DNA of 64,000 nt from a virus. Lineage: Duplodnaviria; Heunggongvirae; Uroviricota; Caudoviricetes. The notes under the pieces are model-generated. The model ran no database searches and was not told where the DNA came from. It was given only the letters and a program-made list of their open reading frames with translations. The DNA lies in IMG/VR virus record IMGVR_UViG_3300028887_000001, positions 92,088-156,087 of that record; one strand, written 5' to 3'. Both the position numbers and the translations under genes were made by a program. How positions within the stretch are numbered: the first letter of the stretch is position 1; each line of letters begins with the position of its first letter. Below are positions 1-64,000 of this stretch, one piece after another.

Positions 1-5
1 GTTAG

Positions 6-785
6 TCATAACTGTAATGCTTTTAGCTGGTTTTGTAAATCTTTAAGTATTTCTGATAATGTTGGATTATCGCTGAAATCATCTGTAACAAATGGTATTG
101 CCATACCAATAGCATCTATCTGTTCTGCGCTCGGCTTCCATCTGTTTTGTGGTTTAAGAGATTTGAGCCATCTTTCTGCATACCAAAGATTACCCATATC
201 GTTTTCATCTTTGGCAATAGTCCTAGCTTGTTTTATTGCCCATAAAGCGTCACTAAGACCAATTTCATCTTCTTTACTCCAAATACGTTTCTGTTCACCT
301 TGTTTTTCAAAAGGAATAAAATGTTTACAAACAACTGGGTCTTCTAAATATACAGAATGCCCATAAGAAACTTCAAATTCCGCTCTATCGTGTTTAGATA
401 AACATTTATATATGTTACCTACTTCAAATAATAACTTACCATCAGGCGTTCCATCAAACATCCTATTAACACATTTATATAAACCAGGAAGAACATCAAA
501 ATTATTTATTTCTTTATCTTTACCTTGCTTTTCAAGCCAAGCAAGAATATTAGCAACGGATTCTCCATGCCACTTGCCTAACTTATCTTTGTTAAGATAT
601 AGTGCTTTAAAAGTATTATGTAAAAATTTCCTTATCTTTTCATCCTCACTTTCTTTGAGTTCAGGAAATGCCTTTTCAAGAGACATGGTTATGTGTAATG
701 CATCAGTACTTGACATATACTTCATAGAATTGTATAGTTCTTGCATATTAGCAAGAGCCTCTTTGTATTTCTCTTTGTAATCCAT
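6..785 (-). CDS. MDYEKKYKE-family modular accessory protein
   Basis: 259-aa ORF with MDYKEKYKEAL, FPELKESEDEKIRK, WLEKQG, WSKEDE, WLKSLK and WKPSAEQ modules shared with paralogs in this window. Confidence 0.85.
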   Translation of the reverse strand: MDYKEKYKEALANMQELYNSMKYMSSTDALHITMSLEKAFPELKESEDEKIRKFLHNTFKALYLNKDKLGKWHGESVANILAWLEKQGKDKEINNFDVLPGLYKCVNRMFDGTPDGKLLFEVGNIYKCLSKHDRAEFEVSYGHSVYLEDPVVCKHFIPFEKQGEQKRIWSKEDEIGLSDALWAIKQARTIAKDENDMGNLWYAERWLKSLKPQNRWKPSAEQIDAIGMAIPFVTDDFSDNPTLSEILKDLQNQLKALQL

Positions 786-793
786 AATTGTTT

Positions 794-1003
794 TTAATTA
801 AAACCTCTTGTTTCAAAATCAATGCCAATATTACCATTCTCTTGGACAACACATGACTCATGTAAATTTTCAACATTATTTGTTAATGCCAGTTCAATCC
901 ATGAATCCTTGATTTCTTGTGGAATGTTCTTGTTTGTGTGGATATTTGGCATCATTTGCATTATCCACTCTTTATAATTTTCGAACCAATAATCTATCAA
1001 CAT
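794..1003 (-). CDS. hypothetical protein
   Basis: 69-aa ORF, co-directional and tightly packed in the array. Confidence 0.65.
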   Translation of the reverse strand: MLIDYWFENYKEWIMQMMPNIHTNKNIPQEIKDSWIELALTNNVENLHESCVVQENGNIGIDFETRGFN

Positions 1004-1010
1004 GATTAAT

Positions 1011-1454
1011 TTAATTTTTATTTATTTCACTTCTTAATTTATCAATTTCTTTTTGCAATTCATTAATCTTACGGTTCTTTTCCTGAATGTCTTGTTTCCT
1101 CTCTTCAATATACATGGCAGTTCTATTGAGCGTTTCTGCAAGCCTTATTGCATATTCCCTAAGAGTTTCTTCCTCATATTTGTCTGCTTGGAAATAATTG
1201 CTCTCATATCCAGACCATTCCTGACTAATCGATGTGTATCCTTCTTCCCTTAATGATTGAAGATATTTGATTGTAACATTTATATCTTCGGAAAAGAGTT
1301 TATCTACGTCAATAATGCGGTAATGATTGACTATCAACCTACGAAATACCTTTTTATTTTCTTGCAATGCCAAATCAATTGCTTCGTCAAGGTATTCTAG
1401 ATAATCTGAATCAACCCAATCTTTAACAAGTTCTTTAATTTCTTCTTTTTCCAT
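1011..1454 (-). CDS. hypothetical protein with C-terminal coiled coil
   Basis: Start revised to ATG at 1454 (MEKEEIKEL), just after the stop of 1459-1899; the longer start in the track overlaps that gene. Confidence 0.75.
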   Translation of the reverse strand: MEKEEIKELVKDWVDSDYLEYLDEAIDLALQENKKVFRRLIVNHYRIIDVDKLFSEDINVTIKYLQSLREEGYTSISQEWSGYESNYFQADKYEEETLREYAIRLAETLNRTAMYIEERKQDIQEKNRKINELQKEIDKLRSEINKN

Positions 1455-1458
1455 AGTC

Positions 1459-1899
1459 TTATTGGTTTGAAAAATGTGCAATATCAAAACAAATGTGAAC
1501 CCAATAATTGTCGCCATTATAACCCATTTCGAAATTGAATCCACCACTGAAAGTTGAGAAATGTTCTGTTCCAAGTTCAATGATATTGTATAGTCCATGT
1601 TTGAAGAAATGTGTACGAAGCCTATCAATCATTTCTTCCTTTGTTGGTATGGCACAATTATCAAAACTAAGCCTTCCACCCATATACCACTCCCAGTTGT
1701 TATCATGCATGAATTTGGTGATATTATCCCAATTCAAAGACTTGATTTCATCCTCAAACTCTTCTGTGAATTTCTTCATCATATTGAGTTTTCTACCAAT
1801 TTCAAGCTCTCTGCAATACTCATCATCAATAACCTCATTTAGCTTCTTAATGTCGTCTTGGCGAAGCCGTGTCCATGTTGAATTAATTTCGTAGCCCAT
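1459..1899 (-). CDS. hypothetical protein
   Basis: 146-aa ORF directly downstream of a TAnnTTTG promoter. Confidence 0.8.
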   Translation of the reverse strand: MGYEINSTWTRLRQDDIKKLNEVIDDEYCRELEIGRKLNMMKKFTEEFEDEIKSLNWDNITKFMHDNNWEWYMGGRLSFDNCAIPTKEEMIDRLRTHFFKHGLYNIIELGTEHFSTFSGGFNFEMGYNGDNYWVHICFDIAHFSNQ

Positions 1900-1935
1900 A
1901 ATATAAATTTTAACTTGTTGTTTTTAAATCTGGCA

Positions 1936-1967
1936 CAAAGGTATGACAATTTTACTATATAACCAAA
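1936..1967 (-). promoter_or_regulatory. Bacteroidota-type housekeeping promoter
   Basis: Minus strand TACCTTTG (-7 box, 1936-1943) with TTTG (1964-1967) and a 20-nt spacer. Confidence 0.75.
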
Positions 1968-1986
1968 CAAATAAGGTTAAAAATTG

Positions 1987-2889
1987 TTAATTGTTTGATA
2001 TATTAAGTTTTTTGAGTGTGTCAACAATGCCTCTTTTATATGCGATAACCTTACTGTTTGTGAAGTCATCACCAAGTTCAATGGCATATGCCTTGCACAT
2101 TTCATCCATATCAATTTCACCATTGTTTGGCTTGCATAACTTTACAACTTTCATCAAATCCTCATCCCAAACATAGCCATTTTCATTAATCCTTTTAAAA
2201 AGGAGTTCTATTTCACACTCTAATGCTGGGCGGTAATGTTCGTTTATGTTTCCAATTATTTTATTTGATGATGATACCTCGAATGCAGAGCCAGTTAAAT
2301 AATCACACCTACAGTGGTACATGACATTATCATTTCCATTAAATTCCTCAAACAAACCCTTATAAATGAACACCCAATCACCTTTCACAATAACATCACC
2401 ATCCTTTGCATCTTCGATAGTCCAAAGATGATAATTTTCATCAATAAATGAGATAGATAGTGCGTCACCTTCAGTAAAAATATACATGCCATCTTCTATT
2501 GAAGCAATTTGTATAGGAAGACACACATTGTTAACAACCCAATCACCAACCTTAAACTTTGGTTCAACCTTATACCCGTCAGTCTCAGAATATGTAATTA
2601 CTTCACCATTCTCTGTCTCGTAAACTTGAGGTTCTTCTTGTTCACCTTGCTTTTCAAGCCAAGCAATCCAAGATTGAATTTGAGGACATTTATTTCCTGT
2701 CCGAATATATGGTTTAGCTTGATTCTTACAATGCTCCAAAAGTTCTTTCCTTATCTTTTCATCCTCACTCTCTTTGAGTTCAGGAAAATGAACATCCGCC
2801 CAATTCTGAATGCCCTCATCAGATGGGTTTATTTGAATTAGTTCTTTTACTGCTTTTAAAGATTCTTTATACAATTTTTCGTAATCCAT
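1987..2889 (-). CDS. MDYEKKYKE-family modular accessory protein
   Basis: MDYEKLYKE, FPELKESEDEKIRK, VEPKFKVGDW and LWTIEDAKDGDV modules. Confidence 0.85.
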   Translation of the reverse strand: MDYEKLYKESLKAVKELIQINPSDEGIQNWADVHFPELKESEDEKIRKELLEHCKNQAKPYIRTGNKCPQIQSWIAWLEKQGEQEEPQVYETENGEVITYSETDGYKVEPKFKVGDWVVNNVCLPIQIASIEDGMYIFTEGDALSISFIDENYHLWTIEDAKDGDVIVKGDWVFIYKGLFEEFNGNDNVMYHCRCDYLTGSAFEVSSSNKIIGNINEHYRPALECEIELLFKRINENGYVWDEDLMKVVKLCKPNNGEIDMDEMCKAYAIELGDDFTNSKVIAYKRGIVDTLKKLNISNN

Positions 2890-2892
2890 AAT

Positions 2893-3144
2893 TTATTCCT
2901 CCATTACTTTTCGTAGGTCTTTTATAATATCATCCGAAACATAACTTTCATCCGTAAGTTCCTCCCCTTGGTATATGGGAAAAGCATAATCGTTTTTGTG
3001 TTCTTGTAGCCACTTACAAGCCTTCTCAATAAAGGCATCAGTTTGAGTATATTCAATACCACTACCATGTTCAAATCCAATAATTTCAGTAACTCCTCTG
3101 AAAGGATGATTTATCTTTACATATATTTTTTCTGGTGCTTTCAT
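2893..3144 (-). CDS. MxAPEKIY-family small protein, copy 1
   Basis: First ~42 aa nearly identical to 10086-10289. Confidence 0.8.
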   Translation of the reverse strand: MKAPEKIYVKINHPFRGVTEIIGFEHGSGIEYTQTDAFIEKACKWLQEHKNDYAFPIYQGEELTDESYVSDDIIKDLRKVMEE

Positions 3145-3147
3145 AAC

Positions 3148-4116
3148 TTATTCTCCTTTTATTCTATCTTTAAGTGATTTGAGCCAATTTTCCTTATCGT
3201 TTAATTCATTTAAATCAAATCTATATTTATCATAAAGCTCATTTAGATACTCAATAATTTCTCTAATTCTCTCTTCATCCTCTTCACTCCAAGCAGGATT
3301 TACCTTTTCGCCATTCATCATCTTAGTGAAACAATAGTCTATTTCAGACTTGCCTTCATCAATCACGCATTTTGACAACTTTTTCTTTTCAGTATCCCAT
3401 TCATATCCTGCTTCTTTCATCTTTTGGAATAAAAGGTCACATTGTTCTTTGATAGCTGGTTCTAATTGATTGTTCTCTGTGTTACCCCAGTAATTTAAAT
3501 CTTTTTGAACAATAAAGTCTTCCCGATAGCAATCATAATAACAGTGATAATCTATAACGTCATCCCATTCCGTATTACCAATTCCTCTAAACATAAGGAT
3601 TACGCCTCTTTTACTTCCCACAAGTACATCACCATTCTTTGCATCTTGGATTGTCCAAGGTTTATACAATGTTTCAATAGAGCAACGTGATAGTCGATAA
3701 GAACCACTATTAAGAGTTGTTACTTCATATGCATACTCAAGTACTTTATTGATATGTAGAATTCCACCATCTTGTGTATCTATAATCCATTGTCCAGCTT
3801 TAAACTTTGGCTCGACCATATCAGCAGGTTTCTGCTCACCATATAGATAGTTGTGTAGGTTATCTACTTCTTTTTTGGATTTCATCTCACCCTGTTTTTC
3901 AAGCCAACCAAGCCATTTCTCCTTTTCAACACTTTCATTATCATCTAATGTAACATTGATGTAATTAGAAATGCTTTTTCTTATCCTATCGTCCTCACTC
4001 TCTTTGAGTTCTGGGAAGATATATTCCATCCACCCCACAACTGCTGTACTATCACAAGTTTCTTTCAGTTTCTTTGCTCTTTCAAGAGACTCTTCATACT
4101 TCTTTTTGTAGTCCAT
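3148..4116 (-). CDS. MDYEKKYKE-family modular accessory protein
   Basis: 322 aa; MDYKKKYEE, VEPKFKAGQW, WTIQDAKNGDVL, EIDYCFTKMM, AWSEEDE and WLKSLKDRIKGE. Confidence 0.85.
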   Translation of the reverse strand: MDYKKKYEESLERAKKLKETCDSTAVVGWMEYIFPELKESEDDRIRKSISNYINVTLDDNESVEKEKWLGWLEKQGEMKSKKEVDNLHNYLYGEQKPADMVEPKFKAGQWIIDTQDGGILHINKVLEYAYEVTTLNSGSYRLSRCSIETLYKPWTIQDAKNGDVLVGSKRGVILMFRGIGNTEWDDVIDYHCYYDCYREDFIVQKDLNYWGNTENNQLEPAIKEQCDLLFQKMKEAGYEWDTEKKKLSKCVIDEGKSEIDYCFTKMMNGEKVNPAWSEEDEERIREIIEYLNELYDKYRFDLNELNDKENWLKSLKDRIKGE

Positions 4117-4117
4117 A

Positions 4118-5134
4118 TTATTCCTCCCTTAATTTCTTTATGTCATTGTAAAGTGAAGTTAATATTTTGGCATCCGAATGTTCATTTATATCTATTAGAA
4201 CATTTATTGCCCTACATAAACTTTCAATTTGTTCATCACTTGGCTTCCATCTAATTTGTGGCTTATTTCCAAACAATTCTATATGTTTTTTCTTAAATTT
4301 CTCTACATATTCAGGATGCTCTTCAAGGAAATCATCTACTGCCATCATTAGGTTTTCCATTTCCAAATCATCAACACTATACTCGTCAAGAAGCTGTTTT
4401 AATGCACCCTCAGGTTCTTTCTTTGGAACTATACCCTTCTCATTTACACAAACTACCTTATCTTCATCAGTATCGTTAATCTTCTCACCTAACATCATTT
4501 TAGTGAAACAGTAATCTATTTCTTCCTTTCCCTCATCAACAATGTGTTCTACAGGCTTGTCATACAACGCTTCCTTTGCTTCTGCTGATACCATTCTTTG
4601 TGGCTTTAGAGATTTGAGCCATAATAATGCTTTATTATAAAATTCTTTAGCAAGTTCATTACAACCCTTATCTATTTCTTGTTCTCTTAAACCTTCCCAA
4701 GCCATAATTATTTGTTCAAGTAAAGTTTCATCTTCCTCACTCCACTCTTGTTTAGGTTGTGATTTAAGAGATTTGAGCCAATTTATAACATTGAGGTAGT
4801 ACTGTTCATTGGACTCATGTGAATTACCATTTAATTTATCTTGATAATCTTGTTGTATATTAAACAATATATCCTCATCCCAGTTACTCCACTCAACAGG
4901 CTTCTGCTTTTCAAGCCAAGTAGCCCACCTTTGATAATCCGCCTTTTGATTGACAACAGTGTCACCATGACTGCATTTTATACAAAAATCATACAGCTCC
5001 TTCCGTATCTTCTCATCCTCGCTCTCTTGGAGTTCAGGGAAAATATACTCAAGGTTTTCCCTTGTTATATCTCCGCACTCCCACAATTGAGTTGCCCTAT
5101 CAATTTCTTCTTTATGTTTCTTTTCGTAGTCCAT
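4118..5134 (-). CDS. MDYEKKYKE-family modular accessory protein
   Basis: Start revised to ATG at 5134 (MDYEKKHKE) after the junction motif; carries TVVNQ-DYQRWA, QRMVSAE and EIDYCFTKMM modules. Confidence 0.85.
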   Translation of the reverse strand: MDYEKKHKEEIDRATQLWECGDITRENLEYIFPELQESEDEKIRKELYDFCIKCSHGDTVVNQKADYQRWATWLEKQKPVEWSNWDEDILFNIQQDYQDKLNGNSHESNEQYYLNVINWLKSLKSQPKQEWSEEDETLLEQIIMAWEGLREQEIDKGCNELAKEFYNKALLWLKSLKPQRMVSAEAKEALYDKPVEHIVDEGKEEIDYCFTKMMLGEKINDTDEDKVVCVNEKGIVPKKEPEGALKQLLDEYSVDDLEMENLMMAVDDFLEEHPEYVEKFKKKHIELFGNKPQIRWKPSDEQIESLCRAINVLIDINEHSDAKILTSLYNDIKKLREE

Positions 5135-5154
5135 AGTTATTCCTCCTTTAACAA

Positions 5155-5358
5155 TTACCATTTATATTTATCTTTATCATCTTGAAGAATGTCTATTGCA
5201 GCATTAACATATCTCCAAGCATTTTTCCACATTTTATTTCCACCTGCATCATTACAAACTGTTTGATGTTCCATTCGCAGATGTAATGTTTTTAATTCTT
5301 GTAAGATAGCATTTTGTTCAACTAACATTGCTTCTTTGTATTTCTTTTCGTAGTCCAT
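5155..5358 (-). CDS. short MDYEKKYKE-family protein
   Basis: 67 aa; family N-terminus fused to an unrelated short body. Confidence 0.75.
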   Translation of the reverse strand: MDYEKKYKEAMLVEQNAILQELKTLHLRMEHQTVCNDAGGNKMWKNAWRYVNAAIDILQDDKDKYKW

Positions 5359-5360
5359 AA

Positions 5361-5462
5361 TTACAAATTATTTAATTTATCTTCAATTTTACCTAAATGA
5401 AATAGGATAAAACATAGTAAAGTAAATATTCCACCAAGTACACCAAAACATAAAGCATCCAT
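5361..5462 (-). CDS. 33-aa membrane peptide, copy 1
   Basis: Translated by hand: MDALCFGVLGGIFTLLCFILFHLGKIEDKLNNL; near-identical copy at 11298-11414; follows the junction motif. Confidence 0.75.
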   Translation of the reverse strand: MDALCFGVLGGIFTLLCFILFHLGKIEDKLNNL

Positions 5463-5463
5463 A

Positions 5464-5856
5464 TTATTCTCCTTTCTTCTTATACATATCCTCAGGTGCT
5501 TCTAAAGCAAGACCTTTTTCAATTAGACCTCTTACATCAAAATTCTTTGAAAGATACCAATCGTTTACAAGAGTAGTAGCAGATTGCCCTTCAACATCTT
5601 GTGTATCTACAATAAGCCTGTGCCATTTTTTCTTTTCTTCCTCAGTCATACTTGACATTGGACGAAGATATGGTTTAACTTCTTCAATAAGTGGTGAAGG
5701 GCCTGTGAATGACATAAAAGGTTTAACTAAGGTTACACGACCAAAACCAATACTTATTATGTTATAGTCGTAACCATTATATCGTACTAATAAATCATTG
5801 TAAGGTAACCTTGCACAAATATCTTTCAATAGTAAATCTTTTTCTTCTTCATTCAT
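5464..5856 (-). CDS. ARLPY-family protein, copy 1
   Basis: MNEEEKDLLLKDICARLPY...PYLRPMSSMTEEE...GLALEAPEDMYKKKGE; paralog of 12902-13291; start revised to 5856. Confidence 0.8.
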   Translation of the reverse strand: MNEEEKDLLLKDICARLPYNDLLVRYNGYDYNIISIGFGRVTLVKPFMSFTGPSPLIEEVKPYLRPMSSMTEEEKKKWHRLIVDTQDVEGQSATTLVNDWYLSKNFDVRGLIEKGLALEAPEDMYKKKGE

Positions 5857-6007
5857 GTTCTTCAATATAATTTAAAAGTTTATTTACAAATTTATCTACA
5901 CTTTCACATTTGTATGTGGTTTCTACATATGTGCCAGTCCAATCTGTATTAGTATGAAGATTGTTCTCACAAAATTCCTTTATTAGTTCTTTATCTTCTT
6001 GTGTCAT
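5849..6007 (-). CDS. 52-aa hypothetical protein
   Basis: Translated by hand (MTQEDKELIKEFCENNLH...IEEHE); fills the gap, follows the junction motif, and its stop overlaps the next start. Confidence 0.65.
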   Translation of the reverse strand: MTQEDKELIKEFCENNLHTNTDWTGTYVETTYKCESVDKFVNKLLNYIEEHE

Positions 6008-6010
6008 AGT

Positions 6011-6406
6011 TTATTCTCCTTTCATTCTATCTTTAAGTGATTTAAGCCAATCAATGTTTTTTATAAAAGGCTGTTCAAAGTCAAGAGCATAAGGAAAAGG
6101 TTTCTTTAGACAAATAATAGTATCATCTATCATTTCTTCATCCTCTTCACTCCAAGCAGGTTTCTTCTCACCTTGTTTTTCAAGCCATGCAGCCCACCTT
6201 TGATAATCAGTCTGTTGGTTGACAACAGTTTCGCCGCGACTACACTTTATACAAAAATCATACAACTCTTTTCTTGCTTTATCATCCTTGCTTTCTTTGA
6301 GTTCAGGGAAAAGTTGTTCCATTATCTGCTTAACATTGCTGTTACCACATTTGTGCATAACATTTGCATTGTCAAGTGCCTCTTTGTATTTCTTTTCGTA
6401 GTCCAT
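6011..6406 (-). CDS. MDYEKKYKE-family modular accessory protein
   Basis: 131 aa; HKCGN module shared with 10292, TVVNQ-DYQRWA shared with 4118, ends WLKSLKDRMKGE. Confidence 0.85.
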   Translation of the reverse strand: MDYEKKYKEALDNANVMHKCGNSNVKQIMEQLFPELKESKDDKARKELYDFCIKCSRGETVVNQQTDYQRWAAWLEKQGEKKPAWSEEDEEMIDDTIICLKKPFPYALDFEQPFIKNIDWLKSLKDRMKGE

Positions 6407-6408
6407 AG

Positions 6409-7035
6409 TTATTCCTCCTTTACAATTATTATTTTTACTTTATCACCATCTTGAAATTTCAAACCTGCAATATTAAATCCAAGTGTATCAAAGTATAAAA
6501 ATTTACCTATTGCATCATCAGAAATAAAACCATCAATAGCATCTTTCAGCATCTGCTCTTTCTGCCAATTCGCAAAGTGACTTGCCATAATATGAAAATC
6601 TTCAAATAAAACATGTCCAAGTTCTTTTGAAGAGTTAACATAATATTTTTCAATTTCATTTTCCAAGTCCAAATTTTCAGGTGTATTATACAATGCTTCT
6701 TTTACTTCAGCAGAAATCATCCTTTGGGATTTTGGTTCTTTTTTCAAGTCCTCACTTATAGCAACTCTTTCAAGTTGAGAAACATTAAACTTTGTACCAT
6801 CTTCATTGGTTACAATCTTATCTCCTTCTTGAATGCAAGATGCAAAATCCTTTTGTGGAATAGTTGCATGTTCATAGTCAAAAGGTTCTTCTTCAAGAGA
6901 GTTAATGAAAGATAATGTATTTTTGTATGCTTGTACCAATCCTACTATTGCAGATGCAGGAGTGTCATTTAGACATTCTTTCCCTTCCTTTATCCTACTA
7001 TTAAGATAATCTTTAATCTGTTCTACTTGTGTCAT
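6409..7035 (-). CDS. hypothetical array protein
   Basis: 208 aa; shares QRMISAEVKEALY with 4118; ends IVKEE at the junction motif. Confidence 0.8.
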   Translation of the reverse strand: MTQVEQIKDYLNSRIKEGKECLNDTPASAIVGLVQAYKNTLSFINSLEEEPFDYEHATIPQKDFASCIQEGDKIVTNEDGTKFNVSQLERVAISEDLKKEPKSQRMISAEVKEALYNTPENLDLENEIEKYYVNSSKELGHVLFEDFHIMASHFANWQKEQMLKDAIDGFISDDAIGKFLYFDTLGFNIAGLKFQDGDKVKIIIVKEE

Positions 7036-7385
7036 AGTAACCCGTCTTTATGCAATTTCTCAATAAGTTCCACACACGCATCTACTGAATTGTCTGCATC
7101 TGCTCCACCAAGATAGGCATAACCTACTCCGTCTATTTTCTTATGTGCAGATACTACATAAGTTGTATCATCAAAATTTTCTACTACTACATTAGGTATC
7201 ACTTCAAGCAATGCTGCAAGACTCCAACAAGGAATATCTGATTCTTTATTAAAGTCACCATCCTCCATTGCTTCTACATAGTATACTTTTCCACCATACC
7301 ACCAATACATATCAGCAGTGTTAACATCAATCCCAAGTTCCATAAGTTTCTTGGATTGTTCAATAGATGTACATATCTTGTTCAT
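7032..7385 (-). CDS. MNKICTS-family protein, copy 1
   Basis: N-terminal MNKICTSIEQSKKLMELGxDVNTADM shared with the adjacent gene. Confidence 0.8.
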   Translation of the reverse strand: MNKICTSIEQSKKLMELGIDVNTADMYWWYGGKVYYVEAMEDGDFNKESDIPCWSLAALLEVIPNVVVENFDDTTYVVSAHKKIDGVGYAYLGGADADNSVDACVELIEKLHKDGLL

Positions 7386-7388
7386 AGA

Positions 7389-7802
7389 TTATTCTCCTTT
7401 CTCTATATAACCATTTTCTAGAAGCCAACAAACCATTTCAAAACAGGCATCTATTGGGCACTCTGTCGTGATATTAGGTAGTTCAGTATTAACTCCATAT
7501 CCAATCTCATCATACCATATGGCGAAGTCTTTTTCACCAATGTCAATTCGCAGAACATTGAAGTCTTTTATATGTTTCGGAATAATTCTAAGCAATGCAG
7601 AAAGACTCCAAGCAGGAAGGTATTGAATATTGCATTCTTTAACTCTGTTAAATGGAAAACATAAAGGAATTTTATCAAATCCAACATTGCTCATAGAGTC
7701 AATATCCATTGTTGGCTGATATATCATATCCGCAGTGTTAACATCAAGCCCAAGTTCCATAAGTTTCTTGGATTGTTCAATGGATGTACAAATTTTATTC
7801 AT
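7389..7802 (-). CDS. MNKICTS-family protein, copy 2
   Basis: Tandem paralog; both have a PxWSLxALL motif; ends KGE. Confidence 0.8.
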   Translation of the reverse strand: MNKICTSIEQSKKLMELGLDVNTADMIYQPTMDIDSMSNVGFDKIPLCFPFNRVKECNIQYLPAWSLSALLRIIPKHIKDFNVLRIDIGEKDFAIWYDEIGYGVNTELPNITTECPIDACFEMVCWLLENGYIEKGE

Positions 7803-7805
7803 AAC

Positions 7806-8162
7806 TTATTCTCCTTTCTGTGCTTTAAGGCCAATTAAGCCTAATACTTTTTCAATCACATTTGCTGAAAACTTGATTGCTGCCCTGTGGTGCATAAAAT
7901 TACCGCTTGTCATTCTATCAGCAGTATCTTTAATATCATCAAGGTGAGAATAGACTTCTTCAAAAAGGTCATTATCCAAGTCCACCTCTTTCACTTCAAG
8001 GGCATTGATGAATTGGAGAATATCTAATAGCTTTCGATACTTTCCTTTTGCAATTAAATATGCTTCATAACTTTCAACTGAAGGGTTATCAAAAGCCTCT
8101 TCATAATACATTATCTTTTCCTCTATCTCTGCTACTAAAGCGTCTTTATCTATTAGTTTCAT
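7806..8162 (-). CDS. MKLID-family protein
   Basis: MKLIDKDALVAEI start, EVKEVDL module, GLKAQKGE end. Confidence 0.8.
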   Translation of the reverse strand: MKLIDKDALVAEIEEKIMYYEEAFDNPSVESYEAYLIAKGKYRKLLDILQFINALEVKEVDLDNDLFEEVYSHLDDIKDTADRMTSGNFMHHRAAIKFSANVIEKVLGLIGLKAQKGE

Positions 8163-8611
8163 AGTTTATTCTCCCTTACAATATCCATTTTTTGCCTTTC
8201 CTCAGGACTCATTTCAAATAAGCCTTTAAGATGTTGCGCTCCCCAAGCAGCCCATAATAATGAAAGTTTTTCAAATAATATTGCTTGTGTTGGATGCATT
8301 CCCCAATATTTAAGTCCAAATATCTGCTGACATGTATTTAGAAAATTTTTGTAATCGTGAAGATATTGTCCTTTTAATGTGGGCATTATGGGGAATTTTT
8401 TATTAAAAATATCAATATGACACTTAACGCATTCTCTATCTACATCTGTTTCTAAGTCAACATCTTTTACTTCAAGGGTGTCGAGAAAAGATTTTATATG
8501 GTTGCAAAACCATCTTTTTCCCAATACCTCATCTGTAAAAGGTTCATAGTTTGTTTCGTGTTCAATTCTCTGTATCTCCGCTACTAAAGCGTCTTTGTCA
8601 ATCAGTTTCAT
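8159..8611 (-). CDS. MKLID-family protein
   Basis: MKLIDKDALVAEI start, LEVKDVDLE module. Confidence 0.8.
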   Translation of the reverse strand: MKLIDKDALVAEIQRIEHETNYEPFTDEVLGKRWFCNHIKSFLDTLEVKDVDLETDVDRECVKCHIDIFNKKFPIMPTLKGQYLHDYKNFLNTCQQIFGLKYWGMHPTQAILFEKLSLLWAAWGAQHLKGLFEMSPEERQKMDIVRENKL

Positions 8612-8626
8612 ATTATTTACTTTTAC

Positions 8627-8941
8627 TTAAAACTTTAAGTTCATAAACTCTATTTCTTCTTTCGTATACCAATGTTCAAGTTTTAATGGTCTTAATGAAA
8701 ATACCATAGATTCATAAGAATGCTTTGAAAGTATTTCATCCTTCATCATATCTAATTGTTCAAATTCTTCATGTCGTTGATGAAGTTCTTCATCATCTTT
8801 AAGACTATCAAGAAAACTTGTTAAAACATTATAACACTTGTCGGTAACCTCTCTTCTAAAAGCATAAACTTTATTATTGCGCCATAGTACATAATTGGCG
8901 ATTACTAATGCTGCTACTAAAATCACAAACAATATTTCCAT
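8627..8941 (-). CDS. membrane-anchored hypothetical protein
   Basis: 104 aa with a hydrophobic N-terminal helix. Confidence 0.75.
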   Translation of the reverse strand: MEILFVILVAALVIANYVLWRNNKVYAFRREVTDKCYNVLTSFLDSLKDDEELHQRHEEFEQLDMMKDEILSKHSYESMVFSLRPLKLEHWYTKEEIEFMNLKF

Positions 8942-8943
8942 AA

Positions 8944-9051
8944 CTATTCCTCTACTTTAATTATTTCACCTACAGATTTGTTCTCATAGGTTCTCTTAAA
9001 CCACTTTGATTGAACTAACTTCTTGTAGAACTCTTTAAAATTCTTTTTCAT
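8944..9051 (-). CDS. 35-aa basic peptide
   Basis: Translated by hand: MKKNFKEFYKKLVQSKWFKRTYENKSVGEIIKVEE, ending at a junction-motif variant. Confidence 0.55.
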   Translation of the reverse strand: MKKNFKEFYKKLVQSKWFKRTYENKSVGEIIKVEE

Positions 9052-9053
9052 AT

Positions 9054-9188
9054 TCAAAGATATTTTCTTAAAAATTTATAATACCAGTTATCTTTATTGG
9101 TGTGAATAACTTCCCATGCAGTTACACGGTGAAATAATATTATTAAACAAAGTAATAAAATAATAATAAATAAAATTAAAAATTTCAT
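9054..9188 (-). CDS. 44-aa membrane peptide
   Basis: Translated by hand: MKFLILFIIILLLCLIILFHR...; ATG follows the junction motif. Confidence 0.55.
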   Translation of the reverse strand: MKFLILFIIILLLCLIILFHRVTAWEVIHTNKDNWYYKFLRKYL

Positions 9189-9190
9189 AA

Positions 9191-9541
9191 CTATTCTCCT
9201 TTCTGTGCTTTTAATCCAAGTTCAAAGAATTTCTCTGCTGTATATGTCACATCTTTCTTAATAAGTTCAATATCTGTAGTTGGAAACTTGACATCTAAGC
9301 ACTCTTTAAGATGTGTTTCTATTTCCTTCTCCAAGTCCACCTCTGGCACTTTAATATTTTCAAGAACATAACTAATAGTCTGTTGTGTATTAACCATTAA
9401 AGTTTCCATTTGCCAATGTGCAGCAGCAATACCATTATCATCACGTCTACCTCTTGCTACAACTAAGTCACTAATACAACTATCTATATCATTATATAGT
9501 TTCTTTAATTCATTTATATGGTCTTTGTCAATCAATTTCAT
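9191..9541 (-). CDS. MKLID-family protein
   Basis: MKLIDKD start, VPEVDLE module, FFELGLKAQKGE end. Confidence 0.8.
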   Translation of the reverse strand: MKLIDKDHINELKKLYNDIDSCISDLVVARGRRDDNGIAAAHWQMETLMVNTQQTISYVLENIKVPEVDLEKEIETHLKECLDVKFPTTDIELIKKDVTYTAEKFFELGLKAQKGE

Positions 9542-9773
9542 AATCGTTATAGTTTAAGTCTTCATCTGTTATATCGCCATTTTCTTCAAAAACCAACTGG
9601 TAGTCTTGGTATCGCCAAACAAACTCACAGTAAGCATCCTTTTCCTCATCTTTCCATGATTGTGGTACAGCAAGTTCACACAATGCTCTTTCCGCTTCAT
9701 AATATCTTCCGCAAGCCTTAATAAGTTTTTCTTGTACTTTTTGTTTTATAGATTCTCTGTCAATTAGTTTCAT
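9528..9773 (-). CDS. MKLID-family protein
   Basis: MKLIDRE start, 81 aa. Confidence 0.7.
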   Translation of the reverse strand: MKLIDRESIKQKVQEKLIKACGRYYEAERALCELAVPQSWKDEEKDAYCEFVWRYQDYQLVFEENGDITDEDLNYNDYEID

Positions 9774-9785
9774 ATTATTTTTAAT

Positions 9786-10082
9786 TTATTTATATCGAAA
9801 TTCTTCCTTATGTTTTTCAATATAATCTAAAAGTTCTTCGCAGGCATCATTTAATGAAACAGCATTTCCAATTCCTTCATTTATCCAACCACTGCCACAT
9901 TCAACAATTGAATGAGGATGATTTTCAGGTTCAACACAAACTGAAAAAAGTGAATCGTGTTTTGAATTAAGTGCCAAACGATAACCAATACAAAGACGTC
10001 CAAATGCAGTTACCCACATATTAAGCTGATACAAATCATCATTGTAATAAATGTCCTTTGGCAGAAGTTCAATCTTATTCAT
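9786..10082 (-). CDS. hypothetical protein
   Basis: 98-aa ORF after the junction motif. Confidence 0.75.
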   Translation of the reverse strand: MNKIELLPKDIYYNDDLYQLNMWVTAFGRLCIGYRLALNSKHDSLFSVCVEPENHPHSIVECGSGWINEGIGNAVSLNDACEELLDYIEKHKEEFRYK

Positions 10083-10085
10083 AGT

Positions 10086-10289
10086 TTATTCTCCTTTCAT
10101 ATAGTTTACAAAGTCATCAATCATTTTTGTATTCCAAATCCAATGCTGTTGAATATAAGATGTCGCCTTCTCAATAAACGCATCTGTGCGGGTGTATTCA
10201 ATACCACTACCATGTTCAAATCCAATAATTTCAGTAACTCCTCTGAAAGGATGATTTATCTTTACATATATTTTTTCTGGTGCTTCCAT
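10086..10289 (-). CDS. MxAPEKIY-family small protein, copy 2
   Basis: Near-identical N-terminal half to 2893-3144 with a different C-terminus ending KGE. Confidence 0.8.
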   Translation of the reverse strand: MEAPEKIYVKINHPFRGVTEIIGFEHGSGIEYTRTDAFIEKATSYIQQHWIWNTKMIDDFVNYMKGE

Positions 10290-10291
10290 AA

Positions 10292-11296
10292 CTATAATTT
10301 TTTAAGTTGTTCTAATAATTCCTTTGATGCCTTGTATTGCCAAGAACCTTTACAAGTTGAATTAACTTGATATTCAAGTGCAGCTATATGTTGACTACTC
10401 GGTTCCCATTGAAGCTGAACTCTATTTTTAAGTGATTTGAGCCAATTATCTAATTTAAGCCATTTGCCATAAAGAGTTTCATCCTCAGTATCAATTTCAT
10501 ATTCTTTATATGCCTCTTTTACAATAAGTTTATGTAATTGATTTAGTTTTTCTTCATCCTCTTCACTCCAAGCAGACTTTTGCTCACAATTTTCCGATTC
10601 AAAATCACCACCATTAGTTATAAGCAACTTCAACTCTTTCTTTTCAGCATCCCATTCATAACCTGCCTCTCCCATCTTTTGGAATAAGAGTTCACGCTGT
10701 TCTTTGGTAGCTGGATGAAAGTCAACATGAGTAAAAGGCAGTTTTTTATCATAAGATTCAAATCCATGTCTTGTAAGTCCACAATGAGCAAACGGATATT
10801 TACCTTCTTCAACCGTACCGTCAAATATGCAGATACTATCGTTATCAGTTGCAAGCACATCACCATCCTTTGCATCTTGTATTGTCCAAAGGCGATATCC
10901 ATATTGTTCTAATGATGATTCACTAAGAAAATCACCGTTTTCAATATAATACCGGTCATCAACAATCTTTGTTATCTTGCAAACTCGATAGTCGTTATGG
11001 ACATCCTTGTCATTACTTATAATCCAATCGCCAACCTTAAATTTTGGTTCAACCTTATTAGCAGTATTCTGCTCACCTAGCTTTTCAAGCCAAGTAACCC
11101 ATACTTCTTTATCAATAAGTTCTGGGTATTCATAAGTTGATATGAAATCAATAATCGCTTTCCTTATCTTCTCATCCTCACTCTCTGCAAGTTCAGGGAA
11201 GACTTTTTCCATTATCTGCTTTATTTGATTATTACCACACTTGTGAATGACATTAGCTTTGTCAAGAGCCTCTTTGTACTTTTCTTCGTAATCCAT
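10292..11296 (-). CDS. MDYEKKYKE-family modular accessory protein
   Basis: 334 aa; VEPKFKVGDW, LWTIQDAKDGDVL, PATKEQRELLFQKM, AWSEEDE and WEPSSQH modules. Confidence 0.85.
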   Translation of the reverse strand: MDYEEKYKEALDKANVIHKCGNNQIKQIMEKVFPELAESEDEKIRKAIIDFISTYEYPELIDKEVWVTWLEKLGEQNTANKVEPKFKVGDWIISNDKDVHNDYRVCKITKIVDDRYYIENGDFLSESSLEQYGYRLWTIQDAKDGDVLATDNDSICIFDGTVEEGKYPFAHCGLTRHGFESYDKKLPFTHVDFHPATKEQRELLFQKMGEAGYEWDAEKKELKLLITNGGDFESENCEQKSAWSEEDEEKLNQLHKLIVKEAYKEYEIDTEDETLYGKWLKLDNWLKSLKNRVQLQWEPSSQHIAALEYQVNSTCKGSWQYKASKELLEQLKKL

Positions 11297-11297
11297 A

Positions 11298-11414
11298 TTA
11301 TCTTAATTTTCTTTCAATATTACTTAAGTCACTTTCAATCTTACTTAAATGAAATAAGATAAAACATAGTAAAGTAAATATTCCACCAAGTACACCAAAA
11401 CATAAAGCATCCAT
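11298..11414 (-). CDS. 38-aa membrane peptide, copy 2
   Basis: MDALCFGVLGGIFTLLCFILFHLSKIESDLSNIERKLR; paralog of 5361-5462. Confidence 0.75.
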   Translation of the reverse strand: MDALCFGVLGGIFTLLCFILFHLSKIESDLSNIERKLR

Positions 11415-11415
11415 A

Positions 11416-12900
11416 TTATTCTCCTTTCAATTTCTTTAAGTCTTCACACAATTCATTAAGGTGTTTTGAAACCTCTTGTTCAACTATACCATCGCCTAAC
11501 TTTATATTTGCAATCCATGACAAATAATATATTTGCTCATCTCTTGGCTTCCAATGAGATTGTGGTTTAAGAGAATCAATTAAAGCGCATAAAGTTTCAG
11601 CATATTCTTCACCATAATAATTTTTAATAGCTGATTTTATATTTATAGCATCCTCTTCACTCCACTCAGTAGGCTTTTCTTTAGTAATAGAAGGACTATT
11701 CGGTTCATATTTGATATGTTTACTCCAATCTATAATTTTCAATTCTTTCTTCTCATCATCCCACTCATAACCTGCTTCTTTCATCTTTTGGAATAGAAGG
11801 TCGCGTTGTTCTTTGGTTGCTGGTATAGAATTAGTTGTTCCATAAGATTCATCTTTTGTTGGTACTTTAAATACTCCATTACAAACAGAACAATAGCACT
11901 TACAATCCTCGTTACCAATAAACTCTTTGAAAATCACAGTGACATCTCCAAGTTGAAGCACATCACCATCCTTTGCATCTTGGATTGTCCAAAGATGAAT
12001 TTTATCATCTGATAAAAATCTACTCGAAGTAAAATCATTACCGTTAGTATCTATGCCAACATAATATTGCTCTTGAACATCAAGAATTTGTGCCTTAATG
12101 TTTCCTCTTACAACCCAATCACCAACCTTAAACTTTGGTTCAACCATATCAAGAATGGAAGTGTTTTTTAATACTTCAACAATTTCTTCATCAGTATCAT
12201 TGATAGGTTTCTGCTTAACCTGTTTTTCATCTAAAAATCTTTCAAGGACATCTGTATAGAAATTTTTTGCACCAATACCATTTGGATTTTCATGCCGTAC
12301 CAAGTCTATAAAGTCCTCTATTTTTTCGATGTCTTCCCAAGTGAGATTTTGGATGTCTATTGTAGACTTCTGCTCACCTTGCTTTTCAAGCATCAATTTA
12401 TCTAACTCTGAAAGTTCTATATAGTCACATTCAAAAGCAAGACAGGAACTAAGACTATACGTGTTGTGGTTTTTTATCAGAAACATTGGTTCACCTTCCC
12501 CATTTCCTGCAATGCCGTCTTTCCAATGTTTCCATATAGACACTTTTTTAGACTTCTGCTCACCTTGCTTTTCAAGCCAAGAAATCCAAGATGATATATC
12601 AACACCTCTTAATGTTTTATCTTCAAATTGACAAAAGAAATCAAACATTTCTTTCCTTATCTTCTCATCCTCACTCTTTTTCTTCCTCACAATAATCTTA
12701 CCATCTTTAATAGTTGCTTCCATATCATCAGGAATAGTATATTCCCAACCCCAAGTTTCACTATCTCTTGCACCAAAGGGAATTTCAATAAAATATTCTT
12801 TTAGTTTATTTTTATTTGGATGCATACAACCACAGGTTGAAAGATAGTTACAACCAGTACAAGTGTAATTTCCAATAGGGCAATTATCTATATAGTCCAT
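11416..12900 (-). CDS. MDY-family modular accessory protein with Cys-rich N-terminus
   Basis: Start revised to ATG at 12900 after the junction motif; CPIGNYTCTGCNYLSTCGC, then the family modules; ends KLKGE. Confidence 0.85.
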   Translation of the reverse strand: MDYIDNCPIGNYTCTGCNYLSTCGCMHPNKNKLKEYFIEIPFGARDSETWGWEYTIPDDMEATIKDGKIIVRKKKSEDEKIRKEMFDFFCQFEDKTLRGVDISSWISWLEKQGEQKSKKVSIWKHWKDGIAGNGEGEPMFLIKNHNTYSLSSCLAFECDYIELSELDKLMLEKQGEQKSTIDIQNLTWEDIEKIEDFIDLVRHENPNGIGAKNFYTDVLERFLDEKQVKQKPINDTDEEIVEVLKNTSILDMVEPKFKVGDWVVRGNIKAQILDVQEQYYVGIDTNGNDFTSSRFLSDDKIHLWTIQDAKDGDVLQLGDVTVIFKEFIGNEDCKCYCSVCNGVFKVPTKDESYGTTNSIPATKEQRDLLFQKMKEAGYEWDDEKKELKIIDWSKHIKYEPNSPSITKEKPTEWSEEDAINIKSAIKNYYGEEYAETLCALIDSLKPQSHWKPRDEQIYYLSWIANIKLGDGIVEQEVSKHLNELCEDLKKLKGE

Positions 12901-12901
12901 A

Positions 12902-13291
12902 TTATTCTCCTTTCTTTTTATACATTCCTTCAGGTGCTTCAAGAGCCAATCCTTTATCAATTAGACCTCTGTAATCAAAGTGATGAGCATTAAGCCAATC
13001 CATTTGTTCAAGGCTCAATATGCAAATGTGTTTCTTCTCAGTATAGTGTAAAACAACATCTCCTATTGCAATGAACCCCAATTCTTCTTCCTCAGTCATA
13101 CTTGACATTGGACGAAGATAAGGCTTAAATGGTGGTTCTACATAATCTCCGTCACCGTATATTAAATCAATAAAATAAGCATTACCCACATTAAGTGTAT
13201 ATGTTCTGCCCATATCATCAAACACCTTAACCCCATACGGCAACCTTGCACAAAGGTCTTTAAGCAATAAATCTTTTTCTTCTTGTGTCAT
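12902..13291 (-). CDS. ARLPY-family protein, copy 2
   Basis: Paralog of 5464-5856 with shared N- and C-termini and a different middle. Confidence 0.8.
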   Translation of the reverse strand: MTQEEKDLLLKDLCARLPYGVKVFDDMGRTYTLNVGNAYFIDLIYGDGDYVEPPFKPYLRPMSSMTEEEELGFIAIGDVVLHYTEKKHICILSLEQMDWLNAHHFDYRGLIDKGLALEAPEGMYKKKGE

Positions 13292-13310
13292 GATATTGAA
13301 TTATTAAATA

Positions 13311-13514
13311 TTACCATTCCCACCCAGATGTTGGTTTTCTTCCAAGTTTTCCACCTCTATCATCGTCATCGATTTTCTTGTTAAGTCTTCTCATAAATCT
13401 ATTCATTTGGTTCTTAAGCCATTTTCTTGACTTTGACCAGTTTTGCCATGGCGTGTCAGATTGTTTTGACCACTTTACTTCAAGTCTTTCAATTTGTTCT
13501 CTTTGTAAACTCAT
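13311..13514 (-). CDS. small basic hypothetical protein
   Basis: 67-aa K/R/W-rich ORF in the operon. Confidence 0.7.
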   Translation of the reverse strand: MSLQREQIERLEVKWSKQSDTPWQNWSKSRKWLKNQMNRFMRRLNKKIDDDDRGGKLGRKPTSGWEW

Positions 13515-13517
13515 ACT

Positions 13518-13721
13518 TTAGTCTCTAAGAAAATGTTCAAGAATTGTTTCAATTCTGTCAAGCCTATCTCTAATGTTGTTTTCTGACACGTATATTACTG
13601 CGCCAAGCAATGATGGCCCGATAAACTTAACCAGTTCGATTGGGTTTTCGAGTTTAATTGTACATGTTATCAGTATAAATGAAATAACAAAACCAAGGAT
13701 AAAATTACATAATGTTTTCAT
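13518..13721 (-). CDS. small membrane protein
   Basis: 67 aa with two hydrophobic segments. Confidence 0.7.
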   Translation of the reverse strand: MKTLCNFILGFVISFILITCTIKLENPIELVKFIGPSLLGAVIYVSENNIRDRLDRIETILEHFLRD

Positions 13722-13722
13722 A

Positions 13723-13911
13723 TTATTTATAACATTCTATTTGATGAACTTCTTTGTTTGTATACTCTTCAAGACTTATAAAGAACACTGCAATTGATAT
13801 CAAACCAATTACCAGACACAACGCCCACATTCCTCCACTTTTGTATTCATAAAACGCCAAACTGAGAATTGATACTAATGCAATTAATGCGCTAATTATT
13901 ATTACAGTCAT
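13723..13911 (-). CDS. small membrane protein
   Basis: 62 aa with two hydrophobic segments; stop/start coupled to neighbours. Confidence 0.7.
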   Translation of the reverse strand: MTVIIISALIALVSILSLAFYEYKSGGMWALCLVIGLISIAVFFISLEEYTNKEVHQIECYK

Positions 13912-14414
13912 GATTTTATCTTTTTTTCGTATTTTTCTTCATTATATGCTTTTATAATTTCTTCGACATCATACCAATCTGGGTTGTCGTTGATGTTTTG
14001 TATAATACCATCAAATATGTTACCATCAACATCCAACCTTCCAGCTTGCCAACTACTTTGAATATCCATGCTAAACCAGCCACCGTCTTTTGTTCTTACA
14101 AACCAAAGATTGTGTTCATCATAATTTGGGCAAGAACATTCAACGAAATAATCTGTTTCTTCAGAATACAACCAATCATGACATGGCATTTCATTGTTAT
14201 GCCAGTGGTCATATAATGAGGTGTCAACAATAATATCATCTTCAGCACACCCATCTATGTATAATGGGAGTCTAAACATTATATTTTTTGCTTCTCCTGG
14301 AGTGATTACTCTCTCACACTTACAGATATAATGTCTACTTGGCGATGTTTTACCGTCATCAAAGAAGTGGTATAACTTGCCAACTTCTGGAACTGGTTTA
14401 AGATTGTTACTCAT
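13908..14414 (-). CDS. hypothetical protein
   Basis: 168-aa ORF, tightly packed. Confidence 0.8.
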   Translation of the reverse strand: MSNNLKPVPEVGKLYHFFDDGKTSPSRHYICKCERVITPGEAKNIMFRLPLYIDGCAEDDIIVDTSLYDHWHNNEMPCHDWLYSEETDYFVECSCPNYDEHNLWFVRTKDGGWFSMDIQSSWQAGRLDVDGNIFDGIIQNINDNPDWYDVEEIIKAYNEEKYEKKIKS

Positions 14415-14417
14415 AGT

Positions 14418-14723
14418 TTAATATGTTTGTTTTTCTAGTTCGTCATCCTCATCACAACATTTATCATCATATGCTGTTAAGCAATCATTGTATCCGGTCA
14501 TATAACCTCTTGTGTACATGAACTGCATAGCATCTTTAACTGCAACCATTAAATCACCACTCTTCTCGATGTCTGGGTGCTTCTTTACGAAATCATTGAA
14601 TGCGTTGTTAACACTCAAACAACATAGTTTCTTTCCCATAGTTTTTATTTTTCTTTCTGCAAAATTATAACAATTCTGACAAACTTCCAAATATGTTGGC
14701 ATAAAAGTTATATTTCTTAACAA
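14418..14723 (-). CDS. hypothetical protein
   Basis: 101-aa ORF; start uncertain (ATG at 14702 is an alternative). Confidence 0.65.
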   Translation of the reverse strand: MLRNITFMPTYLEVCQNCYNFAERKIKTMGKKLCCLSVNNAFNDFVKKHPDIEKSGDLMVAVKDAMQFMYTRGYMTGYNDCLTAYDDKCCDEDDELEKQTY

Positions 14724-14887
14724 TTTTTAACGATTAGTGTTCAAAAAATTCAGCAATGCCCTATACAGGAGGTGCGTTTTTTAATGAGTAACGGTAAGTT
14801 CTCATCCTGTAGTCTTTGGGCAATGCATAGTTGTAGTTCTATTTTAACCGAAGAAACCCACAACGTAATATCTCGGTACCGTGTTTG

Positions 14888-14960
14888 TACTCCCTGTTGG
14901 ATTCAAACCAACGACCCACAGATTAGAAATCTGTTGTTCTATTCACTGAACTAAGGGAGC
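14888..14960 (-). tRNA. trnR: tRNA-Arg (UCU)
   Basis: Cloverleaf: acceptor GCTCCCT/AGGGAGT, D-stem GTTC/GAAC, anticodon arm ACAGA-TTTCTAA-TCTGT, T-arm GTTGG-TTTGAAT-CCAAC; CCA not encoded. Confidence 0.92.
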
Positions 14961-14994
14961 ACACCCAATTAACTTCTCGCTAGAAGTTTCACTG

Positions 14995-15002
14995 CAAAGT
15001 TA
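14995..15002 (-). promoter_or_regulatory. Bacteroidota-type -7 promoter box upstream of the tRNA
   Basis: TAACTTTG followed by CA on the minus strand, 35 nt upstream of the tRNA. Confidence 0.7.
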
Positions 15003-15074
15003 CTAATAATTTCTCAATTAAACAACAATTTTGGAAGAAAATCCACAAAAATGTGCTATTAATCGACAAAATTG

Positions 15075-15521
15075 CTAAGCATCCATACTTTTAATCAACA
15101 AATTTGCCATTTCTTTAATCTTTTTATTTGTTGGTATCTTACCACCTCCGGTATAGTCTATGAGCAATTTTCTTAGTTCCTTTTCAAAATTAGTCAGTTC
15201 TGACATTTCCCTTTCAATTTGAGAAATCAAATCTTCTAATGTTCCGACTTTTCCGAAGAAGCATTTATTCTGACTATTCTCTATCTCTTCACGTTCTTCT
15301 TTATCTATGATTACAATTTTGCCATCTATATTTGAGCATATAAATCCCTGGTCACACAATGATTTCGAAATTGCGCTAAACAACTCACAATTGATATTTA
15401 CTAAAGGCCCTCTCATGTTTTTCAATGAGTTCAAGATTGATTCTATAAACCTTAATACGTCAAAACTTCTTTCCATGATAGATATTTTCGTCAACCGTAT
15501 TATTTCACAAATGCCATACAA
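15075..15521 (-). CDS. hypothetical protein
   Basis: 148-aa ORF; true start probably the downstream MERSF. Confidence 0.7.
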   Translation of the reverse strand: MYGICEIIRLTKISIMERSFDVLRFIESILNSLKNMRGPLVNINCELFSAISKSLCDQGFICSNIDGKIVIIDKEEREEIENSQNKCFFGKVGTLEDLISQIEREMSELTNFEKELRKLLIDYTGGGKIPTNKKIKEMANLLIKSMDA

Positions 15522-15549
15522 ATCTTTAGTTTGTTGGTGGTTCGCTGTT

Positions 15550-15942
15550 TTAATTGTTGCTTATTGGTTTATATCCTATAATACTTGGGTATATTCCACA
15601 TATTGGAAACGACATTCCTCTTGTTGTAATAATATATGTTGAATCATTTTTCATTGCCAGGCATTCTGGGTGTGCGTTAATTCCACTTGTTTCTACTCGA
15701 TAAGAGCCTTTGTCTGTTGTTACTATATAATAAACAGTAGTGTGAAATCCGTCAGAATTTCCACTTCTATCTTCGACCTTATCAATTGAAATGACTTTAC
15801 ATTTATTTGTTTGTTCATTCATTAGTTTTGCGGGTCCGTAGAAAAACACGCATCCTATTGCGCAAATTGAAATAATAATGGTTGTCATGCAAGATGTTGA
15901 TTTATGCATGATTTTTTTGATTTTGTCTTCTAATTTATACAT
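15550..15942 (-). CDS. membrane-anchored hypothetical protein
   Basis: 130 aa with an N-terminal hydrophobic segment. Confidence 0.75.
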   Translation of the reverse strand: MYKLEDKIKKIMHKSTSCMTTIIISICAIGCVFFYGPAKLMNEQTNKCKVISIDKVEDRSGNSDGFHTTVYYIVTTDKGSYRVETSGINAHPECLAMKNDSTYIITTRGMSFPICGIYPSIIGYKPISNN

Positions 15943-15973
15943 AATTAATTCACTTTAATTGCTAAATCTGGTA

Positions 15974-15981
15974 CAAATATA
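15974..15981 (-). promoter_or_regulatory. Bacteroidota-type -7 promoter box
   Basis: TATATTTG on the minus strand in an intergenic gap upstream of 15942. Confidence 0.65.
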
Positions 15982-16013
15982 TGGCATTTTTAAAAAACAT
16001 GCAAGTAAATCGA

Positions 16014-16205
16014 TTAGGTCATTGTTTTAAAAGATTCTCCGAGCATGCGGCCAAGGGTATATCCGAACGCCATATATGATATTGTGCGTGTAAGGCATAA
16101 CCAAAGTGGCTCTTGATTAAACTTGTTACACTTATTATAAGCGTAGATTGTGCCTACCACACCAACAATGAATGCCAAGACACAGATGATAAAATAATAA
16201 ATCAT
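16014..16205 (-). CDS. small membrane protein
   Basis: 63 aa, hydrophobic. Confidence 0.7.
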   Translation of the reverse strand: MIYYFIICVLAFIVGVVGTIYAYNKCNKFNQEPLWLCLTRTISYMAFGYTLGRMLGESFKTMT

Positions 16206-16208
16206 AGC

Positions 16209-16475
16209 CTATTCCCCTTCTTTTTCTTTATTTAAGTTAGCGTATTTTGCAAAAATTGTTTCTTCAATATCAGGGAACTTGATATGCAGGAAATCTTCAA
16301 TCGTCTGAATCCTATTTACCTTATCAGCAATTCCGGTATCTGAAGTCCAAAAAATCAAACTTTCTGTATGAATTGAATCATCCATAGCTGCTAGATATTC
16401 ATCTCTTGATTGACTTGTTTTTTTACAGCTTGCCAATGTCAAAACACATAGAAATGATAAAAATATTCTATTCAT
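16209..16475 (-). CDS. putative lipoprotein
   Basis: MNRIFLSFLCVLTLASC lipobox-like signal. Confidence 0.7.
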   Translation of the reverse strand: MNRIFLSFLCVLTLASCKKTSQSRDEYLAAMDDSIHTESLIFWTSDTGIADKVNRIQTIEDFLHIKFPDIEETIFAKYANLNKEKEGE

Positions 16476-16490
16476 GTCTGTAATGCTATT

Positions 16491-16913
16491 TTACTTTAAT
16501 TGAATTATATCACTCCACCTTGTGGTTGGGTTTTTACTCTTAAAGTCGTGCTTGATGGCATTGGCAAATACATCGGCTTTTCCTTCGCCATTCTTCTTTG
16601 TATATTGCTGACTGCCTAACACTATCGTTTCTGTCCCGTTGACTTTGTTGATTCTGTCCATGACTGCATCCAGCCGCTTCATCTTCTCGAACTGCTCTGC
16701 GTTGTAGTCAAAGAGGTCAAGCTGCTGGGGAGAGTTGGGACCTATGCCCATAACTATGACACCTGCTTTCTTGTAGTGATAGCCCTGCCTGTAGATGCTC
16801 TCCAATACCTCTGATGCTGCTTTCACTATGTCGATGGTGCTGTTCGTCCCGACTGTCAGACGCTTCTCTTCATAGTTCCAGTACTGAGGCAGGTCTTCCG
16901 AAGAATTAAACAT
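16491..16913 (-). pseudogene. umuC: 5'-truncated UmuC (Y-family Pol V) fragment: little finger and DUF4113-like C-terminus
   Basis: EDLPQYW...YKKAGVI...QLDLFD...MDRIN...TTRWSDII matches UmuC C-terminal motifs; G+C 31/60 and 29/60 at 16681-16800 versus 19/60 at 16321-16380. Confidence 0.8.
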
Positions 16914-18561
16914 AGTCAAAAGTAGTCACACTACCTTTTATACATTCACTCCTTGCAACTTCTTGCAAGTTTCTTCGAAACGATAACAATACTTCTTTTA
17001 CCTTCTCACGTTTAAGTTTTCTCGGTTCAAAAGCACCATTATCAAGTTGTTTTAAGAGCTGTTCTCGTAACACGGTTACGAGCGCTCTGTTCCTTATATT
17101 CTTTGCAGCATTAAAGTCTGCATTATCCTTATATCCACATTCAATACATTCAAATGTCTCTTGGTTTGGTCTGTTTTCATCCTCAATACAGCCACATATA
17201 GGACACATCTTCGAGGTATAACTTGCTTGAACAGTTGACACCGCAATATCATACTTCCTTGCTATATGCTCAAACTCTTGCTTCAAGCTACTCAAACCAA
17301 GAAACTTTACCTTTCTATTGTAGTTTATATCATCATTATCTTTATCCTTAACGTAGCATTTACCAAATCCATTGTCAAGGTCTTCCATTACAATATGGCC
17401 AACACCTTGTTCTCTCAACGCCTTGCACATATTAGCAATAAGTTGTTGTTCAGACTTAACCATCTTGGATTTGAGTGTATCAAGTTTCTGTTGCTTACGT
17501 TTACCTACTTTATACTCTTTATTTCGTTCTTTCTGTTTATCTATTTCAAGGGATAACTTACAGAAATCATTGACGAGTTTTCTGTCATAATCGTAAGTGG
17601 TTTCATCTGATAAGCTGAATAAGTTGTGTTTACAATTGACATCAATACCTACCGTATTACCATTGACTTGAGGAATATATCTTTCTCCATCCTTGCATAA
17701 GTGAATACTTACTTGATGTTCTTTCTCATTGAATGTAATTGTGTATTCGTAATCAGGATTATTCTTTCTGTAATCCTTCATATTTCCGTGCCAACCTTTA
17801 TTAAAGGTGACTGGTATATCAAATGATTTTCTACCTTTACTTCTGCTGATACCACTGAGGCTGACAAATGAATTAATCTTTGAGCCAAACTTGCTGTTAT
17901 AATCAATTATTCTTGTTTTCCTACATCTACCACTGAATGTTAATGACTTGAATTCAATAGGGTATTCTGAATAGTGTTTAACAATACGTTTTCTTTTTGA
18001 CAAAGCAAGCTTAAATAAACGTTCAAATCCGTATTTCTCACAGCACCTTAGTATATTGTTATAGAACTCACGTTTATTTTCATCACAACTACTTATATTG
18101 TTATTGATATAGTCTATAATACTTTCATTACCGTATCTTGCAAGATATGTAAGACAGTTAGACAACGGTGTTTGTCTTTTATCAAGAATTACTTTCTTTA
18201 AGCCACCTTTCTTATGTTTCTTGGTATCACGTTTATAGAACTCAAAACCATTAAATACCCTTACTTCAAATGCAAGCTTACGCTGTATAGCATCAAATTT
18301 GTTTTGATAGCAAGTAAATACTTGTGTATATAGTTGTGCGTCAAATGAGCTTGTTATTACATTCTTGAAACGTTCTCTCATTACCTTTATGAATTGGAAC
18401 TTATTGTAATCAAGGTAATGTAATAAGTAGCTATTAACGTGCTGTGATACAGCATTTTTATGATTTTGAATAAGCACAGCAAAGTCGTATAACTCATCAT
18501 ATTTCTGACGAGTTAAATCCTTTGAATGGAATATCTTTGTGTACTTACTCTGTATAATCAT
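16906..18561 (-). mobile_element. tnpB: TnpB-family RNA-guided endonuclease gene (IS605/IS607-type), no tnpA
   Basis: 551 aa; RuvC-I GIDVN, RuvC-II VMEDL, zinc finger CPICG...CIECG, RuvC-III NADFNAAKNI. Confidence 0.9.
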
Positions 18562-18563
18562 AT

Positions 18564-18725
18564 TTAATCCTCCAAATTATCAACATCTTGGCTTGTATGC
18601 CCTAATAATTCTCTGTACAAAACAATATCATCTTCATTGAAAGATTCCTTACCTTTAAATTGTTCATACATATTTTTAAGCCAAGAAATGTCTCCATTTT
18701 CTCTTATTTTAATATCAATGTCCAT
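18564..18725 (-). CDS. 53-aa hypothetical protein
   Basis: Translated by hand (MDIDIKIRENG...DNLED); stops 2 nt before the tnpB ATG. Confidence 0.55.
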   Translation of the reverse strand: MDIDIKIRENGDISWLKNMYEQFKGKESFNEDDIVLYRELLGHTSQDVDNLED

Positions 18726-18840
18726 ATATGATTTTCATTTCCTCATTATCCCTTTCAAGTTTGCTAATCTTAGAAAAACAGTAGCCAAAACAACCACCGA
18801 TGATGACACTTACACCTACTATAAAAATAATCCAAGTCAT
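18715..18840 (-). CDS. 41-aa membrane peptide
   Basis: Translated by hand: MTWIIFIVGVSVIIGGCFGYCF... Confidence 0.55.
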   Translation of the reverse strand: MTWIIFIVGVSVIIGGCFGYCFSKISKLERDNEEMKIIYGH

Positions 18841-18853
18841 ATTTTTTTTTTAA

Positions 18854-19018
18854 TTAATTTTCAGCCCAAGCCAGTATTTCTCCATCCTTAACTATCGCAT
18901 AGGGGACTGTACATTCCTCCTTGCAGAAACAGAAACTACCCTCTTTAATGTTGTTGTGTTTACAACTAATGCAATCCATCATCTTCGGCTTGCATAATTT
19001 GCCTGTCTTTGTACCCAT
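18854..19018 (-). CDS. 54-aa Cys-rich peptide
   Basis: Translated by hand: MGTKTGKLCKPKMMDCISCKH...CFCKEEC... Confidence 0.6.
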   Translation of the reverse strand: MGTKTGKLCKPKMMDCISCKHNNIKEGSFCFCKEECTVPYAIVKDGEILAWAEN

Positions 19019-19019
19019 A

Positions 19020-19244
19020 TTATATTACCTCCACTTCAAATATTGTATAGTTGTTGCAGAGATAGCTGATGCCATCGTGATAATTAACGGTAGTTTCATC
19101 CGCCGATAGAATCTCGAAACAATCGTCATTAACGAGTCTATCGATTACTTCCTTTCTCCTCTCCTTCAGTGCGCCCTCATTATCAGAAACACATAATGGC
19201 CACCCATTACAGGCTAACACATACATTGTCTTTTTCATATTCAC
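19020..19244 (-). CDS. hypothetical protein
   Basis: 74-aa ORF just downstream of a promoter. Confidence 0.7.
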   Translation of the reverse strand: MNMKKTMYVLACNGWPLCVSDNEGALKERRKEVIDRLVNDDCFEILSADETTVNYHDGISYLCNNYTIFEVEVI

Positions 19245-19266
19245 TTCTATTTTAAGTTTGACGATG

Positions 19267-19298
19267 CAAATTTACAATATTTTTATAATCTCTCCAAA
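19267..19298 (-). promoter_or_regulatory. Bacteroidota-type housekeeping promoter
   Basis: TAAATTTG (19267-19274) with TTTG (19295-19298) and a 20-nt spacer. Confidence 0.75.
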
Positions 19299-19329
19299 TA
19301 TTCTATGTTAAAAAATGTTAAAAACACAA

Positions 19330-20940
19330 TTATTCTTCCAAAGACGGTATAAACGCCTCAGTTTCTATTCCATGTTCTTCCATTCCAACTCTAATGTCAT
19401 CGAATATATAACCACCAGTTGTTGGTGTCATATCTGGAATCCTTATGAAATAGAATTTCATATCCTTTGGTGATAATGTCACAACATCTGTTATGCTATT
19501 TGGAAGGGAACCATCTTCTTCAAACGCATCAATGTCTTCCTTGGTCAAATTATCCAATGCTTCCAAATATTTCTTGTTTTCTGCCTGGAATAATTCATCA
19601 GCCTCTCTCTTAATGGTTTCGTGGTACTCTTCAACCAAATCTTCCCATGGGATGTTACACTCATCAACAAATGGTGGCCTTTCACCAATCTTCTCCCAGA
19701 ATTCAATTTCCTTTCTTTCAGGTGTCATCAACGCCTCATACGTGTCTTGGTCTTCCGGCTTCATTGGGTAGCCACTAACCAACACAGATTCTTCTTTTGT
19801 CCAGAATTTCCTGTCCTTTGGGTTCTTGATTAATATCTCATCCCTTATTGATGGGTGGAAACATACCAACAACGGAGTTATTCTCTTATTGAACTGCTCA
19901 ATGTATTTCTCAACATTGTATTCCAAATCTGGAATGTCTGAACACAACAAGTCTTTCTCATTCTCAATGACATCAAATGGAACAAGTTTACAATTCAGTA
20001 TTACCTCATCCTCTTCCCTTACAATATAAGACTTTAATATCTCCTTTCTGTCTTTCGTTTTTAATGTCTTATACTCAATTCCACGCTTCTCACACTCTTT
20101 CTTTAATATGTTACTCTTAACCTTACCAACCAACTCAATCTCTTCATTTGGGTTGTCCGGATTCTTAACATATTGATGTGTTATTCTCTTTGCGTCAGTC
20201 TCACTCTTCTTTGAACCAGTATTGACATAATATATTGTATCACCTGGATTGACATTTAATCCCTCCCTTATCGCCAATTCATACCAAGCCTGTCTTGATT
20301 TCTTTGAACCACTCTTGGTTAATGTATTACAATCTTTCTTGTATTCATCAAGAGATTTCTTTATATTGCCCTTAGAAGCAATATCTCTAACAGATATGCG
20401 ATAATTGTAAATGTCATCGATATAGTTGTAATAAGATTCCAAGAATTCTTCTCCCTTACCATCAATCAACAGTTCAAGAGCATTTTCAAGATATTTCTGT
20501 AAATAACCAGACATCTTTCTTGATTTGATTGTATTACCAACCTTTTTAATTGAACCGTCTCGCTGCATACGACAACAATAGTTCTTTCTGGAGAAGTTAA
20601 TGCTGCTTTCTACATATTCATCAATCTCATTTGCAGACATGTTATTCTTTGAGCCGTTATAACACTTGTTCAAGAATAAATCATTAAACTCAGCAAAATC
20701 TGCTTCTGCATTAATATATGCCTTACCCTCTTTAACATACCTGTTCAAACCCTTTCCAATATAAGGGTTGTCCTCTGTGTATCTGAATTTCTCAGGTAAT
20801 TTGAAATCGAAGCCTATTCAGCCATCGGTGTTGCTAATTACGTTCATACCAAGGGCGTTAACTACCGTTCCGTCCAGTGATATGTCGTACACAACACCGA
20901 TGTTTTGGCTATCCTCCATTTTTTTAATGTTAATACTCAT
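19330..20940 (-). CDS. polB: Family-B DNA polymerase C-terminal half, fused to C-intein, with in-frame TGA at codon 41
   Basis: ATG at 20940 gives MSINIKK...VYDISLDGTVVNALGMNVISN|TDG*IGFDFKLPEKFRY..., in frame with the tracked 19330-20748 ORF (...KSRKMSGYLQKY... thumb region). Confidence 0.85.
20830..20940 (-). mobile_element. Split intein, C-terminal fragment (37 aa)
   Basis: Block F-like VYDISLDG and terminal ISN, followed by Thr+1 of TDG. Confidence 0.85.
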
Positions 20941-20965
20941 GTTTCTACATTTTAAAATTTCACTG

Positions 20966-20997
20966 CAAAAATACTATTATTATTTAATATATCCAAA
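20966..20997 (-). promoter_or_regulatory. Bacteroidota-type promoter for the polB C-half
   Basis: TATTTTTG (20966-20973) with TTTG (20994-20997) and a 20-nt spacer, 25 nt upstream of ATG 20940. Confidence 0.75.
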
Positions 20998-21019
20998 ATT
21001 TTTATGATATTTTTTTTTG

Positions 21020-22702
21020 TTAAGTTATGTTTTTTTTCCAAACATATTTATATAGACCACAATCCCATATTTTATATGCGCCTATCTTTTCAGCCATTTC
21101 AGATTCTGTTAGTTCTAATGGCAAATTAAATTTTTTATGCAAAATTTCTTTTCTGAAATTGAATTTATGTACCCTTTTATAATCGCCATCAATAACATAT
21201 CTGTAGTCTGGCTTTAGTGTACATTCTAATGTAAATCCTAATTTTGTATACAAATTTTCTTTTTTATTTGTTGTCCATCTTTTATCAGCGAATGATTTAA
21301 CAATCTCTGGGCTATAGTTCTTAATAAAGTATGAAAACAATTTTCCTCCAACGCCTTGACATATATAGTTAATATTTGAAGCGAACCTATTCAATTCCCA
21401 TTCATTATCCTTGCTCTTAACAAATGTCATAACACCAACGAGTTCGTTATTATATGTTGCACCAAGGTAAATTGTTGCTTTTTGTGAACCTTGAATATGG
21501 TTTGTATTTAGAAAATCTTTTGATTCCTTATAAGTAATTTCAGAAACACGACACTTTCTTCCATTTATTTTTGGTAAATTATTACATTTTATTAAATGTT
21601 GTATTTTACTTAATACAATATCTTTTTTATCATTATATTCATCCTCAAAAATATGAATTAGTGAAATGCCATTTTTATTACACTCTTCTGTTTTGTTCAG
21701 GTGATAATATTTATCCTTTCCGAATTGTTCTGAATGCCACCTGCAACCATCATATTCTATGCCAAGTTTTAATGATGGAATAAATATGTCTATCTCTGCA
21801 TGGTGTTCCAATATTGACCTTTCTTTTTTAATAACATTTTCCTCACCTATTTTTTCGACAATAAATTCATATATTTCATTTTCTTTCTTGGAAAGTTGAC
21901 TGGCACATCTTACGCAATTACTTCCTTGTAGATGTGAATCTGGCGTTTGCCAGAACTCTCCATGAACTGGGCAGATTATACAAACCTCCGTGTCATATCC
22001 TTTATATTCAACCTTTGAATAATCATACTTATCACCGTGGATTTCTTTTGCTCTTTTGATGAATTCTTCAGTTGTAAATGCCTGAGATTTAGATGACTTT
22101 TCGTTGGCACATTTTTTACAGCCCCGTCCACTTAAATGTTTATTTGGGGTTTGCCAGAACTCTCCATGAACTGGGCAGATTATACAAACTTTAGTATCAC
22201 AATTTGTATATTCTACTTTAGAATAATCATACTTATCACCATGAATTTCTCTTGCGTTTTTTATAAATTCTTCTAATGTTTTACGTTGTTTCTTATGCGA
22301 ATGTTCAATACCACATTGTTTACAACCATTACCACGAAGATGGGCATTTGGAATTACATCAAATTCACCATGTTTGGGACAAATTACAGTTACTTTAACA
22401 TCACTTTTAACGTAGTTAACTTTGGAATAATCATATTTATCTCCATGAACTTTTTTCGCCTTTTCAATAAAAGACTCCCTTGCGATTTTGTTCTGTAACT
22501 CACACCATTTTAGCTTGTTTTCCTTACCACATTCTTTACACCCACACTTATCCAATAAATGACTTGGTGTACCATAACCTATTAAATTGTGTTTTTTACA
22601 TAAAAATTTAACCTTACCATTTTCATAGCCTAAATAAACATACAATCCGCCTCTTTTTTCATTGATTTTTTCAATAAACAATTTTTCGTTAAATCTGCCC
22701 AT
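21020..22702 (-). CDS. Free-standing homing endonuclease (zinc-binding DNA-binding repeats, Vsr-like nuclease, Hef-like C-terminus)
   Basis: Three tandem HGDKYDYSKV...CPxHGEF...HLxGxxCxxC repeats, an EIDIFIP...IEYDGCRWH nuclease motif and a NHIQG...IWDCG tail. Confidence 0.85.
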   Translation of the reverse strand: MGRFNEKLFIEKINEKRGGLYVYLGYENGKVKFLCKKHNLIGYGTPSHLLDKCGCKECGKENKLKWCELQNKIARESFIEKAKKVHGDKYDYSKVNYVKSDVKVTVICPKHGEFDVIPNAHLRGNGCKQCGIEHSHKKQRKTLEEFIKNAREIHGDKYDYSKVEYTNCDTKVCIICPVHGEFWQTPNKHLSGRGCKKCANEKSSKSQAFTTEEFIKRAKEIHGDKYDYSKVEYKGYDTEVCIICPVHGEFWQTPDSHLQGSNCVRCASQLSKKENEIYEFIVEKIGEENVIKKERSILEHHAEIDIFIPSLKLGIEYDGCRWHSEQFGKDKYYHLNKTEECNKNGISLIHIFEDEYNDKKDIVLSKIQHLIKCNNLPKINGRKCRVSEITYKESKDFLNTNHIQGSQKATIYLGATYNNELVGVMTFVKSKDNEWELNRFASNINYICQGVGGKLFSYFIKNYSPEIVKSFADKRWTTNKKENLYTKLGFTLECTLKPDYRYVIDGDYKRVHKFNFRKEILHKKFNLPLELTESEMAEKIGAYKIWDCGLYKYVWKKNIT

Positions 22703-22720
22703 ACTAATATCGCCTTTAGG

Positions 22721-22729
22721 ATAAATATC
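22721..22729 (-). promoter_or_regulatory. Phage late-type TATTTAT motif upstream of the homing endonuclease
   Basis: GATATTTAT 18 nt before the ATG; same motif as before virion genes. Confidence 0.6.
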
Positions 22730-22750
22730 ACGACAACCACGGAAATTCAG

Positions 22751-25222
22751 TTAACAACAAATTCTTTTTAAAAATTGTAGTCCAGCACGGCATGTTTTTG
22801 ATGTATTAGAATAATCCCAATCGCCAATATAGGATAGAAATTGTTTTTGTGTTGATTTGTTTGAGTTTAGTATTTCACACGGAATCCTATCAATTATTCC
22901 TCTCATAAGCCATTTTGCCATACATTTCACTGTAAATCCTTTTGGGTGTAATGTAAAATTATCTCCTAGTTCACCTTTATAATATTCTAATTTTGTATTC
23001 TCATTAATTTCAGAAGGTTTGATTTTTTCTTGCTTATCATTAAACAAAGAATGGTCTTCAGTAACATCAACGATGGTTTTTCCATCATTAATTCTGTATA
23101 TTTCTTTATTTGTTTTGTGCCTATATATGTAATTTGGTTTTACCCAACCACTTCTGCATAAAACCTTATATGACTTTTCTGATGTGTCATACTCCCTACC
23201 AAGTACATCTGTTTCTGTTGTACCAATCAATTCCTCAATTGGCTTTATATCAATCAAATTACTATTATCATATTTTATAAACAAAGGCGTGTCACCACTA
23301 AAAGAATCACCAACTATTGGTTCATACCCTAAGCCTTTGAGGTAATATATCATTATCCTCAATAGCATACGTCCTATGCATGTTGTTTTTTCCGCAGCAT
23401 TTAAATCGCCCCATGGATTAAGCCCTGGGCACCCAAGACTTCCGAACCAACTATTTGCCAACTTCTTCAAAACTAATTGTTGGTTATCATGATTTATTTT
23501 GTCTGCAAGAACAATATCTCTTTCTGCTGATAGTTTCTTATAAACAGAACTTGGCTCGTCTAACGTCTTCAACTGATTGTACATCTTCTCAGCCTCCTTT
23601 TCGGAACTCTTTTTAAGGCCCTTGTGGTATTCTCTCTGGACCAAAACATACATCAACATTGGCAGTGTGATGTGCATAAAATCAGTTGCCGGCTCTATAT
23701 TCCAAGTAATCTGAGTTGTTGGGTATAGTGCTGCATAGTCACCCTTACAAAGTGACGTTACAAATCCAGTTCTAAGTAACCTTGATAAACCGCCAGTATA
23801 CTTCTTATTCTTTCCAAGACTAGGGACTGCCAAATTATGCTCATAAGCCCAAGTCAGAAGAATCAATTTCCATTGGGTTGCAGTACCCATTGTTGCTACA
23901 CGAGGGAATGTCGTTGGCATAATTTTTGTTAAGTGGAAATCTGTCTCGTGCAATGATAATTCAACCTTATCGCACTCCCAAAGGTCATCAAGCAAATACC
24001 TTTCAACAATATACTTACCACTTACCATTTCATATCCATCTTGCAATGGCTTTTCTTCGCTTACCTTATACCAATCACCATTTGTGTCATTGAATGCATA
24101 AACAGGTTCTGTAACGCGCCACGTTGTCTCAATGATATTGCCTGGTACGTAGACACGGTTCTGTTTATTAAGTTTAAGGTATTGTGTGGCATATTTTAGA
24201 TTAGCCTTTTCGAAAGACGAATCCGTTGCCATTGCTCTTCTCACAGCATGAAGACTATCAACCACATTATGGTATTTAATAACCGTTTGGAAGAATGTCT
24301 CAACCTCGCCACCAAGCTTAAGTGTTGTTGGTTTTGACTTCTTATATATTCCCTCTCTTAGATACCTTTCAGATAATTGTTTAAAGTCAATATTTCTCAT
24401 TTGGCATCTAACAATGATGAAATCCCAGTCAAAGTTTTCAGAGTTGTGGCCGAAAATAACATCCGGTTTTTCTTCTGAAATTATTGACATAAATTGCCTT
24501 ATTGCCTTTAGTTCATTCTCTTCCTTTTCTTCCTTGGTATCACCTGTAATTGTTAATATCTTTTCAAACCCCTTATTGGTTCTGATACCGATTTGTGATA
24601 TATGATGTATCTTTGGGTTAAGTCCTTCTGTTTCAAGGTCAAATGACATTCTTTTAAGGTCGTCATAATTGTCATATCCCTTAAAATATCTTTTTCCAGT
24701 CTCAATCATAAACTGTTCAACTGGCTGTAGTGTCATAAACTCTTGAGAAGACGGTTCATTATCTTCTACTTTCTTTTGTCCCCTTAATGGTGTTCCGGCT
24801 TTTTTAAAGAAGTCCTGGAATTTGCCCATTGACATTTTTGACTTTGCGTAGAATAGATATTTGTAACCGTTATCTAGTTTTTCATGTGGATATGGGTTGT
24901 CCTCTCTACAGGTATATAATGGTTTAATGCCTATATTAGCTTTTCTCATTTCAGATTTTAACTGACTTCTGTTCCCATCGAACATTCTAACACAAGCACT
25001 ATTCTTTGCCCAAGCAAATGGTTTAAATGGTTCTTTTCTGATTTTTTTAACACCGTCATCATCAACAAACACGATTTCGGCATCTGCATTATCATATCCC
25101 AATTCAATTGATATGATGTGCTTTAGTGGGTCTGAACCCTCAAAAAACTTTGTAATGTCTTCTGCTGTGATTTCAGCATGCATTGGCATTATATGCCCAG
25201 GAAATGTTTCTTTGTAAGCCAT
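22751..25222 (-). CDS. polB: Family-B DNA polymerase N-terminal half, fused to N-intein
   Basis: Exonuclease motifs FDLETEG and GHNSENFDW; motif A DYAALYP; motif B KKLANSWFG; motif C broken at IVGD|SFSGDTP. Confidence 0.92.
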   Translation of the reverse strand: MAYKETFPGHIMPMHAEITAEDITKFFEGSDPLKHIISIELGYDNADAEIVFVDDDGVKKIRKEPFKPFAWAKNSACVRMFDGNRSQLKSEMRKANIGIKPLYTCREDNPYPHEKLDNGYKYLFYAKSKMSMGKFQDFFKKAGTPLRGQKKVEDNEPSSQEFMTLQPVEQFMIETGKRYFKGYDNYDDLKRMSFDLETEGLNPKIHHISQIGIRTNKGFEKILTITGDTKEEKEENELKAIRQFMSIISEEKPDVIFGHNSENFDWDFIIVRCQMRNIDFKQLSERYLREGIYKKSKPTTLKLGGEVETFFQTVIKYHNVVDSLHAVRRAMATDSSFEKANLKYATQYLKLNKQNRVYVPGNIIETTWRVTEPVYAFNDTNGDWYKVSEEKPLQDGYEMVSGKYIVERYLLDDLWECDKVELSLHETDFHLTKIMPTTFPRVATMGTATQWKLILLTWAYEHNLAVPSLGKNKKYTGGLSRLLRTGFVTSLCKGDYAALYPTTQITWNIEPATDFMHITLPMLMYVLVQREYHKGLKKSSEKEAEKMYNQLKTLDEPSSVYKKLSAERDIVLADKINHDNQQLVLKKLANSWFGSLGCPGLNPWGDLNAAEKTTCIGRMLLRIMIYYLKGLGYEPIVGDSFSGDTPLFIKYDNSNLIDIKPIEELIGTTETDVLGREYDTSEKSYKVLCRSGWVKPNYIYRHKTNKEIYRINDGKTIVDVTEDHSLFNDKQEKIKPSEINENTKLEYYKGELGDNFTLHPKGFTVKCMAKWLMRGIIDRIPCEILNSNKSTQKQFLSYIGDWDYSNTSKTCRAGLQFLKRICC
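22754..23305 (-). mobile_element. Split intein, N-terminal fragment (184 aa)
   Basis: Block A SFSGDTPL and block B VTEDHSLF, with no C-terminal Asn before the stop. Confidence 0.85.
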
Positions 25223-25287
25223 TCTAAACTACTTTAAATATTGTTTCAAACTATAGCCAAACTTGGTTGGCATTGTTATTTTCGGTG

Positions 25288-25295
25288 CAAAAGTA
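25288..25295 (-). promoter_or_regulatory. Bacteroidota-type -7 box for the polB N-half
   Basis: TACTTTTG followed by CA on the minus strand. Confidence 0.7.
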
Positions 25296-25346
25296 CTAAA
25301 ATAAATTCAAATAGAAAACAAATGTACAAAAAAAGTAGTGGATATT

Positions 25347-25355
25347 GATATTTAT
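25347..25355 (+). promoter_or_regulatory. Phage late-type TATTTAT motif
   Basis: GATATTTAT 22 nt upstream of ATG 25378; also at 29388, 59292, 62592 (+) and 32532, 40982, 51180, 57853, 59275 (-). Confidence 0.6.
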
Positions 25356-25377
25356 TATATATTATTGACTTTAGAAG

Positions 25378-27525
25378 ATGTTAGACAATTATTATGATTC
25401 ATATGGTTATAAGGCGCCTGAGCATTTTGTAACAATGGCAGAAATAAAGAAGGTTAAATTTGACCAAGCAACACGTGTTGAAAGGCATTTAACTGAAGTT
25501 CAATCCTTCTTTAGTGAAACTGGTCAAGAGACTGGTGCTTTATCTCAATCTCCGTTGTTAATGAAGCAGATTCCGGTTCCTCCTCACGATTATAGCAAAG
25601 ACTATTTGACCTTTGAAATACTTGAAGGTGGTAATATATTTTTTGTATTTAATGATGCTGTAACCAGTGATTTGTTAAGGTCAATTAGTTATTCGCTTGA
25701 TGGTGGTAAAACATGGGTTACTGAAGAAAACCCATATGGTGACGTCTTGGATAAGAGTGGTGGGGGAAAAAGTGCAGGAAAAACAATTAACATCGAAGTG
25801 AAAGATAATACCAATAATGAAGACGAGAATGAGTTTGATGAATCAAATTTTGGTGTTAAATTTATCGATTTAGAAGAAGATGGAAGTGTTGGTATAAGTT
25901 GGTCAGAACTTTATGGGAAAAAGAGTGTAGATGGCCTTGTAACGATTCCAGTTTCATCTGGTGATATAATCTTATTGAAGGGTGATGCTGATACATATGG
26001 TGTTATGGGCTCTGACAGTGTTCCGCTTTTTGCTCATTTTGGTAGTGACTGCAAATTTAATGCTTATGGCAATATAATGTCACTTTGTTATGGTGATGAA
26101 TTTAAAGAAAAGAAAGAAATTACACATGATGCACAATTTTCAGGGTTATTTAATGATGAATCTGGTTGTCATGTGGTTGATGCTTCAAAATTATCATTAC
26201 CAGCAACAAAACTAATTGAATCTTGCTATAGGACATTCTTCTACAGTTGTTCTGATTTGGTGAGTGGCCCAAAATTACCAGCAACAGAGTTAGCACCTAA
26301 TTGCTATAAGAGTTTTTATTATAATTGTGCCAGTCTTAAAAAGGTACACGATTTGTTAGACGTACAGTTGTATTACCGTAGTTGCCAATACATGTTCTAT
26401 GGCTGTTCTTCATTGACAAAGGCGCCAAAATTACCATCCACGAAACTTGGAGGTAGTTGTTATCAAAACATGTTCCAACAATGTTCATCATTAGTTGCTG
26501 CCCCAGAATTGCCAGCAACAACCTTATGTGATTATTGTTATGATAATATGTTTTATGGTTGTACATCATTGACAACCGCACCTGAATTGCCAGCAAAAAC
26601 TGCAAGAGTATGTTGTTATCGTTCAATGTTCAGGAATTGTTCCTCATTGAAAAAAACAATAAAAATAGATTTATCTGAAACGGAAAGTGGTTGTTGTACC
26701 TCAATGCTTTTGGGGTGTACATCGTTGGTAACACCACCAACATTAAAGTCAAAACACCTCTCCTATCAATGTTATGCTGCAATGTTTCAGGACTGTACTT
26801 CATTGACAAAAACGCCAGAATTATCACCAACAACTTTGGCTTATGGATGTTATGATAATATGTTTAGGGGTTGCACTTCATTAATTAAAGCGCCACAACT
26901 ACCAGCAAGAGAATTGGCTGTCTTGTGTTATCGTTCAATGTTCTATGGGTGCTATTCATTAACAAAAGCACCAGAGCTTCCAGCAACTACACTTAGTACA
27001 AGTGGCTATTCATTTATGTTCTATGGTTGTACATCATTAGCAAATACTCCTGATTTGCCAGCAACAGAGTTGTCTGATTGGTGCTACTATTGGATGTTTG
27101 GCGACTGTACTTCATTAATTAAAGCGCCACAACTACCAGCAACACAGTTAGTGAAGGCTTGCTATCTAGCAATGTTCCAAGGTTGTAACTCATTAATCGA
27201 AGCACCAGTACTTCCGGCAACAACGATTGGTGATAGTAGTTATCAACAAATGTTCCGAAATTGCACATCATTAAAAACAGCACCAGAACTTGTTGGCCAA
27301 GCCTTAAATGTGGATTGTTATAAATTGATGTTTGGCGGCTGTTCTAAGTTAAATTACATTAAATGCATTGTTGAGAATTTAACTCCATCAAACGCATTCT
27401 CGTCTTGGGTTAGTGGTGTTTCTTCAACAGGCACATTTGTCAAGAAAGCTGGTGTTGAATGGCCAAGTGGTGCAAACGGCATACCAAATGGGTGGACTGT
27501 TGAAGAAGTGGTTGATGAGATTTAG
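25378..27525 (+). CDS. 26-aa-repeat LRR-like (BspA-related) protein
   Basis: About 15 tandem APxLPAxxLxxxCYxxMFxxCxSL repeats with a GIPNGWTV C-cap. Confidence 0.85.
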   Translation: MLDNYYDSYGYKAPEHFVTMAEIKKVKFDQATRVERHLTEVQSFFSETGQETGALSQSPLLMKQIPVPPHDYSKDYLTFEILEGGNIFFVFNDAVTSDLLRSISYSLDGGKTWVTEENPYGDVLDKSGGGKSAGKTINIEVKDNTNNEDENEFDESNFGVKFIDLEEDGSVGISWSELYGKKSVDGLVTIPVSSGDIILLKGDADTYGVMGSDSVPLFAHFGSDCKFNAYGNIMSLCYGDEFKEKKEITHDAQFSGLFNDESGCHVVDASKLSLPATKLIESCYRTFFYSCSDLVSGPKLPATELAPNCYKSFYYNCASLKKVHDLLDVQLYYRSCQYMFYGCSSLTKAPKLPSTKLGGSCYQNMFQQCSSLVAAPELPATTLCDYCYDNMFYGCTSLTTAPELPAKTARVCCYRSMFRNCSSLKKTIKIDLSETESGCCTSMLLGCTSLVTPPTLKSKHLSYQCYAAMFQDCTSLTKTPELSPTTLAYGCYDNMFRGCTSLIKAPQLPARELAVLCYRSMFYGCYSLTKAPELPATTLSTSGYSFMFYGCTSLANTPDLPATELSDWCYYWMFGDCTSLIKAPQLPATQLVKACYLAMFQGCNSLIEAPVLPATTIGDSSYQQMFRNCTSLKTAPELVGQALNVDCYKLMFGGCSKLNYIKCIVENLTPSNAFSSWVSGVSSTGTFVKKAGVEWPSGANGIPNGWTVEEVVDEI

Positions 27526-27569
27526 TTGATTGATATTTAATATAAGAATAAAAAAATTATATATTATAT

Positions 27570-28190
27570 ATGAATAGTTTAAATTGTTACGGATATAATG
27601 AAAATGGTGGCTTGTTTAGGTCAACCAATTCACAAAAGGGTCTTCAATACCCTCCAGTAAAAAGAGTGCCTGTAAAGAGAAGGGAGTGTGATGCTTTCTT
27701 TGAGGAAAACTTTGGTGAAACAACCGATTTGGTTGCGATAATGAAAAAAGGTGGAAATGGTGGAAATGATGAGCCGAAGATTGTCGTTAGCAATGATGTG
27801 AAGTTCTATTATTGGAATGCAAGTAGAAGGCATAGAAGTGTGGTTCTAGATGTAAGTAGTGGAACTGTTAGCCTGTGGCCTTATGGTTATGGACTAACTA
27901 GCGTTGATGATATATATTTTTATGGAATCGACCTTTATGATGGATGTATTAAGGTATATGATGCAAATGGCAATTTAATAAGCGAAACAATTAGTATATA
28001 TCCAATTGATGACCCAGAGGTTGAGTGGAATACTCAAATGTATGTAAAGCTTAGCTTTACCGGAGATAACCAAGTTCCATATGTTGTTAAGTTACAGGAC
28101 AAGGTATGGTTCACAATGACAAATGAACATCTTTTTGGTGCACAGCCATATGACGATGGCGATGACGAAGGTGCGGATGATAATGGCTAA
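27570..28190 (+). CDS. hypothetical protein with YGY...ECDAFFEE leader
   Basis: 206 aa; first ~45 aa similar to the next gene. Confidence 0.8.
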   Translation: MNSLNCYGYNENGGLFRSTNSQKGLQYPPVKRVPVKRRECDAFFEENFGETTDLVAIMKKGGNGGNDEPKIVVSNDVKFYYWNASRRHRSVVLDVSSGTVSLWPYGYGLTSVDDIYFYGIDLYDGCIKVYDANGNLISETISIYPIDDPEVEWNTQMYVKLSFTGDNQVPYVVKLQDKVWFTMTNEHLFGAQPYDDGDDEGADDNG

Positions 28191-28212
28191 TAAATAAAAC
28201 AACTACAAAATT

Positions 28213-28500
28213 ATGTTGAATATATATGGTTATAAAGAAGGTGGTTTATTTGAATCAAGCGCAAAGAAAAATGGCTTGAAATATATTAAATCACATGCAG
28301 TTTCAAGAAAGAGAAAAGAGTGTGATGCATTCTTTGAGGAATCGTATAATACCGAAAGTCTTTTGGTTTCACCAACAAAAATAAATAAGACAAAAGAAAC
28401 AAAAAGAAAAGCTGGTGATGCAAACACATACGAAGGTGGTATACCAGGGCTTGATAGGCCGCCAAGAGAGCCAATTCCAGGTTATGGGTTTGGTTCTTAA
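28213..28500 (+). CDS. hypothetical protein with YGY...ECDAFFEE leader
   Basis: 95 aa; paralogous N-terminus. Confidence 0.75.
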   Translation: MLNIYGYKEGGLFESSAKKNGLKYIKSHAVSRKRKECDAFFEESYNTESLLVSPTKINKTKETKRKAGDANTYEGGIPGLDRPPREPIPGYGFGS

Positions 28501-28523
28501 AATAACAACACAAAGTATTATCA

Positions 28524-29351
28524 ATGGAAAATCATTATAAATTGCATGAGAACTTGGAGATTGAGGTTGAGCCAGAGGAAATAAACCTCAAGTCGTTTAA
28601 GGTTAGGGATTATTTGGAGAATCACATATGGGACGAGGATGGTAATCTTGACCCAATGGTTCGTCGTGTTTTAATGGACGTGTCTGATGATTTCTGGGAG
28701 TCTTGCAATGTTCGTTGGGTTAAGCCGAAAGGTGTCTTATTAACAGGTTCCATATGCAATTTCAATTGGAGCAAATATTCCGACATTGATGTCCATGTTG
28801 TTGTTGATTTCTCTGAAGTTCATGATAACAAGGAATTTGTTCAAGAATATTTTGATGATAAGAAAAATGATTGGAACAATTCTCATGAACACTTAAACGT
28901 ATATGGATTTCCAATTGAGCTATATGTTGAAGATATAAATGCTGATACAACATCTGCCGGCATATATGACTTATGGAAGAATGAATGGCTTAAGGAACCT
29001 GAAGAGGGTAATATTGAACCAATCAAGTTGAACAAATACGCCATTAAGGAGGTTGCTGCCGAAATAATGACAGAGATTGATGATTTGTGTGATGCATTTG
29101 AGGGTGAGGAAGACAAGCACAAGCTTGAAGAAATTGCCGATGCCGCTGACGTTTTAAGCAAAAAGATTAAGTCTATCAGAAAGGTTGGTCTTAAGCGTGG
29201 AGAAATGGGAAGTGGCAATATTGCTTATAAGGTTGCCAGAAGAATGGGCTATCTTGATAAGTTGTGGAAATTAAAAACTGATTGTTATGATAAAATCAAT
29301 TCAATTGGCCATAACAAAACATTTGACGAAAAAATAACAGAAATGTATTAA
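28524..29351 (+). CDS. Pol-beta-superfamily nucleotidyltransferase
   Basis: hGS...DxD signature LTGSICNFNWSKYSDIDVH, with a third acid in ELYVED. Confidence 0.75.
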   Translation: MENHYKLHENLEIEVEPEEINLKSFKVRDYLENHIWDEDGNLDPMVRRVLMDVSDDFWESCNVRWVKPKGVLLTGSICNFNWSKYSDIDVHVVVDFSEVHDNKEFVQEYFDDKKNDWNNSHEHLNVYGFPIELYVEDINADTTSAGIYDLWKNEWLKEPEEGNIEPIKLNKYAIKEVAAEIMTEIDDLCDAFEGEEDKHKLEEIADAADVLSKKIKSIRKVGLKRGEMGSGNIAYKVARRMGYLDKLWKLKTDCYDKINSIGHNKTFDEKITEMY

Positions 29352-29412
29352 TACATGGTTTTAATTGTAAGTTTTTTTAAACAATCGTATATTTATATAT
29401 AAGTATGTCGCT

Positions 29413-29796
29413 ATGAATATCATAATCAACGAACACCAACAGATAATCTTTGAAAAAAGTGCGGCTTCGGAAGCAATGCGTGAGAAGATTAAAAAGGTTG
29501 AGAGTGAGAAGGCAGAGCTTGAGGATTTTATCGAATCTAATGGCAAGTTTATGATAGATGTGACCAATGGTAAGAAGTACCTGGTGCAGTATTTGAGGGC
29601 ATTGTCAGAATTGGTTGGCAAACAATATGCAATGTGTGCACCGGTAAGAAAGGATGGTACTTATGGGGCATTTTATGTTAAACCATTTGGGACATTCAAC
29701 AGTGGCAATGAACAAAATATTGGAACAAATTCAAATAATGTGGTTACCCAGCATGTAAAGCCAAATCTTTATCAATTGATGGGTTTAAACAAATGA
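29413..29796 (+). CDS. hypothetical protein
   Basis: 127-aa ORF after a TATTTAT motif. Confidence 0.75.
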   Translation: MNIIINEHQQIIFEKSAASEAMREKIKKVESEKAELEDFIESNGKFMIDVTNGKKYLVQYLRALSELVGKQYAMCAPVRKDGTYGAFYVKPFGTFNSGNEQNIGTNSNNVVTQHVKPNLYQLMGLNK

Positions 29797-29829
29797 GATA
29801 AATAATTTATATATATAAAAATTGTAATC

Positions 29830-31398
29830 ATGATTGACAAGAAAGTAAATTTAGATGAACAAGTTCAGAGAATGAAGAGTTTGATGAACTATGGTCTGAA
29901 CGAAAACAAACAGCCAGCATACTCAGGTGTTGAGTATAGCAAGGTTGCCGCAGATGGCAAACTTTATGGTATTGTCAGAGAAGGCACTAAGTTCTATATC
30001 AAAGTTGCAAAGGACACCAACGGCGGTCTCATTTCCGAAAACTTTGATTATATTGGCGGTTTCCGCAACCGTAAGGATAACATGTTCGAAAGCTTTGCTT
30101 CAGCGCAACGTTATTTCTGTGAAAAGCTTGAGTGTATCAACGAGAGTATTGACGACAAACAGAAGAGGGTTATCGCTGAATCTTGGAACCTTGACGAGAA
30201 GAAAGAGGTTATCGAAGAGGGCACAAAGAAGATGCAAGCTGAAATTGCTCGTCAGCGTCAGATTATGAAGAACGCTCAGAACATCAATGAGGGTAAAAAG
30301 CAATGCTGTGACATGGAAGATTGCCCAAAATGTGACACATTGAAGACTGAAGAACCAAAGAAGAGCCCTTCTGCTCCTTATGTTGAAGTTCCATGCGAGG
30401 AGTGTTCAACTCCAAAGAAAGATAACATTAAGGGTAAGACCGAACCTGTAAAGGGTGAAGGTGCCGACAAGAAACTTAAGGAGAGTACAGAAACTCCTCT
30501 TGTAAGTCGTGAAAACCCAGAATACATCGATAAGTCTCATGGAACCGAAATCGGTAACAACGCACCATTCGTTGACGATGTTGACAAGACTGAAGGTGCT
30601 GTTGCCGAAGAGGATGGTGGAGAAGCTGTTGTTTCTAAAATAACAGACCACGTTAATGAGGAAGTTGCAATGCATGCAACCGACAACCAAAACAGCCCTG
30701 AGGTTGGTGTTGGTGAAAAGGGTGACAACGACCCATTTGAAGAGGAAGTTGAAATCACTGAGGACGTTGAACTTGACGACACCCTTGATGATGAAGAGGT
30801 TGCAGACGATGATTTGCTCGATGCTGAAGAATCTGATGACGAAGAGGTTAATGACGAAGAGGTTAATGACGACGCAGATGCAGAAGATAGTGTTTACGAC
30901 GTTGAAGTTGAAGATGAAAATGACACTCAAGCACGTCTTGATTCAATTGAAGACAAGCTCAATCAACTTTTGGATGTTATTAACAACTTGAAGTATGACG
31001 ATGACGATGAACTCTATGATGACGAGGAATCTGATGATTATGATGATGACGATTTCGATGATGTTGAAGGCCCAATTGGTGAACCTGAAGAGTTCGATGA
31101 TGACGAAGATTACGAAGTTATTGAAAGCAAGTCTTATAAGGCAATGAAAGCAAAAATGCTCCGTGAGGAAGATGATTTCGGCAAACACCCTGCTTTCCAG
31201 AAGAGAGTTATGACAACACCTCCTTCCAACAACCCAATGAAGGATGGTCAGTATGACATGAATGATGATAGTGTTGAAGGTGAAAAGCCTTATGCTACTC
31301 AACTTGGCGATACCGCACCTTTTGATGTTGACCCAGAACAAATCGAGAATGCCATTACTGAGGCTGTTATGAAGTCGTTAAAAAAAAAATTGGCTTAA
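29830..31398 (+). CDS. acidic prohead core/scaffold-like protein
   Basis: 522 aa with a very D/E-rich C-half and many LxE/IxE sites; function inferred from composition only. Confidence 0.6.
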   Translation: MIDKKVNLDEQVQRMKSLMNYGLNENKQPAYSGVEYSKVAADGKLYGIVREGTKFYIKVAKDTNGGLISENFDYIGGFRNRKDNMFESFASAQRYFCEKLECINESIDDKQKRVIAESWNLDEKKEVIEEGTKKMQAEIARQRQIMKNAQNINEGKKQCCDMEDCPKCDTLKTEEPKKSPSAPYVEVPCEECSTPKKDNIKGKTEPVKGEGADKKLKESTETPLVSRENPEYIDKSHGTEIGNNAPFVDDVDKTEGAVAEEDGGEAVVSKITDHVNEEVAMHATDNQNSPEVGVGEKGDNDPFEEEVEITEDVELDDTLDDEEVADDDLLDAEESDDEEVNDEEVNDDADAEDSVYDVEVEDENDTQARLDSIEDKLNQLLDVINNLKYDDDDELYDDEESDDYDDDDFDDVEGPIGEPEEFDDDEDYEVIESKSYKAMKAKMLREEDDFGKHPAFQKRVMTTPPSNNPMKDGQYDMNDDSVEGEKPYATQLGDTAPFDVDPEQIENAITEAVMKSLKKKLA

Positions 31399-31445
31399 AT
31401 GAAAAGCATGTTCTTCAGATTCCAAATTCTGGAGGCGCTAACGAT

Positions 31446-31808
31446 ATGGAACCCATGCCTATGGACCAGCCACCAATGGGAGGCCCTGAAGACATGGGTC
31501 CTGGTTTAGATGAACAACCACCAATTGGTGGTGAAGACCCAATGGGCGACGCTGAAATGCCAGAAGGTAATAATGCTGAAGGAAATGGTGAAATCGACGA
31601 TATTTTCTCCCAACTTGACACTGAAAAACAAGCTGCTGTTATTAAATATGCAAAGAGCATGCTTGGTGAGGGTGTTGAATCTGAAAAGCTTGTAACAGAA
31701 ATTGAAAATGAAATATTGGCAGACAGGCAAGACAAAGAAAAAAAGGAGAAAATAAGGAATAAATCGGTTAATAAAGCCAACAATCCGTTCGTCACAAAAT
31801 TCAATTAA
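31446..31808 (+). CDS. P/G/M-rich acidic protein, possibly a -1-frame extension of the upstream gene
   Basis: Its frame is open upstream through the A10 run at 31380-31389. Confidence 0.65.
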   Translation: MEPMPMDQPPMGGPEDMGPGLDEQPPIGGEDPMGDAEMPEGNNAEGNGEIDDIFSQLDTEKQAAVIKYAKSMLGEGVESEKLVTEIENEILADRQDKEKKEKIRNKSVNKANNPFVTKFN

Positions 31809-31821
31809 AGAATAAAAAAAG

Positions 31822-31851
31822 TAAAGGCCCCAATTAATTTTGAGGCCTTTA
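31822..31851. terminator. bidirectional intrinsic terminator
   Basis: TAAAGGCC...GGCCTTTA stem between convergent genes, with A/T-rich flanks. Confidence 0.7.
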
Positions 31852-31872
31852 TTATTGTATTATATTTTGATA

Positions 31873-32514
31873 TTAGAATGTTACTGTACCACCGAGGGAT
31901 TCTATTGAATTGACAAGGGAGAAAATTATTCCCTGTAATGACTTGAGTTGGTTATTATATGTAATATATATTTCGCCAATTTGTTCAATTTCAAAAATGT
32001 TCTTTCTATTATTATTATCATAGCCAGCACCAATATCAAATATTAAACCATTCCTTGTTGAATTGAATTTTCCGAATGCAGCCTCAGAATTATTTGACGT
32101 TGTAACGCCATTGCCATAGGCAAATGAATTATCAGCACCAGCAATTGACTGATTACCACCTGCGTGTGTACTTGTTGCATTTGATTTACAACCACTACCC
32201 TCTGAGAAGGAGTTATTTCCGTTAGAATTATTATTACTGCCAAATGACACAGCACAATCCCCTGATGCAGAACAACCAGTGTCTTTTTGTACTATTGAAT
32301 TTGTTCCGTCTCCAGAAACAACAACAACACCGTCATATAATTCCTGTATTGAGTCCGTAAAGGCACTCATTTGCTCATCTAAGCCAAGATTTGCCCTTCC
32401 GTTGGCTTTTTGTTCCTCTGTCCAATTCATGTCCCTGTGGAGCCAATTTACAACATACTTCTCATAGAATCTTTTAAGCATGTTGGTATCCCACATAAAT
32501 TTCTTATTTGCCAT
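31873..32514 (-). CDS. fibre/adhesin protein with YadA-head-like repeats
   Basis: ~14-residue SxAxG periodicity (AVSFG, SFSEG, THAGG, SFAYG, AAFG). Confidence 0.6.
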   Translation of the reverse strand: MANKKFMWDTNMLKRFYEKYVVNWLHRDMNWTEEQKANGRANLGLDEQMSAFTDSIQELYDGVVVVSGDGTNSIVQKDTGCSASGDCAVSFGSNNNSNGNNSFSEGSGCKSNATSTHAGGNQSIAGADNSFAYGNGVTTSNNSEAAFGKFNSTRNGLIFDIGAGYDNNNRKNIFEIEQIGEIYITYNNQLKSLQGIIFSLVNSIESLGGTVTF

Positions 32515-32559
32515 TATATAACACTTTCTATATAAATATCATTTATTCACGTTTTATGA

Positions 32560-33012
32560 TTAATCAGTTGGCTCTTCATCATCTGGTTCATCTTCTTCAG
32601 GTTCATTAATAACCTCTTCTTCATTTGTCGTTCCCGACTCTGAATCACCATTGACATCAATTTGTATTATTTGAAGCTCTTGCTCAACCTCTAATGATGA
32701 TTCTAATTGCCTGTATTCTAGCCTTAATTGTCTTCTTTTACCTTGCCAATCACCATACTCTGTCATGTCTTCTCCGTCGATGTATTTGCTTGTAAGATAA
32801 TCCATCGATTCCAATTCTGCTATTATGTCTTTCATTCTTTGAATTTTAATGAAATGCTCTGCTGTGTGTGTTGGTTGTTCTACCACTTCAACATAACCCC
32901 ACTCTGTAAGTTGTTCTGGGGTTGGAATACCACTGAATAGTGAATCACCATGCGCTGTTGTTAATGTTCCACCAGTGTAAATGTCTCCTGTGTTATTGTT
33001 TATATATTTCAT
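32560..33012 (-). CDS. putative fibre assembly chaperone, copy 1
   Basis: MKYIN...FSGIPTxEQLxEWGY...DYLTSK; paralog of 43046-43405; follows an LRR gene. Confidence 0.6.
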   Translation of the reverse strand: MKYINNNTGDIYTGGTLTTAHGDSLFSGIPTPEQLTEWGYVEVVEQPTHTAEHFIKIQRMKDIIAELESMDYLTSKYIDGEDMTEYGDWQGKRRQLRLEYRQLESSLEVEQELQIIQIDVNGDSESGTTNEEEVINEPEEDEPDDEEPTD

Positions 33013-33029
33013 AATACTTTATTTTATTT

Positions 33030-34250
33030 TTATTTAGCGTTTTGGACGGTCCAGTTAGATGGGATACCGTTATTGCCAGTTGACCATGAACTCATGCTTG
33101 AATTCTTATAAAACGTTCCACTTGAAGCCACACCGTATACCCAGTTATTCGTACAATTCGAGGCGCTTATGTTTGTAGCTTTGCAAGTAATTGTTGATAG
33201 CAACGTACAGCCATAGAACATTCTATAATAACAGTTTGAAGTCAATGTCAGTGCTGCCAGGATTGGTGATTCTGTTAGTTTTTTACAGTTATAAAACATA
33301 TATCTGTAGCAATAGTTTGTAAGTGTCGTAGCTGGCAAAGCTGGTGCGCTTGCTAATACCGAGCACCCATAAAACATATATTGAAATGTGTATGTGCCAG
33401 TAAGTGATGTTGCTGATATTTGTGGTGGAGTGACTAATTTCGTGTCACCACGAAACATGTTTGAATAACAGTAGCTAGCAGTTGTTGTTGCTGGTAACAC
33501 CTTTGGTGCTGTTACCAACGCAGTACAACCAGACAATGAACCGGCATAGCAATTTGACGTACATGCTGTTGCTGGGAAAATTAAATTCTCCGCATTTGTC
33601 AATCTTGTGTTACCAGCAAAAAGTCTATATAACGCATAATTTCTCCCTAATGTTTTTTGTGTGACGAAATTATCTCCATATAGCAATGACATTGTGTTTC
33701 CGTATGCCTCAAAGTTGGCTGTTGCACTAAATGTGCCAATGCCATATGTTCCAGATGTTGCTGGTGTTCTTGTGCCCCTCCACATAATTGTGTTTCCAGC
33801 AGTAACAGTTGGTGATGCCGTTGCATAACCCAAACTTGTCCAAGTTGAACCACTATCCAAACTGTATTCAAGTTGGCTTCCAGTTCCAGCCGAACTGTAT
33901 TGAAATGTTCCGTTTGCTGTTGCTTTAAAGGTAAGATATAATTCATCGTATATCATAACCCTTAATGTGCAGGTTGCATCTTCTGGTAAATATTGACTAT
34001 TACCAGCAAATGACGCTGTTAATGTGGTTGTTCCACTTCCAACATATGTTATTGCGCCAGTGTTTGCGTCTATTGTTGCAGCATTCGTATTTGAAGACGA
34101 ATATGTTACAGTAACACCATGAGGGTTTGTTAATGATGGCTTTGTGGTATCGTCAACCATATAAGTGTATGATGATTGTCCCCACTCTAACCCTGGGCTA
34201 ACAGTGCCACCACCAACAGAACCGGCAGACCTTCTTCTTGCAGATATCAT
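33030..34250 (-). CDS. 26-aa-repeat LRR-like protein (RRR N-terminus)
   Basis: MISARRRS start, YLTFKA N-cap, ~5 repeats, GIPSNWTV cap. Confidence 0.85.
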   Translation of the reverse strand: MISARRRSAGSVGGGTVSPGLEWGQSSYTYMVDDTTKPSLTNPHGVTVTYSSSNTNAATIDANTGAITYVGSGTTTLTASFAGNSQYLPEDATCTLRVMIYDELYLTFKATANGTFQYSSAGTGSQLEYSLDSGSTWTSLGYATASPTVTAGNTIMWRGTRTPATSGTYGIGTFSATANFEAYGNTMSLLYGDNFVTQKTLGRNYALYRLFAGNTRLTNAENLIFPATACTSNCYAGSLSGCTALVTAPKVLPATTTASYCYSNMFRGDTKLVTPPQISATSLTGTYTFQYMFYGCSVLASAPALPATTLTNYCYRYMFYNCKKLTESPILAALTLTSNCYYRMFYGCTLLSTITCKATNISASNCTNNWVYGVASSGTFYKNSSMSSWSTGNNGIPSNWTVQNAK

Positions 34251-34264
34251 ACTCTTTTTTTTAT

Positions 34265-36364
34265 TTATACAATATAACTTGTTCCAATCTTAACAGATGT
34301 TATTATCCAGTTTGCGCCATCGCACAACGCATAAAGTTCGTACTTCTTACTTGCTTCAATTGAGTATCCGTCTTGTGCATAAATGTGATAACTGGTATTT
34401 GCTCTAGTGAATGTTATATTGGGGCTTGAACCAGTTGTAAAAGAGAACATTATTTTAGAAGCATATGTTGTTTCTGGCGCCGGAAGCCTTATTGATAGTG
34501 TGTTAACATTCGACGTGAAACGATAATATGTGTTCGTAGTTGCGGTTATGGCTGTTGCTGTGCTTGTTGTGATTGTAAGCCTATTCTCCTTATTAGTAAC
34601 GTCTGTAGCACCAACATTAGAAGTGGTTATTATAACCATATCCCCACTACTTATTTGTATTGTCATGGCTTGTGGGTTTTCATTTAAGTCAAGATTTTGG
34701 AATTCCAAATACTGCTCTATGGTTGAATAATCCATGGCCAGAACGAAATACTTACTATACTCATCATTGTATCTAACAATAACTTGTCTTCCCTCGCTTA
34801 TTGCTGCTACTGCTGAATTGTAACTTCCAGCGGCAACTGTAGATGGGCTGCTGGAAGAAATATCAATAAAAAGAGGTGGTTTTGAGAAGCTACTCCAAGT
34901 TCCAGCTTCGGTTAATGCCTTTGTTGTTCCGGATGACTTAAAGACAATGTCTGTACACGTAATTGTGTCTTGGTCACCAAGTATTACAAGTCTTGTCCCG
35001 TTAGAAGGTGTTTCAGCAAACGTTGTATCAAGTGTTCCTGATGCTGTGATATATCCGTGTGAGTGCTGTGATGTCGCAAAACCTGCCCAAGTACCAGCAT
35101 TGGTCAACGCTTTTGTTATATCTGTGCCAAATGTAACACTTGAACGAACAACATAGCCACTTGCGTTCGTGGTTACGAGTTTCATACCACTCGCAACGGT
35201 TGTATCTGCTGTAATCGTACCAGCACTTGTAATGTTGCCGTGTGTGTGTGCAGACGATGCGAAATCATTAATATCTTTCTCTGAAGCCGTACCAAGTGTT
35301 GGCCTGTTTAACAAATCGGTGTATGTACCGGTTTTTGCGACCTTATGAAGTTTTATCGTACCACTAAGCGACTCTGAACTTGCCGTTGCTTGGGCTGTTG
35401 ATACGTTTGTGTTTAATGTACCTGGTGCGGATGGTATTGTCGGTGTGCCAATCAGGTCACTATACGTACCAGTCTTGGCCACCTTATGCAAATTAACCAA
35501 GCCAGTAAGTGTCTCATCACCGCTTGTTATTTGTGCAGTTGTATTTGTTGTGTTAATTCTAGGTCTATTTGACAATGCATCATAAGATGTTATTATAGAA
35601 CCACTAGCAAAGTTTATTGCATCAAAAACACATTTTGCAGAGGGGTATTGCGTGTCAGTACAATCACCGGATAGGGCTGTTACTTTATTCGAAGTGTCTT
35701 CCTTTCCACTTATGCTTGAAGACGTTAAATAAGATGTTGAATCCAGGCTTCCGTCTCCCTTAAGAAATTGTGTGGATGTTCCAGTTGTTGGCTTACCAAT
35801 CAAATCACTATATGTGCCTGTTTTAGATATTTTGTGAAGTTTAACATTACCACTCAAGTTCTCTGTTGAAGCGGTTGTTAACGCTGTTGTTATATTCGTG
35901 TTAAGTGTGCCTGGGGCCGAAGGTATCGTTGGTTTGTCCAATAAGTCATTATAAGAACCAGTCTTTGAAATCTTATGCAAATTTATCGTTCCAGTAATTG
36001 TCTCGCCTGTAGAAGTAGTCTGTGTTGTTGTTGCTGTGGTGCATAATGATGGCTTGTCTGTTAATCCATCATAAGAGGTTACGCCACCTCCGCCTCCACC
36101 CCCAGCAGCCTGTATTGCGTTGTATACACACTTTGCAGATGGATATTGTGTGTCAGTACTGCCACTAGAAATAGAAGTAACCTTGTTCGACGCATCTTCT
36201 TTTCCAGAAATGTCATCAGATGTTAAATATTCATTATAATCAAGACTGCCATCTCCTTTAACGAACTCATTTGATGTTCCACCATTCGTTATAAATCTTT
36301 TTCCGATAGTATCGCCAACAAATCTACTAGCACCTTGTACAATTAAGTTTTTTAAATTTGCCAT
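34265..36364 (-). CDS. repeat-rich fibre/adaptor protein
   Basis: S/T/G-rich; DTQYPSAKCV and LHKxxKTGxYxDL repeats; C-terminal domain shared with 46450 and 53364. Confidence 0.8.
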   Translation of the reverse strand: MANLKNLIVQGASRFVGDTIGKRFITNGGTSNEFVKGDGSLDYNEYLTSDDISGKEDASNKVTSISSGSTDTQYPSAKCVYNAIQAAGGGGGGGVTSYDGLTDKPSLCTTATTTQTTSTGETITGTINLHKISKTGSYNDLLDKPTIPSAPGTLNTNITTALTTASTENLSGNVKLHKISKTGTYSDLIGKPTTGTSTQFLKGDGSLDSTSYLTSSSISGKEDTSNKVTALSGDCTDTQYPSAKCVFDAINFASGSIITSYDALSNRPRINTTNTTAQITSGDETLTGLVNLHKVAKTGTYSDLIGTPTIPSAPGTLNTNVSTAQATASSESLSGTIKLHKVAKTGTYTDLLNRPTLGTASEKDINDFASSAHTHGNITSAGTITADTTVASGMKLVTTNASGYVVRSSVTFGTDITKALTNAGTWAGFATSQHSHGYITASGTLDTTFAETPSNGTRLVILGDQDTITCTDIVFKSSGTTKALTEAGTWSSFSKPPLFIDISSSSPSTVAAGSYNSAVAAISEGRQVIVRYNDEYSKYFVLAMDYSTIEQYLEFQNLDLNENPQAMTIQISSGDMVIITTSNVGATDVTNKENRLTITTSTATAITATTNTYYRFTSNVNTLSIRLPAPETTYASKIMFSFTTGSSPNITFTRANTSYHIYAQDGYSIEASKKYELYALCDGANWIITSVKIGTSYIV

Positions 36365-36390
36365 AACAAATTATTTTCCTTTTCTTATAA

Positions 36391-39069
36391 TTATATCTCA
36401 TTAAAATATCGCGACAAAATATTGTTTTCAGTGAAGGTAACAGGACCACTGGTATATAAACTGTTGTCTGGGGTTACCGTGCCACATCCTTCTGTTGGTA
36501 ATCCATTCCTTATAAGTTCCAATGTTGTGTGACCAGCCTCTGAAATTTCATCACATTCAACTATTCCTCTATTATAAATATTCACACCACTGAATGATGA
36601 ACCATCATCAATATAACCATATGTTTCCTCATAATAGAAAGAGCTGGTTCCTGCATTACCAAATAACTGACCGCTAACTTTATCATACATATATCCTGTC
36701 CAACCAACCCTAACTGGAACCAAATCCATTACTATGTTTTGGCCTTGAGATATTTTTGCCGAATAAATTTTTCCTGACCACTTTGCGTATGATGCAGAAA
36801 CGCCAGAAGAACCGAATAATCTTATATTGTTGCTTGGTGTAAATGATAATGTGGGTAATGATACTGTTGTTTCAACACCATTGTTATTCACTGTGAATTT
36901 TTTGTCATTTAAAAAATTAAGGCTTGCGGATACCTTTACATTGCTTGAAATATTATCATTACCACGACCCCAATTACCATATCCGTAATAAAAGCCGTTG
37001 TTATCATGGCCAATAGTCCACCTTGTGTTTCCGGTTGTGTCTCTTAAACCAGCAGCATATGAGTCAGTAGTATTTGAACACATAACCTCAATTTTCAATC
37101 CAGTATTCGCATCTGGAATAATACCAGTATCAATATATTGTGTTCCAGTACTTTCCAGATATTCCAACTCAATATACTCATTTGGTAATGGTTGAATACC
37201 AGGTTCTATATCTATATAATCACATTCACTAAACTCATACCCATATGTTGTATCATTATTGCAGATATAAGCAGATGTATTATACAATTCCATGATATCA
37301 TCAGCAGAGAGTGCAGTTGCGTAAATTCTTACATCTGATATTTTACCATTAAAATAGGCTGGTGTTGCTGCTGGTAATACTTTAGAGGTTTCTGCTTCTG
37401 CCCCAATGAATATTGTATTTGCCGTATTATAGAACATTGGTGTTCTTGTGGTATAAGCATTATTTGTGCCATCTAAAACACCATCAATGTATATCTTTGT
37501 AGAAAATCCATCATAAGTACCAACAAAATGATGCCAGCCACTTGATAAGTCGGCAAGCGCTGTACTACAAATAGCATTCTTATAGGTATTAGAGGATGTG
37601 CCAGTTCCAAGAACAAATGTCATTTTTCCGCTTGTTGGTTCATAATTCCACCCACCAGTTTCAGTACAGCTTATCAATCTCCCATTATATCCACCCCAAT
37701 TGTCCATATAACCCCAACAACAAACGGAAATAGCATCCTTTACCTTTGCCCTTTCATCAGCTACAATATAACACTCATGTGCAAACGTCGTTCCACTTTC
37801 ATATCTTGAAGTTCCGTTACAGTTCTCAATTATTCCTCTTGTTAAGCCATCGTTTCCAAATCCAGAACAGTCAAAAATAGTTTTTGAATCGTGGGGTGAT
37901 TTTGACCATGGTGTTGCAAGAGAACCTTTTTCAAGTTTACATTTTCTTATTGTAAATGTGTCTGTTCCGCTGGCCACCCCTCTAACAGTAAAACAATATT
38001 CAATACATTGTGTGTCTGAATCTGGGGTAAATGTTAATGTGAATTTCTGCCATGTATTAACAGCATTAAATGCCTGTGGGTTTGTTCCACCTCTCCAAAC
38101 CCAAGAGTTCGATGTGTTATAATAACTTAAACCAATACAAAGCTCTGCACCAGCTTTTGTGCATTTTGCTTCACATGAAAGTGTGTAATTAGAAGTACTA
38201 TCTAATGATATTTCTGATGCTTTTCTCAAAAATCCAAGGCCAATATTTGCGTTTGAATTTAAAAGAATTGTGTCCTCACCAAAATCACCCATGTCTGTAA
38301 ATGTGTGGTTTGTTTTTGCACCATTGTAAAATCTGACATATTGGTTCCAGTCTGTGTCGCTTGTTGTAAGAAACTGGTTTACATCAATTTCTTTTAGTGT
38401 TGTTCCAATTAAAAGATTTTCATTCCCAACATCATTGAATGTTATGTTGTTTTTATCTAATGGATAATGTAATATTAAGCCCTTGCTTATTTCCTTAACC
38501 TCTTTTGGTGATAAGCAATTATCATAAACCCTGAAATCACTTATCATGCCATTCCAGTCATAACTGTGAGCATTATTGAAACCACCAGCAAGTCTTATTA
38601 CACTATTTTCACAAGCTGGGCTCCTAAAAGTGGTTGCTGTTCCAGCATAAATACCATCTATATAAAGTTTTGCTTGGGAATTTCCAAATGTTATGGCAAA
38701 ATGGTGCCATAACCCATCATGAAGAACATTAACATTATTACCGTTATTTTTAAATGGGTTATTATTGCTGTCTCCCTTGTTTAATGTATAAATGTTAGAT
38801 TCATATATATTTAATGATGAATATTCATAACAGTTTAATGTAAATACCATCTTGGCGTTTGTGGTTGTTTTTGACCAATACGTTATAGATGCTTCATCAG
38901 TTAATGTTATCGGATAAACATACCAAAATTTATTACCACTAGTTGAAAGGCCTAAACCAGTTTTGCCATCTGCATATACAGCAGAACCTCCAGCCTCTTC
39001 AATGTAAAGGTTGTTTAAACCGCTATTGGTCATATTTCCGTTTAATGGTAACCAAACTAGTAATGCCAT
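36391..39069 (-). CDS. LamG/concanavalin-like glycan-binding virion protein
   Basis: Two WHHFxxTxxxxxxKLYIDG...ISDxRxY lectin-like domains, a central CBM-like domain and a YIELEYLESTGTQYIDTG domain. Confidence 0.75.
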   Translation of the reverse strand: MALLVWLPLNGNMTNSGLNNLYIEEAGGSAVYADGKTGLGLSTSGNKFWYVYPITLTDEASITYWSKTTTNAKMVFTLNCYEYSSLNIYESNIYTLNKGDSNNNPFKNNGNNVNVLHDGLWHHFAITFGNSQAKLYIDGIYAGTATTFRSPACENSVIRLAGGFNNAHSYDWNGMISDFRVYDNCLSPKEVKEISKGLILHYPLDKNNITFNDVGNENLLIGTTLKEIDVNQFLTTSDTDWNQYVRFYNGAKTNHTFTDMGDFGEDTILLNSNANIGLGFLRKASEISLDSTSNYTLSCEAKCTKAGAELCIGLSYYNTSNSWVWRGGTNPQAFNAVNTWQKFTLTFTPDSDTQCIEYCFTVRGVASGTDTFTIRKCKLEKGSLATPWSKSPHDSKTIFDCSGFGNDGLTRGIIENCNGTSRYESGTTFAHECYIVADERAKVKDAISVCCWGYMDNWGGYNGRLISCTETGGWNYEPTSGKMTFVLGTGTSSNTYKNAICSTALADLSSGWHHFVGTYDGFSTKIYIDGVLDGTNNAYTTRTPMFYNTANTIFIGAEAETSKVLPAATPAYFNGKISDVRIYATALSADDIMELYNTSAYICNNDTTYGYEFSECDYIDIEPGIQPLPNEYIELEYLESTGTQYIDTGIIPDANTGLKIEVMCSNTTDSYAAGLRDTTGNTRWTIGHDNNGFYYGYGNWGRGNDNISSNVKVSASLNFLNDKKFTVNNNGVETTVSLPTLSFTPSNNIRLFGSSGVSASYAKWSGKIYSAKISQGQNIVMDLVPVRVGWTGYMYDKVSGQLFGNAGTSSFYYEETYGYIDDGSSFSGVNIYNRGIVECDEISEAGHTTLELIRNGLPTEGCGTVTPDNSLYTSGPVTFTENNILSRYFNEI

Positions 39070-39071
39070 AT

Positions 39072-40958
39072 TTAATTAAAAACAAATTTTACACACTTAT
39101 TTTCCGTATCATATTGTAATTCACAATTTTCACTAGACGCAGCGTTTGTTGTGCTTCCGTTAATCTTAACATTTTTGAATTCTGGTTCTGTTATATAATT
39201 TGCACTTGTTGATAGTGCTATATTTGCTGCATATGAAGGGATGGTGGGCTTATCAGACAAATCATTATATGAACCACTCATACCAACAAGCGAAACTGTT
39301 GAAGCAACAACACCAGATATAACAGAATCTGCGTTGCTCATTGGAAGATAATAATCCATCCATGAACCCCAAGAAGAACCATTATATACCCTATAATAAA
39401 TGCCATCTTTATGTAGTAAAACCTGCCTAGAATTGTTGTTTACAACACCACTAACTAAAACTCCGCTACCAACAAGAATATTGTCTCTTGTTGGTTCACC
39501 CTTAGTCTCTCCACCCTTAACAACTGCATTAGACATGTAAAATAGAACTTTATACACACCATGGCCCAATTCATCAGCAACAGACCAGTCGGTACCCCAA
39601 ACCTCAACTACGTCATCAAATGATATTCCAGACAACGCAGTTGTGGCATTACTTAAATTGGTTAATGCCGTTCCAGCATAGTTTGCCAACCCATGAAGTT
39701 TGGATATTGCAGTCTCTAATGTGTTACCAGCAGCAGGGAAAGAATTATCTGTTGCAGCGGCATAGCCACTTGTCAACGCAGATGGCGCAAAAGCTTCAAA
39801 CGTGCCCTTCTTCGTTAATGCAACGCTAACCGTTGAACCATCAAAAGAAAGACTACTCCTGGCAACCTTATTGCTGTCGCTGGAATCCGTAATAACCAAC
39901 TTATCGCCACTTGCAACAGTTGTGTCAGCAGTAATCGTGCCACTATTTGTTATTTTTCCATGCGTGTGGTCACTAGCAGCAAATGTAACCCAAGTACCAG
40001 CATTGGTTAACGCCTTTGTTGCATCACTCCCAAATACAACACTTGAACGAACAACATAACCACTTGCGTTCGTGGTTACGAGTTTCATCCCACTCGCAAC
40101 GGTTGTGTCGTCAGTAATCGTTCCAGCACTTGTAATGTTGCCGTGTGTGTGTGCAGACAGTGCGAAATAACTAATATCTTTCTCTGAGGCGGTGCCAAGT
40201 GTTGGTCTGTTTAATAAATCAGTGTATGTACCGGTCTTTGCGATTTTGTGAAGTTTTATTGTGTCGCTAAACGATTCTGAACTTGCCGTTGCTTGGGCTG
40301 TTGATACGTTTGTGTTTAATGTACCAACAGTTGGTATTGTCGGTGTACCAATCAAGTCACTATAGGTGCCAGTCTTGGAAATTTTGTGCAAGTTAATCGT
40401 ACCACTAATTGTTTCTGTTGCCGCTGTTGCTTGTGCTGTTGTTGCGGTTGTACTTAATGATGGTTTGTCAGTTAATTCGTTATAAGAACTAACACCGGCA
40501 CTTCCGGCTGCTGCTTGTATAGCGTTGTATACACACTTTGCAGATGGATATTGATTATCAGTGCTTCCGCTTGTTAATGAAACAACTTTATTAATACTTA
40601 ATTCATAAGCATCATTTCCAAATGTCCATGTTGGTGTGTCGCCATATAACTTTATCCAATATAATTTATCGGAAACACAATAGAAATAATAATAATTGGT
40701 ATCAACATGTGAATAAACATAACACCTGTCATTATAAAAACAAACTGGTATTTTATTATCTGATATTGCAGCTATAACCTGCGTAGCTGTAGTTGTACCA
40801 TAAGTAACAAGGAACACCTTATCTTCAGGTATACTTGCTGTTATTGCCGCTAATTTCGTTGAAAGCGTAACATTATTACTATCAAGCACAGCATCTTCAT
40901 GCGTCCTGGGATAAAACTTCTCACCAGTGTTCTTATCTTTTAACCAATCTATTGTCAT
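39072..40958 (-). CDS. repeat-rich fibre protein
   Basis: MTIDWLKD...FYPxTHEDAV N-terminus and internal blocks shared with 46450-51159. Confidence 0.8.
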   Translation of the reverse strand: MTIDWLKDKNTGEKFYPRTHEDAVLDSNNVTLSTKLAAITASIPEDKVFLVTYGTTTATQVIAAISDNKIPVCFYNDRCYVYSHVDTNYYYFYCVSDKLYWIKLYGDTPTWTFGNDAYELSINKVVSLTSGSTDNQYPSAKCVYNAIQAAAGSAGVSSYNELTDKPSLSTTATTAQATAATETISGTINLHKISKTGTYSDLIGTPTIPTVGTLNTNVSTAQATASSESFSDTIKLHKIAKTGTYTDLLNRPTLGTASEKDISYFALSAHTHGNITSAGTITDDTTVASGMKLVTTNASGYVVRSSVVFGSDATKALTNAGTWVTFAASDHTHGKITNSGTITADTTVASGDKLVITDSSDSNKVARSSLSFDGSTVSVALTKKGTFEAFAPSALTSGYAAATDNSFPAAGNTLETAISKLHGLANYAGTALTNLSNATTALSGISFDDVVEVWGTDWSVADELGHGVYKVLFYMSNAVVKGGETKGEPTRDNILVGSGVLVSGVVNNNSRQVLLHKDGIYYRVYNGSSWGSWMDYYLPMSNADSVISGVVASTVSLVGMSGSYNDLSDKPTIPSYAANIALSTSANYITEPEFKNVKINGSTTNAASSENCELQYDTENKCVKFVFN

Positions 40959-40988
40959 TTTTACTTAATGCCTTATTCATTATAAATA

Positions 40989-41225
40989 TCAAATACCATC
41001 AAGTTCATTCTCAGGGTGTGGGTCTGGGTCTGGTATTTCTTCAAAATCCTCAGGAACATCAACATGTGGTTCTGCCAATAATACGCCATCTAAATAATAG
41101 CTTTTACCCAGTGAAATTTCTTTCCCATATATTTCATTGCTGTTCTTCCTTTTTAAAACCATCCCATCTTCAGCTTTAAGAATGGTTATATTGCTAATCC
41201 CATTATAAAATAATTCTGTTGTCAT
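40989..41225 (-). CDS. small protein, possible chaperone
   Basis: 78-aa ORF right after the BspA-like gene. Confidence 0.6.
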   Translation of the reverse strand: MTTELFYNGISNITILKAEDGMVLKRKNSNEIYGKEISLGKSYYLDGVLLAEPHVDVPEDFEEIPDPDPHPENELDGI

Positions 41226-41246
41226 TCGTGTGTGTTATTTGTTAAT

Positions 41247-42983
41247 TTAATTTACAATATCATCAACCATTAATGTTGCATATGTGCTCCATCCAGATGC
41301 TCCCTGGTATGCTGATAGATACCCTTGAGGAACATGTATCGTTAATTTATCTGCTTTTGTGGCTAGGCTACCAAAAAGGCTTCCACCTGCTGTTGGTGGC
41401 GTAGTTGGCTTTACATATACATGTTTATTTGGTATTGTGTTTGGTATTACATTGATTTGCATGTCGAATGCGTTTGCCCCAACTGATGTTACTGTGCTTG
41501 GTATTGTTATTTCACTGACGCCATATATTGAACAACTAAAAGCATAATTTCCTATCGAGGTTACGCCTTCTGGTATATTAATTACGCCGCTTAACAAATA
41601 ACAGTTTCGAAACGCACTGGCTCCAATTGATGTAAGTGTGCTTGGAAATTGAATTGATGGTAATGACACACAAGTTTGAAATGCATTGGCACCAATTGTT
41701 GTTAACCCACTTGAAAAAGTAACAGAAGATAATGCGTTACACCCATCAAATGCGGAAGTGCTAATTGTTGTTACAGCACTTGGTATAGTAATAGATTCTA
41801 ATAATTGGCAAGACTGGCAAAAATATTGATTTACATTTGTTATTTTTGTTGGTATATTTACTGATTTCAGGTTGATGCAACTTGCAAAGATATAAGTTCC
41901 AACGCTTGTTATCGTATCTGGTAATTCAACATGTGTTAATTTATAACAAGCCCTAAATGTATCATTGCTCAAAGTTGTTACTCCAGATGGAACATTTATT
42001 GCTGTGAGTTCTCTACAACTATATAGTACTGGAAAAGTTGTTACGCTATCTGGCAAAACTAATCTCTTTAAATTTCTACAACCATTAAATGAACCTGGAC
42101 TTGTTATACCATCTGGAATAACTAATGATGTAATTTTTCTTGTTCCGGCACCAATATTTGTTTTTGTTGTTCCATAATTGGTTGAAAATATGTGTGGAGC
42201 ACCAGTTCCTCCGCCAACACTAACAGAACAACCCGATGGAATTGACACACTTTCACAATTCCATATAAGCAAAGAACCTAAAGTTCCACTTAATCCACTC
42301 CCGAATTCAATTTTTGTTATCAACCCACTAAAATATAATGGGGTGGATAAATAAGAATAGCCAAAAACTGTTGGATATCCACTTGATGACCATGGTTTAA
42401 AGGTAGCCCCATCAAGTGGAATATACCTGACACAATATTTTCCGGTTTGTTGGTATGTATGATAAAGAGTTGCGGATGTTGCTGTGCTTTGAAACATTTC
42501 ACTACCGTCACCCCAGTCAACCTTTAATTTTGTTGCACTTGACAGACTTGAATATGTAATACCAATTGTTAACTGAAAGTCATATTTAATATCAATATAG
42601 AATCTTGTTGCGCCATCATCTGTTGTATATGTTTGACCAATAACAGGCCCGAACCCATATTTTCTAACAAATGCCTGTGCGTTTGCGAGGCTCATTTCCC
42701 ACCCTGTTGGTGTTAATCCTGGAAATGGTGGGTTTGCTGGCTCTTGTGTTAAGTTGAGGAAATCTTGCAACGAATATTCATAATAAATGGTACCAGTGTG
42801 GTCTATATAATACACCTTATTTGGGTCATCCATATCCGAACCACTACCACCTTCAATTTGTCTGATTTTGGATGCATATCGGTCAAATGAAGCATCTCCA
42901 ACTTCGACACCCATTCCTTCTATTGCGCTTTTTATGGCTGTTTTGCAGGATAATATTTGTTGTAATTTTGCCTCTACACTCAT
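41247..42983 (-). CDS. BspA-like (LRR_5) repeat protein with N-terminal anchor
   Basis: IPxxVTxIGxxAFxxCxxL repeats; N-terminal ~45 aa shared with 51398-51997. Confidence 0.85.
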   Translation of the reverse strand: MSVEAKLQQILSCKTAIKSAIEGMGVEVGDASFDRYASKIRQIEGGSGSDMDDPNKVYYIDHTGTIYYEYSLQDFLNLTQEPANPPFPGLTPTGWEMSLANAQAFVRKYGFGPVIGQTYTTDDGATRFYIDIKYDFQLTIGITYSSLSSATKLKVDWGDGSEMFQSTATSATLYHTYQQTGKYCVRYIPLDGATFKPWSSSGYPTVFGYSYLSTPLYFSGLITKIEFGSGLSGTLGSLLIWNCESVSIPSGCSVSVGGGTGAPHIFSTNYGTTKTNIGAGTRKITSLVIPDGITSPGSFNGCRNLKRLVLPDSVTTFPVLYSCRELTAINVPSGVTTLSNDTFRACYKLTHVELPDTITSVGTYIFASCINLKSVNIPTKITNVNQYFCQSCQLLESITIPSAVTTISTSAFDGCNALSSVTFSSGLTTIGANAFQTCVSLPSIQFPSTLTSIGASAFRNCYLLSGVINIPEGVTSIGNYAFSCSIYGVSEITIPSTVTSVGANAFDMQINVIPNTIPNKHVYVKPTTPPTAGGSLFGSLATKADKLTIHVPQGYLSAYQGASGWSTYATLMVDDIVN

Positions 42984-43045
42984 AACATCGTTTCCTTATG
43001 ACTATTATAAAATATAACTAATTATTCAAGACTTTCAATAAATGT

Positions 43046-43405
43046 TTAAAGTGAATCATCTTCAGCTTCAAGGCTTGCTTCAAGCTGATTGAACTCTGCT
43101 CTAAGCCCTCTTCTGTAAGCATGCCAATCACCACCATATTTTTCATCATATTTGGTCATATCCTCACCATCATCTTCTTTGCTTGTCAGATAATCAAGGC
43201 TTTGAAGCTCTGCCTGAATTTCTACCATCCTATTCCTCTTAATATCATCCTCTGTTGGTACATATGGGGTTTCTGTTGCTTCCTCATATCCCCATTCCAA
43301 TAATTGTTCCTCAGTTGGGACACCACTGAAAAACTTGCCATTATGTGTAACTGTTATGCTACCACCATAATACCCTTTCCCTGTGTTTCTATTTATGTAT
43401 TTCAT
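43046..43405 (-). CDS. putative fibre assembly chaperone, copy 2
   Basis: Paralog of 32560-33012; follows an LRR gene. Confidence 0.6.
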   Translation of the reverse strand: MKYINRNTGKGYYGGSITVTHNGKFFSGVPTEEQLLEWGYEEATETPYVPTEDDIKRNRMVEIQAELQSLDYLTSKEDDGEDMTKYDEKYGGDWHAYRRGLRAEFNQLEASLEAEDDSL

Positions 43406-43408
43406 ATA

Positions 43409-46400
43409 TTATATGTTTAATCCTAAATTAAATCTTTGATTATCTATTTGCTGGTTGAAAACCATTTCTTCCTCAGTTAATTTTCTATTGTATTTCCTTA
43501 TACAATATAATCTACCGCCATTACCCCTTTGTGCAACACGTGTGTTATTTGTGTTATTAAGATAATAGTCAACAGTTCCAGTATTTGTTATTCTTTGACC
43601 ATTTACAACCAATAAACTATCACCGTTATATGAGAAACAATACGTGTTTCCAAATGGTGCAGTTGTTAGTGGGATTGTTAGCCTGTAATTGGCGTTGTTT
43701 GTTAAAAGATAATTTGTTGAATATCGGCCAAACCCAAACCCAAGCGTTGATGACGTATTTCTGTTTATATATAATATCGTATTAACAGAACCAGTGCTTT
43801 CATAAAAAACAATTTCAAATGTCGAACCGCTTGTTTTAATTACTTCATTGTCAGCAACATACATTTCACATGGTGTTATAAGGTGGTCTTCCCCCCATGT
43901 TGCATTATCGCCACTTATAGTTACATATTCCTGGTTGCCAATTAAATCAACCCATTTCGTTAAGTCTGTTGTTCCTCTGTTTATACCATCCAATTGGAAT
44001 ACAAGCCCATTCTGGATATAACTATATTCATTTATGCCGTTAGATGAGTCATTGATTACAGTCCACCCAGTTGGTATGCCGCTTCCACCGCTTGGCCAAT
44101 CTGTGGCACCCTGTGCTTTCACAAATGTTCCAGTTGGAGAAACATAAGCTAACCAAGCAGCTATCGGGTTATTTGTACTTCTACTTGTTGCCAGGCATTT
44201 TACATAATTAAGGCTGGTGCAACCACTAAACATTGAATAATAAGACCTTGCACCAATGCTTGATGAAAGCAGGTCTGGCGCTTTTGTTAGTGAAGTACAA
44301 CCTTTAAACATACTGTCTTGGCTTGATTGATATACACTTGACGACGGTATATCTGGTGCACTAATAAGATTTGTACACAATTCAAACATACTAGCCATGC
44401 AACTAAGCCCATAATTTGTTGGAAGTATTAAGCGTTCTGCGTTTACAAGATTAGTATTGTTATAAAATAATGCTTTTAAATAATAGTCTACACGCCCCCC
44501 ACTTCCTATTGAAGTGTATCCAATGAAATTATCACCCCTAAAAAGCGATAAGCTGTTTCCATATACATCAAATGCTGCGGTTGATGTGAATCTTGAATAT
44601 ACTGATGAATTTGCATATTGAGTACCACTACCCTTCCATAATATCTTGTATCCTTGTGACACAACTGGTGTCGTAATAACTATTTCACTATTATTTACAT
44701 TATTTGTAGTAACCCATGTATTTCCATTATCAACACTATAAGAAACACTTGAAAGCGATGTAGTTGTTAGTTCGCTTGGAATTGTTAAAGTAAACGTTCC
44801 ACTTTCCAAAGCCTTAAATGTCAAATATTGCTCATCGTAACCGTTTATTTCAACAACATTCCATCCAGTTGGGATACCGTTTGCGCCACTTGGCCATGTA
44901 ACACCATTCATTTTATAAAATGTACCACCAGAAGGAACATTAGTCATCCAAGAAAGTAACGGGTTGCTTGATTCTGATTGGCCAAGGTCTTCAGCAAGGC
45001 ATTTAACATATCTTAAATTCGTGCAGCCAGCGAACATTGTTCTATAACAAGAAGAAACCAATTTTTTTGCCGGTAACAATGGTGCATTTACCAGAGAGGT
45101 ACACCCTTCAAACATATGGCCATAACACCACACTCCCAATGTGGTTGATGGAAGGGCTGGCGCATCTGTTAGTGACGTGCAGTCCATAAACATGTAGGAA
45201 TAACATGCGTAAGCAAGATTTTCAACATTAAGGGGTGTTGTGTTAACCAACGATGTGCACAAGTAAAACATAGCACAGTAACAGGCACTTGAAAGTGTTT
45301 GGCCAGAAATGTTCGGCATACTCGTTAATGATGTACATTCCCCAAACATTTCATAATAGGCATAACTTGGTATCACTATAGCTGGCAAATCTGGTGCCTT
45401 AGTTAATGATGTGCAGCCATAAAACATATCATAATAGCAATAATTTGCCAACATTGTTGCTGGAAGTTCTGGTGGTGCTGCTAATGATGTGCATCCACTA
45501 AACATCTGACGATAGCAACTTGCTCCCAATATTGCTTCTTGGAAATCTGGTGCTTTTGTTAATGATGTGCAACCATTAAACATATTATAGCAACTAGCGT
45601 TTGAAACGTTTGTTGCTGGCAACTCTGGTGCTTCTGTAAGTGATGTGCAGCCGCAAAACGTAAAAGCATATCCACTACTTGGTACACTGTTAGCTGGCAA
45701 TTCTGGTGCTTTTGGCAATGAAGTACAGCCATAAAAAGCATACATATAATTGGCACTACCAACCAGATTGTTTGCCAATTGATTTGGTGAGGTTTTCAAT
45801 GAAGAACATTTATAAAACAAGTTTCCACACCCGTAAGAATGAACCTCTGTTGCCGATATGACTGGAGAATACTCTAATCCAGAATTCATCTGGAATATTC
45901 TGAAATAGGCATAATCTGGGCATTTTCTTGCCGGAAATATCATGTTCTTCGCAGACACCAATTTGCTATCAGCGCTTCCTTTATAGAATAATAAGGCAAA
46001 ATTATGAGAAGAACCATTTGCAAATTCTTTATTGGCCAAGAAATTATCACCATAAAGAAGTGACATTATGTTTCCACTTATACTATATCTGCCACTACTT
46101 GTAAAGTTAGAAACCAAAGGAAGTCTGTTTGCTGCGGCGGTACCAAAAACCAATTGGCTGTTTGCCATTGAAACACCAATTCCCTTCCACAGAACATTAT
46201 GGCCCTGTGCAATTGTTGGTGTTGTGATAACGACTTGTGTGTTGTCTGTGTTGTTTGTTGTTGTCCAGGTTTCTCCACTATCAATGGAATAGCTCACTGA
46301 TGTAAGAAGAGACGTGCTGACCCCACTACCAATTGTAAGCGTAAAGGTTCCAGAATCCAATGCCTCGAATGTTAGGTATTGGTTCAGATAATGAAAATAT

Positions 46401-46438
46401 ATATCATCACATGTATCTCTTCTTCTTTCCAGTCCCAT
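43409..46438 (-). CDS. tandem LRR-like protein with C-terminal lectin-like domain
   Basis: MGLERRRD start; two capped LRR units each ending GIPTGW; 1009 aa. Confidence 0.85.
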   Translation of the reverse strand: MGLERRRDTCDDIYFHYLNQYLTFEALDSGTFTLTIGSGVSTSLLTSVSYSIDSGETWTTTNNTDNTQVVITTPTIAQGHNVLWKGIGVSMANSQLVFGTAAANRLPLVSNFTSSGRYSISGNIMSLLYGDNFLANKEFANGSSHNFALLFYKGSADSKLVSAKNMIFPARKCPDYAYFRIFQMNSGLEYSPVISATEVHSYGCGNLFYKCSSLKTSPNQLANNLVGSANYMYAFYGCTSLPKAPELPANSVPSSGYAFTFCGCTSLTEAPELPATNVSNASCYNMFNGCTSLTKAPDFQEAILGASCYRQMFSGCTSLAAPPELPATMLANYCYYDMFYGCTSLTKAPDLPAIVIPSYAYYEMFGECTSLTSMPNISGQTLSSACYCAMFYLCTSLVNTTPLNVENLAYACYSYMFMDCTSLTDAPALPSTTLGVWCYGHMFEGCTSLVNAPLLPAKKLVSSCYRTMFAGCTNLRYVKCLAEDLGQSESSNPLLSWMTNVPSGGTFYKMNGVTWPSGANGIPTGWNVVEINGYDEQYLTFKALESGTFTLTIPSELTTTSLSSVSYSVDNGNTWVTTNNVNNSEIVITTPVVSQGYKILWKGSGTQYANSSVYSRFTSTAAFDVYGNSLSLFRGDNFIGYTSIGSGGRVDYYLKALFYNNTNLVNAERLILPTNYGLSCMASMFELCTNLISAPDIPSSSVYQSSQDSMFKGCTSLTKAPDLLSSSIGARSYYSMFSGCTSLNYVKCLATSRSTNNPIAAWLAYVSPTGTFVKAQGATDWPSGGSGIPTGWTVINDSSNGINEYSYIQNGLVFQLDGINRGTTDLTKWVDLIGNQEYVTISGDNATWGEDHLITPCEMYVADNEVIKTSGSTFEIVFYESTGSVNTILYINRNTSSTLGFGFGRYSTNYLLTNNANYRLTIPLTTAPFGNTYCFSYNGDSLLVVNGQRITNTGTVDYYLNNTNNTRVAQRGNGGRLYCIRKYNRKLTEEEMVFNQQIDNQRFNLGLNI

Positions 46439-46449
46439 AATTATTAATT

Positions 46450-49400
46450 CTAAGAGCTAATATCTGTTACATCAATTCTAATTGCTGCAAGAACCCAAGT
46501 GTTTCCGTTATATATTGCATTAATTTCATATGTTGTGTTTGCATCAATTGAGAATCCCTCATTTGCATATATGTTTGGTCTTATACCACTAATCGGGCTT
46601 GCTTCAAATGATACTAACGGGTTTGAACCAGTTGTAAAATTGAATATAACTTGGTTAATATGGCTTGTATCACCCACACTTGGTAATGTTATTGCAAGGG
46701 TTGTTACAACATCATCAAAATGATAATAAGAATTTTCTTCACTGTTTAAGGTTGTTCCACTTGCCTCAATAACTTCGAGTTTCTTTTGTGACTTTGTTGT
46801 TCCGCTTCCCAATATTTCATCAAGAACATCCTCAATATCGCCAATAAGTTCATCAACACCAATGTTTTCTCTTGCTTGTGCCTGTTGTTCTGGTGTTAAT
46901 GTTTGTTCCAAAATTGAAACACTTTGTGTCTGTGGGTCATAGTCTGGAGTGCTTGCTGTTGATTGTGTGTTCTCATGGGCAACCATATCAGACAATATGT
47001 CATACAGGCATTTTGCAGATGGATATTGTGTGTCAGTACTTCCGCTTGAAATTGAAGTTATTTTATTTGATGTGTCCTCTTTTCCACTAATATCATTTGG
47101 GGTTGCATAATATTCAGTCCATTCACCCCATGCTCCTCTTGAGAATAGTCTATAGCAAATCCCACCTTGGTATATTAAAATTTCTTTACTTTGACTTCCA
47201 ACATATGTTTGTATTAAAATACCTTTCTGATTTCCCAACTCAACCTTATAGATTCCATCTTGGTTCACGTCAATTGTTGATATGTCCGTGTCGTTTGTTT
47301 GGGCTATACCATCAAATGATATTCCAGATAGTGTTGTTAAAGACGATTCAACGTCTCCTGAGTAGGAGATTAAAGAAGACGTTAGATTTGTCAATACACC
47401 ACCAGCATAATTTGCAAGACCATGCAATTTTGAAATTGACGTTTCAAAAGTATCACCAACAGCCGGAACAGAATTATCAGTTGCTGCTACATAACTTGAA
47501 CTTAATGCAGAAGGCGGTGTGACATTGCTTGATATTGTTATGACACCATTCTTAGCCTTAACAGTTGTACCACCGGCCCCACTAATTTGTATGCCACCTG
47601 ATTTTGCACTATTTTCGATGATGTTAACGTATGGGTCAGCAACATCACTGGTTGCATTTGTCGTTGCCGTTTGCACACCAACAACTGGAATTGCCGTATA
47701 GTGTGTATCCTGTGGTGTTTTAAACGTACAATTACTTTGTCCGACTGTTAGCTTATAGGTTGCATTAGCTTGTAAATTCACCTGTGGGTTATCAGTGGTC
47801 CCAGTTATAGTAACTGCATGTGTATGACCACTTCCAGCAAAGTATTCTTCTGGCTTTGAAGCTGCCGTACCAAGTGTTGGCTTGTTCTTAATATAGTCCG
47901 GTTGGGTTGTACCAGTTTGTGTCCAGTTTGCCTGTGTTTGTGCAGTCAAATATGTATTTGAGTCTAATGAACCATCACCCTTCACAAATTGTGAAGATGT
48001 TCCTCCACTTGTAATGAATTTTTTGGCTTTTACTTCACCATTAACCTCCAATTTTGTACTTGGATTCATGGTTCCAATTCCGACATTACCAAATCCATTT
48101 TGTAAAACAAGGGGTCTATGGTCTTGTGATTTTGCTGAATTTGAAACAAAAATTTCACAATAATCAACAGTTGCGGTTTTACTTGTTATGAAAATATTTG
48201 CAACAGTTGAAGTGCCCTTAGAAACATCTAAAAATGAATTTATCTTACCAGTATCATCAATTGTTACTGTGCTATTTTGTATTGCGCCACCAGTCCCATC
48301 AAACCTGACGACAGCATTATCAGTTGATGTTACCTTGTCTATCTTTGTTGCTAATTGCCCAGATACGGCAGATTGAGCGCGTTGGTTTGTAAAATAAAGG
48401 TTTGTACTTCCTTCTGGTACATTATCAGTAGTTCCTGGGCTTGCAACGATTTCAGAATATGCGCTTCCACCCCACCTATATGATTTATTGTTATCACCTA
48501 AGTCTATGTATATCTTTCCACTCTCACCAGTAATGACACCTGAATATGTATTTCCTGTTTTTCCAGAATAGAATTTTCCATCACCACTATTATAATATCC
48601 CTCAACAACATCATCGACATATGATGGTAATTGTGTTGATGGCACTTTACCATTTGAGTCTAGAGTTGCAACTTTTGCACTGTTACTATACAAACAACCA
48701 TCAGCACCAACATATGCAGTGTCGTGGCTATATGTTGTTAAAGACCCGCCAGCAGTTGTTTGTGCCGTGGTTCCTATAAGGAATATTTTACTGTCTGTGT
48801 TATCAGAACATGATTCAGTTGTTGTGTCTTGACCAGGAATATCTAATGCTGTAATATCTGATTTTGTGACAGCAGTCACACCAGAAATGTGACCGTATTG
48901 TGATACACCAATTTTATAGAATCCACTTGACGGGCTTCTTGATGAACTATCACCAACATGATTTTCCCACGACGTTATTTGTGTGGCAGTAACAAACTTG
49001 TTTGTGTGGTTTGTATCATCAACCAAATCAGAAGACAATTTATTTGAACTTGTGATTGGTGCTTGGAAACTTGCCCACGTTCCACTGTTTGTTAGCGCTT
49101 TTGTCGCATCTGTGCCAAACGTAACGCTTGAACGAACAACATAACCACTTGCGTTCGTGGTTACGAGTTTCATACCACTTGCAACGGTTGTGTCGGCTGT
49201 AATTGTGCCACCACTTGTAATGTTGCCGTGTGTGTGGGCAGAAAGCGCAAAATAAGAAATATCTTTCTCCGAAGCCGTACCAAGTGTCGGTCTGTCTAAC
49301 AAATCGGTATATGTGCCGGTTTTTGCAACCTTATGAAGTTTAATCGTGCCACTAAGCGACTCTGAACTTGCCGTTGCTTGGGCTGTTGATACGTTTGTGT

Positions 49401-51159
49401 TTAATGTACCTGGTGCGGATGGTATTGTCGGTGTGCCAATCAGGTCACTATACGTACCAGTTTTTGCAACCTTATGTAAGTTAACCAAACCGGTAAGTGT
49501 CTCATCACCACTTGTTGCTTGCGCAGTTGTATTCGTTGTATTAATCCTAGGCCTGTTTGACAATGAATCGTAGGATGTTATTGCTGAGCCGCTAACAAGG
49601 TTAATCGCATCGAAAACACATTTTGCAGACGGGTATTGTGTATCTGTGCTGCCACTTGATAGATTTGTTACTTTATTCGAAACATCTTCTTTTCCGCTAA
49701 TATCATCAGAAGTTAAATAAAAATCCTGCCAGGATTGCCAAGAACTTCCTGTATATAGTCTATATTGTATTCCACCTTTGTATACAAGAATTTGTTTCAG
49801 TTGGTTGTTATCAACGCCAGTAACCAAGACACCGGTACCAATAGTAATCACCCCACGAGTTTGTTCACCGCCTTTTATGCCACCACTATTTGCACGGAAT
49901 AAAACCTTATATACACCATGGTCCAATTCATCAGCAGCAGACCAGTCGGAACCCAAAACCTCAACCACGTCATCAAATGATATTCCAGACAATACTGCCA
50001 ACGATTCGTCGACATCGCCAGAATGTGCAATTAATGAATTCGCCAATCCATGCAATTTCGAAATTGATGTTTCAAATGAGTCTCCAGTAGTAGGGGAGGA
50101 ACTGTCAGTTGCAGCCACATAAGACGAGCTTAATGCAGAAGGTGGTGTGACATCACTTGAAATTGTTACAACCCCGTTTTTGGCTTTAACACTCGTTCCA
50201 CCAGCACCACTAATTCGTATGCCACCTGATTTAGCGCTGTTCTCAATAATGTTAACATATGGGTCAGCAACATCGCTGGTTGCGTTCGTTGTGGCTGTCT
50301 GAACACCAGCAACCGGTGTTGCTGTATAGTGTGTATCTGGTGGTGTCTTAAACGTACAATTACTTTGTCCGACTGTTAGTTTATATGTTTCATTGGCCTG
50401 TAATTGTACCTGTGGGTTGTCGGTACTTGCTGTTATAGTAACTGCATGAGTGTGGCCGCTTCCAGCAAAATATTCCTCAGGTTTTGATGAAGCCGTACCA
50501 AGCGTAGGTTTGTCAAGCAAATCACCATATTTACCTGTTTTTGATATTTTATGTAAGCTAATTGCACTGCTAAATGATTCGGAACTTGCCGTAGACTGTG
50601 TTGTTGTTGCAGTTGTGGTTAACGTGCCAACAGTTGGTATTGTTGGTGTACCAATCAAATCACTGTATGTACCAGTCTTGGCAACTTTGTGCAAACTAAT
50701 TGCGTTGCTAAATGATTCAGAACTTGCAGTTGCCTGTGCGGTTGTTGCAGTTGTGGTTAACGCACCAACAGTTGGTATGGTAGGCTTGTTCAATAAGTCA
50801 TCATAACTACCAGTCTTTGATACCTTATGAAGCTTAATGGTTCCAGTTATTGTTTCATTAGAACTTGCAGTTAAGCTAGTAGTGTTATTTGTGTTTAAAA
50901 TTGGAAGATTTGAGAGGCCTGTATAAGATGAGATAACAGAACCACTAACCAAATTTATTGCATCGAAAACACACTTTGCTGATGGGTATTGTGTATGTGT
51001 GCTGCCACTGGATAGGCTTGTAACCTTATTGGTGGTTCTCTCCATAACACTAATCTTTGTCGAGAGGGTATTGCCATTACTGTCAATAACGGCATCTTCG
51101 TGTGTTATGGGATAAAATTTAACCCCAGTTATCGTATCTTTTAACCAATCAATTGTCAT
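46450..51159 (-). CDS. long repeat-rich fibre/adaptor protein
   Basis: 1569 aa; ~155-aa internal duplication, blocks shared with 34265 and 39072, shared C-terminal domain. Confidence 0.85.
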   Translation of the reverse strand: MTIDWLKDTITGVKFYPITHEDAVIDSNGNTLSTKISVMERTTNKVTSLSSGSTHTQYPSAKCVFDAINLVSGSVISSYTGLSNLPILNTNNTTSLTASSNETITGTIKLHKVSKTGSYDDLLNKPTIPTVGALTTTATTAQATASSESFSNAISLHKVAKTGTYSDLIGTPTIPTVGTLTTTATTTQSTASSESFSSAISLHKISKTGKYGDLLDKPTLGTASSKPEEYFAGSGHTHAVTITASTDNPQVQLQANETYKLTVGQSNCTFKTPPDTHYTATPVAGVQTATTNATSDVADPYVNIIENSAKSGGIRISGAGGTSVKAKNGVVTISSDVTPPSALSSSYVAATDSSSPTTGDSFETSISKLHGLANSLIAHSGDVDESLAVLSGISFDDVVEVLGSDWSAADELDHGVYKVLFRANSGGIKGGEQTRGVITIGTGVLVTGVDNNQLKQILVYKGGIQYRLYTGSSWQSWQDFYLTSDDISGKEDVSNKVTNLSSGSTDTQYPSAKCVFDAINLVSGSAITSYDSLSNRPRINTTNTTAQATSGDETLTGLVNLHKVAKTGTYSDLIGTPTIPSAPGTLNTNVSTAQATASSESLSGTIKLHKVAKTGTYTDLLDRPTLGTASEKDISYFALSAHTHGNITSGGTITADTTVASGMKLVTTNASGYVVRSSVTFGTDATKALTNSGTWASFQAPITSSNKLSSDLVDDTNHTNKFVTATQITSWENHVGDSSSRSPSSGFYKIGVSQYGHISGVTAVTKSDITALDIPGQDTTTESCSDNTDSKIFLIGTTAQTTAGGSLTTYSHDTAYVGADGCLYSNSAKVATLDSNGKVPSTQLPSYVDDVVEGYYNSGDGKFYSGKTGNTYSGVITGESGKIYIDLGDNNKSYRWGGSAYSEIVASPGTTDNVPEGSTNLYFTNQRAQSAVSGQLATKIDKVTSTDNAVVRFDGTGGAIQNSTVTIDDTGKINSFLDVSKGTSTVANIFITSKTATVDYCEIFVSNSAKSQDHRPLVLQNGFGNVGIGTMNPSTKLEVNGEVKAKKFITSGGTSSQFVKGDGSLDSNTYLTAQTQANWTQTGTTQPDYIKNKPTLGTAASKPEEYFAGSGHTHAVTITGTTDNPQVNLQANATYKLTVGQSNCTFKTPQDTHYTAIPVVGVQTATTNATSDVADPYVNIIENSAKSGGIQISGAGGTTVKAKNGVITISSNVTPPSALSSSYVAATDNSVPAVGDTFETSISKLHGLANYAGGVLTNLTSSLISYSGDVESSLTTLSGISFDGIAQTNDTDISTIDVNQDGIYKVELGNQKGILIQTYVGSQSKEILIYQGGICYRLFSRGAWGEWTEYYATPNDISGKEDTSNKITSISSGSTDTQYPSAKCLYDILSDMVAHENTQSTASTPDYDPQTQSVSILEQTLTPEQQAQARENIGVDELIGDIEDVLDEILGSGTTKSQKKLEVIEASGTTLNSEENSYYHFDDVVTTLAITLPSVGDTSHINQVIFNFTTGSNPLVSFEASPISGIRPNIYANEGFSIDANTTYEINAIYNGNTWVLAAIRIDVTDISS

Positions 51160-51397
51160 GTCTAATTATCTTCTTCTTTATAAATACATCATACAAGCAA
51201 AATTAATCATAATTTTTAGTGTTTTAACAATTGATTAATTTTAATCCGTTTCATGCCATATTATTAATCAATCTTGCACAGTAATCTGAAACATTACATC
51301 CCACACTTTCATCTGTTGTTTGATTGTAATATGCCATATTGTTTAGTTTCTCCCATTTTACTTGAGTATTAGTTTTTAAATATTATTATCAGCTAGT

Positions 51398-51997
51398 TTA
51401 ATCCATTTCACCCATTAACGCCATTGGTACTATATCAAAATCTATAGTTCCATCAGTACCTCTAAAAAATATAACAAAATTACAATATTGCCATTCACTG
51501 TCGCCACTAATGGTTTGATGAGTTGATAGTACTCCAGTATTGTCAATACTAACAGTTACACTGTAATACTCTCCATCTGTAAATGTAAGAGATGATGAAA
51601 TTAGAGAAGGAGAGTGATGCCCATCATAAGATATACCACCAGATGCTGTATGTATATCTGAAAAAGAAAGAGTATTGTAACTAACAAAAACACGAGACGC
51701 CTCACTAGACAAAGATAAAGGCTGACCGCCCCAATTACTTATAAGCCCTATACCGGCTTCTTGAAGGGTGCCATCAAAAGTGTACTGATATGAAGTATTT
51801 CCTGCCCAAATTAGCTCTCCGTTTCCAAGCATTTTATTAGTACATCTAAATCCTCCTCCACCACCACTTATTTGTCCAATTTTATTTGCATATTGGTCAA
51901 GTGGGGCATTACCAACAGTAACACCCTTTGATTCAATTGCAGCCTTAATATCATCTTTGGCTACTAATATTTCTAATGCTTTGCTTGCTACACTCAT
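51398..51997 (-). CDS. virion accessory protein with shared anchor domain
   Basis: MSVASKALEIL...IKAAIESKGV...YANKIGQISGGGG, similar to the 42983 N-terminus. Confidence 0.75.
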   Translation of the reverse strand: MSVASKALEILVAKDDIKAAIESKGVTVGNAPLDQYANKIGQISGGGGGFRCTNKMLGNGELIWAGNTSYQYTFDGTLQEAGIGLISNWGGQPLSLSSEASRVFVSYNTLSFSDIHTASGGISYDGHHSPSLISSSLTFTDGEYYSVTVSIDNTGVLSTHQTISGDSEWQYCNFVIFFRGTDGTIDFDIVPMALMGEMD

Positions 51998-52015
51998 AAT
52001 GCTTAAATTAATAAT

Positions 52016-53359
52016 TTATTTCACAACATTGCCAGCAACAAAAGGTGTTCCATTTGGGCTTGAGTAAAATTGATGACCTATTATATCGTAAAGACCAACC
52101 ACATTGTCTGGGCTTATACATGGGACAAAGTTCCTAACATCACCAATTGTCGCGCCATATATCTTACCATAGACGGAATAAGAATCGTTCATGCTTCTAA
52201 TCCATGAACTTCCTAATAGTGTAATATATGTTGATGTTGTAAATGTATCTTCTGCAACGGTCTGTTCGAAATTGCTGTTTATTTTAAATGTGTTTTTGTT
52301 TATTTCAATTTTTATCCTCTGGTTACCTGTTGCCCTTGTATATGAAGTTGATGTGGTGTTATATGTGAAATATATAGCGTTTGTGCTGAACCTATATAAA
52401 CAGACTCTTGGTGTTTCCTGGTTTACTACAGGATAACCACCAATTAAATAACTATTAACACTCGCATTCGTTGTTGGAATATAAACGTCTAATGTCATTT
52501 GAATATCGCTTGAGGCAAGAACACCAGTGTTTATATATGCATTGCTTGTGTTTTCAATGTATTCTACTTGTTTATAGCCAGCCGGTAGATAATCCCTCAT
52601 ATCATTAATTACGTTCCAACTGCTTGGGATTCCGCTACCATCACGACCCCATGTTGCGTTTACATTTTTTACAAACGTTCCGCTACTTGCAACACTATCC
52701 AACCACACCCATGTTGAATTTGATTCCCACTGTGTTGCTAAACACTTAACATAATTTAATTTGGTGCAATGCCTAAACATGTTTGAATACGAATAAGAGC
52801 CTAGAGTCAAAGATGGCATGAATGGTGTTTCTGTAAGGTTAGAACAATTTATGAACATAGATTGGCAAGAGTATAGTGCTTGTGTTGCGGAAGGTAATTC
52901 TTTTGGGGCGTGCACTAAAGAAGAACAGCCACTGAACATATTGGCATAGCAACTTGTTCTCAATGTTGTTGCAGGAAGTATGAGATTACTTGCATCAACC
53001 ACATATGTATTTCCTTTAAATAAGTTATTGAATACACTATTTGCCGTAAATGTAACCTTGCCTACAAAGTTATCTCCATATATCAAAGACATTATATTAC
53101 CATAAACTTTGAATGTACCAGTTGCCGTGAATGTGGTGTTTATTGATGACGCTGTCTTTTTCCAAAGAATTTTCTCTCCAGAGTGTAGTGTGGGAGTTGC
53201 CGTACTTGCAGCCAATGATGTCCAGGTAATTCCACCATTTAAACTATAATATGTGGAAGCCGGAATACTAAACGTAGCATCCTCTAAAGCTTCAAACGTT
53301 AAATATTGTTTTTCATATGGAACTAACTTGCATTCTCTTCTCCTATCCAGCGTAATCAT
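52016..53359 (-). CDS. LRR-like protein (RRR N-terminus) with C-terminal YxxxEY domain
   Basis: MITLDRRREC start, ~3 repeats, then GYKQVEYIENTSNAYINTG like the C-terminal domain of 36391. Confidence 0.8.
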   Translation of the reverse strand: MITLDRRRECKLVPYEKQYLTFEALEDATFSIPASTYYSLNGGITWTSLAASTATPTLHSGEKILWKKTASSINTTFTATGTFKVYGNIMSLIYGDNFVGKVTFTANSVFNNLFKGNTYVVDASNLILPATTLRTSCYANMFSGCSSLVHAPKELPSATQALYSCQSMFINCSNLTETPFMPSLTLGSYSYSNMFRHCTKLNYVKCLATQWESNSTWVWLDSVASSGTFVKNVNATWGRDGSGIPSSWNVINDMRDYLPAGYKQVEYIENTSNAYINTGVLASSDIQMTLDVYIPTTNASVNSYLIGGYPVVNQETPRVCLYRFSTNAIYFTYNTTSTSYTRATGNQRIKIEINKNTFKINSNFEQTVAEDTFTTSTYITLLGSSWIRSMNDSYSVYGKIYGATIGDVRNFVPCISPDNVVGLYDIIGHQFYSSPNGTPFVAGNVVK

Positions 53360-53363
53360 GGTT

Positions 53364-53888
53364 TCAAATTGTTGTTGAGCTTATTACGATTGCTGCAAGA
53401 ACCCAAGATTCGCCATTAAAAATTGCATTGATTTCATAAGTTGTGGATGCTTCAATGGAAAAACCGTCTTGTGCATATATGTCTGGTGTATTTCCATCGA
53501 TTTCGGTTGCTGTAAATGTTACACCAGGGCTTGAACTTGTGGTAAATGCGAATACAACACTTGTCAGGTGCGTCAAATCTGTTGGTGCTGGCAATGTTAT
53601 TGCCAGCGTTCCAACTTCATTATTAAATTTATAATAGGTACTGGTGGCAGCACTAAGCGTGGTGCCGCTTGCACTTTCGACAACAACCTTTCTTTGCAGT
53701 GGAAGTGTGTCTTCTCCAAGTACCGCATCAAGGATTTCCTCTATGTCATTGCCATAACCACCTTCAGGAGCCGTTCCTGCTGATGCCTCGTGAGACACAA
53801 CATTCTCAAGCTCCGTCTTTGTATAGAATGTCGACTTAATTTTATTCCATAGTGTGGTTAAGCCAGTATCGTCTAGATATTGAATCAT
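53364..53888 (-). CDS. short adaptor protein
   Basis: YLDDTGLTTLWNKIK N-terminus plus the C-terminal domain shared with 34265 and 46450. Confidence 0.75.
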   Translation of the reverse strand: MIQYLDDTGLTTLWNKIKSTFYTKTELENVVSHEASAGTAPEGGYGNDIEEILDAVLGEDTLPLQRKVVVESASGTTLSAATSTYYKFNNEVGTLAITLPAPTDLTHLTSVVFAFTTSSSPGVTFTATEIDGNTPDIYAQDGFSIEASTTYEINAIFNGESWVLAAIVISSTTI

Positions 53889-53939
53889 ATTGATTTTTCT
53901 CCTCTCTTAATATATAGCCCTAAATGCTTATTATTCAAG

Positions 53940-55760
53940 CTAACTTAGGGCATTAATAAACGCATCTGTTATCGCACTCATTTCACTTTCCCTAACAAAT
54001 TCAGTGGTTCCTGTACCAACAAAGTTTGTGGTTACCCAACTGCTTGTGGCATAACTTGATAAGTCAACAAAACCACCCATCACATCCCACTTGTATGATA
54101 CTGGGTTTGTGGAATCATCTTCAACACATACAACGTTTGAACCTGCTGGGTATGTTTTTGGGTTGTCCGGGTCATATTCCTTGAATCTACTATCAATAGT
54201 AAAGCTATCGGAAATGTTGTACATATCTCCAAGAGTTGCCTCAGACATTGTTATTCCAGCGAGTTGTGCAAATGTCTTTGTTCCCTTAGGTGTTACTGCG
54301 CTTGCAACTTCTGCATCAATAAGGTCAGTAATTGCCGATGTTAGGTCTGCTTGTTTGTTTGTAAGACCTGTTGGACCAAATGTTGTATTACCAACAACAA
54401 TTGACTCGATTGTATTAACCTGTGCACTATATGCAACACTAGATAATTTTTGAGCCCATTCATAAGACAATAAACCACCATGAGTTTTGGTTGCATTTGG
54501 TATTGAAATTGTTGCAAGTATTTTTGAGTCTTTAATCTGGTGTCCCTTTGAATCATAAACCACACCAACTCTGTCTACAACAGTTACTCCAGTATCTGCA
54601 CTCAATCCAGCATATGTTGTTGGCGTTGCACCTGATGTGTCTACGGTGTATAGACCACTTCCTGTTACTGGTGTGTAGTGCTCATCTGCATTGTTAACAC
54701 CAGATTTATAATAAACCTTGCCACTAATAATTGGCGCTGCCGTAAGACCGTTAGTAGATGCTGTTATGGTACTATCTGTTGAAACAAGACCAAATGTGGT
54801 GTTGGATGCTTTTCCGAGGGTCATCGTGTTAGCAGAAACACCCAAAACGTGACCCTTTGCATCTCTACCTACTGTTACAGATGTCACCACACTACCGGTT
54901 GTTGTGGTCGTTGATGTTGTCACTGATAGTGGAATTTCTGTTTCACTACCTGATATTTCGTGGTCGAAATCTGGTGTGTAGTGTCCGGCAAGTGTTGTTC
55001 CCTCTGTTGCACCGGCTTCAATACTATTCAGTTTATCCTTGTCAGCAACGGTCATTAGACCCATGCCACCACCATTTGTCTCTGTTGAACCTGAAACTCG
55101 CCCAAGAACGTATGTGTTTCCTGTTATATTAATTACGTGGCCCTTACCGTCAAGACCAAGCGAGATATCCATTGGGATGCTATAGGTTGTACCACTAGCA
55201 AATGCGCCATGAGCAGTTAATGTTATTGGTGTTGCCGTTGGGCTGTCTGGTGTGTAGTGGCCTTCATATGTTGCATGAATGTCCTGATAGTAAGGAATAC
55301 CATTTTTGATTGGTGTTGCTGTATAAGCTGAAAGTACGTTGTCTTTATTAATAGTACTTGTTGTATAAACAACACCAGATGTTGCACCATTTGCCAATCT
55401 ATTTGGTGCATAAGAACCACCACCAGCAAGCTGGTCAATCTTTTCCTTATCCTCTGCTGACATCAAACCGGCAGAACCACCGACACCCTCTGTTGATGGG
55501 GTTGCTTCCGGTATGTCGGTTCTAATCGTCACCTTACCTGTTTCACCAGAAATTACGGTATATCCAGCACCAGAGAATTGCTGATGGCTTTTTACTGAAT
55601 CATTCTGAACAAAATTTAGGTATGGGTTTAAGACTACTTGGTGAGTATCCGTCTTTCCAGTACTTGAACTTGAAACAACTATTTTCCCATCAGCCCTAAG
55701 TTTGATTTTCGCCCATAGGGTTTGTAACCCTTGTTCGTCTAAATATTTTTTTGTTGCCAT
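53940..55760 (-). CDS. fibre-like virion protein
   Basis: YLDEQGLQTLWAKIK start; G/T/S-rich with DxKGHV repeats. Confidence 0.75.
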   Translation of the reverse strand: MATKKYLDEQGLQTLWAKIKLRADGKIVVSSSSTGKTDTHQVVLNPYLNFVQNDSVKSHQQFSGAGYTVISGETGKVTIRTDIPEATPSTEGVGGSAGLMSAEDKEKIDQLAGGGSYAPNRLANGATSGVVYTTSTINKDNVLSAYTATPIKNGIPYYQDIHATYEGHYTPDSPTATPITLTAHGAFASGTTYSIPMDISLGLDGKGHVINITGNTYVLGRVSGSTETNGGGMGLMTVADKDKLNSIEAGATEGTTLAGHYTPDFDHEISGSETEIPLSVTTSTTTTTGSVVTSVTVGRDAKGHVLGVSANTMTLGKASNTTFGLVSTDSTITASTNGLTAAPIISGKVYYKSGVNNADEHYTPVTGSGLYTVDTSGATPTTYAGLSADTGVTVVDRVGVVYDSKGHQIKDSKILATISIPNATKTHGGLLSYEWAQKLSSVAYSAQVNTIESIVVGNTTFGPTGLTNKQADLTSAITDLIDAEVASAVTPKGTKTFAQLAGITMSEATLGDMYNISDSFTIDSRFKEYDPDNPKTYPAGSNVVCVEDDSTNPVSYKWDVMGGFVDLSSYATSSWVTTNFVGTGTTEFVRESEMSAITDAFINALS

Positions 55761-55784
55761 ATTTATTGAATTGTTTTTAAAAAA

Positions 55785-55976
55785 TTATGTACATATTATA
55801 TCAATATCCGCATCTGGGATTGAATTTATTGTGCAGCCACTTCCACCACCGCCTCCGTTTTGAAGATACTCAAAGACTTCCGGAAGAGTATCGATAACCC
55901 CGTTATCGGTATCCTCAAGAAGCAGGGTATTAAGTTCTTCAGCGGTTGCGTCTATTTTTTTAGCTCTTACTAACAT
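55785..55976 (-). CDS. small hypothetical protein
   Basis: 63 aa with IDTLPEV and a GGGGG linker, ending SIPDADIDII. Confidence 0.6.
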   Translation of the reverse strand: MLVRAKKIDATAEELNTLLLEDTDNGVIDTLPEVFEYLQNGGGGGSGCTINSIPDADIDIICT

Positions 55977-56013
55977 TCTTCAGTGGTTGTTTTATTATTG
56001 TTTTATTATTTAA

Positions 56014-57828
56014 TTAGATTAATTCAATGAAGTTACCATCTTCATCAAGCACCATTTCATCATTTTCATCCATCAGATAGACTGGTAATGGACCACCAAG
56101 CAATATATCCATTTCTTCATTTGTAAGCGTGTTCATTGACTCAGCCATATTGTAAACAACACTACTTGCGATTGGGTTTGTGCTTGCGCTAACAGGTTCC
56201 TGGTCAACGGTAATACTTATAACGCCATCGCTAACATTAATATTGTCCCCAACCTTTACGATTCCGTATCTTGTTTTTGATGCGACACCGATTACTTGGT
56301 TTGTCCAAACGTCACCGTCTTTTGCGAGTACCTCATATACCTGATTCGGGTCTTCATCTGTAACTCTAACTGGTATTCCACCATCTAAAGAACCGGCACA
56401 TATTGTAATCTGTGACTTCGTATACCCACCACCACCGCGTGAACAAAACTTTGCTTCAAGTATTATTGGTTGTTGGTGGCTAGCAGAAACAAGGGCTATT
56501 GCACTACTTGTTGTGGCTCCTCCATCTGGCAATTCCCACACATTATCATATGGTTGGTATAATGAAAGATTAACTGGTGTTGAGCTTGTAATGTTGTCAT
56601 AAAAATAAACTTCAAGGTCTTCTGGTGCATCTGGAACATACACATAATATGCTGATGCTATGTTTTCATAATCAAGTGATATTTTATGGTTCCCCATTTC
56701 ACTTGTTGTTTGAGATGTTTGACCAGTTGCGGTTGCGTGTAACGTATATGTCGAACATGATAGGTGTGCTGCTTCTGCGTTAAGCGAAAGCACATCTCCA
56801 TTTGTGTCAACAAAGCTCAAATGTGTAACTTGTGTTTCCTCTGTGTCTGCTGTTACCGGCTGTGTTAAATCTGGTATGTGTTGTGGTGTTCCGCTAATAA
56901 CTTGATAATCTGAAATCTCCCATATTAGATTTTCCCCATCAGGTTGCCAATCTCCATGTAATGTAACAAGTACACCATCAACAAGTGTTTGGATATAGCA
57001 AGAATCTTGTGGTTCGCTTCTATCTATTTCCCCATAGAAATATTCATTATCAACAAGTTGTATGTCAGATATTGCTGATAATGGGAAATTATTCAGTCTA
57101 TCAATAATTTCACCATCTTTTTCATTTATGTATGTATAAAGATTTCCGCTAACCGTTGTTGTATATGCGCTTGCTGAGTCAACTCTTGAATTAAGCTCGT
57201 CTATTGCTGTTATTGTGTTTGAGCTAAAAATCTTTGTTTCTCCGCTTAAAACGATTATTTTGTTCAGTAATACTGCGTCTCTTTCATCCACATAATCATA
57301 TAACGCGCTCACATCACCGCCCATATAACCGCTCAATGAATTTATCTTGTCATTAAGCGCATCGAAATCATCATCAACCTGTGTTTTCAAATCACCTATA
57401 ACCGTAAAGGTGTTTGAACTTAAATTGTTGATTTTATTATCAAGTCTGGTTGTTTGTTGTGTTAATTCGTTTCTAATTTCAACCTTAAATTCCTCAAGGT
57501 TATTATAAAGAGAAATTGTTGATGAACTTAAGGCATTTATATTGGTTATCGCAAATTGGGTTAAATTATCAATATTATCCTCCGCATCTAACATTCTTAC
57601 CGCAAGATTAAACGGAAGATAAACAAACTCGCCATTACTATTCTTAATACCAATTATCTCATAATTCTTAGCCACGTTAAGTGTTACCTCACCCAACTCC
57701 AAATCATTAACATTAGGGGTTTTAGGGCGATTGTTACCGCCAAAATGACGGCTAATTTCAGAGGATGGGTCATGAATGACTTCGTGACTTCTTAAAAGTT
57801 GAACCGTAATTTTATTTTTTACTGACAT
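56014..57828 (-). CDS. virion structural/fibre protein with coiled coil
   Basis: 604 aa; heptad-like region and ASKTRYGIVKVGDNINVSDG fibre motif. Confidence 0.7.
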   Translation of the reverse strand: MSVKNKITVQLLRSHEVIHDPSSEISRHFGGNNRPKTPNVNDLELGEVTLNVAKNYEIIGIKNSNGEFVYLPFNLAVRMLDAEDNIDNLTQFAITNINALSSSTISLYNNLEEFKVEIRNELTQQTTRLDNKINNLSSNTFTVIGDLKTQVDDDFDALNDKINSLSGYMGGDVSALYDYVDERDAVLLNKIIVLSGETKIFSSNTITAIDELNSRVDSASAYTTTVSGNLYTYINEKDGEIIDRLNNFPLSAISDIQLVDNEYFYGEIDRSEPQDSCYIQTLVDGVLVTLHGDWQPDGENLIWEISDYQVISGTPQHIPDLTQPVTADTEETQVTHLSFVDTNGDVLSLNAEAAHLSCSTYTLHATATGQTSQTTSEMGNHKISLDYENIASAYYVYVPDAPEDLEVYFYDNITSSTPVNLSLYQPYDNVWELPDGGATTSSAIALVSASHQQPIILEAKFCSRGGGGYTKSQITICAGSLDGGIPVRVTDEDPNQVYEVLAKDGDVWTNQVIGVASKTRYGIVKVGDNINVSDGVISITVDQEPVSASTNPIASSVVYNMAESMNTLTNEEMDILLGGPLPVYLMDENDEMVLDEDGNFIELI

Positions 57829-57913
57829 TATTCAATAGCACATTATTATAATATAAATAGTCAATCAGACTAAACTTTTGTTCTATTATTTTTTTCATTT
57901 AAAATATTTTTAG

Positions 57914-57921
57914 TACTTTTG
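57914..57921 (+). promoter_or_regulatory. Bacteroidota-type -7 promoter box
   Basis: TACTTTTG followed by CA, 22 nt upstream of ATG 57944. Confidence 0.7.
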
Positions 57922-57943
57922 CAGCGAAAAATAGATAAATTTT

Positions 57944-58396
57944 ATGTTTAAATGTAATTTCAAAGACGTTGAGGAGTTAAAAAAATTCCTTAAAGACTCT
58001 GATTATGATGAGGTCAAATTCTGCATTGACCCGGATTATATTGACGCAATAATCGGAATATCTGATGAGGGTAAAATCGTTTATGATTATTTTCTTATGG
58101 TTGCCCATCTCGCAAAGATATATGAGGCTGATGGCACATCAGAAGACCCTGAAATGGATGCAATTGAATGGATTGACTACAATTGTGATATGCCTTATTG
58201 GGAAATCGTAACAACAAATGATGATGGATATATCGAAAGCTTCGTTAGTGAACAATTCGACGATTATATGAAATACATCATTGGAATGAATATGTATGGA
58301 ATCCTTCTCATAGATAGCGAGAAAGTTACTGAACAAAATATTGATGATATAGAGGAAATTCTTAAAAAAGACGAGGTAGAATACAAAATAGTATGA
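57944..58396 (+). CDS. acidic hypothetical protein
   Basis: 150-aa ORF; its stop overlaps the next start. Confidence 0.8.
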   Translation: MFKCNFKDVEELKKFLKDSDYDEVKFCIDPDYIDAIIGISDEGKIVYDYFLMVAHLAKIYEADGTSEDPEMDAIEWIDYNCDMPYWEIVTTNDDGYIESFVSEQFDDYMKYIIGMNMYGILLIDSEKVTEQNIDDIEEILKKDEVEYKIV

Positions 58397-58863
58397 CAAT
58401 ATTCATTATTGATTCGCCATATAAGACAGCAAAGATTTTAGACCCAAAAAGGCTTAACAAGCAAGTTTTGGAATGCCAATGGATGATTGATATGGCAGAA
58501 GGTAAAACAAAAGAGAAAAATCATCCAGCATATCTTATGTACAAGAACCATATTGAGTGGATAAAATTATATCAACGTTGCCTATCTTATTACAGGGATT
58601 ATCTTAAGCACAATGATGGTGATGAGTTGTTAATGTCAATAACATTCTCAAACGAGGCTGATAAGATTAAACCACCATTCTTGTGCCAGGAATTATATGA
58701 TAACTTCAGAAAGAGGTTATATACAAAGAATCCTGAATATTATTCTGATTTTGCTGAATATGGAAAAACAGAAGCCAATTACTATTTTGTGGATGGCAAT
58801 TGGCTTAAGTATGAGAATGGCAAAAAGGAGGTTGATAATGGTTTCGCCCTTATTCCACAATAA
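58393..58863 (+). CDS. denV: pyrimidine dimer DNA glycosylase (endonuclease V family)
   Basis: LDPKRLNKQVLE...NHPAYLMY motifs typical of this family. Confidence 0.7.
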   Translation: MTIFIIDSPYKTAKILDPKRLNKQVLECQWMIDMAEGKTKEKNHPAYLMYKNHIEWIKLYQRCLSYYRDYLKHNDGDELLMSITFSNEADKIKPPFLCQELYDNFRKRLYTKNPEYYSDFAEYGKTEANYYFVDGNWLKYENGKKEVDNGFALIPQ

Positions 58864-59254
58864 TGTAAAGTTCGTCTCTGATTGGAACTTTTAATACACC
58901 ATTTGGATATTCACAATCATCATTCTTGAGGTCTTCTCCGAATTTTATTGTGAAGAATCCTCTGTATGTTCCTGGTGTCTGTATTTCCCTCTTTGTAAAT
59001 TGATAACAAACAAGGAATTGGTCCTGACAACATGTATCATCAAGTTTCTTAATGAATGCTGGAGAATTTGCAACCTTATAAACACCATTTTCAGTATCGG
59101 TCATTGAAAATGTTATATCGGCATTCTGTATCATTTCATGGAATTTATGATAATCATGCCTTCCGTCATTTATGACCATCATTGATAAAATTGGCAATAC
59201 CTTCTGACTTCCTGGTATTGATGTGTCATCTATATGTCTTATAAAGAAATTCAT
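58850..59254 (-). CDS. BppU-like Ig-fold baseplate/virion protein
   Basis: LPxLxMxVI...ITFSM...YQFTKRE...PGTYRGFFTIKF...LKVP pattern. Confidence 0.5.
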   Translation of the reverse strand: MNFFIRHIDDTSIPGSQKVLPILSMMVINDGRHDYHKFHEMIQNADITFSMTDTENGVYKVANSPAFIKKLDDTCCQDQFLVCYQFTKREIQTPGTYRGFFTIKFGEDLKNDDCEYPNGVLKVPIRDELYIIVE

Positions 59255-59319
59255 TTGAAACGCATATTATATCAATAAATAGTTGATTAAAGATATTTAT
59301 ATTTAAATAGATAATAATA

Positions 59320-60165
59320 ATGGCTAAGAATCTTGTAAGGATTACAGAATCACAACTCCATAACATCATAAAGGAATCCGTTCGTGGTGTATTAAACACA
59401 TTAAACGAAGGTTTTAAATCAAATGAATTAAGGCAATGGTTTTCTCAACACGGTGGTGTAAAAAGAATCTATACCGAACCTGAATATGACGGTTTGGTGG
59501 ATAAACGTGTCTCACAACCAGGACTTGGTGATGTTAAAGATAAGGATATATTATATACAGAAGAGTTTCAGGATATCAAACGACCACTAACCGATGAAGA
59601 ACTCAGAAGAGAGGAAATAAACAAAAAATGGTGCGAAAAGCAAGGACTTACATATGAAATGCCTGAATTCAAAGTCACAAAGGCAGAAAACCAAGCATTT
59701 GAAAAAATGCAACAACTGAAAGCATCAGACAGATACACAAGACAAAGAAGTGATTGGGACATGAAGGCGTTCTTCGTAACATATAAAGCCAATGACGGCT
59801 CATGCCTCCTCGTAGGTATAGACAGGGGTGACCCACATAACCCTAACTATGGTTTTACTTGGGGTGGTGAAGTCGACAAGAAGACCGCACAAAGGAGAAT
59901 GGCTAATGGTTGGAACCATAAAACAAGAAGCGATAGATTCTATGATATGGCAAAAGACACATATTTCCACCAGGGTCCAATGAATGATTTCGGTTTATGG
60001 ACAAGTGATAATTACAAGGGTAAAATGGAAGACAATAAAAAGAAAAAGGAAAGAATGACACCTGAAGAGTGGAAACAATATGTGAAAGACCAGCTTGAAC
60101 ATAATGAAAATTATTTAAAGAATAGATACGGAAAGTCTTTTAGAAAAAATAAAAAATCAAATTAA
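59320..60165 (+). CDS. putative internal head protein (ITE...ES tag)
   Basis: N-terminal RITESQLHNIIKESV; late-type motif upstream. Confidence 0.7.
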   Translation: MAKNLVRITESQLHNIIKESVRGVLNTLNEGFKSNELRQWFSQHGGVKRIYTEPEYDGLVDKRVSQPGLGDVKDKDILYTEEFQDIKRPLTDEELRREEINKKWCEKQGLTYEMPEFKVTKAENQAFEKMQQLKASDRYTRQRSDWDMKAFFVTYKANDGSCLLVGIDRGDPHNPNYGFTWGGEVDKKTAQRRMANGWNHKTRSDRFYDMAKDTYFHQGPMNDFGLWTSDNYKGKMEDNKKKKERMTPEEWKQYVKDQLEHNENYLKNRYGKSFRKNKKSN

Positions 60166-60174
60166 AGATATAAT

Positions 60175-62178
60175 ATGAAAAGAATCAGGATTACAGAAGA
60201 TGATTTGAGGGTTATTGTAAAAAAGTCTGTTGGACAATTATTGAGAGAAGAAAATGTGTGGAATAATGGTGAAAATGAGGCCATTACAAACACAAAGGAC
60301 ATGACAATAAAACGCTCCCTACTTGCTGGCATATTTCATAAAAACCATGAAAATGGCAATTGGGAAATTCTTCCACAAAACGGTGTTGATGTAAACAATA
60401 TGGAAAGCATGAAAAAATATGTCCAAAACAGGTTGGAAATAATGAAAAACCACCTTGATGACACATTAAATGCGTTCGAGAGCAAGATGAACAATCTTGA
60501 TGAGAATATCCAGATGCAACACACTCAAATTAAGCCAGTGGAGTATGTGTGTGAAGTTTGTGCTGAATTTAACATTCCATCTATGAATGCATCGACTGGA
60601 AATCCAAGAATGAGAAATATTGCAGAAGAAGAGGAAAAAGAATTAAGGCCATGGTGTGAACAAAAATATGGAAATGGTTCATATGATTTCCACCCATCAT
60701 GCAAATTATTAGACTCAAGACCCGTACCAGGCGTCACACATAAATATATTAAGATTGGTGAATTTAAAGCAACTGGATATACCACACGAGTGTCTTTCGA
60801 GTTATCTGGATACCAGCTTGGTGGTTTGAGATATGTTGGAATGGTTGTTCCATTTATCAATTCAGAAGAAAGTGGTGGGCAATATGCTGATGTTAAACTC
60901 ACAGATGAATTTGCAAGCAATATTGAGTTAGCGAATTATCTTAAATCTACAAGTTCAAATTTGAGGTGTGATAGTTGTGGAAGAAAATCAAGCAGGGATT
61001 TGTATTTCATTTTCATGGACGAAAATGATAAGTTGCATTATTATGGTAGAACATGTGCGCAAAAAGCGTTTGGTATTGACATCATAAATAAGTTGCAAAA
61101 TTTCATGGTGGGTCTTGACCACATTGGTGAGATTTTTGCACAAAAGAATGATGATTTTAACATAAAGGAAGATATGATGAAAAAAATTATCGCCTCTATG
61201 ATGCAATCAAACATTCTGACTGCCACCAAGTTTAAATATGAGCTTGCATATGGTATGATAAATACGGATGAATTCAATGAGTATTTTGAAAAAAATAAGA
61301 ATGAAATAGACAACAAATACAACGACTTTATAGCAAACGCCCATTCATTCTTTGAAAGCATTGACGATTATTCCAGTGATTTTGACCAAAAGATAAAGGC
61401 ATTCGGACTCGCATTTACAAGTGGTAACGTTGATTCGTTTCGCAAGGTTCCTAAGTGGGTTATTCCATATGCTCTAAACAAATATTTCAGGTTCGCCACA
61501 CTACGTGTACGAAATCAAGTTGCTGATGAAAATGGTAACATCATACCATATGGTGAATTTGGAGGCTATAAGACATTCTATGGTACAGTTATAAAAGTAA
61601 GCCAGGTTAAAACCTATAACATTATAATGGCAAAGGCTTCCGACACATATAACGGAGAAGAAAAATACGGTATTATGTGGTATGAATTTGATACACCAAC
61701 CGTATCTGTTGGTGATAAAATTTCAATTTCAGGACCATATAGCAAATATAACCGTAGAGACAGTAAATTTACAGTTATTGACAGGCCAAAAATAGAAAAT
61801 ATTGGAGAAAATGAAATCCAACAATCAATGCAGAAAAATAATTATGATGTTGGACAAAGACTTAGAAATTGTAATGTAACAGTTAAAAAAGTTTTCCAAA
61901 ATTCAATCATAGTAACAACAGATGATGGTTTTGACTTCTTAATCTACACAATGGAATATGGAACGGATAGAAATAAGTTTGGAATTGATTTTACTGAAGG
62001 ACAAAAACTAAACGTAACAGGAACAATACAAATGTCGCCAAATAACAGAATCTATCTGAACAGGTGTCAAATAAGTTTGAGTGAATCAATAAGAAAACAA
62101 ACTAAACTAACTGAAAATTACCTTCATCGGGTTATAAATGAGTCGATTAAGAAAATACTTAGGGAATTGAATCAATAA
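60175..62178 (+). CDS. putative internal head protein with zinc finger and OB-like domains
   Basis: Tags RITEDDLRVIVKKSV and KLTENYLHRVINESI at both ends; CDSCG...GRTC. Confidence 0.7.
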   Translation: MKRIRITEDDLRVIVKKSVGQLLREENVWNNGENEAITNTKDMTIKRSLLAGIFHKNHENGNWEILPQNGVDVNNMESMKKYVQNRLEIMKNHLDDTLNAFESKMNNLDENIQMQHTQIKPVEYVCEVCAEFNIPSMNASTGNPRMRNIAEEEEKELRPWCEQKYGNGSYDFHPSCKLLDSRPVPGVTHKYIKIGEFKATGYTTRVSFELSGYQLGGLRYVGMVVPFINSEESGGQYADVKLTDEFASNIELANYLKSTSSNLRCDSCGRKSSRDLYFIFMDENDKLHYYGRTCAQKAFGIDIINKLQNFMVGLDHIGEIFAQKNDDFNIKEDMMKKIIASMMQSNILTATKFKYELAYGMINTDEFNEYFEKNKNEIDNKYNDFIANAHSFFESIDDYSSDFDQKIKAFGLAFTSGNVDSFRKVPKWVIPYALNKYFRFATLRVRNQVADENGNIIPYGEFGGYKTFYGTVIKVSQVKTYNIIMAKASDTYNGEEKYGIMWYEFDTPTVSVGDKISISGPYSKYNRRDSKFTVIDRPKIENIGENEIQQSMQKNNYDVGQRLRNCNVTVKKVFQNSIIVTTDDGFDFLIYTMEYGTDRNKFGIDFTEGQKLNVTGTIQMSPNNRIYLNRCQISLSESIRKQTKLTENYLHRVINESIKKILRELNQ

Positions 62179-62196
62179 ATAAAATACTATTATAAT

Positions 62197-62496
62197 ATGG
62201 AAAATAAACAAGTAATTAGATTAACAGAGAGTGACCTTCATAGAATTGTGAAAGAATCTGTAAATAAGGTTTTAAACGAGGAATATGTTTGGTGGGGTGA
62301 TACAAAGCCACTAGAAACAATTATGTCTGCTTGTGGAGAAATGGTTAAGGGCAAAAATGAAAGTGACTTTGAAGATGTAGACGATAGGGCTGCATTTGAC
62401 TTATATCAGTGGGCAAATAAGGTTTACGAAGAAGCAGAACAATTCTTACATTGTAATGCACACAACACACCAATTAATGGTGGAGAAAATTGGTAG
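62197..62496 (+). CDS. putative internal head protein (LTE...ES tag)
   Basis: N-terminal RLTESDLHRIVKESV. Confidence 0.7.
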   Translation: MENKQVIRLTESDLHRIVKESVNKVLNEEYVWWGDTKPLETIMSACGEMVKGKNESDFEDVDDRAAFDLYQWANKVYEEAEQFLHCNAHNTPINGGENW

Positions 62497-62521
62497 AAAC
62501 AAATTAATTGCAAATAATAAT

Positions 62522-62550
62522 GGTGAATCAATTAAGGTTCACCTTTTTTT
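62522..62550 (+). terminator. intrinsic terminator
   Basis: GGTGAA...TTCACC stem followed by T7. Confidence 0.75.
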
Positions 62551-62608
62551 ATGTCATTTTTATTAAATATTCAACATTTTTTAAATTTCTTTATATTTAT
62601 TTTATGTT

Positions 62609-62953
62609 ATGATACCATTTGACAAGAGAATAAAAGAGATTGAAGAAAAGAGCCAATATTACAAGAATGTAAAGGAGTTCTACAAAAACCACCCATATCT
62701 ATATAAGTGGTCATTGAAGCATAATGTTGAATTAAAGAAATATTTCCCCAGGAAGAAGATTCAATGTAAATATGAAGATAGGGAAAATAAAGGTATTGAT
62801 TGTTACATTGCCGGAACAAACAAACTCTATAAACATTATCCATTCATAATTGATGCCCTAAGAGATTTGGACCTTACTTATTATTATGTCCATAAAGTTC
62901 TTAATGGAGAAATCGACTCAATTGAAGGATATACATTCGTGAAATGTGAATGA
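62609..62953 (+). CDS. NUMOD1-like DNA-binding protein (homing-endonuclease-type remnant)
   Basis: GIDCY...KLYKHYPFIIDALRDL...KVLNG...GYTF pattern; no nuclease motif seen. Confidence 0.5.
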   Translation: MIPFDKRIKEIEEKSQYYKNVKEFYKNHPYLYKWSLKHNVELKKYFPRKKIQCKYEDRENKGIDCYIAGTNKLYKHYPFIIDALRDLDLTYYYVHKVLNGEIDSIEGYTFVKCE

Positions 62954-62990
62954 AAAAAACCACCTCGCATTGAAGTGGTTCTTTTTTTTT
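62953..62990. terminator. bidirectional intrinsic terminator
   Basis: A7-AACCAC...GTGGTT-T9 between convergent genes. Confidence 0.75.
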
Positions 62991-62992
62991 AA

Positions 62993-64000
62993 TTATACTT
63001 CTTCAACTGTCCAACCATCTGGAATTCCACTTTCACCTTCATCCCATTCAACACCAGCTTTCTTGACAAATGTTCCAGTCTCAGCTACATCAACTAACCA
63101 ATCTATTGTGCTATCCGCACCGAATTCAGTAGCCATACACTTGACATAATTTAATGACGCACATTCATAGAACATATATTCGTAACAACCTTCTACTAAT
63201 GTAGTAGCTGGCAGTTCAGGGGCGGTAGTTAATGATGTACAACCTGCAAACATTTCACCATAACATGCCTCTGTTAATGTTGTTGCTGGAAGTTCAGGTG
63301 CAGTAGTTAATGATGCGCAACCTACAAACATTTCATAGTAACATCCATCTGCCAACGTAGTAGCTGGAAGTTCAGGGGCGGTAGTTAATGATTTACAACC
63401 TGCAAACATTTCACCATAACATGCCTCTGTTAATGTTGTTGCTGGCAGTTCAGGTGCTGTTGTTAAGGATTCACAATCAGCAAACATAACACAATAACAC
63501 CCATCCGCAAGAGTTGTTGCTGGTAATTCTGGTGCCTTAGTTAATAAAGTACAACCAGCAAACATCTCGCAATAACACCAATTAGACAACTCTGTTGCTG
63601 GCAAAACTGGTGCCTTAGTTAATGAAGTACAATCAGCAAACATGCATCCATAACACGCATAAGCCAAATTAGTTGCCGGCAATTCTGGCGCCTTAATTAA
63701 AGATTCACATTCACTAAACATATATGCATAACATTCATCGGCTAATGTAGTTGCTGGAAGTTTTGGCGCGTTAGTTAGTGATATGCATCCCCTGAACATT
63801 TCCCTATAGCATAATATAGAAACATCTTTCGCTGGCAATTCTGGAGCTTTTACCAAAGATTCGCATCTATAAAACATTCCTTCATAACAATACTCTGTTA
63901 ACTTTGTTGCTGGTAATATTAATTTTGAGGCATCAACAACATCGGTAAATACAAATAAGCCACTAATTATTGTAGAATCGGTTGGGAAGGTTGTTTTTCC
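62993..64000 (-). CDS. 26-aa-repeat LRR-like protein, 5'-partial
   Basis: Frame open to the window edge (checked by hand); at least 9 APELPATTL repeats and a GIPDGWTV cap. Confidence 0.85.
   Translation of the reverse strand, partial: GKTTFPTDSTIISGLFVFTDVVDASKLILPATKLTEYCYEGMFYRCESLVKAPELPAKDVSILCYREMFRGCISLTNAPKLPATTLADECYAYMFSECESLIKAPELPATNLAYACYGCMFADCTSLTKAPVLPATELSNWCYCEMFAGCTLLTKAPELPATTLADGCYCVMFADCESLTTAPELPATTLTEACYGEMFAGCKSLTTAPELPATTLADGCYYEMFVGCASLTTAPELPATTLTEACYGEMFAGCTSLTTAPELPATTLVEGCYEYMFYECASLNYVKCMATEFGADSTIDWLVDVAETGTFVKKAGVEWDEGESGIPDGWTVEEV

Follow-up and report, generated by a model that had tools for sequence, protein, structure and literature searches.

Within the 64,000-nt stretch of phage DNA analysed here (the window), a tnpB gene that is single-copy in the 348,671-bp (~349 kb) phage genome is followed directly by a piece of a bacterial umuC gene, at the position from which a TnpB nuclease takes its guide. 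The question raised by this locus is whether the phage holds an RNA-guided nuclease kept for use against a foreign gene, as the preliminary description proposed, or the remains of a transposon together with the DNA into which it once inserted. The features concerned are listed in Table 1.

Table 1. Features of the tnpB-umuC locus, with positions in the window
Feature	Position	Strand	Remarks
Predicted promoter, Bacteroidota-type consensus TTTG-N20-TAAATTTG	19267-19298	minus	Pattern scan; consensus match only
Leftmost preserved IS607 sequence	18562-18756	minus	92% identity to the interior of L064 (18756-18562)
53-aa cargo ORF, complete	18564-18725	minus	tnpB ATG follows after 2 nt
tnpB (551 aa)	16906-18561	minus	RuvC triad D307/E393/D482 and CxxC...CxxC zinc finger, both intact
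Predicted omegaRNA scaffold, several stems	16897-17090	minus	Within the tnpB 3' end; RNAalifold, 61 copies
Right-end junction TTCTTC-GG-A	16897-16905	minus	IS607 GG core and fixed right-flanking nucleotide
Predicted 20-nt guide AGACCTGCCTCAGTACTGGA	16877-16896	minus	First bases past the conserved scaffold
umuC 3' fragment, 406 bp of homology up to the natural stop	16491-16913 (ORF)	minus	ATG from the IS right end

The TnpB protein and its family in jumbo phages

The TnpB protein matched the Pfam family Cas12f1-like_TNB (PF07282) above the cut-off (3.3e-16). The NCBIfam profile guided_TnpB (NF040570) scored 85.2 bits (E 5.4e-24), covering only residues 188-492, and its 100-bit cut-off was not reached. 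The RuvC acids and the zinc finger, described before as intact, are indeed so: the motifs GIDVN (D307), MEDLD (E393) and NADFN (D482) align to the catalytic motifs of Cas12f and TnpB, and the zinc-finger motifs are CPICG453 and CIECG472. Among 57 family representatives with 25-62% identity, D307, E393, C453, C456 and C472 are invariant, while D482 and C475 are each at least 90% conserved. The AlphaFold2 model (pLDDT 91.6) contains the overall WED-REC-RuvC-TNB fold, and VIA-align gave Z 15.0 against both ISDra2 TnpB (8h1j) and ISFba1 TnpB (8iaz). Compared with relatives, tnpB shows a dN/dS of 0.07-0.11. No match to the region was found by megablast in the GenBank phage collection. Judged by its sequence, the protein is a divergent branch of TnpB.

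About 100 homologous loci of this TnpB family could be collected, representing 75 distinct right flanks, nearly all of them AT-rich phage genes. A host-like flank was seen once among the 75, and none of the other 74 appears host-derived. Among bacterial and archaeal genomes, covering 185,579 species, there is a lone close match, which sits on a 360-kb contig. These loci, flanks and the lone match reverse the direction of the capture of a TnpB by the phage that was first supposed: the TnpB family has its home in jumbo phages, and the umuC piece is the foreign part. This TnpB belongs to an IS607 family that resides and transposes in jumbo phages of ~350 kb, with Bacteroidota of gut and rumen as hosts.

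In relatives, the element consists of orf75, tnpA (a MerR-HTH serine recombinase), small cargo ORFs, tnpB and the omegaRNA; the TnpA encoded upstream of tnpB in L008 matches Pfam Resolvase (5e-22) plus MerR/HTH_17. Among 50 family insertions with enough upstream DNA, tnpA is full in 16, partial in 8 and absent in 26, so solo copies are common. One mobile solo copy, L014, has retained its left end. Of 25 full copies about 20 read T-GGGA at the left junction, and the right junction is TTCTTC-GGA in the window and most family copies, in agreement with the recombination at a GG core and the TnpB TAMs (TGGG/GGG) published for IS607 elements. The TAM of the phage TnpB is therefore expected to be (T)GGG(A).

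Boundaries of the element and its umuC flank

Alignment of other copies of this TnpB, recommended earlier for defining the right end, was performed. The ~100 related copies are alike up to ...TAA-TTCTTCGGA (window 16897) and unrelated beyond, which places the right end at TTCTTC-GG, exactly where it had been assumed. The minus strand past the tnpB stop codon reads TTCTTCGGAAGACCTGCCTCAGTACTGG, and the exact right end maps to TTCTTCGG(A), which is also the end point of the conserved RNA fold. The right GG junction is the only one in the window, a left junction being absent.

For the omegaRNA, RNAalifold predicted 41 conserved pairs, 11 of them with compensatory changes. Paired cells make up 97.2% of the alignment but 37-55% of slid controls, and none of 500 shuffles showed covariation as high as observed. 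At the end of the fold, UUCUUCGGA (16905-16897) forms pairs with UUCGAAGAA, ~90 nt upstream, and dS is lowered in the last 57 tnpB codons. No family was matched in an Rfam scan of 15500-19500 at E<=1; the known omegaRNA models thus miss the scaffold of this jumbo-phage family. The omegaRNA is presumably made. Since the conserved fold ends in UUCUUCGGA, the guide would start at the next base and read into umuC; the proposal that umuC is the guide source is borne out by the right end and the fold ending at the same point. The guide is unique in the phage genome, even with up to 3 mismatches allowed. A CRISPR array was not found in 14000-21000, where the sole direct repeat is a 2-copy family with 71% identity. 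Both TnpB and the omegaRNA look fully functional, and RNA-guided, TAM-dependent cleavage is predicted.

The similarity to umuC begins after TTCTTC-GG, as noticed at first sight, with 91.4-93.1% DNA identity to intact umuC genes over 16904-16501 and 96-99% protein identity to Prevotella-type umuC. The fragment ORF (140-142 aa) matches IMS_C, DUF4113 and UmuC positions 302-421 of 422, and carries the QLDLF clamp-binding motif in addition to DUF4113. The GC content of the piece is 41-49% compared with 35% for the phage, and 41-45% compared with ~32% for the neighbouring sequence. By homology and composition, the piece is foreign DNA in this phage. That a umuC 5' part is lacking could be extended from the other side of the element to the whole 348,671-bp phage, in which neither the catalytic domain (IMS) nor umuD (Peptidase_S24) was found. 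Where intact alleles read TCTTCAGGG before AAGACC, the phage reads TTCTTCGG before AAGACC, as expected from insertion at GG. At its right boundary the piece passes from ...AAGTAA to AATAGC... with no GG, and TnpA-mediated 'transduction' of the flank via a downstream GG was rejected on this ground. Substitutions specific to the piece are nearly all synonymous, with nine GC to AT and two in the opposite direction. Neither the tnpB-umuC junction nor the umuC site was found elsewhere in IMG/VR, and the junction is known from a single phage lineage.

On the left side, IS homology breaks off at about 18756, inside a cargo ORF, and the last 8 codons of this ORF are joined in frame to a new transmembrane N-terminus. 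The leftmost IS part also shows 89% identity to L004/L005 over 18747-18563. Missing from the window copy are the left end, orf75, tnpA and most of orf~105; no left-end motif was found upstream of the breakpoint. The lack of tnpA, already reported for the locus, holds throughout the 348,671-bp genome, which contains no resolvase domain. As relatives do have tnpA, the window copy is an incomplete IS607 remnant, and the loss of left end and tnpA leaves it unable to move or home. In an empty-site comparison with 13 loci of related phages that have the neighbouring polB C-half gene, all DNA downstream of polB was non-homologous, making an isogenic comparison impossible.

The preliminary description placed tnpB 2 nt after a phage-like ORF in a promoter-driven operon. 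The spacing is correct, and a candidate promoter matching the consensus precedes the small ORFs, tnpB and the umuC fragment. The upstream ORF itself is IS cargo and no phage gene, since it lies between tnpA and tnpB in L004 and L064.

Origin of the tnpB-umuC junction

The explanation that we consider probable, with ample room for doubt, is that the locus is the right-hand portion of a stranded IS607 element, still joined to the DNA of its former insertion site. An IS607 copy would have inserted at the GG within ...TTCAGGGAAGACC... of a Prevotella-type umuC gene, which was probably prophage-borne. What the phage retains is a 2.27-kb block, made up of the final 1.86 kb of the IS (18756-16897) and the final 406 bp of umuC (16896-16491); the left end, tnpA and the umuC 5' part are lost, which makes the element immobile. 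Because the guide of a TnpB is the DNA past the right end, this guide would be umuC by descent. Cutting of the empty donor site is the usual activity of TnpB, and by default the guide of any TnpB element matches the site at which that element is inserted. Such a match arises automatically and, taken alone, does not speak for a selected anti-umuC function; presumably no adaptive role has been selected. If expressed from the upstream promoter, TnpB and its omegaRNA would probably cut a co-resident intact umuC reading (A/T)GGGA followed by the guide. Repression of umuC by TnpB, also considered earlier, is unlikely, as the nuclease site is intact.

Some observations count against a simple scar. 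TnpB and the omegaRNA show no decay despite immobility, and the GC to AT leaning of the umuC changes hints at residence in the AT-rich phage while tnpB stayed open, although the latter indication is weak, just ~1.5 stop codons being expected were tnpB unconstrained. ORFs are in frame at both junctions (a transmembrane fusion on the left, a UmuC C-terminal fusion on the right), a promoter-led operon surrounds the block, which looks tidier than a raw scar, and real alleles offer a plausible TAM next to a perfect target.

A second explanation, which we regard as unlikely though worth weighing, is that the immobilised TnpB was kept because its hard-wired guide lets the phage cut umuC, either the gene of the host's mutagenic SOS polymerase or, more plausibly, that of a umuDC-bearing prophage or mobile element. 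Such use would be a conflict between elements, or a takeover of the host, by means of a one-spacer 'proto-CRISPR'. In favour are the intact active site and omegaRNA, and the operon with its candidate promoter, which suggests expression. When a TAM was looked for beside the flank match, as had been advised, the closest intact umuC alleles, L021-L023, were found to read CAGGGA and then a perfect 30/30 match to the guide flank, so that GGG stands directly 5' of the match, fitting the TGGGA left junction of the family and the published IS607 TAMs. Alleles of one gene neighbourhood (L021, L121 and L123) adjoin phage head genes; the head-maturation protease match in L123, which IMG/VR classes as viral, is 4.5e-15, and the large-terminase match in L021 is weak. 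The phage would not target itself, since the guide has no second match in its genome and the right end reads CGG, not GGG. A precedent exists in phage-borne TnpB derivatives acting on host genes, namely TldR targeting fliC.

Against this stands, besides the automatic nature of the match, that perfect match and GGG coincide in one small allele group only (L021-L023), where position -1 of the TAM is A, while T prevails in the family (~20 of 25 junctions). In a named Prevotella chromosomal allele and in six alleles on viral contigs, CGCGA or CGTGA stands in place of GGG, and there are 1-4 mismatches to the guide in the first 20 nt. The single host-like flank of the family indicates no family-wide targeting strategy, the junction is confined to one phage lineage, and we know of no benefit that a phage would draw from cutting umuC. 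That a virulent jumbo phage uses an immobilised, nuclease-competent TnpB as a one-guide weapon against umuDC prophages or the host chromosome during infection is rated slightly lower still, as doubtful.

Selection may instead have acted on the C-terminal peptide of UmuC and not on the guide, with TnpB as a mere neighbour providing transcription and a start codon; this we find improbable. The IS-derived ATG and the last 135 umuC codons would give a 140-aa protein with the potential to bind the sliding clamp of the host or the partners of Pol V. Its ORF is in frame and open up to the natural stop, and relative to the closest allele dN is 0.0125 and dS 0.41, including a Ser codon swap (TCC to AGT) that retains serine; the last five codons differ from bacterial alleles synonymously only and lean to AT. 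However, the low dN/dS may stem from the bacterial donor lineage, the donor allele being unsampled, and an in-frame junction arises by chance in one of three cases. Counted by frame, 10, 5 and 9 family flanks stay open for at least 80 codons, without clear enrichment of the ATG frame, ATA replaces ATG at the start position in half of the family copies, and no Shine-Dalgarno sequence is seen. Among recorded proteins no MFNSSE-UmuC fusion was found; short UmuC matches tried as such fusions were rejected as ordinary gene fragments with internal starts.

It is hardly credible that a chimeric metagenome assembly brought the umuC piece into the phage contig: assemblers can cross over in shared sequence, and L098 equals the window (100% over 1,130 nt across the junction) before changing to another umuC allele (12 differences in 108 nt) and then to unrelated DNA, but the junction itself is reproduced there, a chimera would not return to the phage whereas the 406-bp piece has phage/IS sequence on both sides, and the piece ends precisely at the stop codon with its own GC to AT biased substitutions. 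L098 was rejected as a second independent junction context, being either a recombinant or an assembly chimera; no Pfam family was matched by its tail, and its tnpB is undiverged from that of the window and hence useless as a selection test.

If the stranded-element explanation is right, the locus is a clean, mapped example of an IS607 element stranded in a phage and dragging along a piece of a foreign genome, and the umuC scar indicates that this jumbo phage has Prevotella-type hosts, or prophages of such hosts, as its partners. If the nuclease was instead retained because it is used, this would be the first case of a phage-borne, nuclease-active TnpB whose fixed guide is directed at a non-phage gene. 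As a one-guide weapon it would stand, as a natural intermediate, between the nuclease of a selfish transposon and a CRISPR effector encoded by a phage, supplying the missing step from selfish TnpB homing to CRISPR-like warfare by phages. With protein, RNA scaffold, guide, candidate TAM and natural target alleles now defined, the locus is directly testable. The element family, extremely abundant in jumbo phages and nearest to CasLambda in its TnpB fold, may merit more attention than this single copy.

Comparison with known systems

With IS607 elements such as ISXfa1 and the Clostridium botulinum CboIStron, the relatives of the window copy share the upstream MerR-HTH serine recombinase TnpA, the GG core at both junctions, the absence of inverted repeats and target duplications, a left flank TGGG(A) equal to the published TGGG/GGG TAM, and an omegaRNA that overlaps the tnpB 3' end and has the right-flanking nucleotide within its scaffold. 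The phage TnpB differs in its length, ~150 aa above the typical size, and falls below the NCBIfam cut-offs for IS607_TnpB as well as guided_TnpB. The family occurs in jumbo phages and not in bacterial chromosomes, the relatives add small cargo ORFs, and the window copy lacks left end and tnpA. Solo tnpB genes (IS1341-type) and decayed TnpB copies likewise combine tnpB and omegaRNA without a transposase. Unlike mobile solo copies such as L014, which keep the left end, the window copy is cut inside the element and could not be mobilised even in trans.

TldR proteins are likewise phage-borne, immobilised TnpB relatives with a fixed guide matching a gene outside the element. They are prophage repressors of host fliC that have lost the RuvC residues and act at promoters; here the match to umuC lies inside the coding region, ~400 bp from the 3' end, and with its RuvC triad intact the phage TnpB is no TldR.

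The best structural match was CasLambda (Cas12l), a type V CRISPR effector from huge phages, with a VIA-align Z of 21.0 over 469 residues, while structures of Cas12f and TnpB reached Z 15-16. CasLambda ancestry at the sequence level was rejected: the family profile scores Cas12f above CasLambda, which makes the link a structural one only. Both proteins are encoded by very large phages; in the jumbo phage a nearby CRISPR array is absent, and the guide would come from the omegaRNA at the transposon end.

The tnpB gene and its IS607 relatives

The window covers positions 92088-156087 of the virus record. That record is 348,671 bp long with direct terminal repeats and therefore represents a jumbo phage, with a whole-phage GC content of 34.9%. 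Its single tnpB copy is part of a minus-strand gene run downstream of a split polB gene. The encoded protein matches Pfam Cas12f1-like_TNB (3.3e-16), PHROG transposase families and NCBIfam guided_TnpB (5.4e-24; 85 bits, under the 100-bit cut-off). The RuvC motifs GIDVN (D307), MEDLD (E393) and NADFN (D482) and the zinc-finger motifs CPICG453 and CIECG472, which the preliminary description had reported as intact, align with their catalytic counterparts in Cas12f and TnpB structures and are invariant or nearly so across 57 family representatives with a mutual identity of only 25-62%. The AlphaFold2 model (pLDDT 91.6) has a Cas12/TnpB fold, and whole-gene dN/dS against relatives is 0.07-0.11. No resolvase (tnpA), IMS catalytic domain or Peptidase_S24 (umuD) was found in the whole phage, in agreement with the reported absence of tnpA and of the 5' part of umuC.

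Features annotated around the tnpB-umuC junction (window coordinates)
Feature	Position	Strand	Remarks
Bacteroidota-type promoter consensus	19298-19267	minus	consensus match only
41-aa fusion ORF	18713-18838	minus	new 33-aa N-terminus with transmembrane helix, then EEMKIIYGH and stop; overlaps start of 53-aa ORF
tnpB, 551 aa	16906-18561	minus	Pfam, PHROG and NCBIfam matches
88-aa ORF	16209-16475	minus	starts 15 nt past umuC stop codon; opens MNRIFLSFLCVLTLASC, a lipoprotein signal with lipobox; without family assignment

Relatives with a TnpB identity of 72-100% were gathered from a set of 99 loci, 19 of them viral and 80 metagenomic. Each of these resembles the window between the tnpB ATG (18561) and position 16897, where ...TAA-TTCTTCGGA ends, and loses all similarity beyond that point. 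The right flanks number 75 distinct sequences. The right end of the element thus lies exactly where it had been assumed. In many relatives tnpB is preceded by a gene for a protein of 205-216 aa that joins a MerR-type HTH at its N-terminus to a Resolvase catalytic domain (Pfam 5e-22), the hallmark of IS607. A conserved 75-aa ORF is also present in relatives, and in one subfamily two small ORFs separate tnpA from tnpB. The left junction is (A/G)T-GGGA in about 25 full copies, with a conserved left end after it; right junctions read TTCTTC-GGA. Among 50 insertions with sufficient upstream DNA, tnpA was full in 16, partial in 8 and absent in 26, so that solo copies are the norm in this family.

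The right end contains TTG ACT ATG TTT AAT TCT TCG GA (window 16911-16924 and the same place in all copies); its ATG, which reads out of the element, is replaced by ATA in about half of the copies. A TAnnTTTG box (TACTTTTG) is situated just upstream of this ATG. In several copies the ATG starts a long ORF that extends into the gene the element has interrupted (518 codons in the relative L012, 237 in L016 and 135 in the window).

The best 120 protein-search matches were all 85-97% identical, on contigs of up to 370 kb, and at E<=1e-30 the family comprised 146 clusters (50% identity), most of 510-600 aa. The IS607 family (L002-L019, L037, L039-L118), with TnpBs of 545-551 aa, is extremely abundant in ~350-kb jumbo phages of gut and rumen, and several contigs carry two to three copies of the element. 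Among 185,579 bacterial and archaeal species (one genome each), the only close match was L037 (JBGVNW010000068.1), a 360,293-bp contig labelled as a Bacilli bacterium MAG, which has the size of these phage genomes and looks like one of them that was placed in a bacterial bin. The relatives are flanked by phage genes (e.g. methyltransferase, T5orf172-like proteins, patatin, CCA-adding enzyme) and are co-oriented with them. Their abundance, phage-gene flanks and sole species-genome match on a 360-kb contig show that jumbo phages are the home of this TnpB family; the TnpB was thus no acquisition from bacteria, against the capture by the phage that the preliminary description had proposed.

On the left side, homology to the IS breaks off at 18756, just 195 nt ahead of tnpB. 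This stretch, 92% identical to the interior of the relative L064 and 89% to L004/L005, holds the whole cargo ORF of 53 aa and, from the cargo ORF before it, only the terminal 8 codons. These are fused in frame to an unrelated transmembrane N-terminus, the left breakpoint falling inside a cargo ORF. The ORF ending 2 nt before tnpB, formerly regarded as phage-like, is hence IS cargo. The copy has lost its left end, orf75, tnpA and most of orf~105, and no TnpA is available in trans in the genome, so the window copy is an immobile remnant of an IS607 element, a known type of element.

The umuC flank, the predicted guide and its candidate targets

Past the tnpB stop codon the minus strand reads TTCTTCGGAAGACCTGCC..., and the downstream 142-aa ORF is a UmuC C-terminus (IMS_C, DUF4113; UmuC model positions 302-421/422), bearing out the reported umuC similarity. 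Between 16904 and 16501, DNA identity to the intact umuC genes L021-L023 (431-434 aa) is 93.1% for L023 and 91.4% for L021 and L022; at the protein level it is 96-99%, and ~87% to Prevotella sp. MAG proteins. The homology includes the natural stop codon, and all differences in the last five codons are synonymous; AT-rich phage DNA with the beginning of a small lipoprotein gene comes next. GC content of the fragment is 41-49% versus 30-35% in neighbouring sequence. Intact umuC reads ...CTCTTCAGGG|AAGACCTGCC... at the breakpoint and the phage ...AATTCTTCGG|AAGACCTGCC..., which is as predicted for insertion at the GG of AGGGA. Substitutions specific to the umuC piece of the window lean towards GC->AT (9 against 2) and are silent except for two conservative ones, which suggests some residence in the AT-rich phage.

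An alignment of the last 170 nt of 61 distinct copies yielded a consensus fold for the predicted omegaRNA with 41 pairs in 7 helices and compensatory changes in 11 pairs; in an example hairpin, UA versus CG occurred in 33 versus 25 copies and GC versus AU in 32 versus 25. Paired cells amounted to 97.2% versus 37-55% with slid partners, doubly changed cells to 93 versus 9-16 in slid controls, and none of 500 shuffles reached the observed covariation. The window copy fits the consensus in every stem. Since the terminal UUCUUCGGA pairs with UUCGAAGAA ~90 nt upstream, GGA belongs to the scaffold and the predicted guide begins at 16896 (AGACCTGCCTCAGTACTGGA); the conserved fold ends at the right end and the next bases are umuC, as had been proposed. 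The dS in the last 57 tnpB codons (0.12-0.46 versus 0.3-1.1 in the core) is lower, as expected from an overlapping RNA. The guide 20-mer has no second occurrence in the phage with up to 3 mismatches allowed. At the right end in the phage itself the sequence is TCGGA, a broken TAM.

In L021-L023 the match to the 30 nt that follow the scaffold is perfect, with CAGGGA directly before. The GGG agrees with the family left-junction motif and published IS607 TAMs; the preceding base is A, while family junctions have T in ~20 of 25 and A in the relative L010. A candidate TAM is thus present beside the match in these alleles. The chromosomal umuC of a Prevotella sp. (L119/L120), next to trmD, carries CGCGA and a single mismatch within the first 20 nt. 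The umuC locus L121 and six viral-contig alleles show CGTGA or CGCGA and 2-4 mismatches. Judging by these differences, alleles other than L021-L023 would probably escape TnpB. The umuC loci L021, L121 and L123 share a gene neighbourhood, with a head-maturation protease in L123 (phrog_94, 4.5e-15; classed as viral in IMG/VR) and a weak large-terminase match in L021. As umuDC lies beside phage head genes there, the target-type umuDC of Prevotella-type genomes is probably prophage cargo, in contrast to the chromosomal L119/L120.

Origin of the junction

A host-like flank was seen in 1 of the 75 distinct flanks, that of the window lineage, and an IMG/VR search found the tnpB-umuC junction in no other viral contig. 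This makes a stranded insertion scar the most economical reading: an IS607 element would have inserted at GG in umuC and been left in the phage. We consider such a scar, with an RNP that is probably still active, the likely explanation. The phage may have carried a captured umuDC that the IS entered, after which one deletion took out umuD and the 5' portion of umuC together with the left end and tnpA; or, in the course of an infection, the IS may have jumped into the umuC of a host or prophage, a block then recombining back into the phage. Both routes fit the data. What is unusual is a flank from another genome on an element lacking everything needed to move or home, with no left homology arm.

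Alternatively, TnpB could be an exapted umuC-cutting nuclease, most sensibly directed against umuDC-bearing prophages, which we regard as unlikely. In any TnpB element the guide is the DNA beyond the right end, so a match to the insertion-site gene, with the TAM restored in the uninterrupted allele, is the normal condition and no sign of retargeting. A natural one-guide phage weapon, quite improbable here, would be of high interest if true. We also consider it unlikely that the selected part is instead a 140-aa UmuC C-terminal peptide with a QLDLF clamp motif, its ATG supplied by the IS right end; a family-wide in-frame read-out test gave no convincing support for it. Nuclease and peptide alike are kept in play by the flawless TnpB and omegaRNA, by the AT-leaning (9 vs 2), mostly silent umuC changes, and by in-frame ORFs at both junctions inside a promoter-led operon. 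That operon, also part of the preliminary description, has a Bacteroidota-type promoter which is a consensus match only.

An assembly artefact in the window is unlikely, as the 406-bp umuC piece has IS sequence on one side and phage sequence on the other, stops at a codon boundary and has its own substitutions. The short contig L098 (Ga0265298_10257555, 1,654 nt) confirms the junction. Over 1,130 nt this contig is 100% identical to the window; the following 108 nt contain 12 differences and belong to a different umuC allele, and after them comes unrelated DNA with an AT-rich intergenic region and the beginning of a gene for a signal-peptide protein. Either chimeric assembly or recombination would account for L098, and this identity followed by an allele switch ruled it out as an independent second context or selection test.

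Comparison with known systems

IS607 elements recombine at GG dinucleotides; TGGG is both target motif and TAM of CboIStron (bioRxiv 10.1101/2023.11.20.567912), while ISXfa1 has a GGG TAM and a fixed right-flanking nucleotide that is part of the RNA scaffold (PMC10711439). The GGGA left and GGA right junctions of the jumbo-phage family match this mechanism, and GGA of the phage element is placed in the scaffold like the flanking nucleotide of ISXfa1. In VIA-align, the best structure for the TnpB model (m1890d3f570c8) was CasLambda (Cas12l), a CRISPR effector of huge phages, with Z 21.0 and 469 of 551 residues aligned, clearly better than Cas12f (Z ~16) and the TnpBs of ISDra2 and ISFba1 (Z 15), whereas sequence profiles of the TnpB family prefer Cas12f. 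The modelled fold may offer a clue to how CasLambda descends from transposons, and a prolific jumbo-phage IS607 TnpB family with a fold nearest to a jumbo-phage CRISPR effector merits separate study.

Follow-up and report, generated by a model that had tools for sequence, protein, structure and literature searches.

To our knowledge, natural translational bypassing was for decades represented by a single bacterial or phage case, gene 60 of phage T4, together with the mitochondria of yeast. The T4 bypass cassette forms the end of a homing-endonuclease element and shields its target from re-cutting (10.1101/2022.08.31.505936). Synthetic hops over a stop codon work in E. coli constructs (Weiss et al. 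1987, as summarised in PMC5009743), and according to the 2016 review that relates them, natural in-frame stop-hops were not known and natural counterparts of gene 60 on a shorter scale had been anticipated for a long time (PMC5009743). A second kind of described system, the fractured gene, is interrupted by a split intein with a free-standing homing endonuclease lying between the two halves (Dassa et al. 2009, PMC2677866); bypassing is mentioned in that work solely as an unlikely alternative, for a kilobase-sized gap (PMC2677866).

The locus described here was found in a window of 64,000 nucleotides (the whole stretch of DNA that was analysed), taken from a complete record of 348,671 bp with terminal repeats (G000). 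In this window, a family B DNA polymerase (PolB) is divided over three ORFs, which encode the N-half with an N-intein, an endonuclease-like protein, and a C-intein with the C-half. This order, in a phage replication gene, fits the fractured-gene arrangement, and intein blocks A, B, and G are found at the junctions alongside relatives in which the gene is continuous and unsplit; the type as described differs in being without a stop-containing insert three codons into the C-extein (PMC2677866). The features of the locus are as follows.

22751..25222, minus strand: PolB N-half and N-intein; exonuclease and part of the palm and fingers, with ...IVGD at its end, joined to an N-intein of 184 aa whose first residue is Ser; Pfam DNA_pol_B_exo1 and DNA_pol_B
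21020..22702, minus strand: free-standing homing-endonuclease-like gene of 560 aa between the polymerase halves; DUF723-type repeats and a weak restriction-endonuclease-like match
20821..20940, minus strand: first ORF of the C-half, from ATG 20940; 37-aa C-intein (ends ...VISN), then the extein codons T-D-G
20891..20902, minus strand: 5′ arm of the basal mRNA stem, in C-intein codons I-G-V-V
20823..20834, minus strand: 3′ arm of the basal mRNA stem, in codons S-N-T-D plus the first G of the take-off codon
20821..20823, minus strand: proposed take-off codon GGC (Gly of TDG)
20818..20820, minus strand: in-frame stop TGA, which would lie in the A site at take-off
20815..20817, minus strand: spacer ATA; 0–4 nt of variable sequence in relatives
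20812..20814, minus strand: proposed landing codon GGC
19330..20811, minus strand: resumed ORF with the rest of the PolB C-half, 493 codons and a stop; starts FDFKLPEKFRY

Searches of the N-intein against Pfam, including its intein models, and against PDB sequences gave no recognition, and the intein assignment therefore rests on motifs and on the junction seen in relatives. Block A (S-F-x-x-D-T-P) and block B (T-E-D-H) of the N-intein are invariant in 27 relatives, with the window's copy starting S-F-S-G-D-T-P; the C-intein ends ...S-N and is followed by Thr; and unsplit relatives run continuously through IVGD-TDG-FNF across the split site. A structure prediction for the N-intein with the 40-aa product of the first C-half ORF reached an ipSAE of 0.89 against 0.00 for the best control, with a partner pLDDT of at least 76 and runs agreeing in at least 94% of contacts; 58 of 80 solved complexes attained this mark, as did 2 of 110 mismatched pairs. 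The model supports docking of the two pieces, a score to which likeness to solved split inteins possibly contributed. The invariant blocks, the continuous unsplit relatives, and the predicted docking together underlie our reading of these segments as a split intein. Relatives of the endonuclease ORF sit at the same position in most related loci.

At the site itself, the minus strand reads, 5′ to 3′, AAC ACC GAT GGC TGA ATA GGC TTC GAT TTC AAA. The in-frame TGA immediately follows the Gly codon of TDG, the tetranucleotide GGCT forms a direct repeat flanking the insert, and removal of 9 nt yields TDGFDFK; the resumed frame holds 495 open codons counted from ATA, or 493 from TTC, up to the stop at 19330–19332. 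The initial annotation had described this site correctly in every detail, namely the position of the TGA, the repeat, the restored peptide, and the open frame, and needed correction in its strand, the gene being encoded on the minus strand.

We then examined how widely this anatomy recurs. A search with the C-half recovered 1402 homologues, most of them split C-halves that read ...SN and then TDG-F(N/D)F... with nothing between, while many of the closest relatives are annotated as truncated genes starting from assorted downstream Met codons. A tblastn search of the C-half against a collection of 50,697 phage records gave no match. Searching with the 40-aa mini-ORF recovered 194 clusters, and 101 of the 120 listed (proteins of 37–70 aa) end exactly in ...NTDG before the stop; one such cluster occurs on 119 contigs of up to 413 kb. 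The site was classified individually in 148 loci retrieved from ENA, Logan, IMG/VR, and JGI/NCBI metagenomes, which gave 56 distinct insert-free alleles along with about 40 distinct ones that carry an insert at exactly the same nucleotide. In all of these ~40 alleles a stop follows the take-off codon, and the insert has the form stop, 0–4 nt, GGN, followed by TTY-AAY/GAY-TTY. Their lengths and sequences are distributed as follows.

9 nt, 22 distinct alleles: TAGCTAGGT/C/A, TAACTAGGT/C, TAGTTAGGC/T, TAGATAGGC, and TGAATAGGC (the window's)
8 nt, 14 distinct alleles: TGAATGGT/C/A, TGACAGGT, TGAAAGGT, TAACTGGA
7 nt, 1 allele: TGAAGGC
6 nt, 1 allele: TAAGGT
5 nt, 1 allele: TAGGT
10 nt, 1 allele: TAGCTGAGGT

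The window's exact 9-mer, TGAATAGGC, is unique to it among the loci compared. Insert length is a multiple of three in 23 of the ~40 alleles and is not in the other 17, and the stop is TAG in 20, TGA in 15, and TAA in 5. Among the ~40 alleles and the public protein clusters examined, none was found with a sense codon in place of the stop; variants that seemed to read as sense (TDG-QLG-FNF, TDG-W...), considered as cases of tolerated extra residues, were rejected, as they translate only with TAG read as Q or TGA read as W. Neither the split nor the unsplit relatives compared carry any residue between TDG and F(N/D)F. Chance cannot credibly account for one anatomy recurring at one nucleotide in about 40 distinct alleles from independent assemblies, or for the exact ...NTDG ending of more than 100 of the 120 listed clusters. 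The insertion is thus not a private allele, and its recurrence over many assemblers, samples, and complete genomes excludes a null allele or an assembly error, one of the options that had been listed for the window.

A further class of alleles carries a single extra T at the site (GGC T TTC). Its members are L101, L109/110, and about 14 mini-ORF clusters among the 120 listed; these alleles have no stop and no second Gly codon, and they retain most of the stem described below. They may be decoded by a +1 shift on U-UUC or by re-initiation at a nearby ATG, and a Gly-to-Gly hop does not explain them.

Beyond the insert, the frame set by the terminal GGN is open for ~470–500 codons in nearly all insert alleles, the exceptions including relatives whose gene holds a group I intron at a later point. 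A comparison of the first 21 post-landing codons across 31 insert alleles gives a pS of 0.84 (saturated) and a pN of 0.16; the resulting pN/pS of 0.19 places this segment under protein-level selection. The F-N/D-F codons right after GGN show synonymous variation only. The position of the first in-frame ATG, GTG, or TTG differs among alleles, between codons 4 and 57 downstream (in the window, a TTG at codon 21), and no downstream start codon is conserved among the insert alleles. Because the codons ahead of these scattered first starts are themselves conserved, a downstream restart cannot explain the pattern. The frame entered after GGN is the conserved polymerase frame whatever the length of the gap, and is hence set by the landing codon.

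The codons on either side of the insert are matched. In 37 distinct insert alleles, the take-off codon is GGC (33) or GGT (4), and the landing codon is GGT (24), GGC (9), or GGA (4), never GGG, so that every allele pairs GGY with GGN. The same Gly codon in insert-free alleles is GGT in 25, GGC in 7, GGA in 16, and GGG in 10, a different background (Fisher p = 6e-4). Landing codons are accordingly biased toward GGT and GGC (33 of 37), the two that are readable by the tRNA that decodes a GGC take-off codon. The four GGA landing codons present a wobble mismatch to a tRNA with a GCC anticodon.

Upstream of the insert, synonymous sites in the five codons before the stop are fixed in the insert alleles, and the codons between two complementary blocks, AUCGGUGUUG and CAACACCGAU, have diverged as much as they have in insert-free alleles. 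The blocks form a basal stem of 10–12 bp, the 3′ arm of which adjoins the take-off codon. From 8 to 10 of the ten stem pairs can form in each of the 37 distinct insert alleles; among insert-free alleles, 12 of 58 reach 8 pairs even in the best of 33 registers, and the 5 of 58 with all ten positions paired in the proper register belong to a sister clade and are mostly weakened to G-U. In an alignment of 40 insert alleles, 99.4% of stem cells are paired, and three pairs have changed in a compensatory manner (A-U to G-C, G-C to C-G, and G-C to A-U); none of 500 shuffles reaches the observed covariation score, and all slid controls collapse. Some changes in the 5′ arm are non-synonymous and are compensated by synonymous changes in the 3′ arm, which argues for selection on pairing rather than on the protein. 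RNAalifold independently recovered the same stem, extended to 12 bp so as to include the first G of the take-off codon, and the 85-nt hairpin segment has a minimum free energy of -34.1 kcal/mol (z = -5.6). The inner helices of this long hairpin lack covariation support, most of their variation being one-sided. We also considered a smaller hairpin (GCC-CUUGG with CCGAU-GGC), whose mean strength is greater in insert alleles (Mann-Whitney p = 7e-5); it was set aside for the basal stem, as several insert alleles lack it and it is confounded by ancestry.

The stem is also intact in a few insert-free sister alleles, perfectly so in L009, and may predate the insert or serve otherwise. Insert alleles also share ancestry through the mobile intein, and part of their conservation is inheritance.

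Taken from sequence comparison, these features point to a programmed Gly-to-Gly hop over the stop, aided by a 5′ stem-loop and borne by a mobile intein/endonuclease cassette, which we regard as the probable explanation of the site. Such a hop had been put forward for the window alone; it is now favored by the matched Gly codons, the invariant stop, insert lengths indifferent to frame, selection immediately after the landing codon, and the covarying stem. Translation of the C-half would start at ATG 20940, and once the C-intein and T-D-G had been made, peptidyl-tRNA-Gly would occupy the P site on GGC while TGA stood in the A site. At this point the tRNA would release its codon, the mRNA would slide by 9 nt (5–10 nt in relatives), and the same tRNA would re-pair with the next GGN. 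Decoding would then resume at TTC, giving a product ...TDG-FDFK... that equals the uninterrupted sequence of insert-free and unsplit relatives, and trans-splicing with the N-half would rebuild GD-TDG-FDF, the catalytic motif C. While the ribosome stands on GGC, the 3′ arm of the stem would lie inside it, and the stem re-zipping behind the ribosome would pull the mRNA forward; the same pulling principle has been proposed for the 5′ stem-loop of gene 60 (10.1101/2024.12.09.627546). The structure next to the take-off codon may in this way drive, or at least help, the slide, and a pull of up to ~10–12 nt would match shifts of 5–10 nt.

Premature termination at the site would free intein-TDG peptides able to consume N-halves. 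Simple stop-hops in E. coli are inefficient, at about 1%. Because an inefficient hop could waste N-halves through the splicing of such peptides onto them, the arrangement suggests either a high efficiency or a regulatory role.

Several other explanations were weighed against the hop. One, listed in the initial annotation, is a polymerase in three pieces, in which the stop after TDG is real and the thumb is made by internal initiation or termination-reinitiation and associates non-covalently. About half of the alleles do have an ATG four codons past the landing codon (FNFQ-M-P), the 1-nt-insert alleles L101 and L109 keep that ATG near the frame-0 stop, and split family B polymerases exist (PMC2677866). 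Against this, many relatives, like the window, lack a nearby start, the stretch from the landing codon to the first start, which would go untranslated, is conserved at the protein level, and the invariant GGN with an in-frame F-N/D-F right after it goes unexplained; the re-initiation scheme is therefore unlikely. [quoted passage not shown] It fails as a general mechanism, since inserts of 5, 7, 8, and 10 nt would leave readthrough in the wrong frame in 17 alleles, and yet the polymerase frame is restored in these as well. It would also leave the terminal GGN without a reason and require that the stop never drift to sense, though most single-base changes would give the same protein, and that no relative carry residues at this point; moreover, no suppressor tRNA was found in G000 and the code is standard. 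We consider readthrough distinctly improbable.

Removal of the insert before translation, whether by RNA excision, RNA editing, or realignment of a polymerase on the GGYT repeats, would find some footing in the short direct repeats (GGCT...GGCT) flanking the window's insert and in the self-removing elements, such as group I introns, carried by polB of relatives. The repeats, however, are just 2–4 nt long and imperfect in most alleles, and we know of no bacterial mechanism that excises 5–10 nt. The related notion that the carriers are defective, helper-dependent genomes meets three complete or near-complete insert genomes, G000, G001 (96% complete, 8-nt insert), and G002 (100% complete, 9-nt insert with TAG): a search of these found one PolB in each and no PolA or PolIII alpha, and the downstream frame is under purifying selection. 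Together, these routes seem highly improbable. Reassignment of the stop, such that the phage would decode TGA (or, in relatives, TAG) as an amino acid, is suggested by public gene callers, which translated some relatives with TAG=Q or TGA=W. Under the standard code, however, stop-to-stop ORFs of 100 aa or more cover 88% of G000, and recoding TGA or TAG as sense brought no marked gain to any region; TGA terminates 6 of 40 long ORFs in the window, and sampled 20-kb pieces of G001 and G002 likewise follow the standard code. Close relatives have all three stops at the site, and a changed code would not repair the out-of-frame inserts, leaving this explanation with next to no probability.

The programmed hop also accords with how the insert is distributed over polymerase lineages. 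On a tree of C-exteins from 87 alleles, insert status changes at least 18 times, with at least 12 of these changes forced by well-supported branches, and within one intein clade the spacer length varies (5, 6, 8, and 8 nt). Alleles that share just 55–60% identity in their exteins have almost the same sequence on the take-off side (intein plus ACC GAT GGC), and the third base of the landing codon varies like that of the host Gly codon. From the changes on the tree and the near-identity of the take-off side, the stop and spacer behave as the 3′ end of a mobile cassette that has entered many polymerase backgrounds and has persisted and stayed functional in them. Most insert and most insert-free alleles carry relatives of the same endonuclease ORF (27–95% identity), which are absent from some of each; the two classes are mixed in this respect, and endonuclease presence was rejected as a means of separating them. 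A junction or repair scar at the 3′ edge of the cassette, which had been listed as an alternative to the hop, is a plausible origin of the insert and is compatible with the hop. By analogy with T4 gene 60, a possible benefit of the insert is protection of the endonuclease target site.

Within the 349-kb genome, a scan for other sites of the form codon, stop, short gap, same codon returned only ordinary gene junctions, and the sole other Gly-Gly candidate, at genome position 160560, proved to be the normal start region of a UDP-galactopyranose mutase. An odd tRNA with a six-base anticodon loop had no DNA-similarity match in five related genomes, insert carriers included, and a link between it and the site was dropped for that reason.

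Our literature search recovered no report of such a site in a polymerase or in connection with an intein. We consider it moderately probable that a natural and efficient stop-hop of 5–10 nt, driven by refolding of a 5′ stem and carried in a mobile split-intein/endonuclease cassette, has spread through the polymerases of large gut and rumen phages. If so, short stop-hops would have their first natural family, and the gene 60 principle would have a second, independent instance. Its dozens of natural variants in stop, spacer, and stem would then amount to a mutational series for codon release and landing, and the same series would test whether mRNA refolding at the exit channel pulls the message forward. 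For annotation, gene callers split an essential polymerase at this site into a 40-aa ORF and a truncated gene, or misassign an alternative code to the contig. The link between homing endonucleases and recoding seen at gene 60 would be repeated in another gene, suggesting that selfish elements may have a general way to leave decodable scars in essential genes.

[quoted passage not shown] The gap, however, is 50 nt in gene 60 and 2–7 nt here (a shift of 5–10 nt), leaving no room inside it for a take-off hairpin or a Shine-Dalgarno element; the host gene encodes a topoisomerase there and PolB here; and repair of the split relies on N- and C-terminal extension tails there and on a split intein here. 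There is no sequence similarity to the gene 60/MobA cassette, whose endonuclease is of a different family (MobA-type HNH), and the site is not a member of the gene 60/MobA family, the likeness being one of mechanism only. The byps of Magnusiomyces capitatus, as summarised in PMC5009743, are 27–55 nt long, compared with the single 5–10 nt site here, and belong to mitochondria with relaxed decoding, in which an unused codon rather than a stop occupies many A sites, whereas the phage site would be decoded by bacterial ribosomes. In mechanism, the nearest counterparts besides gene 60 bypassing are the synthetic E. coli stop-hops as that review summarises them, with hops of +5, +6, and similar lengths in the range found here and one relative (L052, GGT TAA GGT) presenting the textbook form; those hops are engineered and of low efficiency, whereas the phage sites are natural, conserved, placed in an essential gene, and accompanied by a covarying stem.

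At the polymerase site, a distinct allele class has its Gly codon followed directly by one additional T (GGA/GGC T TTC AAC), with neither a stop nor a second Gly codon. It occurs in L110 and in two further loci:

L101:2615, single-T allele
L109:2615, single-T allele

Frame 0 of these alleles ends 6-10 codons on, near a conserved ATG, and among the matches listed the single-T type (...NTDGFQLPNA) makes up about 14 of the 120 clusters of the mini-ORF, the short first ORF of the C-half that encodes the C-intein and T-D-G.

Public protein collections also hold translations of the site made with TAG as Q or TGA as W:

L150:162-1706, alternative-code translation
L151:361-555, alternative-code translation

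The choice of an alternative code by the gene caller, which gives rise to polymerase versions with a spurious 'QLG' or 'W', seems to stem from a single interrupted gene on a short contig.

Mobile elements have a hotspot in the polymerase gene. The PolB C-half of some relatives is also interrupted, about 70 codons past the landing codon (the second Gly codon of the site), by a group I intron, and the C-half of L068 shows a comparable gap of about 380 nt.

L071:2807-3131, group I intron (62.7 bits, above the Rfam threshold)
L015:3297-3508, group I intron candidate (41.7 bits, below the Rfam threshold)

In the close relative L001, a pair of transposon genes lies downstream of the polymerase C-half, at a distance of about 5 kb:

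L001:12248-13368, IS200/IS605-type pair (Y1 transposase and OrfB/TnpB)

Elsewhere in the complete phage genome (G000), outside the window, lies a tRNA gene with a six-base anticodon loop, UUACCA:

L152:254-326 (G000:C1:4253-4325), tRNA (Rfam tRNA, 42.8 bits)

ARAGORN proposes a two-base anticodon and a Val|Gly assignment; with the anticodon taken as ACC, this would be a Gly tRNA. A DNA similarity search found no counterpart in five related phage genomes, and therefore no connection with the hop site is demonstrated.

Between the two polymerase halves lies a free-standing ORF:

21020-22702 (-), 560-aa endonuclease-like protein

Its product has DUF723-type repeats and, in its C-terminal third, weak matches to GNAT acetyltransferases (Acetyltransf_7, E ~1e-4, under the Pfam cut-off), an uncommon pairing in a homing endonuclease.
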